Virus record (IMG/VR): IMGVR_UViG_3300033177_000258
DNA length: 64,000 bases
Reading direction: 5' to 3' (one strand)
DNA from: a virus
Taxonomy: Duplodnaviria > Caudoviricetes
Below the pieces are notes generated by a model, which was not told the DNA's origin, ran no database searches, and worked only from the letters and a program-made list of their open reading frames with translations. How positions within the stretch are numbered: the stretch's first letter is position 1; the number at the start of each line of letters is the position of its first letter. A program made the translations under genes and the position numbers. Shown piece by piece: positions 1 through 64,000 of this stretch.

Positions 1-136
1 TCGCTGGGCGGGACCCCATACACCTTCGCCATTGGTGAGACCATGGCGCCACACTTTGGGCAAGGGTTCTCACCCAGTGGGCACGTGGAAGCGCAATTGT
101 GGCAGATGGTGTACGGCCCCTCAGTTGGTTGGCTCA

Positions 137-649
137 TTACTGTTGCTCTCCAGCCGGCTCTTCTGGGTTCTCTGAGCCGACACTGATGTCCAGGCTACTC
201 TCCTGGGCGTCGTTCCCCTTCCATGCTACTGTGATGACCTGTGTCTCGGTGGGGGTAGTGACGCCCAGGAAGAGCTGCTCTGGGGCGCGTTTGGCTACGC
301 ATGCGGCGGCGAGCAGCCACCTCGCGTCTTGGATGTAGTGGGTGTTTTGCTCGCCATAGGTTATCCGAACCTCGCGGGGCGGCAGGTAGCTCGAACCCAT
401 GGCGCCCATCAGGCGCAGGTTACAAGCCATGAACTGCTCCCACGAGAGGAAATTGGCTGTCAGTGAGAGGATGGCTGAGCCGTCAGATGGGTTGGCCACC
501 CCGTCATCGCAGGGGATGTGGAGAGCCCGAAGCAGGGCGCCCATCGCTGCGAGAACGGAGCTCGCTTGAGACATCGCGGGAAGGTTCACCTGCGGGATGC
601 GCAGGGAATACTCCGCGACTGCTTTGGGCTCCAGTTCATAGGTGGCCAT
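137..649 (-). CDS. hypothetical protein
   Basis: 170-aa ORF preceded by GAGAGGA; same strand as the upstream gene; no recognisable motif. Confidence 0.6.
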   Translation of the reverse strand: MATYELEPKAVAEYSLRIPQVNLPAMSQASSVLAAMGALLRALHIPCDDGVANPSDGSAILSLTANFLSWEQFMACNLRLMGAMGSSYLPPREVRITYGEQNTHYIQDARWLLAAACVAKRAPEQLFLGVTTPTETQVITVAWKGNDAQESSLDISVGSENPEEPAGEQQ

Positions 650-683
650 TGTCTATTTCCTCTCAGGTCTTGCGCGGCGCCCG

Positions 684-1277
684 CTAGAAGTTGATGAGGG
701 CCTGCCGCAGGTAGAACTCGAAGCCGATGTCGCCGCCGTCGCCGCCTTCACGCAGTACGCAGGCGCCAGCGCGCAGTCCATAGTCCTTCTGGTCGAGCCG
801 GCTCAGGCTCACGTCGAGGCCGATGTTGAAGCCGATGTTGAAGCCGGGCTTATCCGTATCTACGCCGATAAAGGTAACGAACAGCGCGCGGTTGCCCAGG
901 ATGGGCCAGGAGTTCGGAAACGCGCCGAGCTTACGCGACAGGTTGACGCCGCTGTTGCCGAGCAGTTCGCCAGTGAATAGACCAGTCACGATGCCGGTCT
1001 CGAAGCCAGGTAGGTTGTCGAACGCGACATTCGCGATGGCGCGGTCAACCTTGTCTGAGTAGTCCTGCGCATCGGACAGCGGTACTGCCGGCAGCGTGTC
1101 TGCCGCCAACGGCTTGAACGTGTGTGTATCCGGGGCAAAGTCAGTGGCCGGCGACGGGGGAGCGGGGAGAACCACGGTGGGCTCATCGGCCGCGTAGGCG
1201 GTGCCGGCGAGGGTGGTGGTTACGACGAGCGTCATGAGCAGCACTAGCAGCAGCATGACAGGGAGCGTCTTGTACAT
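684..1277 (-). CDS. putative secreted/envelope protein
   Basis: From ATG 1277: MYKTLPVMLLLVLLMTLVVTTTLAGTAYA|AD is a signal-peptide-like N-terminus; GGAG upstream; amphipathic beta-strand-like C-terminus. Confidence 0.6.
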   Translation of the reverse strand: MYKTLPVMLLLVLLMTLVVTTTLAGTAYAADEPTVVLPAPPSPATDFAPDTHTFKPLAADTLPAVPLSDAQDYSDKVDRAIANVAFDNLPGFETGIVTGLFTGELLGNSGVNLSRKLGAFPNSWPILGNRALFVTFIGVDTDKPGFNIGFNIGLDVSLSRLDQKDYGLRAGACVLREGGDGGDIGFEFYLRQALINF

Positions 1278-1322
1278 TGGGAGTCTCCAGGGTATCGTAG
1301 TCGCGTAGCCTCGCGCTGTGGG

Positions 1323-1351
1323 ATAATATCTGCTCGTTAGCTTCTTGTCAA
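1323..1351 (-). promoter_or_regulatory. sigma70-type promoter
   Basis: TTGACA-17 nt-TATTAT on the minus strand upstream of 684..1277. Confidence 0.7.
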
Positions 1352-1421
1352 GAACCATTGCAAAAAGATTGGAGAAGACCGAGCAGATATACCCAGTGGC
1401 TACTCAGGTAGGTGTATTCGC

Positions 1422-4400
1422 ATGGCACAACTGCATTGGGGTCGTAACGGTACGACGTGGCACATCCGCGAACAAGGCGAGGAGCTCATGCTTCTGGCCA
1501 TCACGACGTTGGGTCGCGAACAAATGCTGAAGCACATCACGTGGGACCCTGGCGTCCCGGTGCTTCGGCTACTTGTGTGTGACGCCAGTGGTGAGCTGGT
1601 AGACGCCGAAGACTGGGACCGGGCCGTCCACGGCTACGACTGTCACCAGACGGTGCCAAGCGGCAGCCGCGCTCTCTTCGCTTTGGTTGTGCCTAAGTTT
1701 GTGCCCAACGCTGACTCCATCGTGGCTTCTGTCGAACTGTCCCCGGCCCGCTCGACCGCCGTCAACAAGTCTGGCGGCTCTTCCTCCTTCCCGTACAAGT
1801 TCGATGTCGTGGAAGGCGAGCGCACCAGCCGGGGCGTCTCTATCGCCAACTCCCCCAATGCGAAGATGAGTATTCTGGTGTCGGGGTTCAAGCCCGGCGA
1901 GCGCATCGCGTCTGTCCGAGCCGATGTCTCTGGTGGAAAGTTGGAAGGCGTGTGGGCCAACCTCGGTGGCGATAGCACCTTCTACAAGGCCGGCCGCAGC
2001 AATAGCGCAGATACTCAGGGCGCCGTCGTGGACAGCATCCAAGTGGATGTGCGCGGCACGAGAGGTCAGCGCGCGCACGTGGAGCGCCTCGAAATCGTCT
2101 GGGGGGAAGAAGAGCAGGCGGAGGCCGCGCCCGCGCCCAAGCGACGAGTGAAACCACTCACCCCCAGCAGCTATGCGCCGACGACCGGCGCTCCTGCCGT
2201 GAGCGTCATCATCCCCGCGTACAACCGTGCCCACTGCATCTTCGCCACCATTGCCTCAGTCTTTGCCCAGACCTACCAGGACTTTGAGGTGATTGTGGTT
2301 GACGACGCAAGCTCCGACAACACCTGGGGCGAGACATTCTGGTTCCGCGAGAACTTCCCTGGCCGGCTACGCTTCATCAAGCTCAGCCACAACCAGGGGG
2401 AGTCTTTCGCGCGCAACGTAGCTTTCGAGAAGTCGCGGGGCCGCTACATCGCCTGCATAGACAGCGATGACCAGTGGGAGCCGACGTACTTGGAGAAGAT
2501 GGTTGCCGCCCTGGAAGGCCGCAATGCCGACCTAGTGTGGAGCTTCGTGTCGTTCTTCACCGTGACTGATGATGGCACCCTGAAGCCCGAGCAGTACGGG
2601 TGGATTAACATACCCGACCAGATTCGCAACCCGAACCACAACCGCATCTGGATAGGGCCGCAGCACTGCATCTACCGGCGCCAGTGGTTTCTGGGGTACG
2701 ACGAAGATGTTGACAAAGGCGAAGATGCCGAGATGTACGAGCGCATGCTGGCCAAGGGCGCCCGCTTCGTCTGCCTGCCGGAGAACCTCGTGCGTATCAT
2801 CCATCACCGGGATAGCCAGAACCGCAGCGGTGAGTGGACCAAGGAAGACCGCTGGCGCCTACGCCTGGCCACAAGGCCGCAGACCGTAGCGGCGGAGTAC
2901 CCCGCGCGCGCATCCATGGTCTCTCTCACGATGCTGGCCTGGAATCGCCTGCACTTCGTACCGGGCACACTGGACAACCTACGCAGCACCATCAACCAGA
3001 ACGAGACGCCCTATGAGCTCATCATCATTGACAACGGCAGCAGCGACGGAACAACACAGTGGCTGGACGACCGCTACGAAGAGCTAGTGCTGGACGGGCA
3101 CAAAATCATCTTCAACGGCTGGAACGCCGGCATCCCTAACGCCCTGAACCAGGGTTTGCTGCTGAAAGAAGGCGACGTGTTCCTACACGCTGCTTCCGAC
3201 ATCCACATGGAGGATGGTTGGCTGAGCCGCCTTCTTGGCTCCTACAACAGGTACCCTAACCTGGCCGTCTCGGGCGTCACTTACGATGGCATCCCCAACG
3301 ACATTCTGCGTCGCGACCCGGACTACCCCGGCCTGCTGTTCCCGCCCGACGATGCTGCCATAGGGCCCGCGTTCTCATTCCCGAACGACATCTTCCGCAG
3401 GGTGGGCTACTTCAATGTTGAGCTCGGGAAGTACGGCCGAGAAGACACGCTCTACTGCCGGCGCGCCAGGGCGGCAGGCTACAAGGTTGCCTACGTTGAC
3501 GGCACTCGATGCGTGCACGCTGGGGAGCACCTCTCACCCAAGGGCAAGACCGCCGAGTCTGAGTACAAACGGCGTATGTTGGAAGTCAGCAAAGCCTACA
3601 CCCTGCACTACACGGACGTACTCAAGACCCGCGAGGAGAGCTACATCCAGCGCCCGGTCAACCCACTCTTCTCGCTCTCTCCGGGGGCGACCATGGCGTT
3701 CAGCAACCAGCGCATACTGCCCTCCCAGGTGGCGCTCTGCTTCACGTTGCGCAGTTCCAACCTGGATATGGTCAAGCGCGCGGTGGACACTTGTGTCTCC
3801 AACACTCACCTGCCGGTCGAGATAGTCTTCGTCTGCAACAACGCGCCCAGCAAAGTCGTGGAGTGGGCGCTCTTGACCAGGCGCGCCCTGCTGGAGCGTA
3901 ACACCCTGGCGCACGTCATCAACTTCCGGGGCAACTGGGGCATCGCCAAGAGCTACAATGCGGCGCTGGCCTGCACATGGGCCCCGTTCCTGGCCACTCT
4001 CAATGACGACATCATTGCGTCAGAGGGCTGGTTGGAGCGCCTGCTTGAGATTGCCGCTTTGCCGCATGTGGGGTACGTCTGCTCCAACACCTCCCAGCAC
4101 CGGGCGTACCTGAGCGGGGACTACTCAATCAGACGACCTGAAGACATCCCCTTGGGGAGCGAGACATCCGCCCCCGTGGACCCCAACAGGTTCGTTGGTT
4201 TCGCCTCGGTAGTCCAGCGCAACAAGCTCTGCGACGTGGGCCCGTTCGACACAAGCACATTCGTCTACCACGGCGAGACCGAGTTGGCCGCTCGCCTGGG
4301 GGAGGCGGGCTATGCCCCGTACCAAAAGCTCAACAGCCGCGTGCTGCATCTTCGAGCCGGCAGCACCCAGTATGCCGAAAGGAGCCTGAGACACCTTGCA

Positions 4401-4439
4401 GACCAATACCTGCCCGAAAGCCTGCGCCGCTTGCGATAG
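1422..4439 (+). CDS. multi-domain family 2 glycosyltransferase (three GT-A domains, unknown N-terminal domain)
   Basis: VSVIIPAYN..VVDDASSD..IDSDD; second domain IIDNGSSDGT..GREDTLY; third domain LNDDII..HGETEL. Confidence 0.9.
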   Translation: MAQLHWGRNGTTWHIREQGEELMLLAITTLGREQMLKHITWDPGVPVLRLLVCDASGELVDAEDWDRAVHGYDCHQTVPSGSRALFALVVPKFVPNADSIVASVELSPARSTAVNKSGGSSSFPYKFDVVEGERTSRGVSIANSPNAKMSILVSGFKPGERIASVRADVSGGKLEGVWANLGGDSTFYKAGRSNSADTQGAVVDSIQVDVRGTRGQRAHVERLEIVWGEEEQAEAAPAPKRRVKPLTPSSYAPTTGAPAVSVIIPAYNRAHCIFATIASVFAQTYQDFEVIVVDDASSDNTWGETFWFRENFPGRLRFIKLSHNQGESFARNVAFEKSRGRYIACIDSDDQWEPTYLEKMVAALEGRNADLVWSFVSFFTVTDDGTLKPEQYGWINIPDQIRNPNHNRIWIGPQHCIYRRQWFLGYDEDVDKGEDAEMYERMLAKGARFVCLPENLVRIIHHRDSQNRSGEWTKEDRWRLRLATRPQTVAAEYPARASMVSLTMLAWNRLHFVPGTLDNLRSTINQNETPYELIIIDNGSSDGTTQWLDDRYEELVLDGHKIIFNGWNAGIPNALNQGLLLKEGDVFLHAASDIHMEDGWLSRLLGSYNRYPNLAVSGVTYDGIPNDILRRDPDYPGLLFPPDDAAIGPAFSFPNDIFRRVGYFNVELGKYGREDTLYCRRARAAGYKVAYVDGTRCVHAGEHLSPKGKTAESEYKRRMLEVSKAYTLHYTDVLKTREESYIQRPVNPLFSLSPGATMAFSNQRILPSQVALCFTLRSSNLDMVKRAVDTCVSNTHLPVEIVFVCNNAPSKVVEWALLTRRALLERNTLAHVINFRGNWGIAKSYNAALACTWAPFLATLNDDIIASEGWLERLLEIAALPHVGYVCSNTSQHRAYLSGDYSIRRPEDIPLGSETSAPVDPNRFVGFASVVQRNKLCDVGPFDTSTFVYHGETELAARLGEAGYAPYQKLNSRVLHLRAGSTQYAERSLRHLADQYLPESLRRLR

Positions 4440-5400
4440 ACCCTGGCGCTTCCTGTATCTGACGGAAGACTGCGCCTACAACTGTCCCATCATGGGCGCG
4501 GTGGCCGCGCAGCCGTTCCGCGTGCGCGGGAAGAGCTGGGACTATTTCTCCACAACCACAAGCCTGCTGCATGCGGGTGAACTGATGGCGTTTCGGCAGG
4601 GCATGCTGGAGCGCGGTCCGGCCATCTGCGGCGACCGCAACTGCTCGCCAAATGACATGGCGCCCATCGAGCTCGGGCGTGTCGAAGCGCGCGGGTATCT
4701 GGACCGACACGACGGCAAGTACGAGTTGGATACCATGGCGCTCAGCCTGACGGACTACTGCAAAGGAGGCTGCCGCATCTGCTTCCAGCGCTGTGACGTG
4801 AAGGATGTCATTTCGGTGCCGCAGTTCGTGCTTGACGACCTCGCCGCCAACCTGCGGGTGCGCAAAGTCTTCCTGATGGGGGGAGAAGTTTTCCATCTTC
4901 CTCAGGAGCAGGTGGAGCGCGCGCTGGACTGGGCCACGACACTGGGCGGCAGCATTGGGGTGACGACGGCCGGCGACGGGGTGCTGGGCCAGTTCCTGAG
5001 CAGATACCAATGGGGAGAGTTGAGGTTCAGCATGGATGCGGCCTCGCGCTCTCTGCACAAGTTCCTGCGGCCCGGCATCAACTATGACCTCCTGTGGGAG
5101 AACCTGACGGAAGCGGCGCGGCTGTACAGCAGTCGAGTGGTGGTACTGGTGACCGCATCTGCCCACAATGCCCCCGAGCTTCCCGACCTGGTAGACAAAC
5201 TGGCGTCCATAGTCAGTCGTATCCGCATCAACATGTCGTTCAAGGGCGGCCGGGCCAGCGAAGACTCTCTACTCGATTCTCGCCCCGACCTCCTCGCTGA
5301 ACTAGCCTACACGCTGCCGCCGCGCATCCACGCTGCCGAGCAGCAAGGAGTACGCATTGAATGGCCTCGCCTGCAGACAATGCTTTCGGACCTGACGTGA
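4396..5400 (+). CDS. radical SAM protein with N-terminal Cys-rich (SPASM-like) region
   Basis: CKGGCRIC (CxxxCxxC), MGGEVF, FSMDA; N-terminal CDRPW..C..C. Confidence 0.8.
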   Translation: MQTNTCPKACAACDRPWRFLYLTEDCAYNCPIMGAVAAQPFRVRGKSWDYFSTTTSLLHAGELMAFRQGMLERGPAICGDRNCSPNDMAPIELGRVEARGYLDRHDGKYELDTMALSLTDYCKGGCRICFQRCDVKDVISVPQFVLDDLAANLRVRKVFLMGGEVFHLPQEQVERALDWATTLGGSIGVTTAGDGVLGQFLSRYQWGELRFSMDAASRSLHKFLRPGINYDLLWENLTEAARLYSSRVVVLVTASAHNAPELPDLVDKLASIVSRIRINMSFKGGRASEDSLLDSRPDLLAELAYTLPPRIHAAEQQGVRIEWPRLQTMLSDLT

Positions 5401-5954
5401 AGATTCACCCGACCGCAGAAGTAGAACCCGGCGCGCATGTTGGAGAAGGCACCACAATCTGGGGCTGGACGCACGTGCGCAGCGGAGGCAGTATCGGAAA
5501 GCATTGCATGATTGCAGAGCGCTGCTTCATAGACACTGGGGCCATCATCGAGGACTGCTGCCGCATCCAGAACGGGGTCTCGGTCTACAACGGGGTGTGG
5601 CTGAAGCACCATGTCTTCGTAGGGCCCGAAGTCACCTTTACGAACGACATGTTCTCGGCCCCCTGGCCGGAAGGTGAGGAGCACCCGCCCTGGTCTTTCG
5701 GCTGCACCACCGTGGGCCCCTACACCCGTATCGGCGCCAACTGCACCATCCTGGCCAACATCACCATCGGCAGCCACTGCACCATCGGCGCCGGAGCCAT
5801 CGTGCTTGCGGATGTGCCCGACAACACGACTGTGGTGGGGACCTGGAAGGGGAAGTACCATTGGCTGCGCAAGCTGCTGCGATTCCTGTGGCCGCGACGG
5901 CGCAAACAGGCGCACGATGTCATTGTACCTTTGTCGGTAAGGAATGTTGACTGA
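5361..5954 (+). CDS. hexapeptide-repeat sugar N-acetyltransferase (WbpD/WxcM-like)
   Basis: IHPTAEVE..IGKHCMI..FVGPEVTFTND..IGANCTIL..IGAGAIV..DVP. Confidence 0.85.
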   Translation: MASPADNAFGPDVKIHPTAEVEPGAHVGEGTTIWGWTHVRSGGSIGKHCMIAERCFIDTGAIIEDCCRIQNGVSVYNGVWLKHHVFVGPEVTFTNDMFSAPWPEGEEHPPWSFGCTTVGPYTRIGANCTILANITIGSHCTIGAGAIVLADVPDNTTVVGTWKGKYHWLRKLLRFLWPRRRKQAHDVIVPLSVRNVD

Positions 5955-7057
5955 TGAACTTCAAGGTAGACGAGCACCGGCGCCAGGCTCTGGAGACGAT
6001 AGCAGCCATGGGCCGGCTCGCCGGTTTCACGCGCGATACGGATGACGACCTGCTTGCGGCCATCATGCGTGTGGCTGTTCGCCACGAGATGGTATGCCGC
6101 AACCAAGGCCGGCTCCTCATACTGGATAGCGACGGCACGCCCCGCACTCTTTCGGCGCGGAACCCGGTAAGTTGGGTGCCGCGCGCTCGCGCGAGCGCGG
6201 CGCTGTATCGTCAAGCCCAACAGTGCGAGATACCCGAGGTGGCGCTTCAGCATTTTGGGGTCTGGGCCAACGGCCGCGTCTACCTCTCTCACGGTAACGA
6301 CGAACTACTCTGTTGGGCTCTGGGCAACCGCACCTTCGCGTTGCGCTGTCTGCCCGGCAAGGATGGCGTCTTCGTCTCCCCTTCGTCCTGCCACCACAAG
6401 TGGCTGCAGGACGAGCGCGCCTCTGGCCTGCCGCTGTCCCCCGGCCTGTTTGACGACCAGTCTAGCCTGCTACCAAAACGAGCTGTCGGCCGCTGGACCG
6501 CCACAGTGCAATACCAGGTATGGCGCAGTTGGCTTGCGCTGGCGTTGAGCGGGTTCCCCGGCAAGCTGCCCCCTCTGGTCTTGTGGGCCAACGGGAACGC
6601 CGATGGTGCTCTGCTCTTCAGGTTGACGGCTGCAGTATTGGGCGGAGAGCCGGTCGTAGCCCGCACTGGCTTTGAGGTTCCCATGTCGGAGCGCACCAGC
6701 GTCCGCCTCGTGGGCGACAACATCCGCGTCAGGCTGTCGCGTGTCCCCATGGCTTACTTTCTGGGGGCGCGCCAGCGGGTGCGGCTGCAGGAGCGCTGCA
6801 TCCACCTCTACTGCTCCGACAGCCGGGTGTCCGCGTCCGTCGCGGAGGCCGAGCGCGCGGCCCCGATGGTCAGAGCGGAGCTCCTGCGCGAACTTCTGGC
6901 CGGCACCAAGCGTGTCCATCCGTCGCTTGCCATTGAAGAGTTGTGGCGGGTGTACATGAAGAACTCGCTGCAGCGGTTGGTCCCCGGTTTCACACCGGAC
7001 AAAGCCGAAACCATCATGAAGTGGTTGACCATCTGGTCGCCAGGAGGTGTCGTCTAA
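5954..7057 (+). CDS. hypothetical protein
   Basis: 367-aa ORF translationally coupled (TGATG) to the upstream gene. Confidence 0.6.
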   Translation: MNFKVDEHRRQALETIAAMGRLAGFTRDTDDDLLAAIMRVAVRHEMVCRNQGRLLILDSDGTPRTLSARNPVSWVPRARASAALYRQAQQCEIPEVALQHFGVWANGRVYLSHGNDELLCWALGNRTFALRCLPGKDGVFVSPSSCHHKWLQDERASGLPLSPGLFDDQSSLLPKRAVGRWTATVQYQVWRSWLALALSGFPGKLPPLVLWANGNADGALLFRLTAAVLGGEPVVARTGFEVPMSERTSVRLVGDNIRVRLSRVPMAYFLGARQRVRLQERCIHLYCSDSRVSASVAEAERAAPMVRAELLRELLAGTKRVHPSLAIEELWRVYMKNSLQRLVPGFTPDKAETIMKWLTIWSPGGVV

Positions 7058-7506
7058 TGAGTTGGTTCGAGATGTGGTGGAGGAAGTTCCTATTCAACTG
7101 CATCGTGCAGGTCATCACCAAGGCCACCGTGGACGAGGCTGACGTGCGGGAGCTCGTGGGCAAGCTGGAGAAGGCGCTGACGGATGCGACGAAGGGCACG
7201 GAGCTGCTCAGCATCCTGGGCGAGGTCTTCACCAAGGGCCTGAAGGTCACCGAAACTGACCTCATCGCCAAGGCGGCGAAGCAGAGCGGCGGGGTGTTGG
7301 CTCCCGTTGTCACGATGGGTCTGTCGGAGCTGGTAGGCAAGGGGAATAGTGAACTCGCCGCCAAGCTCAGCAAAGCCGACTATGCGGCCCTGATGAACTC
7401 TGGCGGCGAGGAGTTGTTGGTCGGGGTGGCGATGGAGAAGAGCGACGAGTTGAAAGCGCTGGTAGTCGAAGCGGTGCGGCGGTTGCTCGACGTGCCGGCG
7501 ACTTAG
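7057..7506 (+). CDS. hypothetical protein
   Basis: ATG 7057 (TAATG overlap) after AGGAGG; MSWFEMWWRK... Confidence 0.65.
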   Translation: MSWFEMWWRKFLFNCIVQVITKATVDEADVRELVGKLEKALTDATKGTELLSILGEVFTKGLKVTETDLIAKAAKQSGGVLAPVVTMGLSELVGKGNSELAAKLSKADYAALMNSGGEELLVGVAMEKSDELKALVVEAVRRLLDVPAT

Positions 7507-7907
7507 CCGCTCCCGTCCGGGATGAATGGCTCGTCGTACTTGGACTCTTCCCCTGCCAGTATCACCAGCAGTACGTTCGAGCGCAGGCCGTCCACCGTGA
7601 CGGCCTGCAGCTTTATGGTGGAGTTGGCAGGGAAGTACATGGTGTCAATGCGGACCCGGCCGTCACCGACTGAGCCGGCGATGGCGCGGAATGACCCGCC
7701 CGCCGTCATCTTCGGGTCGAACTGGCCGATGAACTCGATGTCGGCCGAAGGCTGGACAACTTCCCGCTCCTTCCAGAGCCGCACGAGCAGCGGGCTCTCA
7801 TACGGCTGGATAAGCATGGTGGCGCCCTTGGTGTCATCGGCTTCGGCACCGACCAGCTCAAAGGCTGGCTCGGCCACTTCCTTGATGATGGGGATTTCGT
7901 CTATCAT
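7503..7907 (-). CDS. hypothetical protein
   Basis: ATGA-coupled to the nitrilase-family gene. Confidence 0.6.
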   Translation of the reverse strand: MIDEIPIIKEVAEPAFELVGAEADDTKGATMLIQPYESPLLVRLWKEREVVQPSADIEFIGQFDPKMTAGGSFRAIAGSVGDGRVRIDTMYFPANSTIKLQAVTVDGLRSNVLLVILAGEESKYDEPFIPDGSG

Positions 7908-8782
7908 TTCGTGCTCTGTCGTAGGGTTGCTCGTAATGAGAAGCCTCCTCTGCCGCTCTCAAACTTGGCCCCGATGAATTGCCCGTCTGTCAGGCTGGCG
8001 CGCAGCAGCGGCTTGTCGGGAACTACGATGGCGCTGTTGCCGCCCATCCGGCCCAGGGGCATGTCTCCGGCCCAGAAGCAGCGCACCAATACTACACCAA
8101 GATTCCGGGCCGTGTCAACAAATTGTAGGTCATACTCGGTCTCGCTCCAGCCCTCGGGGCGCCAGCCCCAACTCGGGATGGCAACGATGTCACCCGAGAG
8201 CGGCTGGTGCTTCCACTGGTCAACGAACTCGATGTCGTAGCAGATGGCGGCATGGAGGTAGCGGCCGTCGTCAGGGAAGTGGTAAGAGCCGATGCCGTCC
8301 AACGGTATGCAGGCCGGCCCCAACTTCCCCGTCTTCACTCCCATCATCTTCTCGACGTGGATGGGGTTCAGTTTGTCGTAGCGCGCCACAACTTCCCCGT
8401 CGTAAGCCACCACCCCTACGTTGTACAAGCCGTCTTCCCGCTTGACCACGACGCTGCCCCCAACGATGTAGGTCTTGGGGGAGTCCTTTGAGACGTTCCT
8501 GATGACCTGCTCGTAGAGCGCTTCGTCCATGGCTTCGTGCAGGCCGAGCCAGGGAATGGAAGGCGGGTGCCGCGCGAGCCAGTCCCCCGCTTTGTCCCAC
8601 CAACCCTGCTTGACTTCCAGCGGGCCGAACCCGTCCTTGTAGCCCCGCACCACGGCCGGCATGTTGAGCATCTCAGGCAGCACGACGACATCAACGCTGT
8701 TGCTGCGGCACAACTCGGCACAGTGCTTCAATTGCGGGATAAGCTGCAGACGGTAGTCCAACTGTGCGGCGGCAACTAGCAT
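7904..8782 (-). CDS. carbon-nitrogen hydrolase (nitrilase superfamily)
   Basis: E-K-C triad motifs VVLPEM, YDKLNP, AICYDIEF; GGNSAIV. Confidence 0.85.
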   Translation of the reverse strand: MLVAAAQLDYRLQLIPQLKHCAELCRSNSVDVVVLPEMLNMPAVVRGYKDGFGPLEVKQGWWDKAGDWLARHPPSIPWLGLHEAMDEALYEQVIRNVSKDSPKTYIVGGSVVVKREDGLYNVGVVAYDGEVVARYDKLNPIHVEKMMGVKTGKLGPACIPLDGIGSYHFPDDGRYLHAAICYDIEFVDQWKHQPLSGDIVAIPSWGWRPEGWSETEYDLQFVDTARNLGVVLVRCFWAGDMPLGRMGGNSAIVVPDKPLLRASLTDGQFIGAKFESGRGGFSLRATLRQSTK

Positions 8783-8793
8783 TGGTCATCCCC

Positions 8794-9513
8794 TCACTTC
8801 AGCGCGGCGGCGGTCTCCAGCAGGAGCAGCATGGACAGGTGGGCGGCTACCAGGTGGAACGACACCACCGGCTTGCCGTTCTCGTCCATGGAGAAGCAGC
8901 CGACGTAGTGCACATCGCGCGACAGCATCTGCGTCAGGCACATCGAGCAGCGGTAGATGCGGTCCAGCGGGTTCGCCGCCGCCATGTCCTTGCGGGCCCA
9001 CTGGTACTCGCCGCTGGCGTTGCGGACAGCGCCGCCCTCCAACCACAGCAGGTCGGTACCCGCTGTCTTTGGTGGGAACAGGTTGCTGGCCGCGTGTACG
9101 GCGGGGCAGTTGTTGTAGTTGTTCGTCTTGCTCTTCCCGGTGAGCGCGCGGATACAGGTGTCGCATGACTCCTTGCAAACCGATAGCGCCGGGCCGGGCG
9201 GGGCGTTGAAGCCGGGACCAGCCACGACTTCCTTGGAGTCGGGGTTGTAGACCAGGGCCCCGAAGCACGACCTGTAGCAGTGCGGGTAGCTCTGCGTGCG
9301 CACGACTTGCCCGATGCGACGGAACAATGGACGCGCGGCGGCCATGGCGTCATCGGCATAGGTGCGCCACACGGTCTCGCAAGCGCGGTCGCTAGCGGCC
9401 ACAATACCCCAGCCAGCTTCGAGACACTCATCAGCCTCGGAGACGCCTTCGGTTAGTTGGCGCATCAGTTCCTGGAAATCCCCCGATACGGTGCGTTCAA
9501 GACCCTTCTTCAT
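8794..9513 (-). CDS. dCMP deaminase-like zinc protein with atypical active site
   Basis: CYRSCFGAL..GFNAPPG..CIR..CPAVHAASN..RCSMC; HAE is replaced by HAA. Confidence 0.7.
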   Translation of the reverse strand: MKKGLERTVSGDFQELMRQLTEGVSEADECLEAGWGIVAASDRACETVWRTYADDAMAAARPLFRRIGQVVRTQSYPHCYRSCFGALVYNPDSKEVVAGPGFNAPPGPALSVCKESCDTCIRALTGKSKTNNYNNCPAVHAASNLFPPKTAGTDLLWLEGGAVRNASGEYQWARKDMAAANPLDRIYRCSMCLTQMLSRDVHYVGCFSMDENGKPVVSFHLVAAHLSMLLLLETAAALK

Positions 9514-9559
9514 CAGATACTCCTCTCGGCGAGTTGCAGAGGGAACCTATCTGTGCAGC

Positions 9560-9588
9560 TTGACGCCGGCGCCGCGTGCAGATACAAT
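9560..9588 (+). promoter_or_regulatory. sigma70-type promoter
   Basis: TTGACG-17 nt-TACAAT upstream of ORF 9607. Confidence 0.7.
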
Positions 9589-9606
9589 GCGTACAGGTAA
9601 CCACGA

Positions 9607-9816
9607 ATGGCCGACATCATTCTTGCAGGCGACCAACTAGAGGCTTATTGCAGAAAGTGCGGTCGTAGCATAGCACGCATTGACCCTCCGCGCAAGGGTG
9701 GCTTCATGAACGCCAGCCTCGATGCAGAGCAAGTCGTCAAGTGCAGCGTATGCGGCGAACTTCACACCGTCCAATGCCAACATGGCGCCAAGCTCAAGGA
9801 AATCGTGTTCACGTAG
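9607..9816 (+). CDS. small zinc-ribbon protein
   Basis: CRKC and CSVC pairs; AGGT RBS. Confidence 0.6.
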   Translation: MADIILAGDQLEAYCRKCGRSIARIDPPRKGGFMNASLDAEQVVKCSVCGELHTVQCQHGAKLKEIVFT

Positions 9817-9828
9817 GAGAGAAATCCA

Positions 9829-10170
9829 ATGGCAGGCCATCCCGACCAGGCTACTATCTACGTCACCCCGTCGTCGGACGGCGGCAGCAACATCAGTTGC
9901 GCGGTGAGACCGCCCGCGTTCGACATCCGGGGCGCCGGCATGCAGGAGCTCGGCTTCCTGCAGTTCAACTGGAAGACCCTCATCCGCTCGTTCCTGACGC
10001 CGCTCGTCTCTGCGCTGCTCAAGGAGAAGGCGGCGGAGCGCATCACCGCGCATGTCACCGAGAAGTACGGCAAGGACGCTCTCACTGCGCTGTTGCAGGA
10101 GCGGGGCGTCGAATGCGTGGTCGAAGTCGTTATCGAGGCCACCGTCGCCGAGTGCGCGCAGCTCGTATAA
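9829..10170 (+). CDS. hypothetical protein
   Basis: AGGAG RBS; genome-typical codon use. Confidence 0.6.
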   Translation: MAGHPDQATIYVTPSSDGGSNISCAVRPPAFDIRGAGMQELGFLQFNWKTLIRSFLTPLVSALLKEKAAERITAHVTEKYGKDALTALLQERGVECVVEVVIEATVAECAQLV

Positions 10171-10171
10171 C

Positions 10172-10417
10172 ATGACCACCATCGCCTGGAACTTTCCTTG
10201 CAACGTTTCACTCAGCGAGCAGATGGGGCGCGGTGTGCTTGGTGACGGGGACACCATCTGTCTGGCTGCGACTGTCGAGACCGTGGGGGCCGCCCTGCTT
10301 ATGGCCGGCCAGCACGGAACGGAAGAACAGGCGTTTATCGCTGCCGAAGCGTTAGTGGCCGGCCTCTGCAAACTGGGGCCGGCCGCTACCGTCTCATGTT
10401 CCATCAGCATCCCCTGA
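10172..10417 (+). CDS. hypothetical protein
   Basis: ATG 1 nt after the upstream stop; fills the operon gap. Confidence 0.45.
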   Translation: MTTIAWNFPCNVSLSEQMGRGVLGDGDTICLAATVETVGAALLMAGQHGTEEQAFIAAEALVAGLCKLGPAATVSCSISIP

Positions 10418-10432
10418 CCCGGAGGAAGACCC

Positions 10433-12286
10433 TTGGACCCTGCCCTGCTCAACAAGATTGCCCACGCCAAGTGCGAGACCATCCTGCCCAGCATCCCGGA
10501 CAACACGTTCGACATGATTTACTGGGACCCGCCGTACTACCTGCGGCTCGGGCGCGAGCGCCTGCTTACGCTGGAGAGCGGCCGGGAAGTCAATGGCTGC
10601 TTCGAGGAGTGGGACCAATTCGAGAGCCTGGAAGACTATGACCAGAAGATGGGCACCGTCATAGCCGAACTTCAGCGGGTGCTCAAGCCATCTGGAAGCC
10701 TGTGGGCCAGCGGAACCTACCATTGCGTGCATCGTATCGGACGGCTTGCCGAGGACCTTGGCATGTGGCACTTCAGTGAGTGTATATGGCAGAAATGTCT
10801 CTCACGAACTACCAGGCTGTACGTGAGGTGGGGGGAAGAAGGTGAGCGTGAAGGGGTCGCGACACTAGAAGACGTGGCTGAAGCCAAGTCCCAGGTATAT
10901 CTCTGGGATGGGGTAAAATGGAATCGCGTAAAGCAGATAGCCCGTACTGCACAGCCGGAAGCGCCGCTAGGCCTCAGACTGCGTAATGGGGAAATTGTGC
11001 GGTGCACCGCTAATCATCGGTGGCCGACCAATCGCGGGCTGTTGCGTGCTGACGAAGTGCGTCCCGGAGACATCATTGAGACCTGCCGGCTACCCGAGCC
11101 GCCCTCAAAAGCAAAGAACAAACACATACCGGATGCAATTGGGTGGCTGGTTGGACTCTTTCTTGCCGAGGGCAGTTGGGACCGCGTTGACAAGGATGGC
11201 GGATACGCTTTCAAGCTGTCTATCCATACAGATGAGCTCGGGGCGTTTCTCCCTCGCGTTCGGGAAGCCGCAGACTGGTACGACAGCACCGTCTCGACAT
11301 ACACGTCCGGGAACAGGACTTACATCCGAGTTTGCGGCCGGGTCCTATGCCAGATAGTCTCAACGTATATCAGCGGAGACAGCTCTAGAACCAAGCATCT
11401 TCGGCCAGTAGTGTGGGACCGAAGCAATCTATTCCTAGAAGAATTATTCCAAGGGTATCTCGACGGAGACGGAAGCAGCTATGGTGTGGGGCAGTGGAGG
11501 CTGGGCTTCTCTCGCAATGATACTTTAGCCAGCCAACTCCGTACTTTGGGGGCTCGGTTGGGTTACCAAGTGTATGTGAAACCGACGAGAGCATCCAAAA
11601 AGGACAATGTGGACGCCGGGTTTTCTGGGTGGGTCAGCAATGGCGCGTCTCGTCAGCGTGCGAACAGTGGAGAGGTCGTCGCCATCGTTGGCTCCAAGGC
11701 CGATGCCGTATTCTACGACATCTGTCTAGAGGAAGAGCCCCACCTGTTCGCACTAGCTTCGGGCATACTTAGCCACAACAGCAACCCGATGCCCAACTTC
11801 CTCAAGGCGCGCCCCACCAACAGCTTCGAGACCCTGCTCTGGTTCTGCAAGAACGAGAAGAGCTCCAAACAGGTTAGCCGCAAGTTCAACTTCGAGCTCA
11901 TGCGGGAGTATGGCATCAATGACCACGGGTCGGCTGGCGGCATGGGTATCTGGAAGGTGGCTCTGTGTCAGGGGGGAGAGCGGCTGAAGAGCGACGGGGA
12001 GTCTCTGCACAGCACTCAGAAGCCACTGGAGCTCCTGCGCCGGATGCTGAGTGTCTGTACCGCGCAGGGGGACCTGGTGCTGGACCCGATGGGTGGTACG
12101 TGCACCACCGCCGTGGCCTGCAAGCAGATGCGCCGCAACTTCGTAGTGATTGAGCAGATAGCTAAGTATGCGGAGGCGGGACGTGGGCGTCTCAAGAAAC
12201 TTAGCCCTCTGGACATTATCGCTACGGAGACAGACGATGAACGAAATAGGAAGGCAGGTGCTTCGGCAGAGACTGGAGACGATTAG
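10433..12286 (+). CDS. beta-class DNA adenine methyltransferase (CcrM/M.HinfI-like) containing an intein
   Basis: DPPY, WDQFES, IWQK|SNPMPNF, ETLLW, LCQGGERLK..HSTQKP, VLDPMGG; closely parallels CcrM-family motifs. Confidence 0.9.
   Translation: MDPALLNKIAHAKCETILPSIPDNTFDMIYWDPPYYLRLGRERLLTLESGREVNGCFEEWDQFESLEDYDQKMGTVIAELQRVLKPSGSLWASGTYHCVHRIGRLAEDLGMWHFSECIWQKCLSRTTRLYVRWGEEGEREGVATLEDVAEAKSQVYLWDGVKWNRVKQIARTAQPEAPLGLRLRNGEIVRCTANHRWPTNRGLLRADEVRPGDIIETCRLPEPPSKAKNKHIPDAIGWLVGLFLAEGSWDRVDKDGGYAFKLSIHTDELGAFLPRVREAADWYDSTVSTYTSGNRTYIRVCGRVLCQIVSTYISGDSSRTKHLRPVVWDRSNLFLEELFQGYLDGDGSSYGVGQWRLGFSRNDTLASQLRTLGARLGYQVYVKPTRASKKDNVDAGFSGWVSNGASRQRANSGEVVAIVGSKADAVFYDICLEEEPHLFALASGILSHNSNPMPNFLKARPTNSFETLLWFCKNEKSSKQVSRKFNFELMREYGINDHGSAGGMGIWKVALCQGGERLKSDGESLHSTQKPLELLRRMLSVCTAQGDLVLDPMGGTCTTAVACKQMRRNFVVIEQIAKYAEAGRGRLKKLSPLDIIATETDDERNRKAGASAETGDD
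10796..11779 (+). mobile_element. intein with LAGLIDADG homing endonuclease (328 aa)
   Basis: Starts CLSRTT, block B CTANHRW, LVGLFLAEGS and FQGYLDGDGS, ends ILSHN followed by Ser; lower GC than flanks. Confidence 0.92.
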
Positions 12287-12521
12287 TGAGACCATCACCC
12301 GAGTGGCCGGCTTTCACGAGCCTGTGCGGACCCACCGCCTACATGGGAGCGCACGGGCCCTGCGCCAGACGGCTAAGTCGTGCAAGGACGTACATGAGGA
12401 GCACCTGGCCCGTCGCGTCACCGTCGCTTCCGTGCTGCTGTTCAAGAACCCCGCCGAACCAGACGAAGCTCTGAAAGTGCTCGCAGAAATCACCGAGGGC
12501 CTGGTGTCAAAAAAAGGTTGA
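12237..12521 (+). CDS. hypothetical protein
   Basis: ATG after GGAG, overlapping the methyltransferase end. Confidence 0.5.
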   Translation: MNEIGRQVLRQRLETISETITRVAGFHEPVRTHRLHGSARALRQTAKSCKDVHEEHLARRVTVASVLLFKNPAEPDEALKVLAEITEGLVSKKG

Positions 12522-12546
12522 CAGGATTCGCCAACCTTGTTATCAT
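12514..12546 (+). promoter_or_regulatory. sigma70 promoter with overlapping inverted-repeat operator
   Basis: TTGACA(12518)-17 nt-TATCAT(12541) with extended TGn; AAGGTTG-11 nt-CAACCTT overlaps the -35 box. Confidence 0.75.
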
Positions 12547-12564
12547 CGCCTCGGTGAGAGAACT

Positions 12565-13482
12565 ATGAGCGACAACAAACCCCTTATCACACAGATGGTC
12601 CAGAAGCGCGGGCTCAACATCTCTGAGCTCGCCAAGAAGCTCGACATCAGCCGCACCAGCCTCTACGACCTGTCCAACCCCGACAAGCCGTCCACTGCCG
12701 CCATGCTGAATCTGGTATGCGCCGAGCTGAAGTGTGCACCCCAGGACATCATGCCGCTTAGTAAGCTCGCGCAGTTCATCGGCGGCGGCTGGGAGAACTC
12801 GGGCCAGGTAGCGGTCATCGGCTCCAGCGCCTTCCATCGCGCCAAGCTGCGCGGGATGGGCCAGGACATGGCCGGTCTCGCGGCGGAGCTGTGTATCGCC
12901 TTCTGGCGCTACAAGCACTCCCTGCCATCAGCCAAGCAGGTGGGGGACCTGGCGAAGGAACTGGCCGGCCAGGACGGCAAGAAGGTCGTGGAGGTCGTGT
13001 GGGAGGTGTTGACGGACCCCGTGGTAGTGACGCTCCGGGGCCCCAGCGACTTCGACGCGGAGACCCCCAGCGTCTTCCTCATCAGCCCCGTGCGGACAGA
13101 TGATGAAGAGCTCAAGCGGTTGGCCGAACGGCACACGAAGATGCTGGAGCAGCATGGGGTCAAGGTCCATTCCCCCATCCGCGATACCTACCAGGAGGAG
13201 CCGCACGGGTTTGGTATCGTCTGCCACAACATTGACGCCATATCCCGCGCGAGCGAAATCCACGTCCTGTGGCATCCTAAGTCGCAGGGCATCGCGGCGG
13301 ACCTGCAGGTGGCCATGGCCCTCTCTAAGCCGACGTTCCTCATCAATTTCGAGGGTCTGGAGCCCATGCCCGAGAAGTCCTACACCAACGTGATGCTCCT
13401 GGTTGACGCCATCTGGCGTGAGACGTTGGAGCGTCAGGGGCTGGACAGCGAAGGCATGGCCATCGCTCTGTCGCTACAATGA
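12565..13482 (+). CDS. XRE-type HTH fused to nucleoside 2-deoxyribosyltransferase-like domain
   Basis: N-term LNISELAKKLDISRTSLY; C-term VFLISPVR..VHSPIRDT..NIDAI..SQGIAADLQVAMALSKP. Confidence 0.7.
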   Translation: MSDNKPLITQMVQKRGLNISELAKKLDISRTSLYDLSNPDKPSTAAMLNLVCAELKCAPQDIMPLSKLAQFIGGGWENSGQVAVIGSSAFHRAKLRGMGQDMAGLAAELCIAFWRYKHSLPSAKQVGDLAKELAGQDGKKVVEVVWEVLTDPVVVTLRGPSDFDAETPSVFLISPVRTDDEELKRLAERHTKMLEQHGVKVHSPIRDTYQEEPHGFGIVCHNIDAISRASEIHVLWHPKSQGIAADLQVAMALSKPTFLINFEGLEPMPEKSYTNVMLLVDAIWRETLERQGLDSEGMAIALSLQ

Positions 13483-13871
13483 AAGGCGGGACCGGAATGA
13501 CTTTCGACCAGACACACAACCCGGATGCCATCTGCTCGTGCGGGCACACCTACATCAACCACTTCATAGAGCGAGTACAAGACGAAGTGGCCGGCTGCCG
13601 CTACTGTGCATGCAGGACATTCGTATTGGTCGCGCCGGGCGAACTTCCCGCGTCCCCATTTCGGTCGGCCGTCCAACAGATGGTGGGCTTGTTGATGGGC
13701 TCAGATACTGACCTGTATCTTCGCTACAAGGGCGGTGGCCGGCTGTCAAGTGAAGAGAAGGCGCGCGTAGCGTCCTGGGGGTGGGACAAAGAAGGCGAGC
13801 CTCCTCTGGCCACACCCCCAGACATTCGCGCCGGGGCTACATCGGCATATGCCGACCGACCGCTTCCTTGA
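13479..13871 (+). CDS. hypothetical protein (Cys/His motif)
   Basis: ATGA-coupled; CSCGH..H..CRYCAC. Confidence 0.55.
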   Translation: MKGGTGMTFDQTHNPDAICSCGHTYINHFIERVQDEVAGCRYCACRTFVLVAPGELPASPFRSAVQQMVGLLMGSDTDLYLRYKGGGRLSSEEKARVASWGWDKEGEPPLATPPDIRAGATSAYADRPLP

Positions 13872-14265
13872 ACTTCCGCACCTCGGACGACGACACGAAC
13901 TTCCCCTCCACCATCACGCGCTCCAGCATGTTGATGAACCTCAACTGGTCGCCCTGAGGCGCCAGCTCCCCACAGATGCGCCCCAGGTGCTGCGCCACCA
14001 TGTGCTTCGGAATGGTGGCCAGGTGCTGGAACGTCTCCTCCGTGTCCACCTTCTCCACTACCCGCTGCAGGGCGCCGGCCGTAGCGTCGTCCAGGTCGTG
14101 CTGGAACTTAGCCAGGTTCTCGCGGATGGTCTGGGCGAAGGCCTTGGTTGGGAACTGACCGGGGGCGTGCTGCGCGAACCCCTTGTTCTCTTGGATTTCG
14201 ACAGGCATTAACTTCCTCCTGGCGTTCTGCTCAGATACTAGTACCAGAGCTATCTTTACAGCCAT
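13837..14265 (-). CDS. hypothetical protein
   Basis: ORF with AGGAGGA before internal Met (MPVEIQ); start may be later than 14265. Confidence 0.55.
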   Translation of the reverse strand: MAVKIALVLVSEQNARRKLMPVEIQENKGFAQHAPGQFPTKAFAQTIRENLAKFQHDLDDATAGALQRVVEKVDTEETFQHLATIPKHMVAQHLGRICGELAPQGDQLRFINMLERVMVEGKFVSSSEVRKFKEAVGRHMPM

Positions 14266-14300
14266 TTCTGCATTTCTGCTGCAGTTCTTGGCCCCCTCTT

Positions 14301-14311
14301 CGGAATACTTC
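14301..14311 (+). promoter_or_regulatory. putative late promoter motif CGGAATACTTC (1/9)
   Basis: Exact motif upstream of the packaging genes. Confidence 0.75.
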
Positions 14312-14340
14312 CAAGGTAGCGTTTTGGAGGTCTACTCTCA

Positions 14341-15333
14341 ATGGCGCATACTTTGTGGGTCAACCCCGCCATACTGGCTCTCCTCGGGGAGAACACTGAC
14401 GCCCTGAAGGTATTGGCGGATTGGTTCATCATCGAGGAGACGTATCCCAACGGCACCGGCCGGCCCACGTACATGGGCCGCGTGGCCGGAGCAAAGAAGA
14501 CCGGCCTCAACCGCCGTCTCTCGGGCGCCAAGATTGTGCTTCAGGTGGAGAGCGATTCCACCTGGGCGACCCTTGACGGCAACAACACCCCGCGCGACCA
14601 GTACGTGTCGCTCAATGACGTTCGGCGACAGTTGGCCGCGCACAGCATCACCATCGAATTGCCCGAGAGCAAAGCCCCGGTTCGCAAGCTGGACGACGAG
14701 GCCCAGGCGGAGGAGCCTTCCACCGAGCCGCCCCAAGAAGACACTGGGGAGGCCATGGACGACAGCTTCAGGCGCCTGCTCCCCAGCATCACCGAGCACA
14801 CCCTGGTGCTGAGTCTCATTGACGCCATCCAGGACCGCAAAGAGAATCTCTTCGCTCAGCAGCGGATAGCCAAGTATTTCCAGGACTTCCCGGAGCTCAA
14901 CATCGCTCCCGACGAGACGCTGGTCGCGGCATTGATGATTAACGAGCTCACGACCTACCGGCTGCAGCGCGACGTGGCGCAGGGCAAGGATGTCAACCCC
15001 AACCAGATTGCCAAGGCCCAGGAGAACTGGATGAGCGCGGCCATGGCGCTGGGCGTGACCCGCACACAGCGGCTCAAGCAGGGCGACACGCTTGGCTCCT
15101 CTATCGCCGACCTGGCGGCGCAGTATGACGAGCTGCAGCGCCAGGCGCTGAGACAGTTCGAGCGCGACATCGAGGAAGAGAAGCCCATCATCGAGCGGGC
15201 CCGCGAGCGCCAGCAGCGCGAGCTCTCGCCGGGCACGGCGGAAGCGGTCCTGGAAGCCGAGTTCGGTATCCGTGCCGACATTCAGCGTAACGAGTTCGCT
15301 GTGACGGAGGAAGAAGCTGATGCCCCGTCTTAG
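14341..15333 (+). CDS. putative terminase small subunit / packaging-associated protein
   Basis: Directly upstream of and overlapping TerL; helical C-terminal half; call is positional. Confidence 0.45.
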   Translation: MAHTLWVNPAILALLGENTDALKVLADWFIIEETYPNGTGRPTYMGRVAGAKKTGLNRRLSGAKIVLQVESDSTWATLDGNNTPRDQYVSLNDVRRQLAAHSITIELPESKAPVRKLDDEAQAEEPSTEPPQEDTGEAMDDSFRRLLPSITEHTLVLSLIDAIQDRKENLFAQQRIAKYFQDFPELNIAPDETLVAALMINELTTYRLQRDVAQGKDVNPNQIAKAQENWMSAAMALGVTRTQRLKQGDTLGSSIADLAAQYDELQRQALRQFERDIEEEKPIIERARERQQRELSPGTAEAVLEAEFGIRADIQRNEFAVTEEEADAPS

Positions 15334-17005
15334 CCCACTCACCAAGAACGACATTGCTCTGCTGAGGCTGTTCAGAAGCGACCCCGTATTCGCCGGCACC
15401 ATTCTCATCGGCGATGAGTACATGCCGCACCAGCGGTTCTTCTACCGGGACTCGTGGAACAAGACGTTCATCATGAACGCGCGTGGTCGTGGTACCACCA
15501 AGACGTTCGACCTCAGCCGCATGGCCATCCTGGAAGCCATCCTGTACTCGGGCTGGAAGGTCGGCATCGTCGGCCCGTCGTTCCGTCAGGCCAAGTTCGT
15601 CTTCGCCGAAATCGAGCGTGCCATTAACAAGAGCCCGTTCCTGCAGCGCTGCACGATGAGAAACGGCGGCCCATCGAACCTGGCTGACCAGTCCATCTGG
15701 AAGCTCAGGAACGGCAGCATGGTCTTTGCCCTGCCGCTGGGTGATGGCAACAAGATTCGCGGCGCTCGCGCCAACAGCATCCTCATGGACGAGGCGGCGC
15801 AGATTACGCCAGAGGTCATTGACCTGGTTATCAAGCCGCTGGCGGCCACGGCTGCTGACCCGGCTGCCCAAGTGCGCCTGGCGCGCCTGAAGCGATACGA
15901 AGCCGAAATCCGCGAAGCCGGCATTGACTTCGACCGGCTGTCCCGGAGCAACCGCCTCATCCTGTCGTCTTCTGCCTACTACCAGTTCAATCACTTCTAT
16001 GAGAAGTACAAGCAGTACCTGAGGTACACCGCAGAGTTCCTTGAGGATGGCAGCCACAACCCCGAGTACGACCCGGCCTATGGGCTCTACGTGTTCGACT
16101 ACCGCGACCTGCCTGAAGGGTTCATGTCCGCTTCCGTCATCAATGACGCCATGAAGACGATGGGCGTCATCGAGTTCCTGATGGAGTGGTGCGCCTACTT
16201 CCCTGCCGACAGCGACGGCTTCTTCAACGCCAGCCTCATCCAGCAGTGCGTGAACCCGCAACTGTCCGTGCGCCTGGCCCCGGTCCCTGGCCGGCGCTAT
16301 GTGATGGCTGTTGACCCCGCCCGCACGGGTGACTACTTCGCGATTTCGGTGTTCGAAGAAGTCGAGCCCGGCCTGTGGGCCATGGTCTACTGCTTCGCGG
16401 ACAAAGGGCTCAGCACCCCCGTCATGCGCGACATCATCGGGGGCATCGCCGCCAGGTTCAACGTGGCTCACATCTGCATAGATAGAGGAGGCGGTGGCTT
16501 GGCGCTCGTGGACCTGCTCTGCGAGCCGGGGGACAAGGAAGGCTTCATGCCGCCGCTCTCAAACGTGGTGATTCCCTACGGGCAGTTCGGGCTCTTCGAT
16601 GAGGAGAACCCCGGCGACCCCAAGAACATCCTGGACCCGGTGGCGCAAAGCACCGAAGTCAACAAAGAGCTCTACATGGGCCTGAAGAGCGGCCTGGAAA
16701 CTAAGCGCATCCAGTTCGCGGGCAAGGTTGACCCGTTCGTCACCGGGGGCCCTCTACTCGAAGCGGCCGAGCAAGCTCAGGACCACATCATGGCCGCCCA
16801 GCGCGAACTTCGCGCTATCCAGATGAGCGCCAACAACAACGGCACCCTGCATTTCGACACACCGGGCAACCAGCCCAAAGACCGCGCGATAGTGACCTGT
16901 CTGGGGAACTACGCTGCGAAGCGCGTAACTCTGCAAACCACGAGCGAAGGCGACCCCTTGCCGGGTGGCTCAGTCAGTACGGGCGTATTCGGCCAGCGTC
17001 GCTAG
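15320..17005 (+). CDS. terL: terminase large subunit
   Basis: ARGRGTTKT, PSFRQAK, LPLGDGNKIRGARAN, LMDEA (Walker B), RNase H AVDPA..D, IDRGGGG, KDR. Confidence 0.92.
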   Translation: MPRLSPLTKNDIALLRLFRSDPVFAGTILIGDEYMPHQRFFYRDSWNKTFIMNARGRGTTKTFDLSRMAILEAILYSGWKVGIVGPSFRQAKFVFAEIERAINKSPFLQRCTMRNGGPSNLADQSIWKLRNGSMVFALPLGDGNKIRGARANSILMDEAAQITPEVIDLVIKPLAATAADPAAQVRLARLKRYEAEIREAGIDFDRLSRSNRLILSSSAYYQFNHFYEKYKQYLRYTAEFLEDGSHNPEYDPAYGLYVFDYRDLPEGFMSASVINDAMKTMGVIEFLMEWCAYFPADSDGFFNASLIQQCVNPQLSVRLAPVPGRRYVMAVDPARTGDYFAISVFEEVEPGLWAMVYCFADKGLSTPVMRDIIGGIAARFNVAHICIDRGGGGLALVDLLCEPGDKEGFMPPLSNVVIPYGQFGLFDEENPGDPKNILDPVAQSTEVNKELYMGLKSGLETKRIQFAGKVDPFVTGGPLLEAAEQAQDHIMAAQRELRAIQMSANNNGTLHFDTPGNQPKDRAIVTCLGNYAAKRVTLQTTSEGDPLPGGSVSTGVFGQRR

Positions 17006-17014
17006 GAGTCCTTA

Positions 17015-18610
17015 ATGGCGGAAATCATCACAGCCAAGCAGACCGGCCAGGGGCAATTCAAGATGCTCCTGCGGCAGGACGTTCTCGCCGGCCATCGGGA
17101 GTTGGCGATGGGGGGCCAAGGGACCAATCTCTTTGGCGGCAAAGCGCGCGCCGGGCTCTTCGACACCATCAACACCTCATACTCCGGGGGCGGCACCGAC
17201 GCCACCGGCCTGTTCCAGATTCCAATTTCTTCCACTGGCGGCGACCCGTTCTTGGAGTGGCAGAAGCGCTGCGACTATGTGCTGAAGCTCTACTACTGGG
17301 ATGCCGTCGTGGGCACCAGCATTGACACCCTGTGCGACCTCATCTCTGCCGGTTGCCGCGTCGTGCTTTCCGGCAAGGAAGCTACCAACAAGAAGCGCAG
17401 CAGCGGCAATGTCGCCGACTTCTACAACTGGGTGGAGACCATCGGCCTCAACGACCTGATGCGCTGGTCCATCCGCGACCATACCCTGTTCGGCCGCGCC
17501 GTCCCCATCCGCCTGGGCGAGGTAGACGGCAAGAACAGGTTCTACACCCTGTACAACCCCGCCCACTGCGCCGTGCTCGGCGCCCTCAATGTGCAGTTCG
17601 ATGACATGCTTCAGCCCGCACAGGACACCAGCAACATCATCAAGGTGGGCGTGCCGGCCGACGTTCTCAAGCCACAGAACCTCACCTACATGGGCCTGCA
17701 GAACGAGAGCGAGTACAAGCCACCGCCGTGGATGAAGCCGTTCAGCGTGGGGAGCAAGGACTACTACGTCTTCGACCCCAATGTGGTCAACTTCATTGAC
17801 CGCAAGAAGCAACCCTACTCGCGCTACCCCGTGCCGTTCCTGCTGCGCGCCAGCTTCTCGTACCGCACCAAGCGCATCATGCAGCTCATGGACGAAGCGA
17901 CCGCCGAGGACATGGTGAACTGCATCGTGCTGGTCACGGTGGGCAACGACAAGTACCCGGCGAACGTGAAGCAGATTCGCGAAATCCAGCGCGCGTTCGA
18001 GACGGACAAGCGCAGCTTCACCGTGTACTGGAACCACACGCTCAATGTCCAGATGTTGCGCCCACCGGCCGGTGAGATTCTCGGTCGCGACAAGTACGAG
18101 GCCGTCAACGCCGAGCTCTATGCTGGCATCGGCGTCCCCATGTTCCTCGTTGACGCATCGGCGGGCGGGGGCGGCAGCGGCTACAGCAACCAGTGGGTCC
18201 AGGTCGAAGTCCTGTTGCGGCGCCTGGATGTTGCCCGGCTCGAAGTCAAGGCGTTCTGGGAGCGCGAGCTCAACGCCGTAGCCCAGAAGTTCGGCATCAA
18301 GGAACGCGTCCACATCGTGTTCGACAAGGTGGACCTGCGACCACAGGACCGCTTCAAGGCCATCGTACTCGGTCTCCGGCATTTGGGCCTCATCTCGGGC
18401 CAGACAGCGTTGGAAGAGGCGGGCCACGACCCGGCCACGGAAATCGCCCGTCTTGAGGAAGAGCTTGAGTTCCAGAAGAAGGGTCTCTTCATCTCTCAGC
18501 AGACCCAGACCAAGATGGCGCAGGACCCCGGACGGCCGCCGAGCGGCCCCGGCCAGGACTACCCTCCGGGCCGGCAGCCGACAGGCGACCAACCCACTCC
18601 ACAGGCATAA
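17015..18610 (+). CDS. portal protein
   Basis: 531 aa after TerL; RKKQPYSRYPVPF, GLISGQTALEE..E..R..EE, C-terminal GRP. Confidence 0.8.
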   Translation: MAEIITAKQTGQGQFKMLLRQDVLAGHRELAMGGQGTNLFGGKARAGLFDTINTSYSGGGTDATGLFQIPISSTGGDPFLEWQKRCDYVLKLYYWDAVVGTSIDTLCDLISAGCRVVLSGKEATNKKRSSGNVADFYNWVETIGLNDLMRWSIRDHTLFGRAVPIRLGEVDGKNRFYTLYNPAHCAVLGALNVQFDDMLQPAQDTSNIIKVGVPADVLKPQNLTYMGLQNESEYKPPPWMKPFSVGSKDYYVFDPNVVNFIDRKKQPYSRYPVPFLLRASFSYRTKRIMQLMDEATAEDMVNCIVLVTVGNDKYPANVKQIREIQRAFETDKRSFTVYWNHTLNVQMLRPPAGEILGRDKYEAVNAELYAGIGVPMFLVDASAGGGGSGYSNQWVQVEVLLRRLDVARLEVKAFWERELNAVAQKFGIKERVHIVFDKVDLRPQDRFKAIVLGLRHLGLISGQTALEEAGHDPATEIARLEEELEFQKKGLFISQQTQTKMAQDPGRPPSGPGQDYPPGRQPTGDQPTPQA

Positions 18611-18644
18611 GTGGCCGTTCTTGCCTGACACGACCGAGAAATGA

Positions 18645-18655
18645 CGGAATACTTC
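18645..18655 (+). promoter_or_regulatory. putative late promoter motif (2/9)
   Basis: CGGAATACTTC after the portal stop. Confidence 0.75.
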
Positions 18656-18656
18656 C

Positions 18657-18838
18657 ACTGTGGAGTTTGCACCGGATGCGTCTCCGCCTACGGCGCGCGA
18701 AGTCTCAACGAGATTTCGGGTTGGCCCGTACCATAACGGGATGGTGTCGTATGCACCTTGACACTTGAGCGTATCAGGTTGCGACAGAGAAGCGTCTGTC
18801 GCGCAAAACTCTCAGCGTGTGGGCACAATAAAGCCCAA
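18657..18838 (+). ncRNA. unclassified multi-stem structured RNA
   Basis: Nested long-range stems GAGTTTGC/GCAAAACTC and ACCGGATGCG/CGTATCAGGT plus several local hairpins. Confidence 0.55.
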
Positions 18839-18947
18839 AAGTATCCTGGGGTCAAGCTCCAGGTAGTTCCGGGGGGCGCCCGGCAAGTAGCTCGTGAAAG
18901 CGAGAAGTCGCACAAGCGGCAGCGTCACATGTCTTACGTCCTGCACC
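18839..18947 (+). ncRNA. orphan TnpB omegaRNA scaffold plus ~20-nt guide
   Basis: 18839-18927 is a close copy of 24416-24505 with structure-preserving changes; identity stops at GCGTCA. Confidence 0.8.
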
Positions 18948-18973
18948 GAACTTCTTCCAGAAGAGGTCATTTA

Positions 18974-21547
18974 ATGCCCGAAACACAGCAGCACATCAAA
19001 GTGCTATCGGCACCCATTGACCTGACCCCGGTAGTGGCCGACAACTGGACGCAGCTCTACATGAGTTATGTCCTGTGTCATGCGCTGCCGGCCATTAACG
19101 CCAATAGCGATAGCTGGACCCCGGCCACCCTGGCCAACTCATTCAAGTCCGTCATCCACAGCCCGTTCAACATCGAGCACTGGGACACCGACATCGTGGG
19201 CCACACCTACGACGCCGCCCTCATCGAGCAGGACGGGCAGGTCTTCATCGTCGGCGCCGCCGTCATCTACCGCGACATCTTCTACTGCCTCGCGCACGAC
19301 CTGCAGAACAACGAGGAAGAGGGCAACAACTGGCGCGTCAGCATGGAGTGCTACTTCGATAAGGTGGCGCTCTCCTACAAGGGGCGCACGTACACCGAGA
19401 AGAGTGAACGCTGGAAAGAGCTCTCACCCTACATGGGCGCGCTCTACGACGGCAAGCCCGTCGTGCGGCTCCTCGGTGGTGCGGAGGATGACTCTCGCGT
19501 CTTCTTCAGCGGCGCCGCGCTGGTCAAGGTCCCCGCCGACACGAACGCGCGCATCCTCTCCGTCAAGTACGTTGACAACGATGGCAAGGCCGCCGAGAAG
19601 ACCTACGACGCATCGGTGGCGTCCCGCATCATCCGCGTCTCGCCCGAGCCGGTTGTCTTGTCGCGCGGCAGTCTGGCTACGGCTAGCGATGTCTCCCGTC
19701 GCATCGAAGAGTTGCGCGAGACCGTGGCCGAGCGCCGCGCCGCGAACTCCATTTCCAACATCTGCCCCCTCAGCTACGGGGACTGCGCCATGGCGAAGCC
19801 GAGCGCGGACGGCCTGGCCTGCCTGAACTTCGACCCCGTGTCGGCGACTTGCAGCAACTACGACCCCGGCACCGAACCACTGGATATAACCCCCATCGTG
19901 GATGTCATCGAGCAGCAGAGTTCCGTCAGCCCCGAGCCGGCTGAGGGGTCTGCTTTGTCGGGCTTCGAGAACGACCTGTACAAGCTGCAGGTATCCGAGA
20001 CGGACGCCGGCGTCATTCTCCAAGTCCTCATCAAGAACCCGGACGGCTCCTGGTCCGAGCACGAAAGCAACACCGTCCCACACGACATCGCAGGACAGCG
20101 CATCGAAGAGTGGGTCACGGTACTAGCTGACGGCCTGGACGATGTAGGCGAACTGGTTGGCGAGCTCGATGAAGCGATGGCGGCCGAAGCCGGCATGTTC
20201 ATCATCAGCGACAGCACTGACGCAGCCGTATGGACGCAGAAGTACGTCAACGACCTTCCTGACGCGGCTTTCGCCGGTCTCCTGCCGGGCGGCAAGAAGG
20301 ACGAGGGCGGCAACACTGCTCCCCGCGCCAAGCGGAAGCTCCCCCATCATGATGCTTCGGTCAAGAAGTCCGACGAGAATGGCAGTGTGGGCCTTGCCCC
20401 TCTGCGCAACGCGTTGGCGCGTCTGCCGATGACGCAGTGCCCGAGCAGCATGAAGAAGCGCATGAAGTCGCACCTCGCTGCACACGCTAAGGTGTTGCTC
20501 AAGGGCGATAGTGGCAAAAGTTCTCTGACACAGGCCACAGATACACGGAATACTTCTGACACGAGAGGTGACACGGCAATGCCTATGACCACTGAAGACT
20601 TCAAGCAGATGCTCGACGAGAGCGTCGCCACCGCTATCAAGCCCATCGGCGACAAGCTCGAAACCTTCGCCAGCGGACTCGGCGAGGTCCAGGAAGAGCT
20701 CAAGTCGCGCGGCAGCCAGCTCGACGGACTGCTGACCGCCCAGCGCACCGAGACCCGCCTGGCCCAGCTCGACCCGCTCCCGATTACGGACGATGTGCGC
20801 GCCCTGGCCAACGACATGAGCGACGAGATGTGGGGCAAGTACGTCGCTTCATCCCAGCCGTTCATCCAGGCCGCGAAGGACGCCGCCGCAGCCGCCCAGG
20901 CCGAGACGGAGACCGCCCAGGCCGAGACGGAGACCGCCCAGGCCGAGACTGAGACCCAGACCGAGACGCCCGCCGATGGCGGCGAAGCCCAGGCCCAGGC
21001 CCAGACCGAGACCCAGAACGAGACCCCCGCTGAGGGCGGCGAGGCCCAGGCCGAGACTGAGACCCAGACCGAGACGCCCGCCGATGGCGGCGAAGCCCAG
21101 GCCCAGACCGAGACCCAGACCGAGACCCAGACCGAGACCCCCGCTGAGGGCGGCGAGGCCCAGGCCGAGACTGAGACCCAGACCGAGACGCCCGCCGATG
21201 GCGGCGAAGCCCAGGCCCAGGCCGAGACCCAGACCGAGACCCTCGCTGAGGGTGGCGAGGCCCAGGCCGAGACCGAGACGCAGGACGAGGAAGCCAGCGC
21301 CCAGACCGAAGGTGGCGAAGGCGGCGAGGCTCAGGCCTCCCAGCAGCAGCCACCGGCCGGCGCCCAACTCCCCGTGACCAGCGGCGGCGGCGGCAGCGCG
21401 CAGAGCATGTTCGTCTTCCGTGGCCCTGGCGGCGAGACCGCTGCGGGCGGCTCAGTCGGCGAAGTGTCCGCGAAGGGTAGCTACGAGGCCCTGACCCAGG
21501 GCTACCAGAAGCTGTGGCACGAGCAGCTCAAGTCGTCCGACGAGTAG
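18974..21547 (+). CDS. prohead protease-scaffold fusion (with a DUF6582-like segment)
   Basis: ATG 18974 after AAGAGGT; NIEH..IVGH, VSMECYF, FSGAALV..PA; LPDAAFA..RKLPHHD..LRNALAR; acidic repetitive C-terminus. Confidence 0.75.
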   Translation: MPETQQHIKVLSAPIDLTPVVADNWTQLYMSYVLCHALPAINANSDSWTPATLANSFKSVIHSPFNIEHWDTDIVGHTYDAALIEQDGQVFIVGAAVIYRDIFYCLAHDLQNNEEEGNNWRVSMECYFDKVALSYKGRTYTEKSERWKELSPYMGALYDGKPVVRLLGGAEDDSRVFFSGAALVKVPADTNARILSVKYVDNDGKAAEKTYDASVASRIIRVSPEPVVLSRGSLATASDVSRRIEELRETVAERRAANSISNICPLSYGDCAMAKPSADGLACLNFDPVSATCSNYDPGTEPLDITPIVDVIEQQSSVSPEPAEGSALSGFENDLYKLQVSETDAGVILQVLIKNPDGSWSEHESNTVPHDIAGQRIEEWVTVLADGLDDVGELVGELDEAMAAEAGMFIISDSTDAAVWTQKYVNDLPDAAFAGLLPGGKKDEGGNTAPRAKRKLPHHDASVKKSDENGSVGLAPLRNALARLPMTQCPSSMKKRMKSHLAAHAKVLLKGDSGKSSLTQATDTRNTSDTRGDTAMPMTTEDFKQMLDESVATAIKPIGDKLETFASGLGEVQEELKSRGSQLDGLLTAQRTETRLAQLDPLPITDDVRALANDMSDEMWGKYVASSQPFIQAAKDAAAAAQAETETAQAETETAQAETETQTETPADGGEAQAQAQTETQNETPAEGGEAQAETETQTETPADGGEAQAQTETQTETQTETPAEGGEAQAETETQTETPADGGEAQAQAETQTETLAEGGEAQAETETQDEEASAQTEGGEGGEAQASQQQPPAGAQLPVTSGGGGSAQSMFVFRGPGGETAAGGSVGEVSAKGSYEALTQGYQKLWHEQLKSSDE
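20546..20556 (+). promoter_or_regulatory. putative late promoter motif (3/9), intragenic
   Basis: CGGAATACTTC followed by GAGAGGTG RBS and an in-frame ATG at 20579. Confidence 0.7.
20579..21547 (+). CDS. nested in-frame scaffolding protein (322 aa)
   Basis: Own promoter motif, RBS and ATG inside the protease gene; coiled-coil then acidic repeats. Confidence 0.65.
   Translation: MPMTTEDFKQMLDESVATAIKPIGDKLETFASGLGEVQEELKSRGSQLDGLLTAQRTETRLAQLDPLPITDDVRALANDMSDEMWGKYVASSQPFIQAAKDAAAAAQAETETAQAETETAQAETETQTETPADGGEAQAQAQTETQNETPAEGGEAQAETETQTETPADGGEAQAQTETQTETQTETPAEGGEAQAETETQTETPADGGEAQAQAETQTETLAEGGEAQAETETQDEEASAQTEGGEGGEAQASQQQPPAGAQLPVTSGGGGSAQSMFVFRGPGGETAAGGSVGEVSAKGSYEALTQGYQKLWHEQLKSSDE
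20894..21283 (+). repeat. coding tandem repeats (AQAETET / TETPA[DE]GGEAQA)
   Basis: GCCCAGGCCGAGAC..GAGACCCAGACC units repeated. Confidence 0.9.
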
Positions 21548-21642
21548 TACCTGACCAAGGCAGCAACCAGTCGTTTGACCGATAGACGTTCCCAATACCC
21601 GCCACTTTAGTGGCGGAGCATCCTGAGCACGAGGTGTAACCA

Positions 21643-22200
21643 ATGGCTCGCAAGTTCCAGAGGATTCTTGGTGGGTATGAGGCTCCGTTCTTCAAGACGG
21701 AGAGCGGCTTCATCCCCAACGGTGCCTCCTTGGTGGAAGCGGGTCTGGCCGTCATGTACAAGTCCGGTTCTCCGGTCGCTGACATTGACGAAGCCCAGCC
21801 CATCGTCCTGAGCGACGGTACTTCCGCCATCGGGCTCCTGAACCAGGATGTTACCCCGTCCCGTGCCGCCTCTACCCTCGGGTATGTGGTCGGCTCCAAG
21901 ACGGAAGGTAACTTCCGACGCCGCCTGACGCACGAGGCCGAAGAAGGCGACGTGTGCGCCGTAACCATCGGCCCGGCCCACTGCATCATCCCCGACGAGT
22001 GTTACGTCGGGACCCCGGCCCCCAGCAATCCGCTCTACGTGACGAACGCAGGCAAGCTCACCGCTGCCTACAACGCCACCCCGAGTGCGACCGAAGGCGG
22101 CCTCATGGCGGCGGTCTGTGAGAGCGCCCCCACGGCAGATGGAAACATCCGTATCCTTCTGCTGGGACCCTACGCTACATACTACAGCTACGTGGCCTAA
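21643..22200 (+). CDS. putative capsid decoration/cement protein
   Basis: Between scaffold and major capsid genes; IGLLNQDV..LYVTNAGKLT. Confidence 0.6.
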   Translation: MARKFQRILGGYEAPFFKTESGFIPNGASLVEAGLAVMYKSGSPVADIDEAQPIVLSDGTSAIGLLNQDVTPSRAASTLGYVVGSKTEGNFRRRLTHEAEEGDVCAVTIGPAHCIIPDECYVGTPAPSNPLYVTNAGKLTAAYNATPSATEGGLMAAVCESAPTADGNIRILLLGPYATYYSYVA

Positions 22201-22217
22201 CAGGAGGTAGATGAGTA

Positions 22218-23174
22218 ATGAGCAAGACAGCCTTCCAGCGCAAGCGCATCGCCTCCTTCTTCAACCCGAAGCTGGCAGACAATGACATCAAGGCGGGCCT
22301 CGCTGCCGCCGTAGCCAGCCCCGACGAGTTCAGGAAGTGGGCCGCCAGTCTGACTGACCCCATCGTCATCGGACTGGACGACATGAGCACCGTGCGCGGC
22401 ATCTTCTCCGTCCAGTCGTTCTCGGTCGGCCAGGAGATTTCGTTCCCGGTCTTCAACAAGGACGAACTGGTGAGCCAGATTTGGACTGTGCCGCAGCTCT
22501 ACAGCCAGCCCACTCAGCTCCCCATCGCGGACATCGCGTACCCGACCACGTATGAGCTCGGCACCTCCATGGAGTGGCCGAAGCGCATGCAGCAGGACGG
22601 ACGCATTGATGTGGTCAACATGTGCCTCCGTCTCATCAGCGAGGCCATCGCCGCCGCCGAGGAAGCCTCCGGCTGGGCGCTCCTGAAGACCGCATCCACC
22701 GCCGCCAACACCGCCGTGCAGCTCGATGACGGGGCCGCGGGTCACGACTCGTTCTCGCCTCAGCTCCTGAAGCTCATGCTAGCCCGGATGATGGAACACC
22801 CCACCAACCCGCGCCAGCAGATGGGCCGGCAGCTCACCGACATCTACGGCGCGCCGACGCGCCTCCTCGACACCATTGACTGGACTTCCATGTACGGCAA
22901 CGCCGAGAAGTCTGCCGTCATCCGCAGCGGGGCCATTGACCGCGTGATGGGCGTCCAGCTCACCCCGTACTGGGGCCTGACCCAGTACGAGCTCTACGGG
23001 TTCGACCTGAGCGCCAAGGAAGAGGCCTTCAACATGGCTCTCCAGGGCGCCTTCGAGTCCGAAGAGCTGGTCGGGGCCGCCGACAACTGGCGCGTGGGTG
23101 TCCGGGTCCGCGAGATTATCGGCTTCCTCGTGAAGGATGCCCGGTACCTCCTCAAGGGTATCGTGGGCACGTAG
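22218..23174 (+). CDS. major capsid protein (HK97 fold)
   Basis: 318 aa, AGGAGG RBS, position in module, followed by terminator; RIDVV..AIAAAEE..GW. Confidence 0.75.
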   Translation: MSKTAFQRKRIASFFNPKLADNDIKAGLAAAVASPDEFRKWAASLTDPIVIGLDDMSTVRGIFSVQSFSVGQEISFPVFNKDELVSQIWTVPQLYSQPTQLPIADIAYPTTYELGTSMEWPKRMQQDGRIDVVNMCLRLISEAIAAAEEASGWALLKTASTAANTAVQLDDGAAGHDSFSPQLLKLMLARMMEHPTNPRQQMGRQLTDIYGAPTRLLDTIDWTSMYGNAEKSAVIRSGAIDRVMGVQLTPYWGLTQYELYGFDLSAKEEAFNMALQGAFESEELVGAADNWRVGVRVREIIGFLVKDARYLLKGIVGT

Positions 23175-23204
23175 TTAGCCACGAGCCAGACAGCAGGATA
23201 GGAG

Positions 23205-23233
23205 AGGGGGCGTCGCGAGGCGCCCCCTTTTTT
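23205..23233 (+). terminator. intrinsic terminator
   Basis: AGGGGGCGTC-GCGA-GGCGCCCCCT then T-run. Confidence 0.85.
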
Positions 23234-23252
23234 GCGCCCGGACCCTGCGGTA

Positions 23253-23263
23253 CGGAATACTTC
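23253..23263 (+). promoter_or_regulatory. putative late promoter motif (4/9)
   Basis: CGGAATACTTC ending 8 nt before tnpB ATG 23272. Confidence 0.75.
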
Positions 23264-23272
23264 AAGTACCAA

Positions 23273-23328
23273 TGCCAACCGCTTACAGGTCTGTAACCAT
23301 TGCCAACCGCTTACAGGTCTGTAACCAT
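23273..23328 (+). repeat. perfect 28-bp tandem duplication at tnpB start
   Basis: TGCCAACCGCTTACAGGTCTGTAACCAT x2. Confidence 0.95.
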
Positions 23329-24493
23329 TGACTGGCTCCCCCGCTCGCAGGCCGAGTGGGCTACATTCACGGCTGCCCGCCGTGAAGCTGGCCGACTCTG
23401 GTCCGACTTGGTAGAGCGCCATCTGCGCATCCGTCGCCGCCAACTCAAGTGGCCGTCAGAAAAGCGCTGGCGCAAATGGGCCAAAGGCAAGTACCCCAAT
23501 CTCCATAGCCAGTCCGTGCAACTAATCATATCCGAGTTCTGCGAAGCACTTGCTTCGGCAGCTACCCTGCGCCGCAATGGGCACCCAGAGGCCAACTACC
23601 CACATAAGCCTCGTGAGTTCCATGGGGTCCCGCATACGAACCAGGGCGCGGTGGTGCGGGATGCCAACTTGCGGTTGTCCAATGGTTCTGCCGGCTATCT
23701 CTACATCCCGCTCCCGCGTACCATTGTTCTTCCTGGCCGACTTATGGAGGCCAGACTCACCTATGGTGCAGTAATCTTGGTCTGCCAATGTGAAGCCCAG
23801 ATTACCCCGACCGGCCCCATTCTCGGCATAGACCTCGGCGTCAATACGCTCCTCGCCGCCACAGATGGCCAGACCGCAGTTCTCGTCTCGGGTCGCGAAG
23901 CAAAAGCCACAGTCCAATGGCGCGCTAAGCGTCTGGCGTCTCTCCGCAGTAAGCAGTCCAACTGTCACCGGGGCTCCCGTCAGTATGGCCGGCTCCAGCG
24001 CCGCAAGCATAAGCTGCTGAAGAAGTCTGAGAACCGAGTCAAAGACCTCACTCACAAGGCTACGCGCACGATTGCGGACGCGTTCCCAGGAGCTAAGTGT
24101 TACGTCGGCGAGCCGTTCAATGACGCCGCTCAGAAGCTCGGCAGACGCCAGGCTCAACAGGTTTCAGAAGCCTGCAATTCTCGCATTATTACGCAACTCG
24201 ACTACAAGACGGCCGGTGCCATTACGGTAGGCGAGGCGTATAGTTCCCAAACGTGTCCCGTTTGCGGAACTCGGAACAAGTGTCGGCGAACCTACCGCTG
24301 TTGTGACTGCGGCTTTACTGCCCATCGTGACGTGGTGGGTTCCGCCAACATCCGCTGCATCGGGATGCGCGGCGAGCTTGTTCCAGGCTGTGACGTGCCT
24401 AACGTCTGGACCTACAAGTATCCTGGGGTCATCGCTCCAGGTAGTTCCGGGGGACGCCCGGCATGTAGCTCGCGCAAGCGAGAAGCCGCTTAG
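23300..24493 (+). CDS. tnpB: TnpB RNA-guided endonuclease (IS200/IS605 family)
   Basis: RuvC-I GIDLG, RuvC-II YVGEP, SSQTCPVCG..CCDCG zinc ribbon, RuvC-III HRDVVGSANI; original ATG 23272 is out of frame because of the duplication. Confidence 0.92.
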   Translation: MPTAYRSVTIDWLPRSQAEWATFTAARREAGRLWSDLVERHLRIRRRQLKWPSEKRWRKWAKGKYPNLHSQSVQLIISEFCEALASAATLRRNGHPEANYPHKPREFHGVPHTNQGAVVRDANLRLSNGSAGYLYIPLPRTIVLPGRLMEARLTYGAVILVCQCEAQITPTGPILGIDLGVNTLLAATDGQTAVLVSGREAKATVQWRAKRLASLRSKQSNCHRGSRQYGRLQRRKHKLLKKSENRVKDLTHKATRTIADAFPGAKCYVGEPFNDAAQKLGRRQAQQVSEACNSRIITQLDYKTAGAITVGEAYSSQTCPVCGTRNKCRRTYRCCDCGFTAHRDVVGSANIRCIGMRGELVPGCDVPNVWTYKYPGVIAPGSSGGRPACSSRKREAA

Positions 24494-24526
24494 GCGGTAG
24501 CGTCAAGACGCCCCCGCTTCTCTATC
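24416..24526 (+). ncRNA. omegaRNA overlapping tnpB 3' end plus 21-nt guide/flank
   Basis: Hairpins CCTGGGG/CTCCAGG, CTCGC-GCAA-GCGAG, GCCGC-TTAG-GCGGT; loop GACGC can pair with terminal GCGTC. Confidence 0.8.
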
Positions 24527-24527
24527 G

Positions 24528-24538
24528 CGGAATACTTC
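24528..24538 (+). promoter_or_regulatory. putative late promoter motif (5/9)
   Basis: CGGAATACTTC before the neck genes. Confidence 0.75.
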
Positions 24539-24564
24539 ATAGAGACACTACGGAGGGTTCGGCA

Positions 24565-25599
24565 ATGGCAACCATCACCGTCTACCAAGGACAGAACGCA
24601 ACCCTCGAAGTGGCGTTTCGCACCACAGCCGGTGTCAATGTGCCGGTCTACAAGACGGCCGGGGGTGCCGAGGGCGTCAACGTGGTCATCAAGCGCGGCG
24701 GGGTGTCCATGCTCACCAGCACGGGGTCTGGCTCAGATGGTGTCTACTCTTTCCAGAACACCTTCTACCATGGGCAGTGGGAAGAGGGCACCTACAATGT
24801 GACGTTCAGTGGCTTCAACGGTTCCGGCACGGCCGTCTCCATGAGCGCCGAGCTCGTCATCCTCAAGAGCTACGTCTTCACCCCGAGCGGCAACCAATAC
24901 TTCATCGCCGACATCATCCCCTTCTTGGAGGAAGCCATCGGCAATGGCCCCCATTCCGCCATGGGGGAAATGGCGTTCGGCGCGTCTAACGGCACCAACA
25001 GGCGCTTCTCTGTCATGGGGAATAACCTGGTGCCTGGCTCTGAAACCGTGACGAAGATGGCGGCCAGCGGCACCCAGACCGGCTTCACGGCGGGGGCCCA
25101 GAGCAACGGCTACACCGCCGATTACGACAACGGCGTCTTCGACCTCACGGCGGCGCCCGCTGCCGGCGACAGCATCATCGTCAGCTACTTCCACAAGACC
25201 TACAGCCGAGGGCAGCTCACGCAGGCCGCAATGCGCGCCTGTACCGCGCTATCCAACCGTGGGCTCCTGGCAGTATCCAACGTCAATGGCCAACCCACCA
25301 TAGACACCAACCCCGCCACTATCTTGGGCATGCTCATGCTCTCCGCCCAGATTGCGGTCCTGGAAATGCAGGTCCAGGTGGACGCGCGCCGCAGCTTCGA
25401 CTTCACTGACGCCGGCCTGTCCATGAAGCGGAGCAGCATCCCGCGCAATGAGGCCCAGGTGCTCAAGGACTTCAAGCAGCAGTTGGAAGACCAGGTATGC
25501 GCTGCGGCCATGGACACCGTGGCTACCGCGCCGCCCGCCGACGCCGACCGTCCCGAGCCCCAGGTGATGATAAGCACCATCTTCGAGCTTAATCCGTAA
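24565..25599 (+). CDS. head-tail adaptor/neck protein with Ig-like domains
   Basis: First gene after capsid region; YTADYDNGVFDLTAAPAAGDSIIVSY; SFDFTDAGLS. Confidence 0.55.
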   Translation: MATITVYQGQNATLEVAFRTTAGVNVPVYKTAGGAEGVNVVIKRGGVSMLTSTGSGSDGVYSFQNTFYHGQWEEGTYNVTFSGFNGSGTAVSMSAELVILKSYVFTPSGNQYFIADIIPFLEEAIGNGPHSAMGEMAFGASNGTNRRFSVMGNNLVPGSETVTKMAASGTQTGFTAGAQSNGYTADYDNGVFDLTAAPAAGDSIIVSYFHKTYSRGQLTQAAMRACTALSNRGLLAVSNVNGQPTIDTNPATILGMLMLSAQIAVLEMQVQVDARRSFDFTDAGLSMKRSSIPRNEAQVLKDFKQQLEDQVCAAAMDTVATAPPADADRPEPQVMISTIFELNP

Positions 25600-25610
25600 C
25601 GAGGTAAGCA

Positions 25611-26060
25611 ATGGACATGCTGCTCTCACCAGAAGACAGGGCGCAGATTGCTCAGGACACCCATGATGTGATGCGCGCCGTAGGCCGACCCATCACCGTG
25701 CAGGTTGTCACGACAGCAAGCTGCCCAGTCTGTGGCGGGGTAGACCAGACCACTGGCTTCCCTAAGAACCCACTGTGCCCGACCTGCGATGGAACTGGAG
25801 AGAGCCACACCGAACAGCCGGTACAGATTCAGGCCGCTGTGCGCTGGGTGAAGACTGACGACCTGAAGTACACGGAGCCGGGCCGGGTGGACCTGGGTAG
25901 CTGCACCGTTGAAGTCGAGCCGCAGTGGCGCCCGTACTTCAAGGAAGGCATGGAGCTCATGGTTGACGGCCAGCGCGTCACCGTCGTGAACATCGCCGCA
26001 TCGGGCATAGGGCAAGTCAACCGCATCATCGTTGAGTGCCAGAAGGTAGTGGAGCAGTAG
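25611..26060 (+). CDS. head closure-like protein with zinc finger
   Basis: CPVC..CPTCDGTG; position. Confidence 0.55.
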   Translation: MDMLLSPEDRAQIAQDTHDVMRAVGRPITVQVVTTASCPVCGGVDQTTGFPKNPLCPTCDGTGESHTEQPVQIQAAVRWVKTDDLKYTEPGRVDLGSCTVEVEPQWRPYFKEGMELMVDGQRVTVVNIAASGIGQVNRIIVECQKVVEQ

Positions 26061-26065
26061 CGTGA

Positions 26066-26857
26066 ATGCGACGCCCCCTCATCAACCAGCGAGAGCTTGT
26101 CGAAGCCTTCCGGGCTGAAGTTCTTGAAGCCGCCCGGCGCTCCGCCCTGGAAGCTGCCCAGCAAGCCCTGCAACGGTTGAAGAGCCCCGCCATCTGGGGT
26201 TCTCGGCGCGGGGTCCAAGCGGGAGGCAAGTCATTGTGGGGGTCGGCCAAGTCCCGCCCAGGCTTTCACAGCGGGCAGTTGTACCAGGCCGTGAATCTCG
26301 TCGGCCCGTTCGTCACCGGGGACAGAGTGTACGTGGGTATCGGCGACATCAACGTCCTGGACAATCTTCGTCCTCCGTCCTTTTTCGTGCCCGGCCAGAA
26401 CAGGACCATCAAGCGCAACAACAGCCAGCGCCATGGCTACTGGTGGTACCTGGAGTACGGCGTGCAGCCCAACTCCAGCTACCGCTTTGTGCCGGTTGGT
26501 CTCAGCCCCTGGTCCAGGCGAGGGGTAGGACGCACTAAGGGTATGGCCCGCATCAACGACTGGGGCGTGAGCCGCAAAGAGAGCCGCAACATGCTCGTGC
26601 CCATCGCTCGCTCGCCGATGTTCAACATGAAGAAGAACCTGCTGCCGAAACGGCCGGCCGGCGCCGGCTCCAGGTTCTATGGCAATGCGGGAGTAGGCTT
26701 CATGGTTCGCAGCCGCGCTGGCGGACACCCTGGGGTCAGACCAACCTACATGTTCCTGCGGGCCCAGCGCGACATGGAGCGGAGGTTCCAAAGCCTCTTC
26801 AACACTCGCCTGCGGGCCATCAAAGCCAAGTACATGAAGAAACTCATGGGAGGCTAA
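26066..26857 (+). CDS. tail completion (HK97 gp10-like) protein
   Basis: SGQLYQAV, YWWYLEYG, HPGVRPTYMF; very basic. Confidence 0.55.
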   Translation: MRRPLINQRELVEAFRAEVLEAARRSALEAAQQALQRLKSPAIWGSRRGVQAGGKSLWGSAKSRPGFHSGQLYQAVNLVGPFVTGDRVYVGIGDINVLDNLRPPSFFVPGQNRTIKRNNSQRHGYWWYLEYGVQPNSSYRFVPVGLSPWSRRGVGRTKGMARINDWGVSRKESRNMLVPIARSPMFNMKKNLLPKRPAGAGSRFYGNAGVGFMVRSRAGGHPGVRPTYMFLRAQRDMERRFQSLFNTRLRAIKAKYMKKLMGG

Positions 26858-27340
26858 ATGGACTTCACCACTTGCACCCTCAATAGCCTCGTGCGCGCCA
26901 TCATCTCCGGCTTGGGTACCGGCCAGGGAGGGCTGGGGCCGGGCACCTCACTCAACACTCAGGTTGTGCCCAGCTACAAGCATGGCGAGAAGCTCAAGAC
27001 CCTCCCGAAAGTAGCCGTAGACCAGGCGACGAACAGCGGCTTCCCAACTGGATTGGGTGAGATTGGCCGGGCTCGCGAAATGGACATTGCGGTCCACATC
27101 TGGGCCAAGAACATGAGCCAGGGACGCGCGCTGGCGGAGAAGGTTTGGGACATTCTTCTGTTTGCGACCAATGGCGGCATCTTCCCAATCTACGACTACG
27201 GCACCAACCCGGCGCCGCAAGTGGCGGCCGGTCAGCAGTTCCTGGACGAGCGCGGCACCATCACCGAACAGGACGAAGAAGACTCCGGGTACGTGCGGCT
27301 CGTCATCATCTGTCCGATTCTCGTGCACAAGGCCATCTGA
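26858..27340 (+). CDS. tail terminator-like protein
   Basis: LPKVAV..GLG..DIAVHIWA; directly before tail tube. Confidence 0.55.
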   Translation: MDFTTCTLNSLVRAIISGLGTGQGGLGPGTSLNTQVVPSYKHGEKLKTLPKVAVDQATNSGFPTGLGEIGRAREMDIAVHIWAKNMSQGRALAEKVWDILLFATNGGIFPIYDYGTNPAPQVAAGQQFLDERGTITEQDEEDSGYVRLVIICPILVHKAI

Positions 27341-27342
27341 CA

Positions 27343-27353
27343 CGGAATACTTC
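27343..27353 (+). promoter_or_regulatory. putative late promoter motif (6/9)
   Basis: CGGAATACTTC before the tail tube gene. Confidence 0.75.
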
Positions 27354-27412
27354 CAGTGTAAGGTGCGCTGTCCTGCTTAGCTTTTCAGACGACACACAGG
27401 AGGAAACCCTCA

Positions 27413-28498
27413 ATGCCCGACAAGAAAGACTTCCCATTCGGCGAAGGCGCTGACAACAGCGGCGGGCTCGGCGACTTTCCTGCTGCGCCGTCCGGTGGCG
27501 CGTTCGAGGCCAGTGACGCTGGCGGTTTCGAGGCCAAGGACCTGCAGGGTCTGGCTGCCACGATTCCCTACTACAACGTCACTCTGACGCAGTTCTCCGC
27601 TGGTGGTACCAACTACACCTTCGGCGCTGCGCAGAACGTCACCATCCAGACCCGCAGCAACGAGAGCGATGTCCGTGCCCTGGGCACCACGACCATGTGG
27701 CTGTCCTATGACGTGCCCGACGTAAGCTGCACCGTGTCCCAGAACATGGGATACGGCGACCCGTGCCCCGGCCTGCTGGGGCAGGACGACGCCGGCATGG
27801 TGACCACCCAGACCACAATCTCCAACGGCGACCTGCCGTTCTACGCCCTGGACATCACCGTTGGCGCCATGCGCGCCGAGATGCCCCGCATGCGCCTTGA
27901 CCGTGTTACGGTCTCGGCCGCTGTCGGCAACTTCGCGACGCTGGAATGGGGCTTCACCGGCTACAACATCAGACTGTCGAACAACGTGAACTTCACCCAG
28001 ACCGGGTGGGAAAGCCCGGACGTGACGACCCAGGCCGTCTTCGTCAAGCAGGGCAACGTGTTTGCCAACATCGCCGGCGTGCAGCACCGCGTGCAGAACG
28101 CGAGCATCACCGCCACCCTGGCGCGGGACCCGTTGAAGCAGCTCGGCACGCACGAGCCCTTCGCGTCGGTTCCCACCCTGCCGGTTGCAGTCGAAGCCAC
28201 CATCGAGGCCTTCCCCGTTGGGCAGACCTCGGCCCAGGTGATTTCGTACTACACCGCCAATGCCGACCCGGCCATCTACGCCCGCCCGAGTGCGACGGCG
28301 GATGCCACGCTCATCATGTTCACGCCCACCGGCGACGGCGGCTACTTCGGCTCGAACACGGCGCACAACAAGTGCACGTTCACCATCCCGAACGCATCTG
28401 TCCAGGTCATCGGCCTGAGCGGCAGCACGAGCGACTACGGCGCCCTGACGTACTCCCTGCGCGGGTACGACCTGAAGTACACGTCCGAGACCGCGTAG
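27413..28498 (+). CDS. major tail tube protein
   Basis: AGGAGG RBS; duplicated AQNVTI..RALG / VQNASI..KQLG pattern; followed by hairpin. Confidence 0.65.
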   Translation: MPDKKDFPFGEGADNSGGLGDFPAAPSGGAFEASDAGGFEAKDLQGLAATIPYYNVTLTQFSAGGTNYTFGAAQNVTIQTRSNESDVRALGTTTMWLSYDVPDVSCTVSQNMGYGDPCPGLLGQDDAGMVTTQTTISNGDLPFYALDITVGAMRAEMPRMRLDRVTVSAAVGNFATLEWGFTGYNIRLSNNVNFTQTGWESPDVTTQAVFVKQGNVFANIAGVQHRVQNASITATLARDPLKQLGTHEPFASVPTLPVAVEATIEAFPVGQTSAQVISYYTANADPAIYARPSATADATLIMFTPTGDGGYFGSNTAHNKCTFTIPNASVQVIGLSGSTSDYGALTYSLRGYDLKYTSETA

Positions 28499-28515
28499 AC
28501 GCACCAAGGAAGTGA

Positions 28516-28545
28516 AGAGGGGGCGGGCAGGTGCCCGCCCCCTCT
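28516..28545 (+). terminator. strong GC hairpin (terminator or stabiliser)
   Basis: AGAGGGGGCGGGC-AGGT-GCCCGCCCCCTCT; no U-tract. Confidence 0.6.
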
Positions 28546-28579
28546 GTAGCAAGGTTACCCCAAAGGAAAGGACAAGGCA

Positions 28580-28924
28580 ATGACACCCGATACCAACTCG
28601 GGCGCGCCCCCGGCGCCCGCCCCCGAAGAGCGTCATCCCGACTTTGACCGCTCGTCCCTCAAGCACCAGCTCTCTTTCAGCACGCGTGGCCTCATTCGTC
28701 CGATTCTGTCGGCGTTCGAGGGCCGCGACTGTTCAGACCCGCATGTCTTCGCCATCGCCCGCAAGCAGGTTCTCGACCTGCTGAACGGGATGGACCGCGA
28801 CACCCGGCTGCTCTTGGACAGATACGAAGTGGTAGAGAAGACCGATGTCCAGCAGATTGCCGTCGTGCTCCCCGAATGTGCCCAGGGGCGCGGCATGCTG
28901 GTGTCGGAAGAAAAGCCGCAATAA
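28580..28924 (+). CDS. hypothetical protein
   Basis: AAGGA RBS; 114 aa. Confidence 0.6.
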   Translation: MTPDTNSGAPPAPAPEERHPDFDRSSLKHQLSFSTRGLIRPILSAFEGRDCSDPHVFAIARKQVLDLLNGMDRDTRLLLDRYEVVEKTDVQQIAVVLPECAQGRGMLVSEEKPQ

Positions 28925-28964
28925 CGGCAAGGCAGTCATCCACAAAGGACAGGTGAGACAGACA

Positions 28965-29735
28965 ATGAGCGACGTTATCCCCGCTGGTGGGGACGCCCAG
29001 GCGACCCCTACCGACACCAACATCCCTGAAGAGCAGCTCGACCAGGCCATGGCAATCGTCATGGCGGACGTGGCCGTGGAGCCATCCGAGGACTACCCGG
29101 ACGCCATCAGGACCGAACGCTTCGGCTGGGTGCAGGTCACGGCGCCGACCGTAGGCGCCACCTTTGACTCGCGCCAGTTCTACAGCAAGGCGGTCCAGCA
29201 CCACATCAACTCCGGCGTTGTCTCGCGCGGCGGCATCCTCAAGCGCCTCAACGAGACCGGCGTCTACACGGTCAAGGAGGAGCAAGAGCTCCGCCGCATG
29301 GGCCAGACGATGGAGGGCTACCAGAAGGCTTACGCGGAGACCGAGAAGGTCACCGACGCGGATGCCAAGGCCGCCGCCAAGAAGGAGCTGGAAGACAAGA
29401 TGACCGACCTCCAGGCCAAGATTGACTTCATCAACCAGCCGCTGCAGCAGGAGCTGGAGACCTCCGCCGAGGCCCTCGCGGAATCCGACCGCTGGCTGTT
29501 CGTGGCCACGCGCTGCGTCCGCTACAAGAAGGACGACCTGGAGAAGGGCATCACGGCCGGCATGCCGCTGTGGAGCTCCGTCCAGGCCCTGCGCGATGAA
29601 GTGCAGGACGCCGATGTCAACGAAATCCTGGATGGCTTCAACCGGGTGCGAGCTGGCTACCCTTTGAAGTTCTCCGCGCCCTCGCCCGAGGAGCCGGCAC
29701 AGCCGGCCGACGATGGCGCGACATCTGGCGAGTAG
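28965..29735 (+). CDS. tail assembly chaperone (gpG-like)
   Basis: ATG 28965 after AGGTG; upstream of tape measure; slippery site near end. Confidence 0.65.
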   Translation: MSDVIPAGGDAQATPTDTNIPEEQLDQAMAIVMADVAVEPSEDYPDAIRTERFGWVQVTAPTVGATFDSRQFYSKAVQHHINSGVVSRGGILKRLNETGVYTVKEEQELRRMGQTMEGYQKAYAETEKVTDADAKAAAKKELEDKMTDLQAKIDFINQPLQQELETSAEALAESDRWLFVATRCVRYKKDDLEKGITAGMPLWSSVQALRDEVQDADVNEILDGFNRVRAGYPLKFSAPSPEEPAQPADDGATSGE

Positions 29736-30154
29736 CCAAAGAGCTGGGTGTGCCTCCGTTCCCTGGTAAGTCGCAGCAGGAATGGACGGAGGCGCAAGTC
29801 ATGCTCTGTTCACTGACGGCGTTCTACGATGATGTCAATGCCAGCATGGACCGGCCTCCTGACCACATCGTGAACAACGACCATCTGCTGGACGACTGGC
29901 TACAGCGGCGTAAGCGGGAACACGACATAGAGACGGCCAAACGGTTTGCCAAACAGTCCCCTGGGTCCCCACAGGCTCTGGGCGATGTGTCTGAGGGCTC
30001 GTTTACCGCCCGAGATGTTGCCGCCGCCGAGAACCCAATGCACCTCATCCAGAAGGGTGGTACCATCAGTCTGCCCAACCAAAACGTCGTGCCGGTCATG
30101 GTGTTAGAAGAACCGACGTTCGAGGACATGCAGCGCATCCACCCCACTCAGTAA
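29660..30154 (+). CDS. -1 frameshift extension of tail chaperone (gpGT-like)
   Basis: C CCT TTG at 29660-29666; -1 frame is open (FEVLRALAR..WRDIWRVAKELGV) and continuous with ORF 29750..30154. Confidence 0.65.
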   Translation, partial: PFEVLRALARGAGTAGRRWRDIWRVAKELGVPPFPGKSQQEWTEAQVMLCSLTAFYDDVNASMDRPPDHIVNNDHLLDDWLQRRKREHDIETAKRFAKQSPGSPQALGDVSEGSFTARDVAAAENPMHLIQKGGTISLPNQNVVPVMVLEEPTFEDMQRIHPTQ

Positions 30155-30173
30155 TGTCACCCTCTCGTGACAG

Positions 30174-30207
30174 CAGAAGCGCCCCCTTTTTGGGGGCGCT
30201 TCTGTTT
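30174..30207 (+). terminator. intrinsic terminator-like hairpin
   Basis: CAGAAGCGCCCCC-TTTTT-GGGGGCGCTTCTG-TTT. Confidence 0.7.
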
Positions 30208-30211
30208 GCCA

Positions 30212-30222
30212 CGGAATACTTC
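30212..30222 (+). promoter_or_regulatory. putative late promoter motif (7/9)
   Basis: CGGAATACTTC directly after the hairpin, before the tape-measure leader. Confidence 0.75.
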
Positions 30223-30434
30223 CTATCTGGAAATGGTGTATGGCAAGGCACCCCCTGGTGGGGTAACGGCTATCAAACCCATTTGTTACGCCGCTTCCTT
30301 CGCTGACGGAATCTACCGTCAGGGCTACTCGCGGTCTAGCCATACGTACCGGCGCACAGCCAGGTACGAGCTGGTTCCATACAGCGGGCCGCCTCTGCCT
30401 CTGTGCTTCATTCTCGGAAGGCTTTTCCTTCCAA
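30223..30434 (+). ncRNA. structured leader / unclassified RNA
   Basis: GTATGGC-A-AGGC/GTCT-A-GCCATAC long-range stem; hairpins CTGACGG/CCGTCAG, CGTACC/GGTACG, GCTG/CAGC, GGAAGG/CCTTCC. Confidence 0.5.
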
Positions 30435-30447
30435 GAGGTCACGGTTG

Positions 30448-33400
30448 ATGAATCCCCAGGGCCAGGGCCCCTACAATTCCGTAGCGGGCATCAACTTCTC
30501 AGCCCAACAGCACATCACCGACTTCGAGCGCTTGGTCTCCGAGGTGTCGAGCCTCAACCAGAGACTGAACGATACCGGAGTGGGCACCTCTGCTGGCGCC
30601 GGCAAGGCAACCGGCATCAACCTCTCAGCTCTTCGCACCCAAGTCTCCGAAGCTGAAGCCATGCTCGCGCGCATCCACAGCGTGCACGATAGCATCCGCC
30701 GCGAGACTGCCGCTATGCAGCGCAGTCTTGACGAAATGCGCCGTGTCATGAGCACCGCTACCAACCAAGGGGTCGGCACCGCTCGCTCCGGTGGCGGCGC
30801 CGGCACGGTCTATGGCGGCAGCTACGCGCATCCGCTCTACCAGTCCACTCACCCCGACCGGCAGAAGGTCCAGGCTGGCTTCCAGAAAGACCTGGACTCT
30901 CTCAAGACGAACTTCGACCGCATCATCAAGACCACGGTAGACCAGGCCGTAGGTCGAAGCGTCAACGACTGGCTCACGAAGAACCAGGGCAACCTGCGCG
31001 ACTCATCCGGCGCGCTCATCACCACCGACAAGCGCCCCGGCAGTCTCTGGGCCGAAGCCGTCGAGATGGTGCGCCGCGCCGTGGCGCAGCAGTTCGGGGC
31101 CGGCAACTCCCAGGAGTTCGCATCGAAGCTGAACCAGGCCACTCGGGCTCAGGTCGAGGCCGCCGTGACGCGCGCCATCGAAGAGTCGGCGCGCCGCTTC
31201 AGCAACTTGCAGCGCGTTGACGAGCAGCAGGTAGTTGGCAGCGCCCCTCGCTATGTTGAAGCCAGCATGCTGCGAGGCATGTGGGACCAGCAGATTGCGT
31301 CGCGCACCAACCCGCGCCTCAACCTGGACACCAGCAGCAAGGGCGCCGGTTACGCCACAGAGTTCGAGCAGCAGCTTCGCCGCGCCGGAGTGGACCCCCA
31401 GGCTTTCCGCACGTTCATGAGCGCCACAGGCTACTCTGGCGGCGCCGGCCATAAGAACCCGCTCACCGAAGCCCCGGTTCGCCAGGCCATCTTGGACATG
31501 ATTGCGAAGCACTACCGCACGTCCGGGCGCGCCGACTTGGCTGAGCTCCGTAACCTGTTGGCTACGGTGCCGCCCAGCGGTGCCCGCGCCCTGGACGCCA
31601 ACGGCGAGACCATCCCCTACATGCCCATCACCCGCTCAGACTCCGGCTGGACAACCCAGCGGATGATGACCCGGTACGGGCGCGTGTCCACGGGGGGTTC
31701 TGGTTTCGGCTCAACCGCCGAGCCCGACTTCATGGCCCCCGTAGCCATCTTCGGCCGCTCCCCGCAAGACATCCGAGGCTACCTGCAGACGCTTTTGCAG
31801 TGGCAGGGCACCAGCCATGGCATCTCAGCCATGATGAACCTGTACACGGGCAACCTCGGCTCCCGGCCAGGCCAGCCCATCAGCATGGGTGGCCAGTCCT
31901 ACGCCGCTTCGTCGTTCACGCCCCAGGGGCTCAATAACCAGCTTCGCCTGACCGCCACCGAACGCGAGCAGGTCGGGCGCGTTTTGGCCGACCTCATCCG
32001 CCGCCGTGGCGCCGCCGCTCCGGGCTCAGACTCCCGCCGCGCACTCGCTGCCGAGCTCGGGGACATGCTCCGCATGCTGTCTGTGGCGGGCGCCCCGATG
32101 TACGGCCAGGACACTCTGCAGTTTGCCACTGGTGGGGCGCGCGCGAGCGTGGCCAAGGGGGCCATCGGACAGTTCATAGCCAGCGCCGGCGCGGAGCTGG
32201 GTACCATCATCGAATCCCTGCAGCAGGGCTCTCTCCCCATCATCGGCTACGAGGGCGGGCAGTTCCCCATGCGGCAGGTGCAGCGAGTGATGTCTCGTCT
32301 GGGCCCCGGCGTCCAGACCAGGCCCGATAGTTTCGTCCGCCCGCTGCAGGCTCTCGTTTCCCAGAACATCCGCTCCTTCCGAGAGTTCCACTCCGGGGCC
32401 GGCCGAGAATGGTTCAACGCCCTCAGCAAGGGCTCGGGCATGGGCGAGTTCTGGAAGCAGGACTCCTCCGGTGGCCGCTCCGGTAAGCGTTCAACTCCGC
32501 TTGACGCCTGGCGCTTCTACTCATCGCTTCCGACAAGCGAAGAGGCGTTGGCGCTGGCCGCCGCCAACTACAGCGGCAGCGATACGGCGTTCGTGGCCGA
32601 TGTGGCCAAGGCGTTCGAGAAGGCTGCGCCCGGCTTCTTCGATGAAAAGAAGGGTAAGGGCACGGTAGGCATCAACGAAGAGCAGATGAAGGCTCTCTCG
32701 GGCCACTTCATCGAGTTCCGCCGCAAGGTGGCCGCCGAGTTCCGCGCCAACCCCACCGGCGCTGCCATGACGAACGCCAGGTCCCACTTCAGTTCCCTGA
32801 TGGAATCTCTCGGCGGCCTGTTCCCTGGCAAGGAAGGCCCGTCCAATTGGGGGTCTGGTGGAGCCTACGTCAACCAGGCCATGCGGCTGTGGGGAGAGCG
32901 CCTGGGAGTCCCGATGGGAGAAGGCGGCCTGGGCGGCGGGGTCCTGACGCCGCTGGCGCCAGAGTTCCTCACCCCGAGCTCGTTGGGCGTCCTGGCTTCT
33001 GGTCGTATGACCAGCGGCATGCCCAAGCTCTCAGGGATGGCTAACGCCAGCAGCATGATGGGGCTGTACAACCGCGACCCCTACTATGCCGCTCTCTTTG
33101 GCGGGGTTTCCAAGGCTAACCACAGGGGCTACGGCCTCCTGCGCCTGCACCAGGTTGCGTCCGGTATGAAGTACGGCGACACCAACCTCATCCAGGCCAT
33201 CACTGCCGCCAAGGGCGACCCGGCCAAGCTCGAAGCCATCGCCAATTTCTTCAGGACCCAGGCTGCCAATGTCCCATTCTTTGAGACCGGGGGTATGTCG
33301 CAGGGAGAGCTGACCAAGATGCTCCCCGGCCTGTCCCAGGAGCAGACCGGAAACCTGAGCCGACGCGGCCTTCTGGAAGCGTTCGGCGGCAACCTCACTA

Positions 33401-36400
33401 AGTACCTCGGAGCGCTCGGCGTGGGAGGTGGCGTCACCAACGCGGCCGCCCAACACCTGTCTCAGCTCTCGGGGATGCCTTTGCAAGACGTGATGAAGGA
33501 CGAGATGGGCGCCCTCACCAAGGCGTATGGCCTCTCGTCTGCCAAGCAGTTCATAACCCTAGACGACTTCATTTCCCAGTGGGCAGATGCTACCGGCCGC
33601 AGATACCGACCAGGCGGGGCTGGCATGCAGGAATTGCATGCTATGTCTGCCGGTCTCCACTCGGCCAAGGCTACAGGCGAACTGCCGCCCTGGGTTGTGG
33701 ATGATGCAAGTGTGCTGGCCCAAAGACACGGCGCGTGGCCAGCCGGCCAAATCACTGGAGAAGGTGGTTCCCTGATGAATGCCATCAATGAACACTACCC
33801 AGGAGAGTTCTCTTCTGGGGCGGGAGTGGGCATTGGCTCAGTTCCCGGAACCGTAGGTATCGGCTCGGGTGGTGCTTTCACCCTCGATGCCCTCATTGGG
33901 CCCATCAACCACCTGTCCCAGGCTATCGCCAGCCTGAGCCAGCAGATTGGCACCCTCACCGAGCGTGGTGGAAGCGCCGCCACCCCGCAGGTAGAACGTG
34001 GAAGCGTACAGTCGGTTGGAATTGCCCCGCCCACTCAGACGGGCGGCGGAGGCAGCGGAGGCGGCGGAGGTCAAACACCTCCTCCCGATGGCCGGGTTCG
34101 TCCCATCGCCCCCATGGGGGGCGGCAATAACGGCGGCGGCAACGGTGGCAGCGGTGACAACCCCCCACCGCCCGAAGATGGCGATTTCAAGCAGAGGGTC
34201 TGGGCATACGAAGAGAGCTTCAGGCTACAGCGTGAGCTGCAGAAGCAGTTTGACGCCCAGGCTGTGGGGGCCTTCCCGAAACTGGGTTCGGAGGATGTGT
34301 CGAGTGCTAGAAGGCAGTATGCCCAGAGCGTGGGGTACGGCCGCTTCGGGCGCCAGTACCAGGTTGGCTCGGAAGAAGCCAGCATCGGGCTAGAGTTCCG
34401 TCCCGACACCGAAGGCAATCTGCAGCGCGTCATTCGCGGCAACGCGAACGCCGCCAACATGGAGCAGGCCAGGGCGCAAGCCGAAGTGTACGCCAAGGAA
34501 TTGTTCAGCAACTACCACCCGTCTCGACCGGGTATGACCGCCGACGAAATCCGCGCCGAGCGCGCGGGCCACGCTCTTGATTACGGGTTCCTGGGCCAGT
34601 CAGTAGCCTCTGGCAAGGTGGGCCACGGCCTGGCATCAACGGCCGTAGACTACATCGCCACCGGCTCTGGAGTTCAGGTTGTGCCGCGCACTCCGTCCGG
34701 GATGATGCCGGTCAACCGGACTGACCTGCCGGGCGTCCTCCGGGCACTCGAAGCGGCAGAGAACGAGAAGATGCGGGAGAAGGCCCGCGAGAAGTTGGGC
34801 GCCAATGCTAGTGAAGCAGACATCGCCCGCGACATGCGCCGCGCACAATTGGAACGAGTTGGCGAGAACATCCGCCCCATCAATGTCGTGGACTCCTACG
34901 GGAACATGAACCGGCGCATGCTGCGCTGGGGAATCTCCGCCGACCCCAATGGGAGGGTCTCGCCCCATCTGCAGGATGTCGCTCCAGAAGGCAAGGTCTT
35001 CCGCTCATTCGATGAGGTTGCCACACACGCCCGCAACCTGAGCGCCGTGTTTGACGAGCTGGCCCGAGACGCTCGCGGCGCCGGCAACGCCATGACTGAT
35101 GAGGGCGCGTTCTACGGTGAAGTCGGCCGCGAGAAGATGCGGGTCGCGGGCCAAGAGGTTGGCGTGCGCTTCCTCCGCACTGCTGGCGGCGAAGTCATCG
35201 CGTCTCCAGAAATGGGACGCTCCATCCAGGCACTGCCCACACCCCAGGCACACGCTGAGGTCCAGAACCTGCTCAGGATGAGGGCCCAGGAAATCGAGAA
35301 GAGCCTGGACGCTCTCTCACAGGTTCCTGGCATCGGTAACCTGCGCAGCATGGGGCGTGTCTACGACAAGGTTCCGGTCCAGTGGACCAGCCCTGGCGGG
35401 CACACTCTCCTCGAACAGCAGTACAGCATGACGCAGACGGCTCGCGGCGTCAAGGCCATCCCTGAGCAGGGGCAGCTCGGCTTCGCTCGTGTGGGCGGAG
35501 ACATCACCAACGCCATCGAGAAGGTTGGTCTGTGGGCGGTAGCCACCGGCGCCGTCTACAACTTCATGGCGGCGGTTCGTGGCGCCTACAGCCTCATGAC
35601 CAAGTTCGAAGAAGAGCTGGCCACCAGCCGCGTTCTGCAGCCCGGCTACAGCGACCTGGGGCGCGTGCGCAAAGAGTTCATCGGCATCGCCAATGACTAC
35701 GGCCAGTCTCTGACCAACGTTACCCAGGCGGCTCACCTCTGGGAGCGCCAGTACAAGAACGTCTACCAGGTCCTGGAACTCACCCGCGAGAGCATCAAGC
35801 TCTCCAAGGTGGACAACATTGACTTGGCCCAGGCTAACAAGTACCTCGAAGCCACCATTAACGAAATGGGCTTCGCGGCATCTGATGTTGGCCGCATCGT
35901 TGATAGCTGGACCAACGTCACCAACAACGCCCAGGTTACGATGGAAGACCTGGCTGAGGGTGTGGCTCGGGCCGGCGCCTCGGCCAAGATGGCCGGCGTT
36001 GACTTCGACACGCTCAACGGTCTTATCGCTGGCGGCGTGCGCGCCACTGGCGCCGCTGGTTCCGAAATCGGGAACATGCTCAAGACCGTGTTCGCGAAGA
36101 TGTACACGACGGACGCGGCTCGTGAGCTCAACCAGATTGGTGTCGCCACTCATGAAGTCGTCAACGGCGTGCGAGAGTTGCGCCCGGCGCAGGAAATCTT
36201 GGGCGACCTGGCTAGCAAGTGGGGCACGCTCACCCGAGCTCAGCAGGAATCCATCGCCCTGGGTATGGCTGGTGGCGTAAGGCAGGTCAACCGCCTCTCC
36301 GCCGTTCTGGGCGACTACCGCACGGTTTTGGATGCTGCAGCCAGAAGCTCCGAGGGCTTCGGGGCTGCCAACCGAGAGGTAGGCATCCGAATGGACACCT

Positions 36401-39400
36401 TGGCGGGCCAGTTCGCCAAGCTCAAGGCCAATGTCCAAGGTGTCATGTCCAGCTCGTTCTTCGAGGGCGGCGGCCTCAATATTGCGCGAAGCGGCGTCAG
36501 CGTCGCGCAGAATGTCGTCGGCGCTGTAAGCGCAGCTCCGCCCATGGCTCAGGGCGTTCTTGTCAACTCCCTCTACGGCATCGCTGGTGTGACCGGCCTC
36601 AACATGATGTCCCGCATCTTTGGGGGAGAGGCCGCTCTCAACATGGGCCACTTACGCATGCTGGCCAACGCAGGCCGAGCAGTGGGTCCCGTAGGAGCTG
36701 TTGAGACCGGAGTTGGGGGCGTCATCAATGCAGGAGCCAAGGCGGTAGGCGCGGCTGGGTCAGCAGTTTCTGGGTGGCTGGGTCGCAACAGCTTCGGGCG
36801 AGCCCTGCAGGAGGGTTACCGCCTGACGGCTCGTTCCCCCATTGTCGCTGCCGAGGCGGCCGAGGCGGTAGCCGCTCGTGGCGCCGTGGAAGGCTTCACG
36901 AGTTCGCTTCTGGGTGGCACTTCTATCATCGGCGGCTTCATCGGCCACATCAAGAACATGAGCCGCGTCATGGCCATCGTGATATCCGCTGTCGGCCTGC
37001 TGACCGGGGTAGGGGTTGCCGCCCACTATCTGAAGACCACGCCCGAAGAGCGCGAAATCGAGCGGGTACAGAACCGCCAGATTCGCCTGCGGCCCCTCTA
37101 TGAGGCTCGCGAGCGGGTAGACCAAATCAACCAGGACGAACGCAAGTTCGGGGCTCTTGGTATCGCCCAAGTCATTGAGCGCGACGAGCTCCAGCGTCGC
37201 ATACAGGAACTCGGGTACAAGTTTGGAGTTGGCGATGGCAGCGGCGTTGTGGGGCTCGATAGCGCATCCAAGCAGGCCGCGCTCAACGCCTACGCTGGGG
37301 CTATCGGTGACATGAGCCGAGGCCGTGGCACCGAGCGCTTGTCTGCCCTTGGAGCCACAGTTAGAGGACTCACTACCTGGGTCCCCGCCAACGAAGGCGG
37401 CATGACCGGCATCCGTCAGTCGCTGGACCTGCGCGATATGGCGGTAACCATCGGCGGCCAAAAGGCCGGGGCAGACCCCAAGCTCCAGAACCAATTGATG
37501 GCTGGGCACATGGGTGAAGCTACCCGTGAAGTCGCTATGCGTCTCGGCATCGCGGCCCCTCAGTTGCGCCAAGACGCCTCTGTCTTCGAAATCTTCGAGT
37601 CTCTCAGTCCCAATCGGTATGTGGTCGAGGGAGACTCTGCTTTGGGCGCGTTCGGGCAGGCGGCACAGTCTGGCAAGGACGCCATGCTGTACTCCTGGCG
37701 GGGTTCCAACGACCGCCGCACCGACCGTCGCGTCTACTCGTTGGGTTGGGATAATGACGCCAAGCAGTACGCGCTCACCCAAGCCACAGAGAAGGGCGAC
37801 ACTTCCCTGGTCGGCCTCTTCAAGACAGTAGAAGAGGCGCAAAGGCACATTGCTGCCTCCGGCGACAACTTCAAGGCTATCGCCGGCGACCGCAAGGCCG
37901 AGCTGACATTCCAGGAAACCACCAAGTCTCTGGAAGTCTTTGATGACCGCATCAAGCGGCTGGGCCAGACCACGACCGAAGTCATGCGGGTCATGTCGTC
38001 CATCAACAAGCAGTTCACAACCAGTGGCGTAGCCGTTGGTGTGGGCGCCTACGGCTCCACCGCCGCGAGTCGGCTCACCGGCCCCATGGCTGGCGCCATG
38101 AACCAGATGTACGAGGCCCAGCAGCAGTACAATGAATCCATGGGCCAGGCGGCCCTCGCCCGGCGCAACCTGCAGTCTAGCATCATGAAACGGCGCCGCA
38201 AGGGCGACACCCGCAGTGATGAAGAGATTATCCGCGATGCTCGCGAGGACGCACGCGCCGCCAAGCAAAATCAGGCCGGCGCCGCAGACTACGTATCGCT
38301 GGAAATCTCCGAGGCAGACCAAGCTCTCAATGGTTATCTGGATAGTGCGCGCCGGGCGTTGGATGTCACCCGCCAGACGGCCGAGGCCCTGCGTGAAGCC
38401 GTCGAGAACATCAAGAGCCTCCAGGACTCATCGCTTGAGCTCTACAACGTGTGGAGCGAAGTGGGGCAGGCCGTCAAGGCGAGCCGAGACGCCGCGTGGG
38501 CGATGTACGAGGTGCAGAAGACCATGGCCGCAGACGCCATGGCGTCTTCCATGTCAGCGTCCATCGGACTCGGGGGCTCTCAGCACGAAGCCGCCTTGGC
38601 GCTTGACCGCAAGTACGAAGAGGCATCGTCGCGGGCCATCTCTCAGATTGCCGGCGCCTACGTTGGCGGGATGGCCGCAAACGCCCGAGCCTTTGGGGGC
38701 GAGATGCCCATGGGCATCAGGCTGCCCAGCTTCGCTCAGGGCGGTCCTTCTGCGTACTCGCTGCTGGAGAACCAGCTCTACGCATCCTCAGACTTGGCGG
38801 GAAGCGGAGCTTACAGCGGCGCGCCCGAGAATGTGCTGAACGAAGCCGCGATGACGTTCTACCGCGCTGTGGGCATCTTCGCTGGTGCGGTTGGGGCCCC
38901 CGGTGGAAGCACCGAGGGTGCTGACACGAGCAAGGGGCGTATCTTTGGGGCGGGGCTGGCCGAAGGCGGGTTCTCTGACCGCATCGTAGCTCAGTCTCCT
39001 CACAAGAGCAAGGACAGCTTCCTCGCCTGGCTCAACAAGGGCGAGTATGTGCTGCCTGCTGGCATGGCTGCCGTATTGGGCCCGGCACTGGAGCAGGGGC
39101 GCACCAAGGGCGGCACCGGCGCCCTGCTTGGCCTGCTGAGCGGTATCCGTGGGTACGCCGAAGGCGGCTACGTTTCTCCAGATGAAGAGACCGCGCGACG
39201 CTTCATTCAGCGAGGCCAGCGCTACGGCTCTGCTGCGGGTGAGATTCCGTTCGGTAGCGCGGCTCTTCGCCGCTCCCCGGACTTGCTCCTCCGCATTGCT
39301 GAGCAACTGAACACCGAACCGGGTCTGCTCCGAGATGGTTTCGACCCCACAGCCGGTAGCAGCTCACGTGCTTTGGCCGACCTGAACTGGCTCCTGCGGA

Positions 39401-42400
39401 AGGGCGGGGCGTTCGGCCCGCAGTACACTGATGTAATCAGGCAGCGGCTCGCCGATGCTGGCTTGCCCGCCGCGTCAAACGCAACGCGCTTCTCTCGCTT
39501 GGCGGAGCAGGCACAGGCTGCTGGCCGCTATCACAGTTGGCCTGCAACCACGCTTCGCCGTGTAGGCCCCGCCTGGGATAGCTTCCTGGGAACCATTGGT
39601 CGTGGCGAAGAGGCGTTCATGTCGGCTTACGAGCGCTCATCTGCGGCCCTGGGGCGCGGCTTCAACCGCATGGTAGGCGGTATCGGGGCCGGCATGGACC
39701 GCACATCGCAGTTCATCATGGGGAACGAGGCTGGGGACCTGTTCCCGCGCTTGGGTCGGGGCTTCAACCGTCTGACCTCACGACCTATGGCGTGGGGCCA
39801 GCGCGCCGCCGACTGGATGTTCGAGACTGAGGGCGGCTTCAGGCCAGCAATGGCCGGCATCGGTCGTCTGCGTGCCGGTGCTTCCGGTCGCCTCGACCGC
39901 CTGTCTCAATTCATCATGGGTAACGAGGCTGGGGACTTGTTCCCGAGCATGGGGCGGGGCTTCAACCGCTTGACGGAGCGGCCCATGGCTTGGGGGGACC
40001 AGGCTCTAGACTGGTTCACCAACACCAGCGGCGGCTTCGACCCGGCCTGGGCTGCGGCACGGCGTCTCGGCGGTGGCATCAGCCGCTTTGCCGGTAACGC
40101 GCTTGACCGCACCTCACAGTTCATCATGGGCAACGAGGCTGGGGACCTGTTCCCGCGCTTGGGTCGCGGCTTCAACAACATGATGCGCCGGCCTGGGCAG
40201 TGGGGCAACAGCGCGCTCAACTGGTTTGTCGAGAACGAAGGCGGGTTCCGCCCGCTGGCGTCTGGTGCGCGGCGTCTTGGGCGAGGCATTTCCAACGCCG
40301 CCTACCGCTTCCCTGAGTTCATCATGGGCAACGAGGCTGGGGACCTGTTCCCGCGCTTGGGTCGCGGCTTCAACAACATGATGCGCCGGCCTGGGCAGTG
40401 GGGCGACAGAGCTCTCAACTGGTTCCATGAGACCGAAGGCGGGTTCCGCCCGCTAGCGACCGGAGTTCGGCGTGGGTACGACTCGCTGCGCGGCGCGTGG
40501 ATGCGTCGCGGCGGCCTGCCCGCAGCGCTGCAAGAGCCCGTAGGAATCGGAAGCACCGAGCCCGCCATCGCGCGGCCGGCCATCGCTCCCGAAGCCCCGG
40601 CCCCAGTCCTGCGCCGCCCGCGCCGCCCGGCATCCATGATGCCGCCGTCCACCATGCCCGCAAGTGCTAGAGGCATGGGCGGCAGTGAGTTTGGCGCCAT
40701 GGTCGCCGAGCAGCGGAGACGCTATCGCAGTCAGTTCACGCTTACCCCAGAGCCGGCAGCACCCACTCTGCCTCCGGTGGGCAGCCGAGCCTACTACCAG
40801 ACAGCCCGCCAGTACGGAACTGGCTACAGGGGTCTCGCTGGTCGTCCGCTGCTGGACAACGAGATTGGCTACCTCCAGAGGCTGCCCGGCCGCTTGCAGG
40901 GCATGAGTCGCGAAGAGGCGCGAGGGCTCTACGATTCTGGAAGCCAGGCGTTCTTCGAGAGGACCGGGCGCGCCCCGGCTACTTCTTCTGAGCGCCGCAT
41001 TGGCATGATGTGGCACGAACAGAATCAAGCCGCCGCGCGTGGTGGGTACGGGCGCCCTGCGGGTACGTCTACCGGAGTCGTCCCAGACTTGGCTGACAAT
41101 GTGGAAGCCACGCCGTCGCCCAGGCCTGGCGACGGGCCGACACCGCAACGGAGAGTTGGTGCTTCGGCCGACGACGCAGTACGGCCCGCAACCACACCGC
41201 GAGCTCCTCGCATCCCGCGCGCGCCAGCGGCTAGAATCGGCGTAGCGTCTAGATTGTTGGGCGCCGTTGAACCAATCACAACTGGCCTTTATGCTTCCGG
41301 TCGCTACATGGATGAGCGTGGCGTTGCCAACATGAGCGGGCTGGAGATGACCGCCGTCACGGCTGGTGCGCCGGCAGCCATGCTGGGGATGACCGCTTTG
41401 GTTCGTCGCGTTGCCCCGGCTGCTGGGCGGGCTCTCGCCCCTATTGGACGCGGCATTGCCGGAGTCGCGTCTAGGGTTCCGGGTGTCTCTGGCGTCGTAG
41501 GCCGAGTCGCCCCATGGGCGACCAAAGCAGCCCCTGCCCTTGGCCGGTGGGCTGGCCCTGTCGGGTCGGTCGTTACGGGCGGAATCGTTGGCTATGCCGA
41601 TACTGGTGCCATTCATGAGGCTTACGACCGTGGGGCGACGACTACCGGGGCACAGGCGCTAGAAGGTTTCGGGGCTGCCTACGGTGGGCGCACAGTTGCG
41701 GGCTGGCTTGAGAAGTACGCCGGCATGGACCACAAGCGCGCTGGCCGCTGGGGCCGCAATATAGGCATAGGTATCGGGGTAGGCGGCACTATTGCGGGCG
41801 GCCTGCTGGCTGGCCCTGGGGGTGCGCTGGCGGTAGCTGGATACGGTCTCGGAACGGCCGGAGGCCGGGCCCTCAGGTTTGCTACCGACCAGAGCACCCA
41901 CCATGGTCGCTTCACGTACCAGAAGCCGAGCGGCTCAAGCGCCCCGGTAGAGCAGGCCGATAGCGCTCCGCTTTCTTACCTGCCGCAGGTCCAGCGCACC
42001 ACCGGAGTGCGCCAGATTAGCCGCGACTTCGCCAATACCCTGCTGGCGCAGCAGCGCCAGATGGGCCAGGAAATCCAGAAGAATCTGGCCGCGTCTCTCA
42101 CCGAGTTCCGGCGCGAATCGCCCAACATGCTTGGTCAGGTCTACAAGGGCCGCATGCGCGGGCTGCTCCCCACCGAGTTCTCCGGTCTGGGGCCGCTTGG
42201 GACTGCGTGGGGCATGTCGGATAACCCGCTGACTGGCGTTGGCTCAATCGCGCGCATGGGTGTTACCGAGGGCATCATCAACCGTCTTGGTTACGGCGGC
42301 TCGTTTGGCCGTGGTGGTGGTGTTGTAGCGCAGGAGCAGGCCCAGGCCGCCGAAGGCGCATGGCGCTCGAAGATGGACGCCGCTGTGCAGCAGTTCGGCG

Positions 42401-43641
42401 ACTGGAGCTCTTCACAGGACCCGCGCGTGCGCGCGCTGGGCACCTCCATGATGAAGGCCGCCGCCAACCTCGACAAGTTCGGCACGGGTGAATGGGAGAA
42501 GGTCCTGCAGGAAATCCCAGCCGAACTGCGCGGCTCAGCCAATACGTGGGCCCGCAACATGAAGCTGGCGGCGGAGCAGGTCGCCATCTTCAAGGACCGC
42601 TCAGAAATCCTCGGCACCCACCAGAAGGTGGCGGAAAGCGCCGCCAAGCTCGTTGGTGGTGTCGGGCCTACCGGGCGCCAGGAAGTGGGTCGTGTCCAGG
42701 CCGACGCGGCCGCCAACATGCTGCTGAATGGCCTGGCTCCGGGCCGGGTCCGCTCGCCGTTTGAGATGCAGCGCGAAGCCGCCCAGGCTGCCGAGCAGCA
42801 GTTCCGCTCCGGCGCTGCTGACATCTACCAGCAGACCATCCGTGGGCGCACGCCGCAGGACCGAGCCAATGCCCAGGGCGCCTGGAGCGCTCTGCAGGCG
42901 CTGCAGTCGGGCGACACGAAGACCTACAACAACCTCCTAGGAGGTCTGTCCACAGAGTCTCGCTCTGTCGTCACCGGCCTGGCGAAGTTGGCGCAGACCG
43001 CCAACTGGCAGCCGCCGCGTCGGGGAGAAGTCGAGGAGCAGATGCTGACGGCCGCCTATGGCGCCAGCTCTGAGTTCCTGAACTACGCACTCAAGCCCGA
43101 GCAGTACAGCTACCTGATGGGCCAGGGCATGGACATGTCGCCTGTCGTTATGGGCCCCGGCGCAGCACGTGGTGGCCGCGAGCAGTACGCGGTCAACATG
43201 GACTACATGCGCCAGTGGAGCCCAGGCACCGCTGACATGTGGGGCGGGTTCAGTGGGCAGTACACGATGTCTGATGTGTGGGGCCGCTCCACACCGCATG
43301 CGGAAATGGGGCAGAGCAACACCGTGGCCAAGCTCACCGCCAAGATAGACACCTTGGCCCAAGCTCTCTCCGAGGCAACTCAGGTGCAGACGCAAGCCGC
43401 GACACAGCAGACTGAGGCGGCTCAGCGGCAGGTAGAGAACGCCCAGATGTTCGGTGGCCACGTCGCGCGCCTGAATGATGGCGTTGAGGCCGCCGCCAGC
43501 CACGGCCGCGCAGCGGCGCAAGCTGCGATGTCTGGTAGCGGGCGGCACATCCCGCCGTCGCAGATTCAGGGCGGCTCCATAGCAGCCAGTATCGCCGCAA
43601 AGGCTGAGCTTGGAGCGGAAGTGATAAGGCGCATCCACTAG
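30448..43641 (+). CDS. giant tape measure protein (~4397 aa)
   Basis: ATG 30448 after AAGAGGT; TP901-type core (DLAEGVARAGASAKMAGVDFD..SEIGNMLKTVF); AEGG..DSFLAWLNKGEYV; follows chaperones. Confidence 0.85.
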   Translation: MNPQGQGPYNSVAGINFSAQQHITDFERLVSEVSSLNQRLNDTGVGTSAGAGKATGINLSALRTQVSEAEAMLARIHSVHDSIRRETAAMQRSLDEMRRVMSTATNQGVGTARSGGGAGTVYGGSYAHPLYQSTHPDRQKVQAGFQKDLDSLKTNFDRIIKTTVDQAVGRSVNDWLTKNQGNLRDSSGALITTDKRPGSLWAEAVEMVRRAVAQQFGAGNSQEFASKLNQATRAQVEAAVTRAIEESARRFSNLQRVDEQQVVGSAPRYVEASMLRGMWDQQIASRTNPRLNLDTSSKGAGYATEFEQQLRRAGVDPQAFRTFMSATGYSGGAGHKNPLTEAPVRQAILDMIAKHYRTSGRADLAELRNLLATVPPSGARALDANGETIPYMPITRSDSGWTTQRMMTRYGRVSTGGSGFGSTAEPDFMAPVAIFGRSPQDIRGYLQTLLQWQGTSHGISAMMNLYTGNLGSRPGQPISMGGQSYAASSFTPQGLNNQLRLTATEREQVGRVLADLIRRRGAAAPGSDSRRALAAELGDMLRMLSVAGAPMYGQDTLQFATGGARASVAKGAIGQFIASAGAELGTIIESLQQGSLPIIGYEGGQFPMRQVQRVMSRLGPGVQTRPDSFVRPLQALVSQNIRSFREFHSGAGREWFNALSKGSGMGEFWKQDSSGGRSGKRSTPLDAWRFYSSLPTSEEALALAAANYSGSDTAFVADVAKAFEKAAPGFFDEKKGKGTVGINEEQMKALSGHFIEFRRKVAAEFRANPTGAAMTNARSHFSSLMESLGGLFPGKEGPSNWGSGGAYVNQAMRLWGERLGVPMGEGGLGGGVLTPLAPEFLTPSSLGVLASGRMTSGMPKLSGMANASSMMGLYNRDPYYAALFGGVSKANHRGYGLLRLHQVASGMKYGDTNLIQAITAAKGDPAKLEAIANFFRTQAANVPFFETGGMSQGELTKMLPGLSQEQTGNLSRRGLLEAFGGNLTKYLGALGVGGGVTNAAAQHLSQLSGMPLQDVMKDEMGALTKAYGLSSAKQFITLDDFISQWADATGRRYRPGGAGMQELHAMSAGLHSAKATGELPPWVVDDASVLAQRHGAWPAGQITGEGGSLMNAINEHYPGEFSSGAGVGIGSVPGTVGIGSGGAFTLDALIGPINHLSQAIASLSQQIGTLTERGGSAATPQVERGSVQSVGIAPPTQTGGGGSGGGGGQTPPPDGRVRPIAPMGGGNNGGGNGGSGDNPPPPEDGDFKQRVWAYEESFRLQRELQKQFDAQAVGAFPKLGSEDVSSARRQYAQSVGYGRFGRQYQVGSEEASIGLEFRPDTEGNLQRVIRGNANAANMEQARAQAEVYAKELFSNYHPSRPGMTADEIRAERAGHALDYGFLGQSVASGKVGHGLASTAVDYIATGSGVQVVPRTPSGMMPVNRTDLPGVLRALEAAENEKMREKAREKLGANASEADIARDMRRAQLERVGENIRPINVVDSYGNMNRRMLRWGISADPNGRVSPHLQDVAPEGKVFRSFDEVATHARNLSAVFDELARDARGAGNAMTDEGAFYGEVGREKMRVAGQEVGVRFLRTAGGEVIASPEMGRSIQALPTPQAHAEVQNLLRMRAQEIEKSLDALSQVPGIGNLRSMGRVYDKVPVQWTSPGGHTLLEQQYSMTQTARGVKAIPEQGQLGFARVGGDITNAIEKVGLWAVATGAVYNFMAAVRGAYSLMTKFEEELATSRVLQPGYSDLGRVRKEFIGIANDYGQSLTNVTQAAHLWERQYKNVYQVLELTRESIKLSKVDNIDLAQANKYLEATINEMGFAASDVGRIVDSWTNVTNNAQVTMEDLAEGVARAGASAKMAGVDFDTLNGLIAGGVRATGAAGSEIGNMLKTVFAKMYTTDAARELNQIGVATHEVVNGVRELRPAQEILGDLASKWGTLTRAQQESIALGMAGGVRQVNRLSAVLGDYRTVLDAAARSSEGFGAANREVGIRMDTLAGQFAKLKANVQGVMSSSFFEGGGLNIARSGVSVAQNVVGAVSAAPPMAQGVLVNSLYGIAGVTGLNMMSRIFGGEAALNMGHLRMLANAGRAVGPVGAVETGVGGVINAGAKAVGAAGSAVSGWLGRNSFGRALQEGYRLTARSPIVAAEAAEAVAARGAVEGFTSSLLGGTSIIGGFIGHIKNMSRVMAIVISAVGLLTGVGVAAHYLKTTPEEREIERVQNRQIRLRPLYEARERVDQINQDERKFGALGIAQVIERDELQRRIQELGYKFGVGDGSGVVGLDSASKQAALNAYAGAIGDMSRGRGTERLSALGATVRGLTTWVPANEGGMTGIRQSLDLRDMAVTIGGQKAGADPKLQNQLMAGHMGEATREVAMRLGIAAPQLRQDASVFEIFESLSPNRYVVEGDSALGAFGQAAQSGKDAMLYSWRGSNDRRTDRRVYSLGWDNDAKQYALTQATEKGDTSLVGLFKTVEEAQRHIAASGDNFKAIAGDRKAELTFQETTKSLEVFDDRIKRLGQTTTEVMRVMSSINKQFTTSGVAVGVGAYGSTAASRLTGPMAGAMNQMYEAQQQYNESMGQAALARRNLQSSIMKRRRKGDTRSDEEIIRDAREDARAAKQNQAGAADYVSLEISEADQALNGYLDSARRALDVTRQTAEALREAVENIKSLQDSSLELYNVWSEVGQAVKASRDAAWAMYEVQKTMAADAMASSMSASIGLGGSQHEAALALDRKYEEASSRAISQIAGAYVGGMAANARAFGGEMPMGIRLPSFAQGGPSAYSLLENQLYASSDLAGSGAYSGAPENVLNEAAMTFYRAVGIFAGAVGAPGGSTEGADTSKGRIFGAGLAEGGFSDRIVAQSPHKSKDSFLAWLNKGEYVLPAGMAAVLGPALEQGRTKGGTGALLGLLSGIRGYAEGGYVSPDEETARRFIQRGQRYGSAAGEIPFGSAALRRSPDLLLRIAEQLNTEPGLLRDGFDPTAGSSSRALADLNWLLRKGGAFGPQYTDVIRQRLADAGLPAASNATRFSRLAEQAQAAGRYHSWPATTLRRVGPAWDSFLGTIGRGEEAFMSAYERSSAALGRGFNRMVGGIGAGMDRTSQFIMGNEAGDLFPRLGRGFNRLTSRPMAWGQRAADWMFETEGGFRPAMAGIGRLRAGASGRLDRLSQFIMGNEAGDLFPSMGRGFNRLTERPMAWGDQALDWFTNTSGGFDPAWAAARRLGGGISRFAGNALDRTSQFIMGNEAGDLFPRLGRGFNNMMRRPGQWGNSALNWFVENEGGFRPLASGARRLGRGISNAAYRFPEFIMGNEAGDLFPRLGRGFNNMMRRPGQWGDRALNWFHETEGGFRPLATGVRRGYDSLRGAWMRRGGLPAALQEPVGIGSTEPAIARPAIAPEAPAPVLRRPRRPASMMPPSTMPASARGMGGSEFGAMVAEQRRRYRSQFTLTPEPAAPTLPPVGSRAYYQTARQYGTGYRGLAGRPLLDNEIGYLQRLPGRLQGMSREEARGLYDSGSQAFFERTGRAPATSSERRIGMMWHEQNQAAARGGYGRPAGTSTGVVPDLADNVEATPSPRPGDGPTPQRRVGASADDAVRPATTPRAPRIPRAPAARIGVASRLLGAVEPITTGLYASGRYMDERGVANMSGLEMTAVTAGAPAAMLGMTALVRRVAPAAGRALAPIGRGIAGVASRVPGVSGVVGRVAPWATKAAPALGRWAGPVGSVVTGGIVGYADTGAIHEAYDRGATTTGAQALEGFGAAYGGRTVAGWLEKYAGMDHKRAGRWGRNIGIGIGVGGTIAGGLLAGPGGALAVAGYGLGTAGGRALRFATDQSTHHGRFTYQKPSGSSAPVEQADSAPLSYLPQVQRTTGVRQISRDFANTLLAQQRQMGQEIQKNLAASLTEFRRESPNMLGQVYKGRMRGLLPTEFSGLGPLGTAWGMSDNPLTGVGSIARMGVTEGIINRLGYGGSFGRGGGVVAQEQAQAAEGAWRSKMDAAVQQFGDWSSSQDPRVRALGTSMMKAAANLDKFGTGEWEKVLQEIPAELRGSANTWARNMKLAAEQVAIFKDRSEILGTHQKVAESAAKLVGGVGPTGRQEVGRVQADAAANMLLNGLAPGRVRSPFEMQREAAQAAEQQFRSGAADIYQQTIRGRTPQDRANAQGAWSALQALQSGDTKTYNNLLGGLSTESRSVVTGLAKLAQTANWQPPRRGEVEEQMLTAAYGASSEFLNYALKPEQYSYLMGQGMDMSPVVMGPGAARGGREQYAVNMDYMRQWSPGTADMWGGFSGQYTMSDVWGRSTPHAEMGQSNTVAKLTAKIDTLAQALSEATQVQTQAATQQTEAAQRQVENAQMFGGHVARLNDGVEAAASHGRAAAQAAMSGSGRHIPPSQIQGGSIAASIAAKAELGAEVIRRIH
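39695..40460 (+). repeat. four 198-210 bp coding repeats in tape measure
   Basis: FIMGNEAGDLFP(R/S)(L/M)GRGFN units at ~39710, 39908, 40118, 40316. Confidence 0.9.
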
Positions 43642-43656
43642 GCAGGGCAGGGACGA

Positions 43657-46600
43657 ATGAAGAGATGGACAGGGTACACGCCAGTTCCCGGCACTATCGT
43701 CAAGCAGAGCGAGGGCTTCACCAGCCTCGCTCTGCCTGACTACTACTGGCATGGGAAGAACAAACTGCGCGTCAGAGTGGTGATGTGGCCCGACATGACC
43801 CAGGCGCTTACGCCGGTGGTTGACGGAGTGTCCATCAAGCAGCCCACCTACGGCATCGAACGCGGAGCGCTGTCTTTGTTCGGCGAGTACACCGACAGCA
43901 CCATCTCAGCCCACACCGGGGCAGACAACGGGAACAGCAACACCGGCCGCGCCGACCGGGTGGCTGACCGGCTGGTTCTCGGCAACTACCCGTTGCCCAC
44001 GAGAGCTGGCGCCCACGGCACCTACATTGACACTGCTGTTGGTTGCCGTGCCTGGGCTGCCGCCATGCCCTTCTCGCTCTTCACGCTCGACACCGTGCTG
44101 TGCCCCAAGTGGGAGGACGGCGGTGGCGGCTGGGGGTGGGACCCGGCCAGGTTCTGGATTATCGCCACACCTCACCCCGAAGGCGGGGTTAGTTTCGTGC
44201 GGATGATAGACTACTACGCCGGCCTATATTGGGGGGAAGAGCGCTGGTTCTGTGACGCTCCCGAGCTGATGTTCGGGGGGCGGGCCCCAGAGGGGCACAA
44301 GCCCATCCTGTACATCTCTGAGTGGTCCGACGACGTACCCCCGAGCCCCTATGGCTACCTCTACATGTGCGAAGCCTGCCGCAAGCAGGCCCTTGCCGAG
44401 GGCCGCAAGGACAAGGGTTTCGGCGGGGACAACAGCGCCAACCGCCTCATCAAACTCATCATGGTCAATGGCCAGAACGAAGATGGGGAGGACATCCCTG
44501 GGGCCTGCGCGAACACCACATACAGCTCGCCGGCCACCGCGTCGGGGCGCTCTTACGAGTTCTACTACGGGCACACGCCGCTCCATGGGACCATCGTAAC
44601 GGCTAACCCTGTTTCCGTGAACTCCGTCAATGGCGTTGAGAGGCTCAAGCCCATCCGGCGCATCACGGACCCCGGTGAAGTCGGGGAAGCTGTGCAAGAA
44701 ATCACCGCAGGGTGGAAGTGGAGCAACGGCGAGACGCTCTACGAGACCTGGGGCAGGAACTATGACCCTCGCGGTCTCATGCTGGGGGAGATTAGCACCC
44801 GTGGCTTGGCCCAGCCCAACATGCGGATGTTCGACCCCTACTTCTCCAATGACCGGCCCACCCCGGAAATGCTGGAGTCTGACTTCCTGGCCCCGCGCCA
44901 GTGGATGGACGCCAAGCACGTTCTGAGAAAGAGCTACCCGGTGGGGGAGTGGAGTTTGCCTCCCGAAGTCATATACAAGTGGAAGACCAAGCCAGACCCA
45001 ATCTTCAATGAATCTCTTCCCATTGACGAACCCCTCAACATGAGGGTTTTCAACATGGGTTTGAAAGACAGGAAGAAGAAGTATGTCGCGGGCGAAGGCG
45101 AAGGTTCGGCTACCTGGATATGGGTTCCTAACCGCATGCTCGATACCGTATGGGAAGTGCTGGTCGAGGCAAACCACTTCTACATTGGCTCCAATAGCTC
45201 GACTGTTGGAACTGGCAAGGCCAAGCACCACATTGACCGGCTCTTGATGGGTGAGAAGGAGCTACGCGAGGCGTTTACCAAGGCCATGCTCTGGGGAGCT
45301 GTTGGCGGTGTCGGTGGCCTGCTCATCGGCGGCCTCAGCGCCATCAATGGCGCCATCAACAACCTCAACCTTATCTACGGCAATCTAGTGGAGCCCAAGT
45401 ACGGCGCTGGCGGCTCCGGCGACAAGCCTACGCGCTACGTCCGCACGCAGTACGATACGGAAAAGCGTCTCTACACCGTCACTCTCGCCAATAATGAAGC
45501 CGAGCGCAATGTGGTGCTCCCCAATGGGCAGTTGATGTTCGCCAAGGAGCGTCGCATTGAGAGCCGCTTCGGCTGCGTTCCATCCATTAGCGGCTACTTC
45601 GACCAGCGCGGAGAAATCGTCGTGATGTGGCCTCACAGCAAGCGCTGGATGCAGTCTCCCAGCTTGGTGATGCAGGTGGCCGGGGTCGAGCAGCAGTATG
45701 TCATCGAGAAGTACAGAGCCGTCACGGGCGAAGACAGCAAAGGCCGCAAGACTACCGAAGAAAAGGTCAGTGAGGGATGGGCGGCCAACCCCAACCGGGT
45801 ACATCGGCCGGCTGACTATGGGGTGCGCAATGTCCAGGCGTCAACGGACGAGACCGAGCGCTACGTTGCCTTGGTCTGGGACCAACACCTCGACAACGGA
45901 CACTACATCCCCTATGTCCAATTGGTAGACAAGCACAGGTTGTTCGCGCCACGCGGGGTCATTCGCTCCATCAACGGTGGGGGCAAGGCGTTCATCCCAA
46001 GCGAGTCGTTCGAGCACTTCAAGAGTAACGACGGCGACGGCAAAGTCAACCGTGGCACCGAGTTGGTCCAGCGCGCGGAAGACGGCGTAGAGCGCCTAGC
46101 TGATGCTGAGATGGACCGGCCGCAGGACTGGCGACACGTGTACCCCCTGCCCATCGGCAAGACACAGGTCGTGCTGCTCATTGGGGACAAGGAGCTCATC
46201 TGCGACTACGACCCGGAGACCGGAGTCATGAACCCGGTCACCGCATCGAACGCCGCAACAGTGAACCTCTCAGACACCCAGGCCCCCGTGTCCCACATCT
46301 TCCTGCGGGTGTTGCCGTTCGGACTTTTCAACCCACGCCCAGGTGATGCCGGCGACGGGGCCACGGCCGTTCTGAACACCGGAGTCTTTGAGGGGCCCAA
46401 GTACAACTCTGAGCCACTCGCGCAGGGTTACAACCCAACAGCAACATACGACAACAAAGACGTTCACGTGTTTTTCAATTCGATGTCGGAGCCGGGCCGC
46501 GTTCCCCCTCTGCATGGCGGCGGCTTCTGTGAGTTCGAGGTGAACATCTCTCCCGGCGACGAGGCTCAAGTCAAGGTCTACGGGGCAGAGATGAGGACAG

Positions 46601-47976
46601 CGCCGGGGGGCTCCAGCCCCGCAGTGCAGTGCTACGTCGCCGCATACCCGGCTCGCACGCCGGTCAGACACATGCGTATACCGGCATCGAAGCTGGGCTC
46701 CATGCTCAACACGTACACAAATCCAGCAGAGACAGAAGTGGCCGAGTCCGGGCAGGCAGAGACGGCAGCCGTGGAAGCGATGTTGAGATACCAGGACACC
46801 ATCGCCGACGAGCTGACCAACAACACGGAAGACTTGGGGCTCCTGGTGGCGCGCTGTGGCCCGCAGTTGACCAACAAGGAGTTTAGGCAGGCAGACAGCC
46901 GCATCACCGGCTTCTACAACGCGTACATCGCAAAGCACGCGCCGCCCAAGCCCTACAATGACAAGAACCCCGGCACTCCCAAGGAGTGGGAAGACTACGC
47001 CAACGCCATCACCGACTACGTGTACAACGCGATGGCCGGCTACCTCAACCTGTCGCGCAGACAGATTCTGGTCTTCCTCTACGACAAACTCATGGGAACA
47101 CCCATCGGGCAGACCGCCGTCAAGCTGGCGCTGAGGACCTACTTCACCAACCAGGATGACGACGTGAGGTGCCCCAAGTGCGGCGCCATCGCCCTGTTCT
47201 GCACTGACGTTGTTGAGGGGCTCCACCAGATAGGGACATTCCGGTGCGCTGCTTGTGGTCATGAGTTCACCGATGATTGCCACTACATCGAGATGGAGTA
47301 CGTAGACGCGGCCTGTGACCCGGCGCGCGGGCGCATCTGGCTGGTGGGCGGCATCTACGATACCAACCTCGCGCTCGGCTGCGATGAGGGCTTCCCCTAC
47401 ATCACCAGCAAGATACCGAGCTCTGGCATCTGGGGCGCCGAGCGCGTCATCATGCCCAACGAAGTTGACTACAAGCAGATAGTGGATGAGAACCCCGGCC
47501 CCAACGACAACAAGGCGAAGCCCTACCTTTGGGACACGGCAGACACCCGACAGTGGTCTACCGACAGTTCGTTGCCGGCCGAAGGGGCCAACAATGAGGT
47601 GGACAAGCTGGTGCCTCCCGTCGAAGACGGGCTTGACCACATCAGCTTCATTCCGCCGCACAAGCCGAAGATAATGGCTACGAAGCGTGGCTTGACATGC
47701 TTGCTGCTCACCAGGGAATACTATGATGCGGCGCTGTCCAAGCGAGGACAAGGGGAAGACGAAGAAGAGCTCCAGACGAACCCCGGCGACCATATCGCGT
47801 CCACGGCTTCGCCCAGCATCCCGCGCACGTACTACTCCCGCGATGGGTTCCTGTGGGACTCTGACTATCACAAGGTATGGAAAAGGGAAGCGCCCGAGGC
47901 CGACATCTATGTCCAGCCGAAGCGCGACTGGTGGGAACTACCACTAGACCTCAAAGACAAGACAGGCCATGGGTAA
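43657..47976 (+). CDS. large putative tail-tip/virion protein
   Basis: 1439 aa directly after tape measure; CPKC..CAAC zinc finger. Confidence 0.55.
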   Translation: MKRWTGYTPVPGTIVKQSEGFTSLALPDYYWHGKNKLRVRVVMWPDMTQALTPVVDGVSIKQPTYGIERGALSLFGEYTDSTISAHTGADNGNSNTGRADRVADRLVLGNYPLPTRAGAHGTYIDTAVGCRAWAAAMPFSLFTLDTVLCPKWEDGGGGWGWDPARFWIIATPHPEGGVSFVRMIDYYAGLYWGEERWFCDAPELMFGGRAPEGHKPILYISEWSDDVPPSPYGYLYMCEACRKQALAEGRKDKGFGGDNSANRLIKLIMVNGQNEDGEDIPGACANTTYSSPATASGRSYEFYYGHTPLHGTIVTANPVSVNSVNGVERLKPIRRITDPGEVGEAVQEITAGWKWSNGETLYETWGRNYDPRGLMLGEISTRGLAQPNMRMFDPYFSNDRPTPEMLESDFLAPRQWMDAKHVLRKSYPVGEWSLPPEVIYKWKTKPDPIFNESLPIDEPLNMRVFNMGLKDRKKKYVAGEGEGSATWIWVPNRMLDTVWEVLVEANHFYIGSNSSTVGTGKAKHHIDRLLMGEKELREAFTKAMLWGAVGGVGGLLIGGLSAINGAINNLNLIYGNLVEPKYGAGGSGDKPTRYVRTQYDTEKRLYTVTLANNEAERNVVLPNGQLMFAKERRIESRFGCVPSISGYFDQRGEIVVMWPHSKRWMQSPSLVMQVAGVEQQYVIEKYRAVTGEDSKGRKTTEEKVSEGWAANPNRVHRPADYGVRNVQASTDETERYVALVWDQHLDNGHYIPYVQLVDKHRLFAPRGVIRSINGGGKAFIPSESFEHFKSNDGDGKVNRGTELVQRAEDGVERLADAEMDRPQDWRHVYPLPIGKTQVVLLIGDKELICDYDPETGVMNPVTASNAATVNLSDTQAPVSHIFLRVLPFGLFNPRPGDAGDGATAVLNTGVFEGPKYNSEPLAQGYNPTATYDNKDVHVFFNSMSEPGRVPPLHGGGFCEFEVNISPGDEAQVKVYGAEMRTAPGGSSPAVQCYVAAYPARTPVRHMRIPASKLGSMLNTYTNPAETEVAESGQAETAAVEAMLRYQDTIADELTNNTEDLGLLVARCGPQLTNKEFRQADSRITGFYNAYIAKHAPPKPYNDKNPGTPKEWEDYANAITDYVYNAMAGYLNLSRRQILVFLYDKLMGTPIGQTAVKLALRTYFTNQDDDVRCPKCGAIALFCTDVVEGLHQIGTFRCAACGHEFTDDCHYIEMEYVDAACDPARGRIWLVGGIYDTNLALGCDEGFPYITSKIPSSGIWGAERVIMPNEVDYKQIVDENPGPNDNKAKPYLWDTADTRQWSTDSSLPAEGANNEVDKLVPPVEDGLDHISFIPPHKPKIMATKRGLTCLLLTREYYDAALSKRGQGEDEEELQTNPGDHIASTASPSIPRTYYSRDGFLWDSDYHKVWKREAPEADIYVQPKRDWWELPLDLKDKTGHG

Positions 47977-47985
47977 GGTGGTTCA

Positions 47986-50900
47986 ATGCCTGATGCACCT
48001 ACAATAGACATCACTAATCGCGTCAAGCGGGCCGTCTGGTTCACCAAGGTGGAACCGTTCACCGCCACTGCTGCCGTGCCTCCGCTGGTGTCGTTCCACA
48101 AGGCCGGGCCCGAGATTTCCGACCCTACCGCCCCCTTCACTGGTGGCGGGTTCACGCCCGTGGGCAAGCCGGCTGAAGACATGAGTGCCGAGGTCTATAT
48201 CACGAAGCCCCTGGTTCCGTGTGTGGTGATGAAGACTGAGACCTCATCCAACTGGATGGGCAACGACGATGATGGCTGGATGGCCGGCTTCACCCCTGTG
48301 GCCGGCGCCACTGTTGAGGCCGACCAGATTTACACAGCCGGCATGCGGCCGGGCCCAGGCGAAACCAAGTGGTACATGGGCGCCAGCAATATGCTGCCGT
48401 CTGTCTACGTGTCCACCGACAAGTTCTTCTGCCTCAAGGGACCCACGCACTGGCGCAACTTCAAGCTGCGCGGCATCTTCAAGGTCGCCCCCATCCCCGA
48501 GAACTTTGGGCACTTCCACCAGGAGTCGCTCATGTCCGTCTCGGGGACCAACTGGACCGTCCCGGTGATGGCGTCTTCCAACCCGGCGCAGTCTGGCAAC
48601 CCCTACGCGAACTTCGTCTCTATCTGCATGGGGGACTGGGGTTCTTCAGCCCAGAGGGCCCCGCGCTACTGCCTGTTGTTCCGCCTGCCGTCATGGGAAC
48701 CCATCCTCTACGTGAGCCGGAGCGCCACGACCGCCCCGGATGTCGGAGAGATGACGCACCCGTCCAAGAACCCCCAACTCAATGAGTGGCAGGAGGTGCC
48801 TCGCTCGAACGACCCGCGCGAGGGCTTCCAGTTCGACACCGGGGAAGCGCAGGAAATCAACTTCACCGCCTACATCGAGGGCGGCTGCTTCTACGTCGCG
48901 ATGCAACCTTGGGGCACCGGGCAGAAGACGGCGCGCTTCTCATGGAAGCTGGATGCTGCCGAGGGGCGCAAAGACGAGTCCTGGTCTGAGGGCGCAGCCG
49001 ATGGCGAGTACAAGAGCGACCTCGAATTGCAGGGCAAGACCGACAACGACAAGCTGAATACACAGTTGACCGAAGGCCGCATCCTTGTCATGGGCAACGG
49101 CGCCCCCGTCAACTTCTGCCTTGGTACCGAGTTCGAGCCCTACGACGGGGGTGGAGACACCAGGGAGCTCGTCGCCCACTATGTCACATCCTGGTCATCC
49201 CTCAAGCAGATGGCGGCCGACAACAACGCTGGCGGGACAGTCGAAGAGAGCGACATCAAGGACATGCTCAAGAGTGGCACGGTGGTTGTCTCACACCACC
49301 CTATCCACGACAGCAGCCTGACGAACTATGTCAACCCAACGATTGACTCGGTGACTGTAGACACCGACCATGCCACTGCCGCCGCCGATGGCAGCACGAA
49401 CTCGGATGACTGCATTGTCAAGGTCACTATCAAGGCCAAGGCCGGCTACGCTCAGGCTCCCAATGGCGGCCCGAAGACCAAGGTCTTCCCGAAGATTCGC
49501 TATGTCCGCTTCATCGCAGAGCCCTACACCAACCTTGGCGACGGTATGCTGCCGGAGACCGGCTCTTTCTACCTACAGAACGGGCTGGACTTCAGTCTGG
49601 AAGCTGGAGCTGAGGGCGAGGTCAGCGGCAGTACGCGGTTCGACATAGGCGAGAGCGGGGGCTACTTCCCCGGCGTCACGGACGACCCTCGCACAGGCGC
49701 CTGGCAGGACACCGACGAGTACATGTCCGCTGAAGGTCTGCGCGGCTTCCCGTCAAAGACCGTCTGTGGGTACGCGTTCATTGATGACAGCGGCAACGAG
49801 GTCTACAAGATGTGGCCCGTTGCGAAGAAGTACACGGACAAGGCCACCTTCCAGATGTCCGCTGGCGGGGAAGTGGGCTCTGCGTCCATCATCGGCCGCA
49901 TGAACGAAGTGGGCCGGCATGCCTTGTTGCAGAAGGCGAAGGGCTTCAGCCTACCGGCCATGGACGGCTACAGCCACTTCTACGCCATCAAGCTGCTGGC
50001 TAACTATGCCGGCATTGCGGACACAGAAATGGCCCCATGGACTGTTGGGGTCAGCGGCCCGAAGGCTTCGAGCGGCCAGTACCAGAAGACCGACAGCAAA
50101 CCATCGCTCGCTTTGGTAGACAAGCAGTTCGCGCCTCAGACCGATGCCGTACTGGCGTCTTGGGACGCCCCGTGTCCAGGCCAGGTCGAGAACGTTGGGG
50201 GCGAGAACGGCAACTGGCGCTTCCTGCTCTCTCCAGGAGGCTCAGTCTACGACCTGATGCAGCAGATTGCCAGGACGTTCGGCTTCCGGTTGTACTTCGA
50301 CAATCTGGGGCTTCTACACTATGAGCCAGACCTGTTCCCGCTGATGGCTGGCGGCATCATCGCCAATGCCAACGCCGCGCCCATCCTCCAGCACCTGGCG
50401 AAGGGCGAGTTCATCACTGAAGACCACTTCTCCTACGAGAACAGCATCATCACCATGGAATCGACCAACGTGATGCTGGGCCGTCACGATGGCGTGATGG
50501 TCATGGGCGAAGCGCTCTACCCAACGTGTGTGTGCGGCCGGGCGAACTGCCGGCTGGTGGGCCAGACCGTGAACAATGTCTACCACTATGTGCGCTGGGG
50601 CGGCTCTCTGCCGTGGAACTCAACCAGGAAGATACCAGCGTTCCGCTACGTCTACGCCAACACTCCGCAGCAGGCGCGCAACCCAATGTTGCGCAAGACC
50701 TGGTTGTACATATCGTCGCCACACCTGACGACCCCGGCGATGGTCAACTCCTACGCCGCCTATCTGCAGAACTGGTGCTCGCAGTGGTGGGTCGGAGACC
50801 TGTACAACATCACGATGATTGGGCAACCACACCTGTGGCCGGGAGACTTCATTTCCATCGCGTTCCCCAACGGGACGGACGTGCATGGATACCCTCGGTA

Positions 50901-51141
50901 CAGATACTTCTACATTAGGACTGTACATCATGGCTGCTCCAACGGCCGCTTCGATACTACGGTCACAGGCATGCTGCTGCCTACCCAGGAGTCGGAAAGC
51001 GCAAGGAAGTCGTTCAGCAGCACCTACACTTCTTCCAGCGCAATCCTCCCAACCCCGCCAGCATCCGCTAGCAGTCTTGAGTGGGGCGGGCGCAAGCCGA
51101 CACTCACCACCTATGGCGGAGAAATGGAGGACTGGTTCTAA
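47986..51141 (+). CDS. baseplate hub / Tal-like tail protein
   Basis: YDLMQQIARTFGFRLYFDNLGLLHY and GQPHLWPGDFISI..YIRTVHH hub-like motifs. Confidence 0.65.
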   Translation: MPDAPTIDITNRVKRAVWFTKVEPFTATAAVPPLVSFHKAGPEISDPTAPFTGGGFTPVGKPAEDMSAEVYITKPLVPCVVMKTETSSNWMGNDDDGWMAGFTPVAGATVEADQIYTAGMRPGPGETKWYMGASNMLPSVYVSTDKFFCLKGPTHWRNFKLRGIFKVAPIPENFGHFHQESLMSVSGTNWTVPVMASSNPAQSGNPYANFVSICMGDWGSSAQRAPRYCLLFRLPSWEPILYVSRSATTAPDVGEMTHPSKNPQLNEWQEVPRSNDPREGFQFDTGEAQEINFTAYIEGGCFYVAMQPWGTGQKTARFSWKLDAAEGRKDESWSEGAADGEYKSDLELQGKTDNDKLNTQLTEGRILVMGNGAPVNFCLGTEFEPYDGGGDTRELVAHYVTSWSSLKQMAADNNAGGTVEESDIKDMLKSGTVVVSHHPIHDSSLTNYVNPTIDSVTVDTDHATAAADGSTNSDDCIVKVTIKAKAGYAQAPNGGPKTKVFPKIRYVRFIAEPYTNLGDGMLPETGSFYLQNGLDFSLEAGAEGEVSGSTRFDIGESGGYFPGVTDDPRTGAWQDTDEYMSAEGLRGFPSKTVCGYAFIDDSGNEVYKMWPVAKKYTDKATFQMSAGGEVGSASIIGRMNEVGRHALLQKAKGFSLPAMDGYSHFYAIKLLANYAGIADTEMAPWTVGVSGPKASSGQYQKTDSKPSLALVDKQFAPQTDAVLASWDAPCPGQVENVGGENGNWRFLLSPGGSVYDLMQQIARTFGFRLYFDNLGLLHYEPDLFPLMAGGIIANANAAPILQHLAKGEFITEDHFSYENSIITMESTNVMLGRHDGVMVMGEALYPTCVCGRANCRLVGQTVNNVYHYVRWGGSLPWNSTRKIPAFRYVYANTPQQARNPMLRKTWLYISSPHLTTPAMVNSYAAYLQNWCSQWWVGDLYNITMIGQPHLWPGDFISIAFPNGTDVHGYPRYRYFYIRTVHHGCSNGRFDTTVTGMLLPTQESESARKSFSSTYTSSSAILPTPPASASSLEWGGRKPTLTTYGGEMEDWF

Positions 51142-51869
51142 TGCCTGGAAACCCAAGCCTCTTCGGAGCATCCGTGTGGGGCGGCCCGAGACAGATGACG
51201 GCTTCGCTGCTGAATACTTCTCGCCAGGAGAAGTATGTGGCTTCGCGCGATTGGCTATTGCCCGTAGTCCCGGCGCTGGTCCCGACGAACCTTGAGACGG
51301 CGACCGTCTCCGGCGCCGGAGCGGCCGGCGCCGCTGTGTCGGATGGCACTTGGGTAGCGACGGACTCGGACGGCAACCAGAAGCTCATCGTGGTAAAGCC
51401 GGCACCCATGCGTACCATCGTGTGGCTCTCGGCTTACGTCCCACAGTTCGATGGTAGCGAGCTACGCTCCGTCCTCCTGCAAGACAACGACCTGGTGGCC
51501 GCTTCCGCAGGGGGGCTCGGTTCTCCGGTCTTCTGGAGCGAGCAGGCCGACAACTCTGGCAACTGTGAGCTCATGGGCCTGCCGCCTGGCAATTTGCTGC
51601 TTGTCCGGTACCGCGCTTCCGTGAGCAACAACCTGTGGTTCGTGTCGTTCGATGAGAACGGCGCCCACACCATCAGCATCACACTGACGAAGATGCCCAC
51701 AGAAATGGCCCTGGCCTCCAACTCCTCCGACATCACGGTGACCGTGGGAGGAGAAGAAGTAGAGGTGGAGAGTGTGGACGCCGCATCGGGCGCCGTCGTG
51801 CTGGCGGCAGTCCCGGCGTCAGTACCGCTCTGCACATTCTGGACCATCTCGGGAGACGTGTTCGGCTAA
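51141..51869 (+). CDS. putative tail protein
   Basis: TAATG-coupled, GGAGG RBS. Confidence 0.55.
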   Translation: MPGNPSLFGASVWGGPRQMTASLLNTSRQEKYVASRDWLLPVVPALVPTNLETATVSGAGAAGAAVSDGTWVATDSDGNQKLIVVKPAPMRTIVWLSAYVPQFDGSELRSVLLQDNDLVAASAGGLGSPVFWSEQADNSGNCELMGLPPGNLLLVRYRASVSNNLWFVSFDENGAHTISITLTKMPTEMALASNSSDITVTVGGEEVEVESVDAASGAVVLAAVPASVPLCTFWTISGDVFG

Positions 51870-52795
51870 TGTCAGCTCAACGCAACATCTATGGCAACAG
51901 GGCTACCGCCGCGCGACCCGTCATCATTGACGGTATGACGCTGCTGCCTGGCCCCGCCTCTGCGTCTTCCGACCTGTCCAGACGAGCGGCGTTCACTTCT
52001 GTGGGTAACCCGACCATCGCCCTGGAGCGCCCCCCGCTGCTGTCCATGCAGTGGGTTGACGTTGTTAGCGACTTCCCTGTGGCTAGTTGGCTGCGCAGCC
52101 TGGAGCGCGTGCTTCTCGCCCCCGCCAACATCAACGAGAGCCGGCTCTTTGCTTGGCCGGAACTCCTCCACGCCATAGAGCTGGACCGGCAGCAGTATGT
52201 GGGCTACCTGATGTCTTACGAGGTAGGCGAGGACGCCAAGCGCGCTTCCAACGGCGCCACCTACAACAACAACCATACCTGGAGCGCCGGCCTGGCGTTC
52301 AGTCTGGCGCCCAACCGCACCATCAACCCCCTGCCCAGTCTGTCCGACGCCCCGGTAGTGACGGGCGGCACCGGGTCCATCTTCCGCCATCTGTCTATCG
52401 TTCACAGCGCGGTAGGGACCCTGCACTCCCCCTCTTCCATCAGATGGTCGAATGGGGGAAGTCGGGACAACAAGTACACGGTCGCGGGGGAAGCCATGGT
52501 GATGGCCAACTTCAGGGAGCCGGGAGAGCTCACGTTCTCCTGGTCGAACCTTCCCGACGTGACCCCTGGTGCGGACATGTACAACGTGTCCTACCCGCAG
52601 TACATCATGGTCTCCAAGTTCGAGGCGTTCCGTAAAGTCTCAGCCTATGTCCAGATTTGGGGCTTCGACCCCATTGACGGCAGGATGAAACAGTTGGCGT
52701 GGGGCAAAGTTATACAGATTAAGTACGCTCCGTTGGCCGGGCAACCGCCTCGCTACGAGGCAACTATGCGGGTGGCGCTCAAAGCGGCGCGATAG
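51869..52795 (+). CDS. putative tail protein
   Basis: TAATG-coupled in the tail operon. Confidence 0.55.
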   Translation: MSAQRNIYGNRATAARPVIIDGMTLLPGPASASSDLSRRAAFTSVGNPTIALERPPLLSMQWVDVVSDFPVASWLRSLERVLLAPANINESRLFAWPELLHAIELDRQQYVGYLMSYEVGEDAKRASNGATYNNNHTWSAGLAFSLAPNRTINPLPSLSDAPVVTGGTGSIFRHLSIVHSAVGTLHSPSSIRWSNGGSRDNKYTVAGEAMVMANFREPGELTFSWSNLPDVTPGADMYNVSYPQYIMVSKFEAFRKVSAYVQIWGFDPIDGRMKQLAWGKVIQIKYAPLAGQPPRYEATMRVALKAAR

Positions 52796-52811
52796 GAAGA
52801 CGACGGCGACG

Positions 52812-53012
52812 GTAGACCCGCGCGGGACGAGCCAGAAATGCTCGCGGTGCGGACACGTCGCGCGGGGCAACCGCGTGAGCCAGTCCGAGTTCCGGTGCCA
52901 GAAGTGCGGGTTCCGAATCAACGCCGACCTCAATGCGGGACGGAATGTGAAGGGGAAGTACCTGGTCCGAGAGGGCAGCGCCGTCTCGGGCGGGCCGCGT
53001 CAACCGGCCTAA
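52812..53012 (+). pseudogene. tnpB: 3'-terminal tnpB fragment (zinc ribbon + RuvC-III)
   Basis: Unlisted frame reads VDPRGTSQKCSRCGH..FRCQKCGFRINADLNAGRNV..RQPA*; no start codon. Confidence 0.85.
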
Positions 53013-53080
53013 AGCAGCGTGTTGTTTGCGGCTGCAAGCTGCCTTCGGGTAGTGGTTGAACAACCCCGTATTTGCCGGAT
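52958..53080 (+). ncRNA. second-family omegaRNA scaffold plus guide
   Basis: GGCCG-CGTCAAC-CGGCC, GCAGC/GCTGC, GCTGCC-TTCG-GGTAGT; TCAACC complementary to terminal GGTTGA (~53059). Confidence 0.65.
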
Positions 53081-53123
53081 AGCTATAGGACAACAACAAA
53101 GCAGTTGTCAACAAGGTGATTCA

Positions 53124-56100
53124 ATGGATGTTGCATACAACCCGGCACAGACCGGGAACGTTGTAGCAGCCCCTGAGTACAACGCCAACATGGCGGCCTT
53201 CCAGGCTGCCTTGGACGCTATGGAAGGGAAGATTTCCGGCGTCATCAGCGACATGCACGGGGAAGGCGTCCTGCGCGGTCTGCAGTTGATAGACGGCGGT
53301 AACTTCATCACCATCACCCCCGGAGTAGCCTACAGCGAGGGCATCCGGCTGCTGTTGAGCACCGCCTACAATGTGGCGCTGCCGCCCTATTCCGTCTGCC
53401 GCGCCTGGGTACTCGACAGCGACGATACCCCGGCCATTGTCAATGTGCCGGCCGAACGCGTGAACTACCCGGACAATTCCAGCAGTGTCGTCTACGACGG
53501 CGACACGGAGCGCACCGCTGTCTCTGGTGCCCTCCAGGGCTACGTGACGAAGCTCACGGACGGCACCGCCACCATCCTCTACAGTGGCAAGGGCCCCATG
53601 CACCTCATGCTGTCTCGGGACAGCGCGGGCGGCTCGGCTACCATCCAGACGCGGACCCAGAACGCCGATGGCTCCTGGGGTGCTTGGTCCACGGGAACGG
53701 CCGAGACCTCGGTTTCGTTCTACTCCTCCATCGCGCAGAAGCGTCGGGCCATCTGCATCGGTGCCCCCGATTCGGCTGGCGCCACGAAGCAGATTCGCAT
53801 AACCGCCACCGGCGATGCCTACATCGAGGGCTTCTATTACCTCGACCCCGAGGCCGAGTCCGACGCCAGGCCGTCTACCTATGCTGTCGCGCTGGCCTGG
53901 GTCTACACCGGGGCGGGCGGCGACATCCTTGAGGTCGTGGACACGCGGACCAACATCGTGCTCAGCAACTACTGGCTGAAGCTCATCGAGACGATGTACA
54001 AGCTGCTGGCCACGCAGGTAGTATGCACCGACTTCTGGTTCGACGGCTTTGGCTCGCTTGTGAACGTGGGCCTGGGCTCAACCTGCAACGTGGACACGGG
54101 GGCTCACCAGGCGGATATGGGAGCACTGCCGCCCTACCCCGTCGCGACCTGCGGCCAGTACACCATCCCTGGTCGCGGCACTTCAGTCACTGAGACCATC
54201 GCGCTTTCCCGCACGGCTGTGCAGCTCACCTACCCACGCCTGCAGGGGGGCTCGGTGGTTGTCAAGAACGCCACCGGCATCACCACCTACGCTACCGGCT
54301 ACATCGTGGACACGGCGGCCGGCACCATCGCCTGGGACCCCGACGCGGACCCGCAGCCCATCACGGAGAACGAGACCGTTAGGGTGACCTACACCGGAAT
54401 CTCAACTCTGGTCCTGACGGCGCGCGAGCCCGGAGACCGCAAGGTTCTGGTCGAAGTCTCCGAAGGCTCGACCGCCGACGCCGACGAAGCGTCGCTGAGT
54501 TGGTTGCGGCAGAATGGAATCCAGGGCTACATCTTCACTCCCAAGGCCGGCATTGTTGGTCGCGACGGCAACGGTCTCAAGGTGACAGTAGAGCACGGCA
54601 CCAACAACCGCAGCACCCTGGCCGAGCTGCAGCTCAATGACCGCGCCGTTCCTCCGACCCACAGCATGGAACTCAAGTCTGCTGTGCTGGGGACCGAAGG
54701 CAACTTCGTGCGGGCCAAAATCAGCAACGACACTGGTCAGCGCCTACAGGAAGAGGGTTTCGAGACGGTATCCCCGGCAAGCTGGGTCTTGCAGGCGAAC
54801 TCCAAGGGCACCGTCGCCGTGGCTACCGACCAGAAGCGCGCCGGCATCTACTCCCTGAAGTTCCACAAGACCTCTGACGGTTCCCGCATGCGGGGCTACC
54901 AGCTCTTCGACGCCAAACAGAACTTCGAGTACCAGGTGACCCTGTACTTCGCGTCATCCGCGTGCACATCGGACATCAACGGAACCGCTCGCATCTTGAG
55001 CGCCGACCGGGCCACCGAAGTTGCCTCATCGCAGTTCCTGAGCGGAGCCAACCGCAACAACCTGACGTTCGCGTCAGCTACGTTCACGTTCGTCTGCCCG
55101 TCCACAATGAACCGCCTGGCTCTCGCGCTGGACATTGACGACGGCACTGGTGATGTCTGGGTGGATGACTGCAGCATCACCGTCGTCACCCCCGACTCCT
55201 TCAAGCTGGAGGTTGAGGACGGGCATCTCTACCCGTTCTTCAGCCCTCTGACGCTGACCGGCGAGGAGCTGTCCGCGTCATCATCCGAAAGCGACGCGGA
55301 CCACGTTCTGGATGGGGACAAGACCACCTACTGGCAGGGCGGAGAGAACACATCCTGGCTGGCGGCCGACTTCGCTACGGCCCCGCAGGCCATCACCGGG
55401 GTCTCCATCTTCGTCCCCCAGAATGTGCTCGATGCGGCCGTGGACGTAGAGCTTGAGACCAAGGACGGCACTGGCGTCTATACCTCGGTACGCACGAGTA
55501 CCATCAAGGCCGGCTGGTGCGCGCTGAAGCTCCCAGGCGAAGTTGACGCCTACGGCGTGCGCCTGACCACCGCCGCCCCCATCGCCATCCTCCGCGTGCA
55601 CACCGATACTGCGGGAAGCAACCCTCAGCCCCGCGATGGCGCCCTTAACGACTCGCTCCTCCTGGGCGGGGGCTTCGAAGCGTGGGAGACCCGCTCCGGC
55701 AAGCAGCAGCCCATGACCTGGACACGCAAGGTGGCCGGCGTTCTCGCTGACGGCGCCTACAGCACCCAGGCATCTGTCGTCTTGGCCGGCTCTCGGTCGG
55801 CCGAGGACGCTTCAGTCACAGACAACATCGGCACCTACGAGAGTGACACCATTTCTCTCGCCGTTGGCAAGGACTACACCGCTTTCGTCATGGCTCGGGC
55901 AAGCGGCCTCACCGCCGCCGAGGTGTCCGCCAGCATCGTGCCCATGGACGGGGAGACCGAAGGTACCCCCATCCCACTGGTGACCGAGGCCGGGGCTTCG
56001 TCCATCACAGCGGATTGTGAGTGGACGCTGTTGGCCGTGCGCTTCACCGCCACTACCACGACCGCCAAGATGCTCCTGAAGCGCGATGGTGTCGGCACTG

Positions 56101-58127
56101 TGCACTGGGACGGCGCCGAGTTGTTCTTGGTGGGTGAGACGTACCGCAACCTGACGCTGGACGCGCAGGACCCGGCCATCGGCTGGGAAGTGCCCTACAC
56201 CAAGGCCGAGAACGCGGTCAATTCCGGCGACACCAAGTCCGAACTCGTTTCCCTGGTGAACCTCACGGGCGCCACCGGCTTCCCCGACGACGACACCGAC
56301 ATGAACCCGGCTGCCGTTGACTTCTGCTACCTGTCGGGTGGCGGGACGCAGTACATCACCACCAAGCTCACCATCCAGCGCTATGCTGTGGGGCTTGACG
56401 GGGTGCCTACCGGCACGCTGATTTCCAGTGAAGAGTTCGACAACCTGACGGTCGCCGCGAACGACGTACCGGGTGGGTTCACCCCCGTGAATGAAGACCT
56501 GGAGACCGTGATAGACCAGCAGTCCGCCCTGGTCAATGTGCAGGTGACTCCCAAAACAGCAACGGCCACCTACCTCGACAACCCGGTTGTCGGGAGCTCT
56601 TTCCTCACTGGCGGGGCAACCGACTACGATACGGTCAACCTGGACATCTACGCGACCAGCTCGGTCACGCAGGAAGCCGAAGACCTGTTGGGCTTCAACA
56701 TGGGGGGCGCCGACTTCTACGCTACGGATGTGGACTTCAATAGCCAGACCAACGACACCGGAGCCCACGACGGGGCCTATGTCTCGGGGTCTGGCACGTT
56801 CTACCTGCACATCACGGAAGCTCTGGCTAAGCTCTACCTCGTCTACTACTCGGACGCCGCCTTCGGCACGCTGCAACTGGCCATCGCCGAGTACGACTCG
56901 GACGGGGTTCTAGGCGCCTTCTCTTCTGCGCACGCGGCCCTGCTGGTCTCCAGCGTTGACCAGTCGGCCGGCGCCGGCCAGCAGCAGGAAGTGGCTATCG
57001 CCCAGCGGATGGTAGAGACATACAACAACGGCGACCCGAAGCACTACGTGCTTCGCCTGACCCCCGCAAGCGGCACCTGCAACATTGACGCCTTCCGGTT
57101 CCTGGTGGTGGCGCATCACGAGACATTCACCGACCTGAGCGTGCGGCCGGCTGTATTCTCGCAGAGCGGCAAGAGCCCTCTGCTGACAGTCATCAACAGC
57201 GGCTACGGCAGCCAGGGGCCCAGCTCCATCATCGGAGCGGCGGGCGCCAACTCCAACTCGAACTATGACAACCCGACGCTGGGGGGCTACTGGCTCGAAG
57301 GCGAGTCTGGCACTACGCAGGTCCTGTACGGCCCTATTCTGGACAGCTCCCCGTTGGCCTACTGGGACGCGCTCGTGCTCTATGCCGACACGCTCATTCC
57401 CGAAGGCACCAGCATCACCTTCCAGTACAGTCTGAACCCGCTGAACGATACGCCTGTGTGGGCTCCGCTCACAGCCGGAGCGTACAACGCCCTCAATGGT
57501 GAGGTTGGCGACAACAAGCTGCAGTTGCGCGCGGTCCTGGCGACCGAGGTAGCTGGGCAGACCCCGGTCCTCTACAACTGGGGCGTGTTCTGGGGCTCGC
57601 CGTCATACACCCCAGAGGGCGCGCGCACGGTCGTGCTGGAAGGCGATGCCTACATCATGTCCACCAGCAGCACCGTGGCCAGCAGCAGCGCGGGGGGCTT
57701 CCACGCCTCCAGCACTGAAGTGGTGGAAGGCTCCGGCATCATCAACATCCCAGTTGCCTGCCGGCCGTCTCGGGTCGCCCTCTCCATCGAGTCGGTGTAC
57801 GTGGGCCCGTACCATTCCTGGGGCGAGCACTATGCCCAGCAGGTCACCAACCCCTACGACCCGTACTACGGCGAGTACGGCTATTGGGACAACTATGGCT
57901 ACACCGGAGCATATGGCTACGGCTACTACGGCTACGATTGGCCGGCCGACTATTTCGGCTGGCAGTCCGTCGAAGTTGAGAACCTTGATGGACAGGCTGC
58001 CACCATCAATGGGTCTCCCGTAGAGATATACGTTGGCGGCCAAAGCAGCAACCAATTCAGTATCTTCTGGCGTTTTCCTGTGGGCTGGCAGGTCAAGGTC
58101 CACTACGTGTGCGAAGGTTGGAGGTAG
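53124..58127 (+). CDS. large tail fibre/appendage protein with carbohydrate-binding-like and sheath-like domains
   Basis: ATG 53124 after AAGGTG; VWVDDCSI and VHWDGAEL (CBM-like), LDGDKTTYWQ (F5/8C-like), repeated G..GN.LKV and E.FDNL..VIN motifs. Confidence 0.6.
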   Translation: MDVAYNPAQTGNVVAAPEYNANMAAFQAALDAMEGKISGVISDMHGEGVLRGLQLIDGGNFITITPGVAYSEGIRLLLSTAYNVALPPYSVCRAWVLDSDDTPAIVNVPAERVNYPDNSSSVVYDGDTERTAVSGALQGYVTKLTDGTATILYSGKGPMHLMLSRDSAGGSATIQTRTQNADGSWGAWSTGTAETSVSFYSSIAQKRRAICIGAPDSAGATKQIRITATGDAYIEGFYYLDPEAESDARPSTYAVALAWVYTGAGGDILEVVDTRTNIVLSNYWLKLIETMYKLLATQVVCTDFWFDGFGSLVNVGLGSTCNVDTGAHQADMGALPPYPVATCGQYTIPGRGTSVTETIALSRTAVQLTYPRLQGGSVVVKNATGITTYATGYIVDTAAGTIAWDPDADPQPITENETVRVTYTGISTLVLTAREPGDRKVLVEVSEGSTADADEASLSWLRQNGIQGYIFTPKAGIVGRDGNGLKVTVEHGTNNRSTLAELQLNDRAVPPTHSMELKSAVLGTEGNFVRAKISNDTGQRLQEEGFETVSPASWVLQANSKGTVAVATDQKRAGIYSLKFHKTSDGSRMRGYQLFDAKQNFEYQVTLYFASSACTSDINGTARILSADRATEVASSQFLSGANRNNLTFASATFTFVCPSTMNRLALALDIDDGTGDVWVDDCSITVVTPDSFKLEVEDGHLYPFFSPLTLTGEELSASSSESDADHVLDGDKTTYWQGGENTSWLAADFATAPQAITGVSIFVPQNVLDAAVDVELETKDGTGVYTSVRTSTIKAGWCALKLPGEVDAYGVRLTTAAPIAILRVHTDTAGSNPQPRDGALNDSLLLGGGFEAWETRSGKQQPMTWTRKVAGVLADGAYSTQASVVLAGSRSAEDASVTDNIGTYESDTISLAVGKDYTAFVMARASGLTAAEVSASIVPMDGETEGTPIPLVTEAGASSITADCEWTLLAVRFTATTTTAKMLLKRDGVGTVHWDGAELFLVGETYRNLTLDAQDPAIGWEVPYTKAENAVNSGDTKSELVSLVNLTGATGFPDDDTDMNPAAVDFCYLSGGGTQYITTKLTIQRYAVGLDGVPTGTLISSEEFDNLTVAANDVPGGFTPVNEDLETVIDQQSALVNVQVTPKTATATYLDNPVVGSSFLTGGATDYDTVNLDIYATSSVTQEAEDLLGFNMGGADFYATDVDFNSQTNDTGAHDGAYVSGSGTFYLHITEALAKLYLVYYSDAAFGTLQLAIAEYDSDGVLGAFSSAHAALLVSSVDQSAGAGQQQEVAIAQRMVETYNNGDPKHYVLRLTPASGTCNIDAFRFLVVAHHETFTDLSVRPAVFSQSGKSPLLTVINSGYGSQGPSSIIGAAGANSNSNYDNPTLGGYWLEGESGTTQVLYGPILDSSPLAYWDALVLYADTLIPEGTSITFQYSLNPLNDTPVWAPLTAGAYNALNGEVGDNKLQLRAVLATEVAGQTPVLYNWGVFWGSPSYTPEGARTVVLEGDAYIMSTSSTVASSSAGGFHASSTEVVEGSGIINIPVACRPSRVALSIESVYVGPYHSWGEHYAQQVTNPYDPYYGEYGYWDNYGYTGAYGYGYYGYDWPADYFGWQSVEVENLDGQAATINGSPVEIYVGGQSSNQFSIFWRFPVGWQVKVHYVCEGWR

Positions 58128-58134
58128 TGCACCC

Positions 58135-64000: not shown

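Follow-up and report, generated by a model that had tools for sequence, protein, structure and literature searches.

The window analysed here, a stretch of 64,000 nt, is part of a large uncultured phage. A large terminase gene (15320–17005; PHROG 2, Terminase_6C) is followed by a gene at 17015–18610 that returned no Pfam or PHROG match, the product of which is a portal-type protein by its protein-atlas features (0.98) and predicted structure (TM 0.76), and then by the gene for an 857-aa head protein. A phmmer search of PDB sequences gave no match for either the portal or the head protein. An earlier note on this locus had named these neighbours as portal and protease; the first label holds, and the second is only plausible because the leads to prohead proteases are weak. 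The head gene starts at ATG 18974, where its N-terminus aligns with that of the L004 homologue from a related phage, and this start is preceded by an AAGAGGU ribosome-binding site that a hairpin, CUUCU/AGAAG (18953–18976, + strand), overlaps. The gap between the portal and head genes is thus 18611–18973, or 363 nt. A small ORF from ATG 18641, with an in-frame TTG at 18758, was ruled out at both starts because the L004 start aligns at 18974 and ATG 18641 lies inside the promoter motif; translation from 18758, which by the earlier note would have counted against an RNA, is rejected on the same alignment. No tRNA or tmRNA genes were found.

Near the beginning of the gap is a promoter region (18625–18655, + strand), in which the motif CGGAATACTTC (18645–18655) overlaps a sigma70-like CTGACA-17-AATACT. 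The motif is present in 10 copies on the + strand of the window, compared to 0.44 expected. Given this overlap, a transcript would begin at about 18660, at the foot of helix P1, and the earlier placing of a 180-nt RNA immediately after the promoter motif agrees with that position. Leaders after the other motif copies are mostly shorter than 70 nt. A second long leader after a motif copy lies at 30223–30447 (z −2.87), and has no significant similarity to 18657–18838.

Insertion and fold of the 180-nt stretch

Portal homologues that are 69%, 59%, 51% and 32% identical occur in four related lineages, all of which have the same order of portal and head genes and lack the 180-nt element. The portal-to-head-gene gap is 77, 65 and 53 nt in three of these lineages, while in the fourth the two genes overlap; the element is absent from L004, L005/L006, an ENA contig and L007–L009, so that its presence is polymorphic among related phages. 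The promoter motif and a following NNGTGG are kept in both L004 (motif, ATCGTGG, about 25 nt, ATG) and L005 (motif, GGTGG, about 20 nt, ATG), whereas in the window the motif and ACTGTGG are followed by about 270 extra nt before the ribosome-binding site is reached. Judging from these gap lengths, we conclude that some 265–270 nt have been inserted after the promoter motif, at about 18664–18927. An identical portal is encoded by nine contigs of the phage and the gap is identical throughout the three that were read; the insert is fixed in this phage and the window sequence itself therefore offers no covariation. The sole difference between the window and one strain (an ENA contig, L013) is one of length, towards the 3′ end of the 857-aa gene from 21107 onward (819 compared to 857 aa). 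The most distant relative (L007:1264–4995) has a terminase gene with an intein that carries a LAGLIDADG endonuclease domain.

All helices named in the earlier note occur in the sequence and in the minimum free energy (MFE) fold of 18657–18838. P1 (18663–18670/18803–18811) and P2 (18671–18680/18770–18779) enclose a multibranch structure, and the hairpins are CGCC/GGCG (18685–18688/18692–18695), GAAGUCUC/GAGAUUUC (18699–18706/18710–18717), CCCGU/ACGGG (18725–18729/18736–18740), one at 18744–18748/18760–18764, GCGACAGA/TCTGTCGC (18781–18788/18795–18802) and GGGC/GCCC (18821–18824/18833–18836). The MFE is −77.5 kcal/mol, compared to −59.8 ± 4.5 for 200 dinucleotide shuffles, none of which folds as well (z −3.91), and the pair probability of P1/P2 is approximately 0.88. 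After regression on GC content the residual is −20 kcal/mol, as extreme as in only 3 of 1,419 windows of 182 nt, which ranks the stretch about fourth and in the top 0.3%. The most fold-prone 182-nt windows after GC correction include 181–362 (z −3.4) and 33751–33932 (z −3.1). The reverse complement of 18657–18838 folds about equally well (−72.3 kcal/mol, z −4.6); energy alone therefore chooses no strand and proves no RNA.

Searches with the 180 nt themselves returned little. No Rfam family matched the window at gathering score, and at E up to 10 the region 18400–19200 gave only two unrelated chance matches, with no group I intron or IStron and no Rfam ribozyme or intron family. The proposal in the earlier note that the stretch is a packaging or assembly RNA finds no support, given the missing Rfam match (phi29 pRNA included), the conventional large terminase of the phage and the four related lineages that do without the element. 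BLAST of the gap found no match in the phage collection and no second copy in the window, and five exact or degenerate patterns taken from the 180 nt gave, in viral contigs, three chance 19-mer matches without flanking similarity. BLAST of the 180 nt against 401 Chloroflexota genomes (a sample that includes one unpublished genome, G275, on which no claim rests) produced only chance-level matches of about 20 nt, and there was no match in 17 genomes from the order of G001, hence no second copy of 18657–18838 in 418 Chloroflexota genomes. A single-sequence model, R2, found only itself in approximately 690 kb of related loci and 151 genomes from the class of G001. Local alignments of the 180 nt to the omegaRNA core, the tnpB 3′ end, the region upstream of tnpB-1 and the second long leader were all within the shuffle range. 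Only one copy of the insert was found.

A gene-less omegaRNA core and its conserved leader

Immediately downstream of the 180 nt is a gene-less omegaRNA core (18839–18927, + strand), with four stems, a pseudoknot that pairs the loop GGCGC with the terminal GCGUC, and GCGUCA as its last letters. Positions 18839–18907 are 91% identical to the 3′ end of tnpB-1 (24416–24485), and another tnpB of this phage, located beyond the window, is 88% identical to 18839–18928 over the matching part. We gathered the family from viral, genomic and metagenomic collections with a pattern on its invariant positions (AAGUAUCC...GGUAGUUC...GUnGCUC...GAGAAG...UCA); the alignment of 53 distinct cores (A1) contains clear compensatory changes, including those of the pseudoknot that joins the second-stem loop to the terminal xxUCA. 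A covariance model built from these 53 members (R1) matches exactly two sites in the window, the tnpB-1 core at 24416–24505 (66.7 bits) and 18839–18927 (60.7 bits, E 1.3e-13). It has no match inside 18657–18838 at E up to 10, by which the 180-nt stretch is ruled out as a second omegaRNA core. A weak R1 match (16 bits, E 0.02) at 21632–21709, at the start of the gene at 21643, is probably due to chance.

The guide-position flank of this orphan omegaRNA (18928–18947, + strand) matches only its own flank in the collections searched, as expected for a transposon-derived guide. The likely partner nuclease of the orphan guide RNA is tnpB-1 (23300–24505 on the + strand, including its own omegaRNA core; Pfam OrfB_IS605 and Cas12f1-like_TNB), the coding part of which is 23300–24493. 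Two more tnpB genes of the same phage lie outside the window (L020:637–1743 and L020:3001–4026), the second being N-terminally short (341 aa) with the same omegaRNA core and a different guide. Yet another occupies 63632–64000 and runs off the window; a copy of the promoter motif ends 5 nt before its ATG at 63648 (MKTTLKLKLLPSADQHQALVH...), and its N-terminus resembles that of the 368-aa TnpB of L020. The phage thus carries at least four tnpB genes, several of them behind the phage's own promoter motif. The motif, written GGAATACTT (18645–18655), also approximates the reverse complement of the invariant omegaRNA start AAGTATCC (18839–18846), and L020 has GGGATACTTC upstream of a tnpB; this complementarity may be a coincidence arising from likeness to a −10 box.

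An omegaRNA-type hairpin is present at the right end of the insert, as in the gene-less PATE elements. At its left edge there is no subterminal hairpin and no TTAC, and the left-end hairpin of the family type (TTAC, then AAAGCCCC..TTCAG..GGGGATGAA, as defined from L113/L117 and others) was not seen in the insert. A decayed tnpB coding remnant finds no support in the leader, since tblastn with three TnpB proteins matches the core region only, and an nhmmer profile of the tnpB 3′ coding region matches neither the window nor the gene-less loci described next.

Many members of the omegaRNA family stand without a tnpB. At six of these gene-less loci, which we call class Z (L080:74–343, L072:7425–7694, L122:5740–6009, L128:2051–2320, L143:1529–1678 and L142), approximately 250 nt upstream of the core are conserved and non-coding, and RNAalifold predicts covarying hairpins there. 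In class Z a sigma70-like promoter (TTGnnn-17/18-TATACT) lies some 140 nt 5′ of the core and a hairpin like the family left end some 245 nt 5′ of it, and the guides all differ; RNAalifold pairs the conserved TATACTT of these loci with AAGTATC. We built a covariance model, R3, from the last 150 nt of the six class Z leaders, with the window left out, and searched it over the whole window (128 kb of sequence searched) with filters off. It matches 18712–18846 on the + strand at full model length (37 bits, E 2.9e-7, from a shortened calibration), while the next best match in the window has 10 bits and the tnpB-1 site, which shares the terminal AAGUAUCC, only 7.8 bits. The model also finds gene-less loci on which it was not trained, namely L082 (44 bits) and L031 in a Polyangiaceae metagenome-assembled genome (MAG; 36 bits), with four copies in that one MAG, and a partial copy in L010. 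The L010 copy (L010:1308–1440) is a leader module with an apparently decayed omegaRNA core, closely followed by a complete tnpB element and its left-end hairpin, which suggests elements stacked head to tail.

The leader module of the window (18712–18838, + strand) lies directly 5′ of the core and ends at AAGUAUCC (18839), with the portal gene rather than a tnpB upstream. In the family the order of elements is UUGACA, stem X, UAGGnGGUU, hairpin H, GnAAAA, the other strand of stem X, CGU, a variable hairpin and AAGUAUCC, and in the window it is UUGACA, stem X, AUCAGGUU, hairpin H (18781–18802), GCAAAA, CGU, the variable hairpin (18821–18836) and the core. In the nine-sequence alignment (A6) 89% of cells are paired, compared to 71% when shuffled, and 22 pairs change on both sides, counts that are inflated by the fitting of the alignment to the model structure. 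The covariation score is 0.54, against 0.20 for shuffles (none of 500 reaches it) and 0.05–0.13 for slid controls; in hairpin H every cell is paired (100%) and seven of eight pairs covary. We take the leader signal to be real because of the slid controls and the matches to untrained loci. On the strength of the model match we conclude that 18712–18838, the 3′ two-thirds of the stretch, is homologous to the covarying non-coding leader of gene-less omegaRNA cores elsewhere. The earlier statement that the RNA belongs to no recognised family is correct for Rfam, but not for this unnamed omegaRNA leader family, and one of the earlier suggestions, that it is a 5′ extension of the adjacent omegaRNA, is supported by the R3 match.

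Within this module, the hairpin GCGACAGA/UCUGUCGC corresponds to family hairpin H, GGGC/GCCC to the variable hairpin just before the core, and CCCGU/ACGGG loosely to the tip of family hairpin A. The 3′ strands of P1 and P2 (GCAAAACUC, CGUAUCAGGU) consist of stem X and two conserved blocks, GnAAAA and UAGGnGGUU, while their 5′ strands fall within the first 50 nt or so, which have no relatives. That window-specific 5′ segment (18662–18711, + strand), containing these 5′ strands together with CGCC/GGCG and GAAGUCUC/GAGAUUUC, lies outside the R3 match. Enclosure of a multibranch structure by P1 and P2, as the earlier note proposed, thus applies to the MFE fold but is not a feature of the family and conflicts with conserved stem X. 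Stem X can form in the window (UUGAG/CUCAG), in a family-like fold of −69.5 kcal/mol that is 5.4 kcal/mol less stable than the P1/P2 fold (−74.9) and that arises spontaneously once the 5′ segment is omitted.

In the leader alignment the window row keeps hairpin H completely and 26 of 36 model pairs overall; ten are broken, hairpin B is missing and hairpin A aligns poorly. These broken pairs, the single copy and a first third without relatives would suit a chance structure or a decaying remnant without function, the model match then reflecting the common descent of junk DNA. Such an origin seems very improbable to us, because the fold is among the most stable of the window and the family leader covaries, from which it follows that at least the ancestral module was under selection.

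In members that are linked to a tnpB, a search of the 100 nt ahead of the core for a canonical conserved structure found none, and conservation of structure begins precisely at AAGUAUCC. Farther upstream, about 185 nt from the core, the zinc-finger coding region contains a 10-bp hairpin that 28–30 of 30 sequences retain, and hairpin A of class Z aligns to this hairpin in L129 (25.6 bits). The leader may descend from an omegaRNA 5′ region that once overlapped tnpB, which we offer as a suggestion only because a DNA profile of the coding region misses both class Z and the window. We found no description of a conserved leader module at gene-less loci in the literature that we consulted, which falls short of a full review.

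A different view of the same conservation is that the structure acts as single-stranded DNA, supplying left-end or internal signals for TnpA in peel-and-paste transposition, and that the RNA fold is a by-product. In its favour, the two strands differ little in how well they fold and most stem pairs are Watson-Crick; recognition of IS200/IS605 ends depends on hairpins in the DNA (PMC10055086); one Polyangiaceae MAG contains several copies of the module; and the L010 copy stands upstream of the left end of a tnpB element. However, the family left-end hairpin is elsewhere, about 245 nt upstream of the core in class Z, the module invariably follows a promoter-like site and precedes the omegaRNA core, in the orientation of the omegaRNA, and many of the conserved pairs are G-U on that strand, corresponding to A-C mismatches on the other. 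We regard a role as DNA as unlikely.

Possible roles of the leader

The reading that we favour, and hold to be probable though well short of certain, is that about 18664–18927 is one tnpB-less IS200/IS605-family derivative and that the 180-nt RNA is the 5′ leader of its stand-alone omegaRNA. The insert separates the phage promoter motif from the head gene's ribosome-binding site, and the phage promoter would produce one RNA comprising leader, omegaRNA core, guide and head gene. A TnpB of the phage would bind the core, and the 5′ region might then be trimmed off as in ISDra2, being unnecessary for DNA cutting. In ISDra2, processing removes the 5′ region of the omegaRNA (−231 to −117), and cleavage proceeds without it (PMC10097598). 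Given that this region is dispensable for cleavage, a part for the leader in the stability or folding of the precursor is likelier than one in cutting, and the leader would probably keep the precursor stable and correctly folded until TnpB is bound. PATE elements often encode omegaRNAs for use by TnpB in trans (PMC10055086).

How the 5′ end of the omegaRNA would be generated bears on another possibility raised earlier, that of a self-cleaving or catalytic RNA that releases it. The stretch is directly 5′ of the core, and the leader is conserved and structured at gene-less loci that have no tnpB mRNA as context. Against this, no Rfam ribozyme or intron matches at E up to 10, processing of the 5′ side is reported to be the work of TnpB itself (PMC10097598), and no block resembling an invariant catalytic core was identified; we consider catalysis most improbable.

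The leader could also provide a stable 5′ end for the head-gene mRNA, and its first 50 nt or so, which are phage-specific, would pair as P1/P2 with the conserved leader in place of stem X. A stronger form of this idea is that the phage has co-opted the insert to act in cis on the head-gene mRNA, either by stabilising its 5′ end or by switching between P1/P2 and stem X, in which case omegaRNA ancestry is irrelevant. The structure begins at the inferred transcription start, the phage-specific segment clamps the conserved leader with only 5.4 kcal/mol between the two folds, the long leaders stand out among motif leaders that are mostly below 70 nt, and the insert is fixed among the contigs of the phage. 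Related phages nevertheless express the same gene from only some 30 nt of leader, and the other long leader (30223–30447) is unrelated in sequence, so that we rate co-option for the mRNA as rather unlikely. More speculatively still, the leader could be a working RNA domain of stand-alone omegaRNA genes that is two-state in this phage, with P1/P2 masking stem X, and with TnpB loading or omegaRNA maturation in competition with, or timed relative to, head-gene expression from that one transcript; this is a long shot.

If the favoured reading is right, namely that leader and core form a stand-alone omegaRNA, an apparent orphan RNA is removed and the stretch and the neighbouring omegaRNA become one transposon-derived unit. 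A leader of about 100–150 nt is conserved and covaries at the gene-less omegaRNA loci of this family, which suggests that the 5′ region helps to produce or stabilise the guide RNA where a tnpB mRNA is missing upstream. In this phage, an extra guide RNA would be expressed from the leader of an essential head gene, in addition to its four or more tnpB genes. A spare guide alongside several tnpB genes would fit the idea that phages turn TnpB and spare guides to homing or competition.

Comparison with known systems

The 180-nt stretch resembles phi29 pRNA in size and in its position near head and packaging genes, and differs from it in having no Rfam match, a conventional large terminase beside it and related phages that lack the element. 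IStrons, which combine a group I intron with an IS605 or IS607 element and its omegaRNA (10.1101/2023.11.20.567912), are likewise single transposon-derived units in which a structured RNA precedes the omegaRNA and which interrupt transcribed DNA (transcription being predicted here). The insert has no group I intron signal, however, and is too short for IA2 introns, and a 5′ leader needs no splicing. The 5′ region of the ISDra2 TnpB omegaRNA (−231 to −117; Nakagawa et al. 2023, PMC10097598) is, like the leader, structured and directly 5′ of a pseudoknotted scaffold, and is part of the primary transcript, as is predicted for the leader, upstream of a core of about 100 nt with a 3′ guide. The ISDra2 region overlaps the tnpB coding sequence, whereas the leader of the window is non-coding with no tnpB before it; removal by processing has been demonstrated for ISDra2 only, and the likeness drawn here is one of structure and position.

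PATE-like IS200/IS605 derivatives (Meers et al. 2023, PMC10055086) share with the insert the absence of a gene, an omegaRNA at the right end, a tnpB elsewhere in the genome and a site that is empty in related genomes. Unlike these, the insert has no left-end hairpin or TTAC flank of the family type, is known from one copy only, and occupies, in a phage, the leader of a head gene downstream of a phage promoter motif. The class Z loci (six, plus L082 and L031) have the same order of elements as the window and are linked to it by a significant covariance-model match; they differ in having two further 5′ hairpins (A and B), their own sigma70-like promoter and an upstream hairpin like the left end, while the window has a different 5′ third and P1/P2 in place of stem X in its lowest-energy fold. 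The insert adds to a kind of element already known and does not represent a new class of RNA.

What the first reader, a model, noticed from the sequence alone, without database searches (positions are those of the whole stretch)
18839..18947. Orphan omegaRNA shows structure-preserving variation
Differences from 24416-24505 fall in loops or linkers or keep pairing: CTCGT-GAAA-GCGAG vs CTCGC-GCAA-GCGAG (both GNRA loops); GTCGC-ACAA-GCGGC vs GCCGC-TTAG-GCGGT; loop GGCGC vs GACGC, both able to pair with the terminal GCGTC (pseudoknot). Similarity ends sharply at GCGTCA, the expected scaffold/guide boundary. I see no tnpB coding remnant before it. This looks like selection on RNA structure rather than decay.
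Basis: partly seen in the sequence, partly recalled or inferred. Interest (0 to 1): 0.8.

Follow-up and report, generated by a model that had tools for sequence, protein, structure and literature searches.

The report
Stand-alone phage TnpB guide RNA cassette
A large uncultured phage keeps a gene-less but structurally intact copy of the guide RNA of its TnpB nuclease, and the 15 bases it would use as a guide match the neighbouring head gene except for three silent changes. This is the layout expected of an RNA-guided "cut the rival's copy, spare my own" element, but no cutting has been shown.

Summary
Bases 18840-18928 are a full-length, tnpB-less copy of the omegaRNA 3' module that ends tnpB at 24417-24506.

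- **Model score:** a covariance model built only from 31 tnpB-linked copies scores the orphan 66.4 bits, against 71.2 and 68.5 for the phage's two linked copies.
- **Structure kept:** four stems and a pseudoknot covary strongly in the family. None of the orphan's 10 substitutions or its 1 indel breaks any of 26 pairs (simulated P = 0.0045). The indel and a new TGA break the old TnpB reading frame.
- **No coding remnant:** no tnpB remnant lies upstream. Three related phages have only 53-77 nt at this spot.

New here: the 15 nt after GCGTCAC (18929-18943) match codons 30-34 of the gene 132 nt downstream (19061-19075) at 12 of 15 positions.

- **TAM present:** that site is preceded by CTAC, the motif I derived from 10 of 12 bacterial insertions of this family.
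- **Silent mismatches:** all three mismatches are synonymous and use rare codons.

Best reading (about 0.45): a trans-acting guide cassette for RNA-guided homing or competitor exclusion, with the phage's own gene protected by recoding. Main rival: an inactive relic.

No unrecoded target allele was found, and expression could not be tested. The scan has noted similar layouts on other DNA.

The parts
18625..18655 (+). Promoter-like site CTGACA-17-AATACT, containing the phage motif CGGAATACTTC (18645-18655). It would transcribe the whole leader, including the orphan RNA.
   Evidence: Consensus scan. The motif occurs 9 times exactly, all on the + strand and 8 of them in front of genes (the copy at 20546 lies inside the 18974-21547 frame), against 0.44 expected. 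Relatives L067 and L068 carry it at the same place.
18656..18839 (+). 184-nt 5' part of the lineage-specific insert. It is structured and of unknown origin.
   Evidence: Relatives lack it: their gaps here are 77, 65 and 53 nt. It has no likeness to tnpB, to the start of the downstream gene, to bacterial left ends or to the other long leader. The whole leader folds with z = -3.3.
18840..18928 (+). Orphan omegaRNA scaffold module: stem 1, stem 2 with the pseudoknot loop, stems 3 and 4, and the terminal GCGUCAC.
   Evidence: Model R1, built without the orphan, scores it 66.4 bits over model positions 1-109. All 26 pairs are kept. Family covariation is strong.
18929..18943 (+). Guide position: ATGTCTTACGTCCTG.
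   Evidence: It directly follows the conserved right-end terminus GTCAC. It matches 19061-19075 at 12 of 15 positions, and the likeness stops after it. The ISDra2 reRNA carries about 16 nt of guide (PMC8612924).
18944..18973 (+). Native 5' UTR with the ribosome-binding site AAGAGGTCA of the downstream gene.
   Evidence: The same ribosome-binding context lies ahead of the gene at 30403. It aligns roughly with the short UTRs of L067 and L068.
19057..19075 (+). TAM-like CTAC (19057-19060) plus the near-cognate target ATGAGTTATGTCCTG (19061-19075). These are codons L28-Y29 and M30-L34 of the 857-aa gene 18974-21547.
   Evidence: It is the only YTAY-flanked site in the window with at least 11 of 15 matches. 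The mismatches fall at guide positions 4, 5 and 9 and are all synonymous. AGT is the rarest Ser codon (6%), and this TAT is the only one among the gene's 19 Tyr codons. Relatives read TCC TAC and TCC TAT here.
23300..24493 (+). tnpB-1 (397 aa), the likely protein partner acting in trans. It sits 8 nt behind a copy of the promoter motif, with no room for a left end.
   Evidence: Pfam OrfB_IS605 and Cas12f1-like_TNB. It aligns with ISDra2 TnpB structures. Sequence context.
24417..24506 (+). The tnpB-linked omegaRNA module to which the orphan is compared. Its own guide follows from 24506/24507.

Best explanation
The element is a stand-alone guide-RNA cassette for the phage's TnpB nuclease.

- **Transcription (inferred from the motif):** it is transcribed from the phage promoter at 18645 as part of the leader of the 857-aa head gene.
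- **Fold (shown by comparison):** the 89-nt module folds like every tnpB-linked omegaRNA of its family.
- **Partner (inferred):** TnpB made in trans from tnpB-1, 4.4 kb downstream, would bind and process it into a scaffold plus a guide of about 15-16 nt.
- **Target (sequence shown, cleavage inferred):** the guide specifies CTAC + ATGTCTTACGTCCTG, which is an alternative synonymous spelling of codons 28-34 of the gene just downstream.
- **Self-protection (inferred):** the resident gene keeps the CTAC but has three silent mismatches at guide positions 4, 5 and 9, so it should escape cutting.
- **Outcome (inferred):** a co-infecting relative with the unrecoded spelling would be cut. It would then either be lost or be repaired from the resident genome, copying in the recoded site and the cassette 132 nt away.

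This is the logic of free-standing homing endonucleases, with the specificity carried by an RNA.
For: 1. **Full member of the RNA family.** The orphan scores 66.4 bits on a model built without it, against 71.2 and 68.5 for the phage's linked copies.
2. **The structure is real.** 94.9% of cells are paired, 19 of 26 pairs show double changes, and 0 of 500 shuffles reach the observed values. The pseudoknot is included.
3. **No pair is broken.** Ten substitutions and one indel leave all 26 pairs intact, P = 0.0045. Meanwhile the old TnpB frame is destroyed.
4. **Lineage-specific insert.** Three relatives have 53-77 nt at this position.
5. **Guide and target.** The match is 12 of 15, at the only TAM-flanked near match in 64 kb. 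About 0.015 such sites are expected per window, and random triple mismatches are all synonymous in only 1% of trials.
6. **CTAC derived independently.** It stands at the outer edge of the left end in 10 of 12 bacterial insertions in two genomes.
7. **Rare codons at the mismatches.** The resident gene uses AGT and the gene's only TAT there. The guide and the relatives use TCY and TAC/TAT.
8. **Guide length fits.** The likeness ends after 15-16 nt, the natural guide length of ISDra2 reRNA (PMC8612924).
9. **No transposase.** tnpA is absent from the window and from L064, and tnpB-1 sits directly behind a phage promoter with no left end. Classical transposition is therefore not the mode of spread.
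Against:
- No natural genome with the cognate, unrecoded target was found. The one IMG/VR hit and the one metagenome hit are not from relatives of this phage. The nearest relative, L067, has GTAC plus 3 mismatches.
- In this window tnpB-1 carries a 28-nt tandem duplication. It puts the ATG out of frame and leaves a TTG start with no clear ribosome-binding site. L063 lacks the duplication.
- The family lacks the canonical RuvC-II glutamate, so nuclease activity is assumed from an invariant Glu312 elsewhere.
- How a 15-nt copy of a site 132 nt away came to lie behind the scaffold is unexplained.
- A second orphan stub in the window (52796-53059) shows no such target.
- All phage contigs carrying the cassette are identical, so there is no population variation to test.
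Confidence: 0.45

Rival explanations
1. It is an inactive relic. A TnpB/omegaRNA element, or an earlier homing event, left its right end and guide here. The scaffold still looks intact because the loss is recent or because its divergence arose while tnpB was still attached. On this reading the guide-target likeness records history, not present function.
For: The phage shows a decay series. There is a full tnpB-1 with a disturbed start, a 5'-truncated paralogue with an intact RNA (L064), a 66-codon stub (52796-53059) and this RNA-only copy. Part of the 11% divergence could predate orphaning. No cognate target was found in nature. tnpB-1 may be poorly translated in this variant.
Against: The flanking 184 nt show no trace of tnpB, whereas the 89-nt module keeps 88% identity and every pair. 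At least the frameshifting indel and the TGA arose without coding constraint and still spare the RNA. The rare-codon silent changes lie in the gene, not in the untranslated guide, which indicates selection to escape this guide.
Confidence: 0.3
2. It is a cis-acting leader element. TnpB binding or cutting of the scaffold inside the 5' UTR tunes the stability or translation of the downstream head-gene mRNA, and the guide is incidental.
For: The module lies inside a ~314-nt leader, between the promoter and a ribosome-binding site 33 nt beyond the scaffold. TnpB is known to process its own mRNA into omegaRNA (PMC10278001, listed; abstract only read).
Against: It does not explain the TAM-flanked, synonymously mismatched target in the gene. 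Relatives express the same gene from a 30-nt leader.
Confidence: 0.1
3. It is a PATE-like non-autonomous IS200/IS605 element, with a left end plus a right end and no gene. It transposed here with a host TnpA, and its guide is simply the flanking DNA.
For: tnpB-less miniature elements of this same RNA family exist in a Chloroflexia genome: L073 and L074, each CTAC + a ~270-nt left part + the RNA module. Their genomes hold many Y1 TnpA genes. Such elements are described in PMC10055086.
Against: The 184 nt upstream show no likeness to those left ends or to those of the G001 copies. No tnpA is present in the phage DNA held. The guide is not arbitrary flank: it copies a gene segment 132 nt away and stops after 15-16 nt.
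Confidence: 0.07

Closest known systems
omegaRNA (reRNA) of IS200/IS605 TnpB, e.g. ISDra2 (Karvelis 2021, PMC8612924)
   Same: The scaffold derives from the 3' end of tnpB plus the right end. A pseudoknot lies next to the guide, the guide of about 16 nt follows the element's terminus, and the target needs a 5' TAM.
   Different: There is no tnpB in cis, no left end and no tnpA. The guide is not the empty-site flank but a silent-variant copy of a nearby coding segment. The cassette is driven by a phage promoter.
PATE-like, protein-less IS200/IS605 elements that encode omegaRNAs used in trans (Meers 2023, PMC10055086), and the bacterial examples L073 and L074 found here
   Same: A gene-less unit that keeps a complete guide-RNA scaffold and depends on a TnpB encoded elsewhere.
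   Different: The bacterial elements have a recognisable left end behind CTAC and sit in genomes rich in TnpA. The phage copy has neither, and its own genome holds a mismatched target.
Free-standing homing endonucleases of T-even phages (SegF, SegG, Mob; intronless homing and marker exclusion, reviewed in PMC13565253)
   Same: The cassette sits between conserved genes. The target lies in the neighbouring gene, and the resident allele differs by substitutions. The expected outcome is co-conversion or exclusion in mixed infection.
   Different: Specificity would be carried by a 15-nt RNA guide and a TAM, not by protein-DNA contacts. The guide cassette and the nuclease gene are separate loci 4.4 kb apart.
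TldR, nuclease-dead TnpB relatives used as RNA-guided repressors (PMC10705468)
   Same: A transposon-free TnpB-type protein using a guide aimed at a specific gene. The canonical RuvC-II Glu is absent in this family too.
   Different: This family keeps invariant D178, E312 and D344 and is multi-copy with transposon ends in bacteria. Three TAM-proximal mismatches with the resident gene argue against binding there.

Membership tests
TnpB omegaRNA / reRNA (OMEGA, IS200/IS605) | Sequence homologous to the 3' end of tnpB plus the right end of the element | tested here: met
   88% identity to 24417-24506 and E = 8e-15. It scores 66.4 bits on model R1, which was built from 31 tnpB-linked copies only.
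TnpB omegaRNA / reRNA (OMEGA, IS200/IS605) | Conserved secondary structure, including a pseudoknot that abuts the guide | tested here: met
   Family covariation: 94.9% of cells paired, 19 of 26 pairs with double changes, pseudoknot 100% paired. The orphan keeps all 26 pairs.
TnpB omegaRNA / reRNA (OMEGA, IS200/IS605) | tnpB gene overlapping the scaffold in cis | tested here: not met
   Only the last ~30 codons remain, frame-broken, and nothing lies upstream. The nearest tnpB is 4.4 kb away.
TnpB omegaRNA / reRNA (OMEGA, IS200/IS605) | Guide of about 16 nt directly 3' of the scaffold, with a TAM-flanked target | tested here: inconclusive
   A CTAC-flanked 12 of 15 match lies at 19057-19075. No perfect target was found anywhere. 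The TAM was inferred from bacterial insertions, not measured.
TnpB omegaRNA / reRNA (OMEGA, IS200/IS605) | Expressed, processed and bound by TnpB | not testable with these tools
PATE-like non-autonomous IS200/IS605 element | A left end with a subterminal hairpin behind a TAM, in addition to the right end | tested here: not met
   18656-18839 shows no significant likeness to the left ends of L073 and L074 (p = 0.5-0.98) or to those of the G001 copies. Only short CTAC/GTAC words are present.
PATE-like non-autonomous IS200/IS605 element | A Y1 TnpA available in the same genome | tested here: not met
   tblastn of two family-host TnpA proteins against the window and L064 gives nothing below E = 0.08. 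Only 85 kb of a genome of at least 195 kb could be searched.
Free-standing (intronless) homing nuclease system | The resident allele of the neighbouring target gene differs from the recognised sequence by substitutions | tested here: met
   Three synonymous mismatches at guide positions 4, 5 and 9, with the TAM retained.
Free-standing (intronless) homing nuclease system | Sensitive (cognate) alleles exist in related genomes | tested here: inconclusive
   The relatives read TCC TAC or TCC TAT as the guide does, but none is cognate. L067 has 12 of 15 matches with GTAC, and L068 is less similar. Collection scans gave only sequences that are not relatives of this phage.
Free-standing (intronless) homing nuclease system | Preferential inheritance of the locus in mixed infection | not testable with these tools
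   This needs an experiment.
TldR-type nuclease-dead TnpB regulator | Loss of the RuvC catalytic residues or a truncated C-terminus | tested here: inconclusive
   D178 and D344 align with ISDra2 D191 and D361. The canonical RuvC-II Glu position reads YVGKP, but Glu312 is invariant. Rearranged RuvC-II branches are described in PMC10691335.

The most novel reading that the evidence does not exclude
The cassette is one half of a natural two-part RNA-guided gene drive among phages. A protein-free guide cassette borrows a TnpB encoded elsewhere in the genome. It directs cutting of the unrecoded allele of an essential head gene in co-infecting relatives. It is then copied in, together with the silent 'immunity' changes, during repair. 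Several such guide cassettes per genome would form a dispersed, CRISPR-like but non-adaptive guide set used for competition between phages.
Probability: 0.4. Interest if true: 0.85.

Novelty: new variant of a known kind. Interest (0 to 1): 0.72.

Why it matters
TnpB is the ancestor of Cas12, and its known job is to keep its own transposon in place. Stand-alone omegaRNAs are known from bacteria, but what they target is mostly unknown. Here the target can be read from the sequence. It is a TAM-flanked site in the adjacent essential gene, and the phage's own copy has been silently rewritten with rare codons.

If the cassette is active, three things follow:
- RNA-guided nucleases would be playing the role of free-standing homing endonucleases in phage-phage competition.
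- Guide and nuclease would be able to spread as separate selfish units.
- This would be a plausible intermediate between one-guide transposon nucleases and multi-guide CRISPR systems.

It also yields a directly testable TAM (CTAC), a guide and a scaffold for a compact TnpB family that has a rearranged RuvC-II site.

Tried and rejected
- **Rfam:** no family matches anywhere in the window.
- **Close DNA relatives:** none in the phage collection, and no match to scaffold patterns in IMG/VR or the metagenome collection.
- **tnpB remnant upstream of 18839:** blastx, a six-frame search with a TnpB profile, and DNA alignment found only the RNA-overlapping tail. A 35-nt likeness of 18773-18807 to tnpB codons ~48-60 gave p = 0.04 with one scoring scheme and 0.22 with another, so I rejected it.
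- **Decayed duplicate of the downstream gene's UTR and first 29 codons in 18656-18839:** no likeness at DNA or protein level.
- **Left-end likeness to bacterial PATE-like elements, or to the tape-measure leader:** none beyond the shared ribosome-binding site.
- **TGCACCG direct repeat flanking the insert (18669 and 18942):** about 2.7 such 7-mers are expected by chance, so it is not evidence.
- **Natural cognate targets:** the one IMG/VR hit (L070) and the one metagenome hit (L071) are not from relatives of this phage.
- **Same test on other cassettes:**
  - The tnpB-1 guide matches only the opposite arm of the upstream terminator hairpin.
  - The L064 guide has a 14 of 16 in-frame match (RKTN) 870 nt away, but without a TAM.
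  - The stub at 52796-53059 has no match above background.
- **Population variation:** L065 and L066 are identical to the window.

Full report
**Setting.** The window is part of a large uncultured phage.
- A terminase gene (15320-17005; Pfam Terminase_6C) is followed by a 531-aa gene (17015-18610; portal-like by position only).
- A 363-nt gap comes next, then an 857-aa gene (18974-21547; no Pfam hit) with an in-frame internal start behind its own promoter motif.
- Further on lie tnpB (23300-24493; OrfB_IS605 plus Cas12f1-like_TNB) and more head and tail genes.
- Identical copies of the region sit on contigs of 132 kb and 32 kb, and proteins of the phage sit on contigs of up to 215 kb.
- The motif CGGAATACTTC occurs nine times exactly, always on the + strand and eight times in front of genes (the ninth, at 20546, lies inside the 18974-21547 frame), against 0.44 expected. 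At 18625-18653 it forms a CTGACA-17-AATACT promoter-like site.

**The observation.**
- Bases 18840-18928 align with 24417-24506, the last 76 nt of tnpB plus 14 nt beyond it. They differ by 10 substitutions and one 1-nt deletion.
- No other copy exists in the window, even when the covariance model is run with its filters off.

**What the RNA is.**
- This TnpB has hundreds of relatives at about 55-65% identity, mostly in Chloroflexota metagenome bins.
- The 3' ends of 31 tnpB-linked copies align into one RNA. It has stem 1, a 4-bp stem 2 whose 7-nt loop pairs with the last five scaffold bases (a pseudoknot), stems 3 and 4, and the terminus GTCAC.
- On that alignment 94.9% of cells are paired, and 19 of 26 pairs show changes on both sides. 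No shuffle out of 500 and no slid register comes near these values. The pseudoknot covaries as GGACAC/GUGUC, GGAACC/GGUUC and GGACGC/GCGUC.
- A covariance model built from these copies, with the orphan left out, scores the orphan 66.4 bits over its full length. The phage's two linked copies score 71.2 and 68.5.
- The A-to-G change in the orphan's pseudoknot loop, which gives a G-U pair, also occurs in one tnpB-linked bacterial copy, L009.

**Is the variation structure-preserving?**
- Four of the ten substitutions lie in paired positions, and all four keep pairing through G-U or G-C. The other six, and the deletion, lie in loops or linkers.
- Random substitutions with the same transition/transversion mix leave all 26 pairs intact in 0.45% of trials.
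- With the paralogue L064 as a third copy, eight substitutions and the deletion fall on the orphan's side of that three-way comparison, which has no root.
- The deletion shifts the old TnpB reading frame, and two substitutions create a TGA. At least these changes arose without coding constraint yet spare the RNA.
- Upstream, blastx and a TnpB profile find nothing beyond the RNA-overlapping tail.
The reservation is that some divergence may predate loss of the gene.

**The insert is lineage-specific.** Three related phages, with the 531-aa protein at 69%, 59% and 51% identity, have 77, 65 and 53 nt between the two genes. In the two relatives whose DNA could be read (L067, L068), that gap holds the promoter motif and a ~30-nt leader. 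About 280 nt (roughly 18666-18943) are extra here. The 5' 184 nt of this insert match nothing I tried.

**The guide has a target next door.** I followed a lead from earlier notes of this scan on other parts of the same genome and compared the bases after the scaffold with the surroundings.
- The 15 nt after GCGTCAC (18929-18943, ATGTCTTACGTCCTG) match 19061-19075 (ATGAGTTATGTCCTG) at 12 positions. That site covers codons M30-L34 of the gene 132 nt downstream.
- All three mismatches are synonymous: Ser TCT/AGT and Tyr TAC/TAT. The likeness ends after nt 15-16, which is the guide length of ISDra2 reRNA (PMC8612924).
- I then derived the family's TAM independently. CTAC stands at the outer edge of the left-end homology in 10 of 12 independent insertions in two bacterial genomes, including two tnpB-less miniature elements.
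- The site in the phage gene is preceded by exactly CTAC (19057-19060).
- Among about 1,200 YTAY sites in the window it is the only one with at least 11 of 15 matches. The expected number of 12-of-15 sites is about 0.015 per window.
- Three random mismatches are all silent in 1.0% of trials.
- AGT is the rarest serine codon here (6%). The TAT is the only one among the gene's 19 Tyr codons. Relatives read TCC TAC and TCC TAT.
- The guide is not translated, so peptide-preserving differences mean the changes happened in the gene, or that the guide copies another allele. Both point to escape from this guide.

**Mechanism proposed.** See Best explanation. The sequence relations are shown; transcription, TnpB binding, cleavage and biased inheritance are inferred. 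The phage DNA I could search holds no tnpA, and tnpB-1 has no room for a left end. Classical IS200/IS605 transposition is therefore unlikely to be the mode of spread.

**Weak points.**
- No cognate target allele was found.
- tnpB-1 in this variant has a 28-nt tandem duplication that displaces its ATG; L063 lacks it.
- The family lacks the canonical RuvC-II Glu, although Glu312 is invariant and rearranged RuvC-II branches are known, some of them in viruses (PMC10691335).
- The origin of the guide and of the 5' 184 nt is unexplained.
- The same test fails for a second stub in the window and is ambiguous for L064.

**Comparison with what is known.**
- Stand-alone omegaRNAs in protein-less PATE-like elements, needing TnpB in trans, are described (PMC10055086). 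I found two for this very family. An orphan scaffold as such is therefore not new.
- Homing by TnpB at empty transposon sites is established, and intronless homing by protein endonucleases in phages is classical (PMC13565253).
- In the library I searched, I found no paper describing a phage guide-only cassette aimed at a silently recoded neighbouring gene.
- Earlier notes of this scan report similar layouts on other DNA. They gave me the idea; I tested it here only for this locus.

**Verdict.** The element is best read as a functional, or recently functional, trans-acting TnpB guide cassette, a new variant of known kinds.

Noticed in passing
window 23268-23323: There is a 28-nt tandem duplication at the start of tnpB-1. 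The ATG at 23272 now opens a 20-codon out-of-frame peptide, and TnpB would have to start at TTG 23300. The 98%-identical contig L063 has one copy and a normal ATG start.
   Followed up: partly
window 52796-53059: A second tnpB stub lies inside the tail operon. About 66 C-terminal codons remain (zinc finger and RuvC-III, no start codon), followed by a scaffold of a different type that ends GGTTGAAC. Its guide has no match above background within 3 kb.
   Followed up: partly
window 63648-63998: Another gene opens 5 nt behind a CGGAATACTTC motif at the window's end (MKTTLKLKLLPSADQ...). An earlier scan note (e1-5748292) reads it as a second tnpB. Pfam gave no hit on the 117 residues held.
   Followed up: partly
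window 14301, 18645, 20546, 23253, 24528, 27343, 30212, 62837, 63632: CGGAATACTTC occurs nine times exactly, all on the + strand and directly ahead of start codons. At 62837 and 63632 it leaves almost no leader. It is probably a phage-specific promoter whose -10 element is AATACT.
   Followed up: partly
window 20546-20579: A promoter motif and an in-frame ATG (20579) lie inside the 857-aa gene, ahead of a tandem-repeat region (20883-21340). This looks like a nested scaffold-type product.
   Followed up: no
L064 10001-11046: A paralogous tnpB (75% identical to tnpB-1) has lost about 85 N-terminal residues but keeps an almost identical omegaRNA. The TCA of its right end is the stop codon (TGA) of a convergent SNF2 helicase gene. 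The guide region encodes that gene's last residues (RKTNG*), which recur in frame 870 nt away (RKTNV, 14 of 16 nt) without a CTAC.
   Followed up: partly
window 23197-23232 and 24506-24525: The tnpB-1 guide (GACGCCCCCGCTTCT) is complementary to the left arm of the terminator upstream of tnpB-1. CGGAATACTTCA flanks the cassette on both sides, as if the cassette had been placed inside a terminator-promoter junction and had brought replacements for both.
   Followed up: partly
L073 and L074 (G003:C15:60319-60437 and G003:C11:69447-69569, minus strand): Two tnpB-less miniature elements of the same RNA family lie in a Chloroflexia genome. Each is CTAC, then a shared ~270-nt left part, then a full omegaRNA module scoring 88 and 85 bits.
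   Followed up: partly
alignment A2 (TnpB family), residues 178, 312 and 344 of window 23300-24493: The family lacks the canonical RuvC-II glutamate: YVGKP aligns with ISDra2 GTEHL. It has an invariant Glu312 just before the zinc finger, which suggests a rearranged RuvC-II active site.
   Followed up: partly
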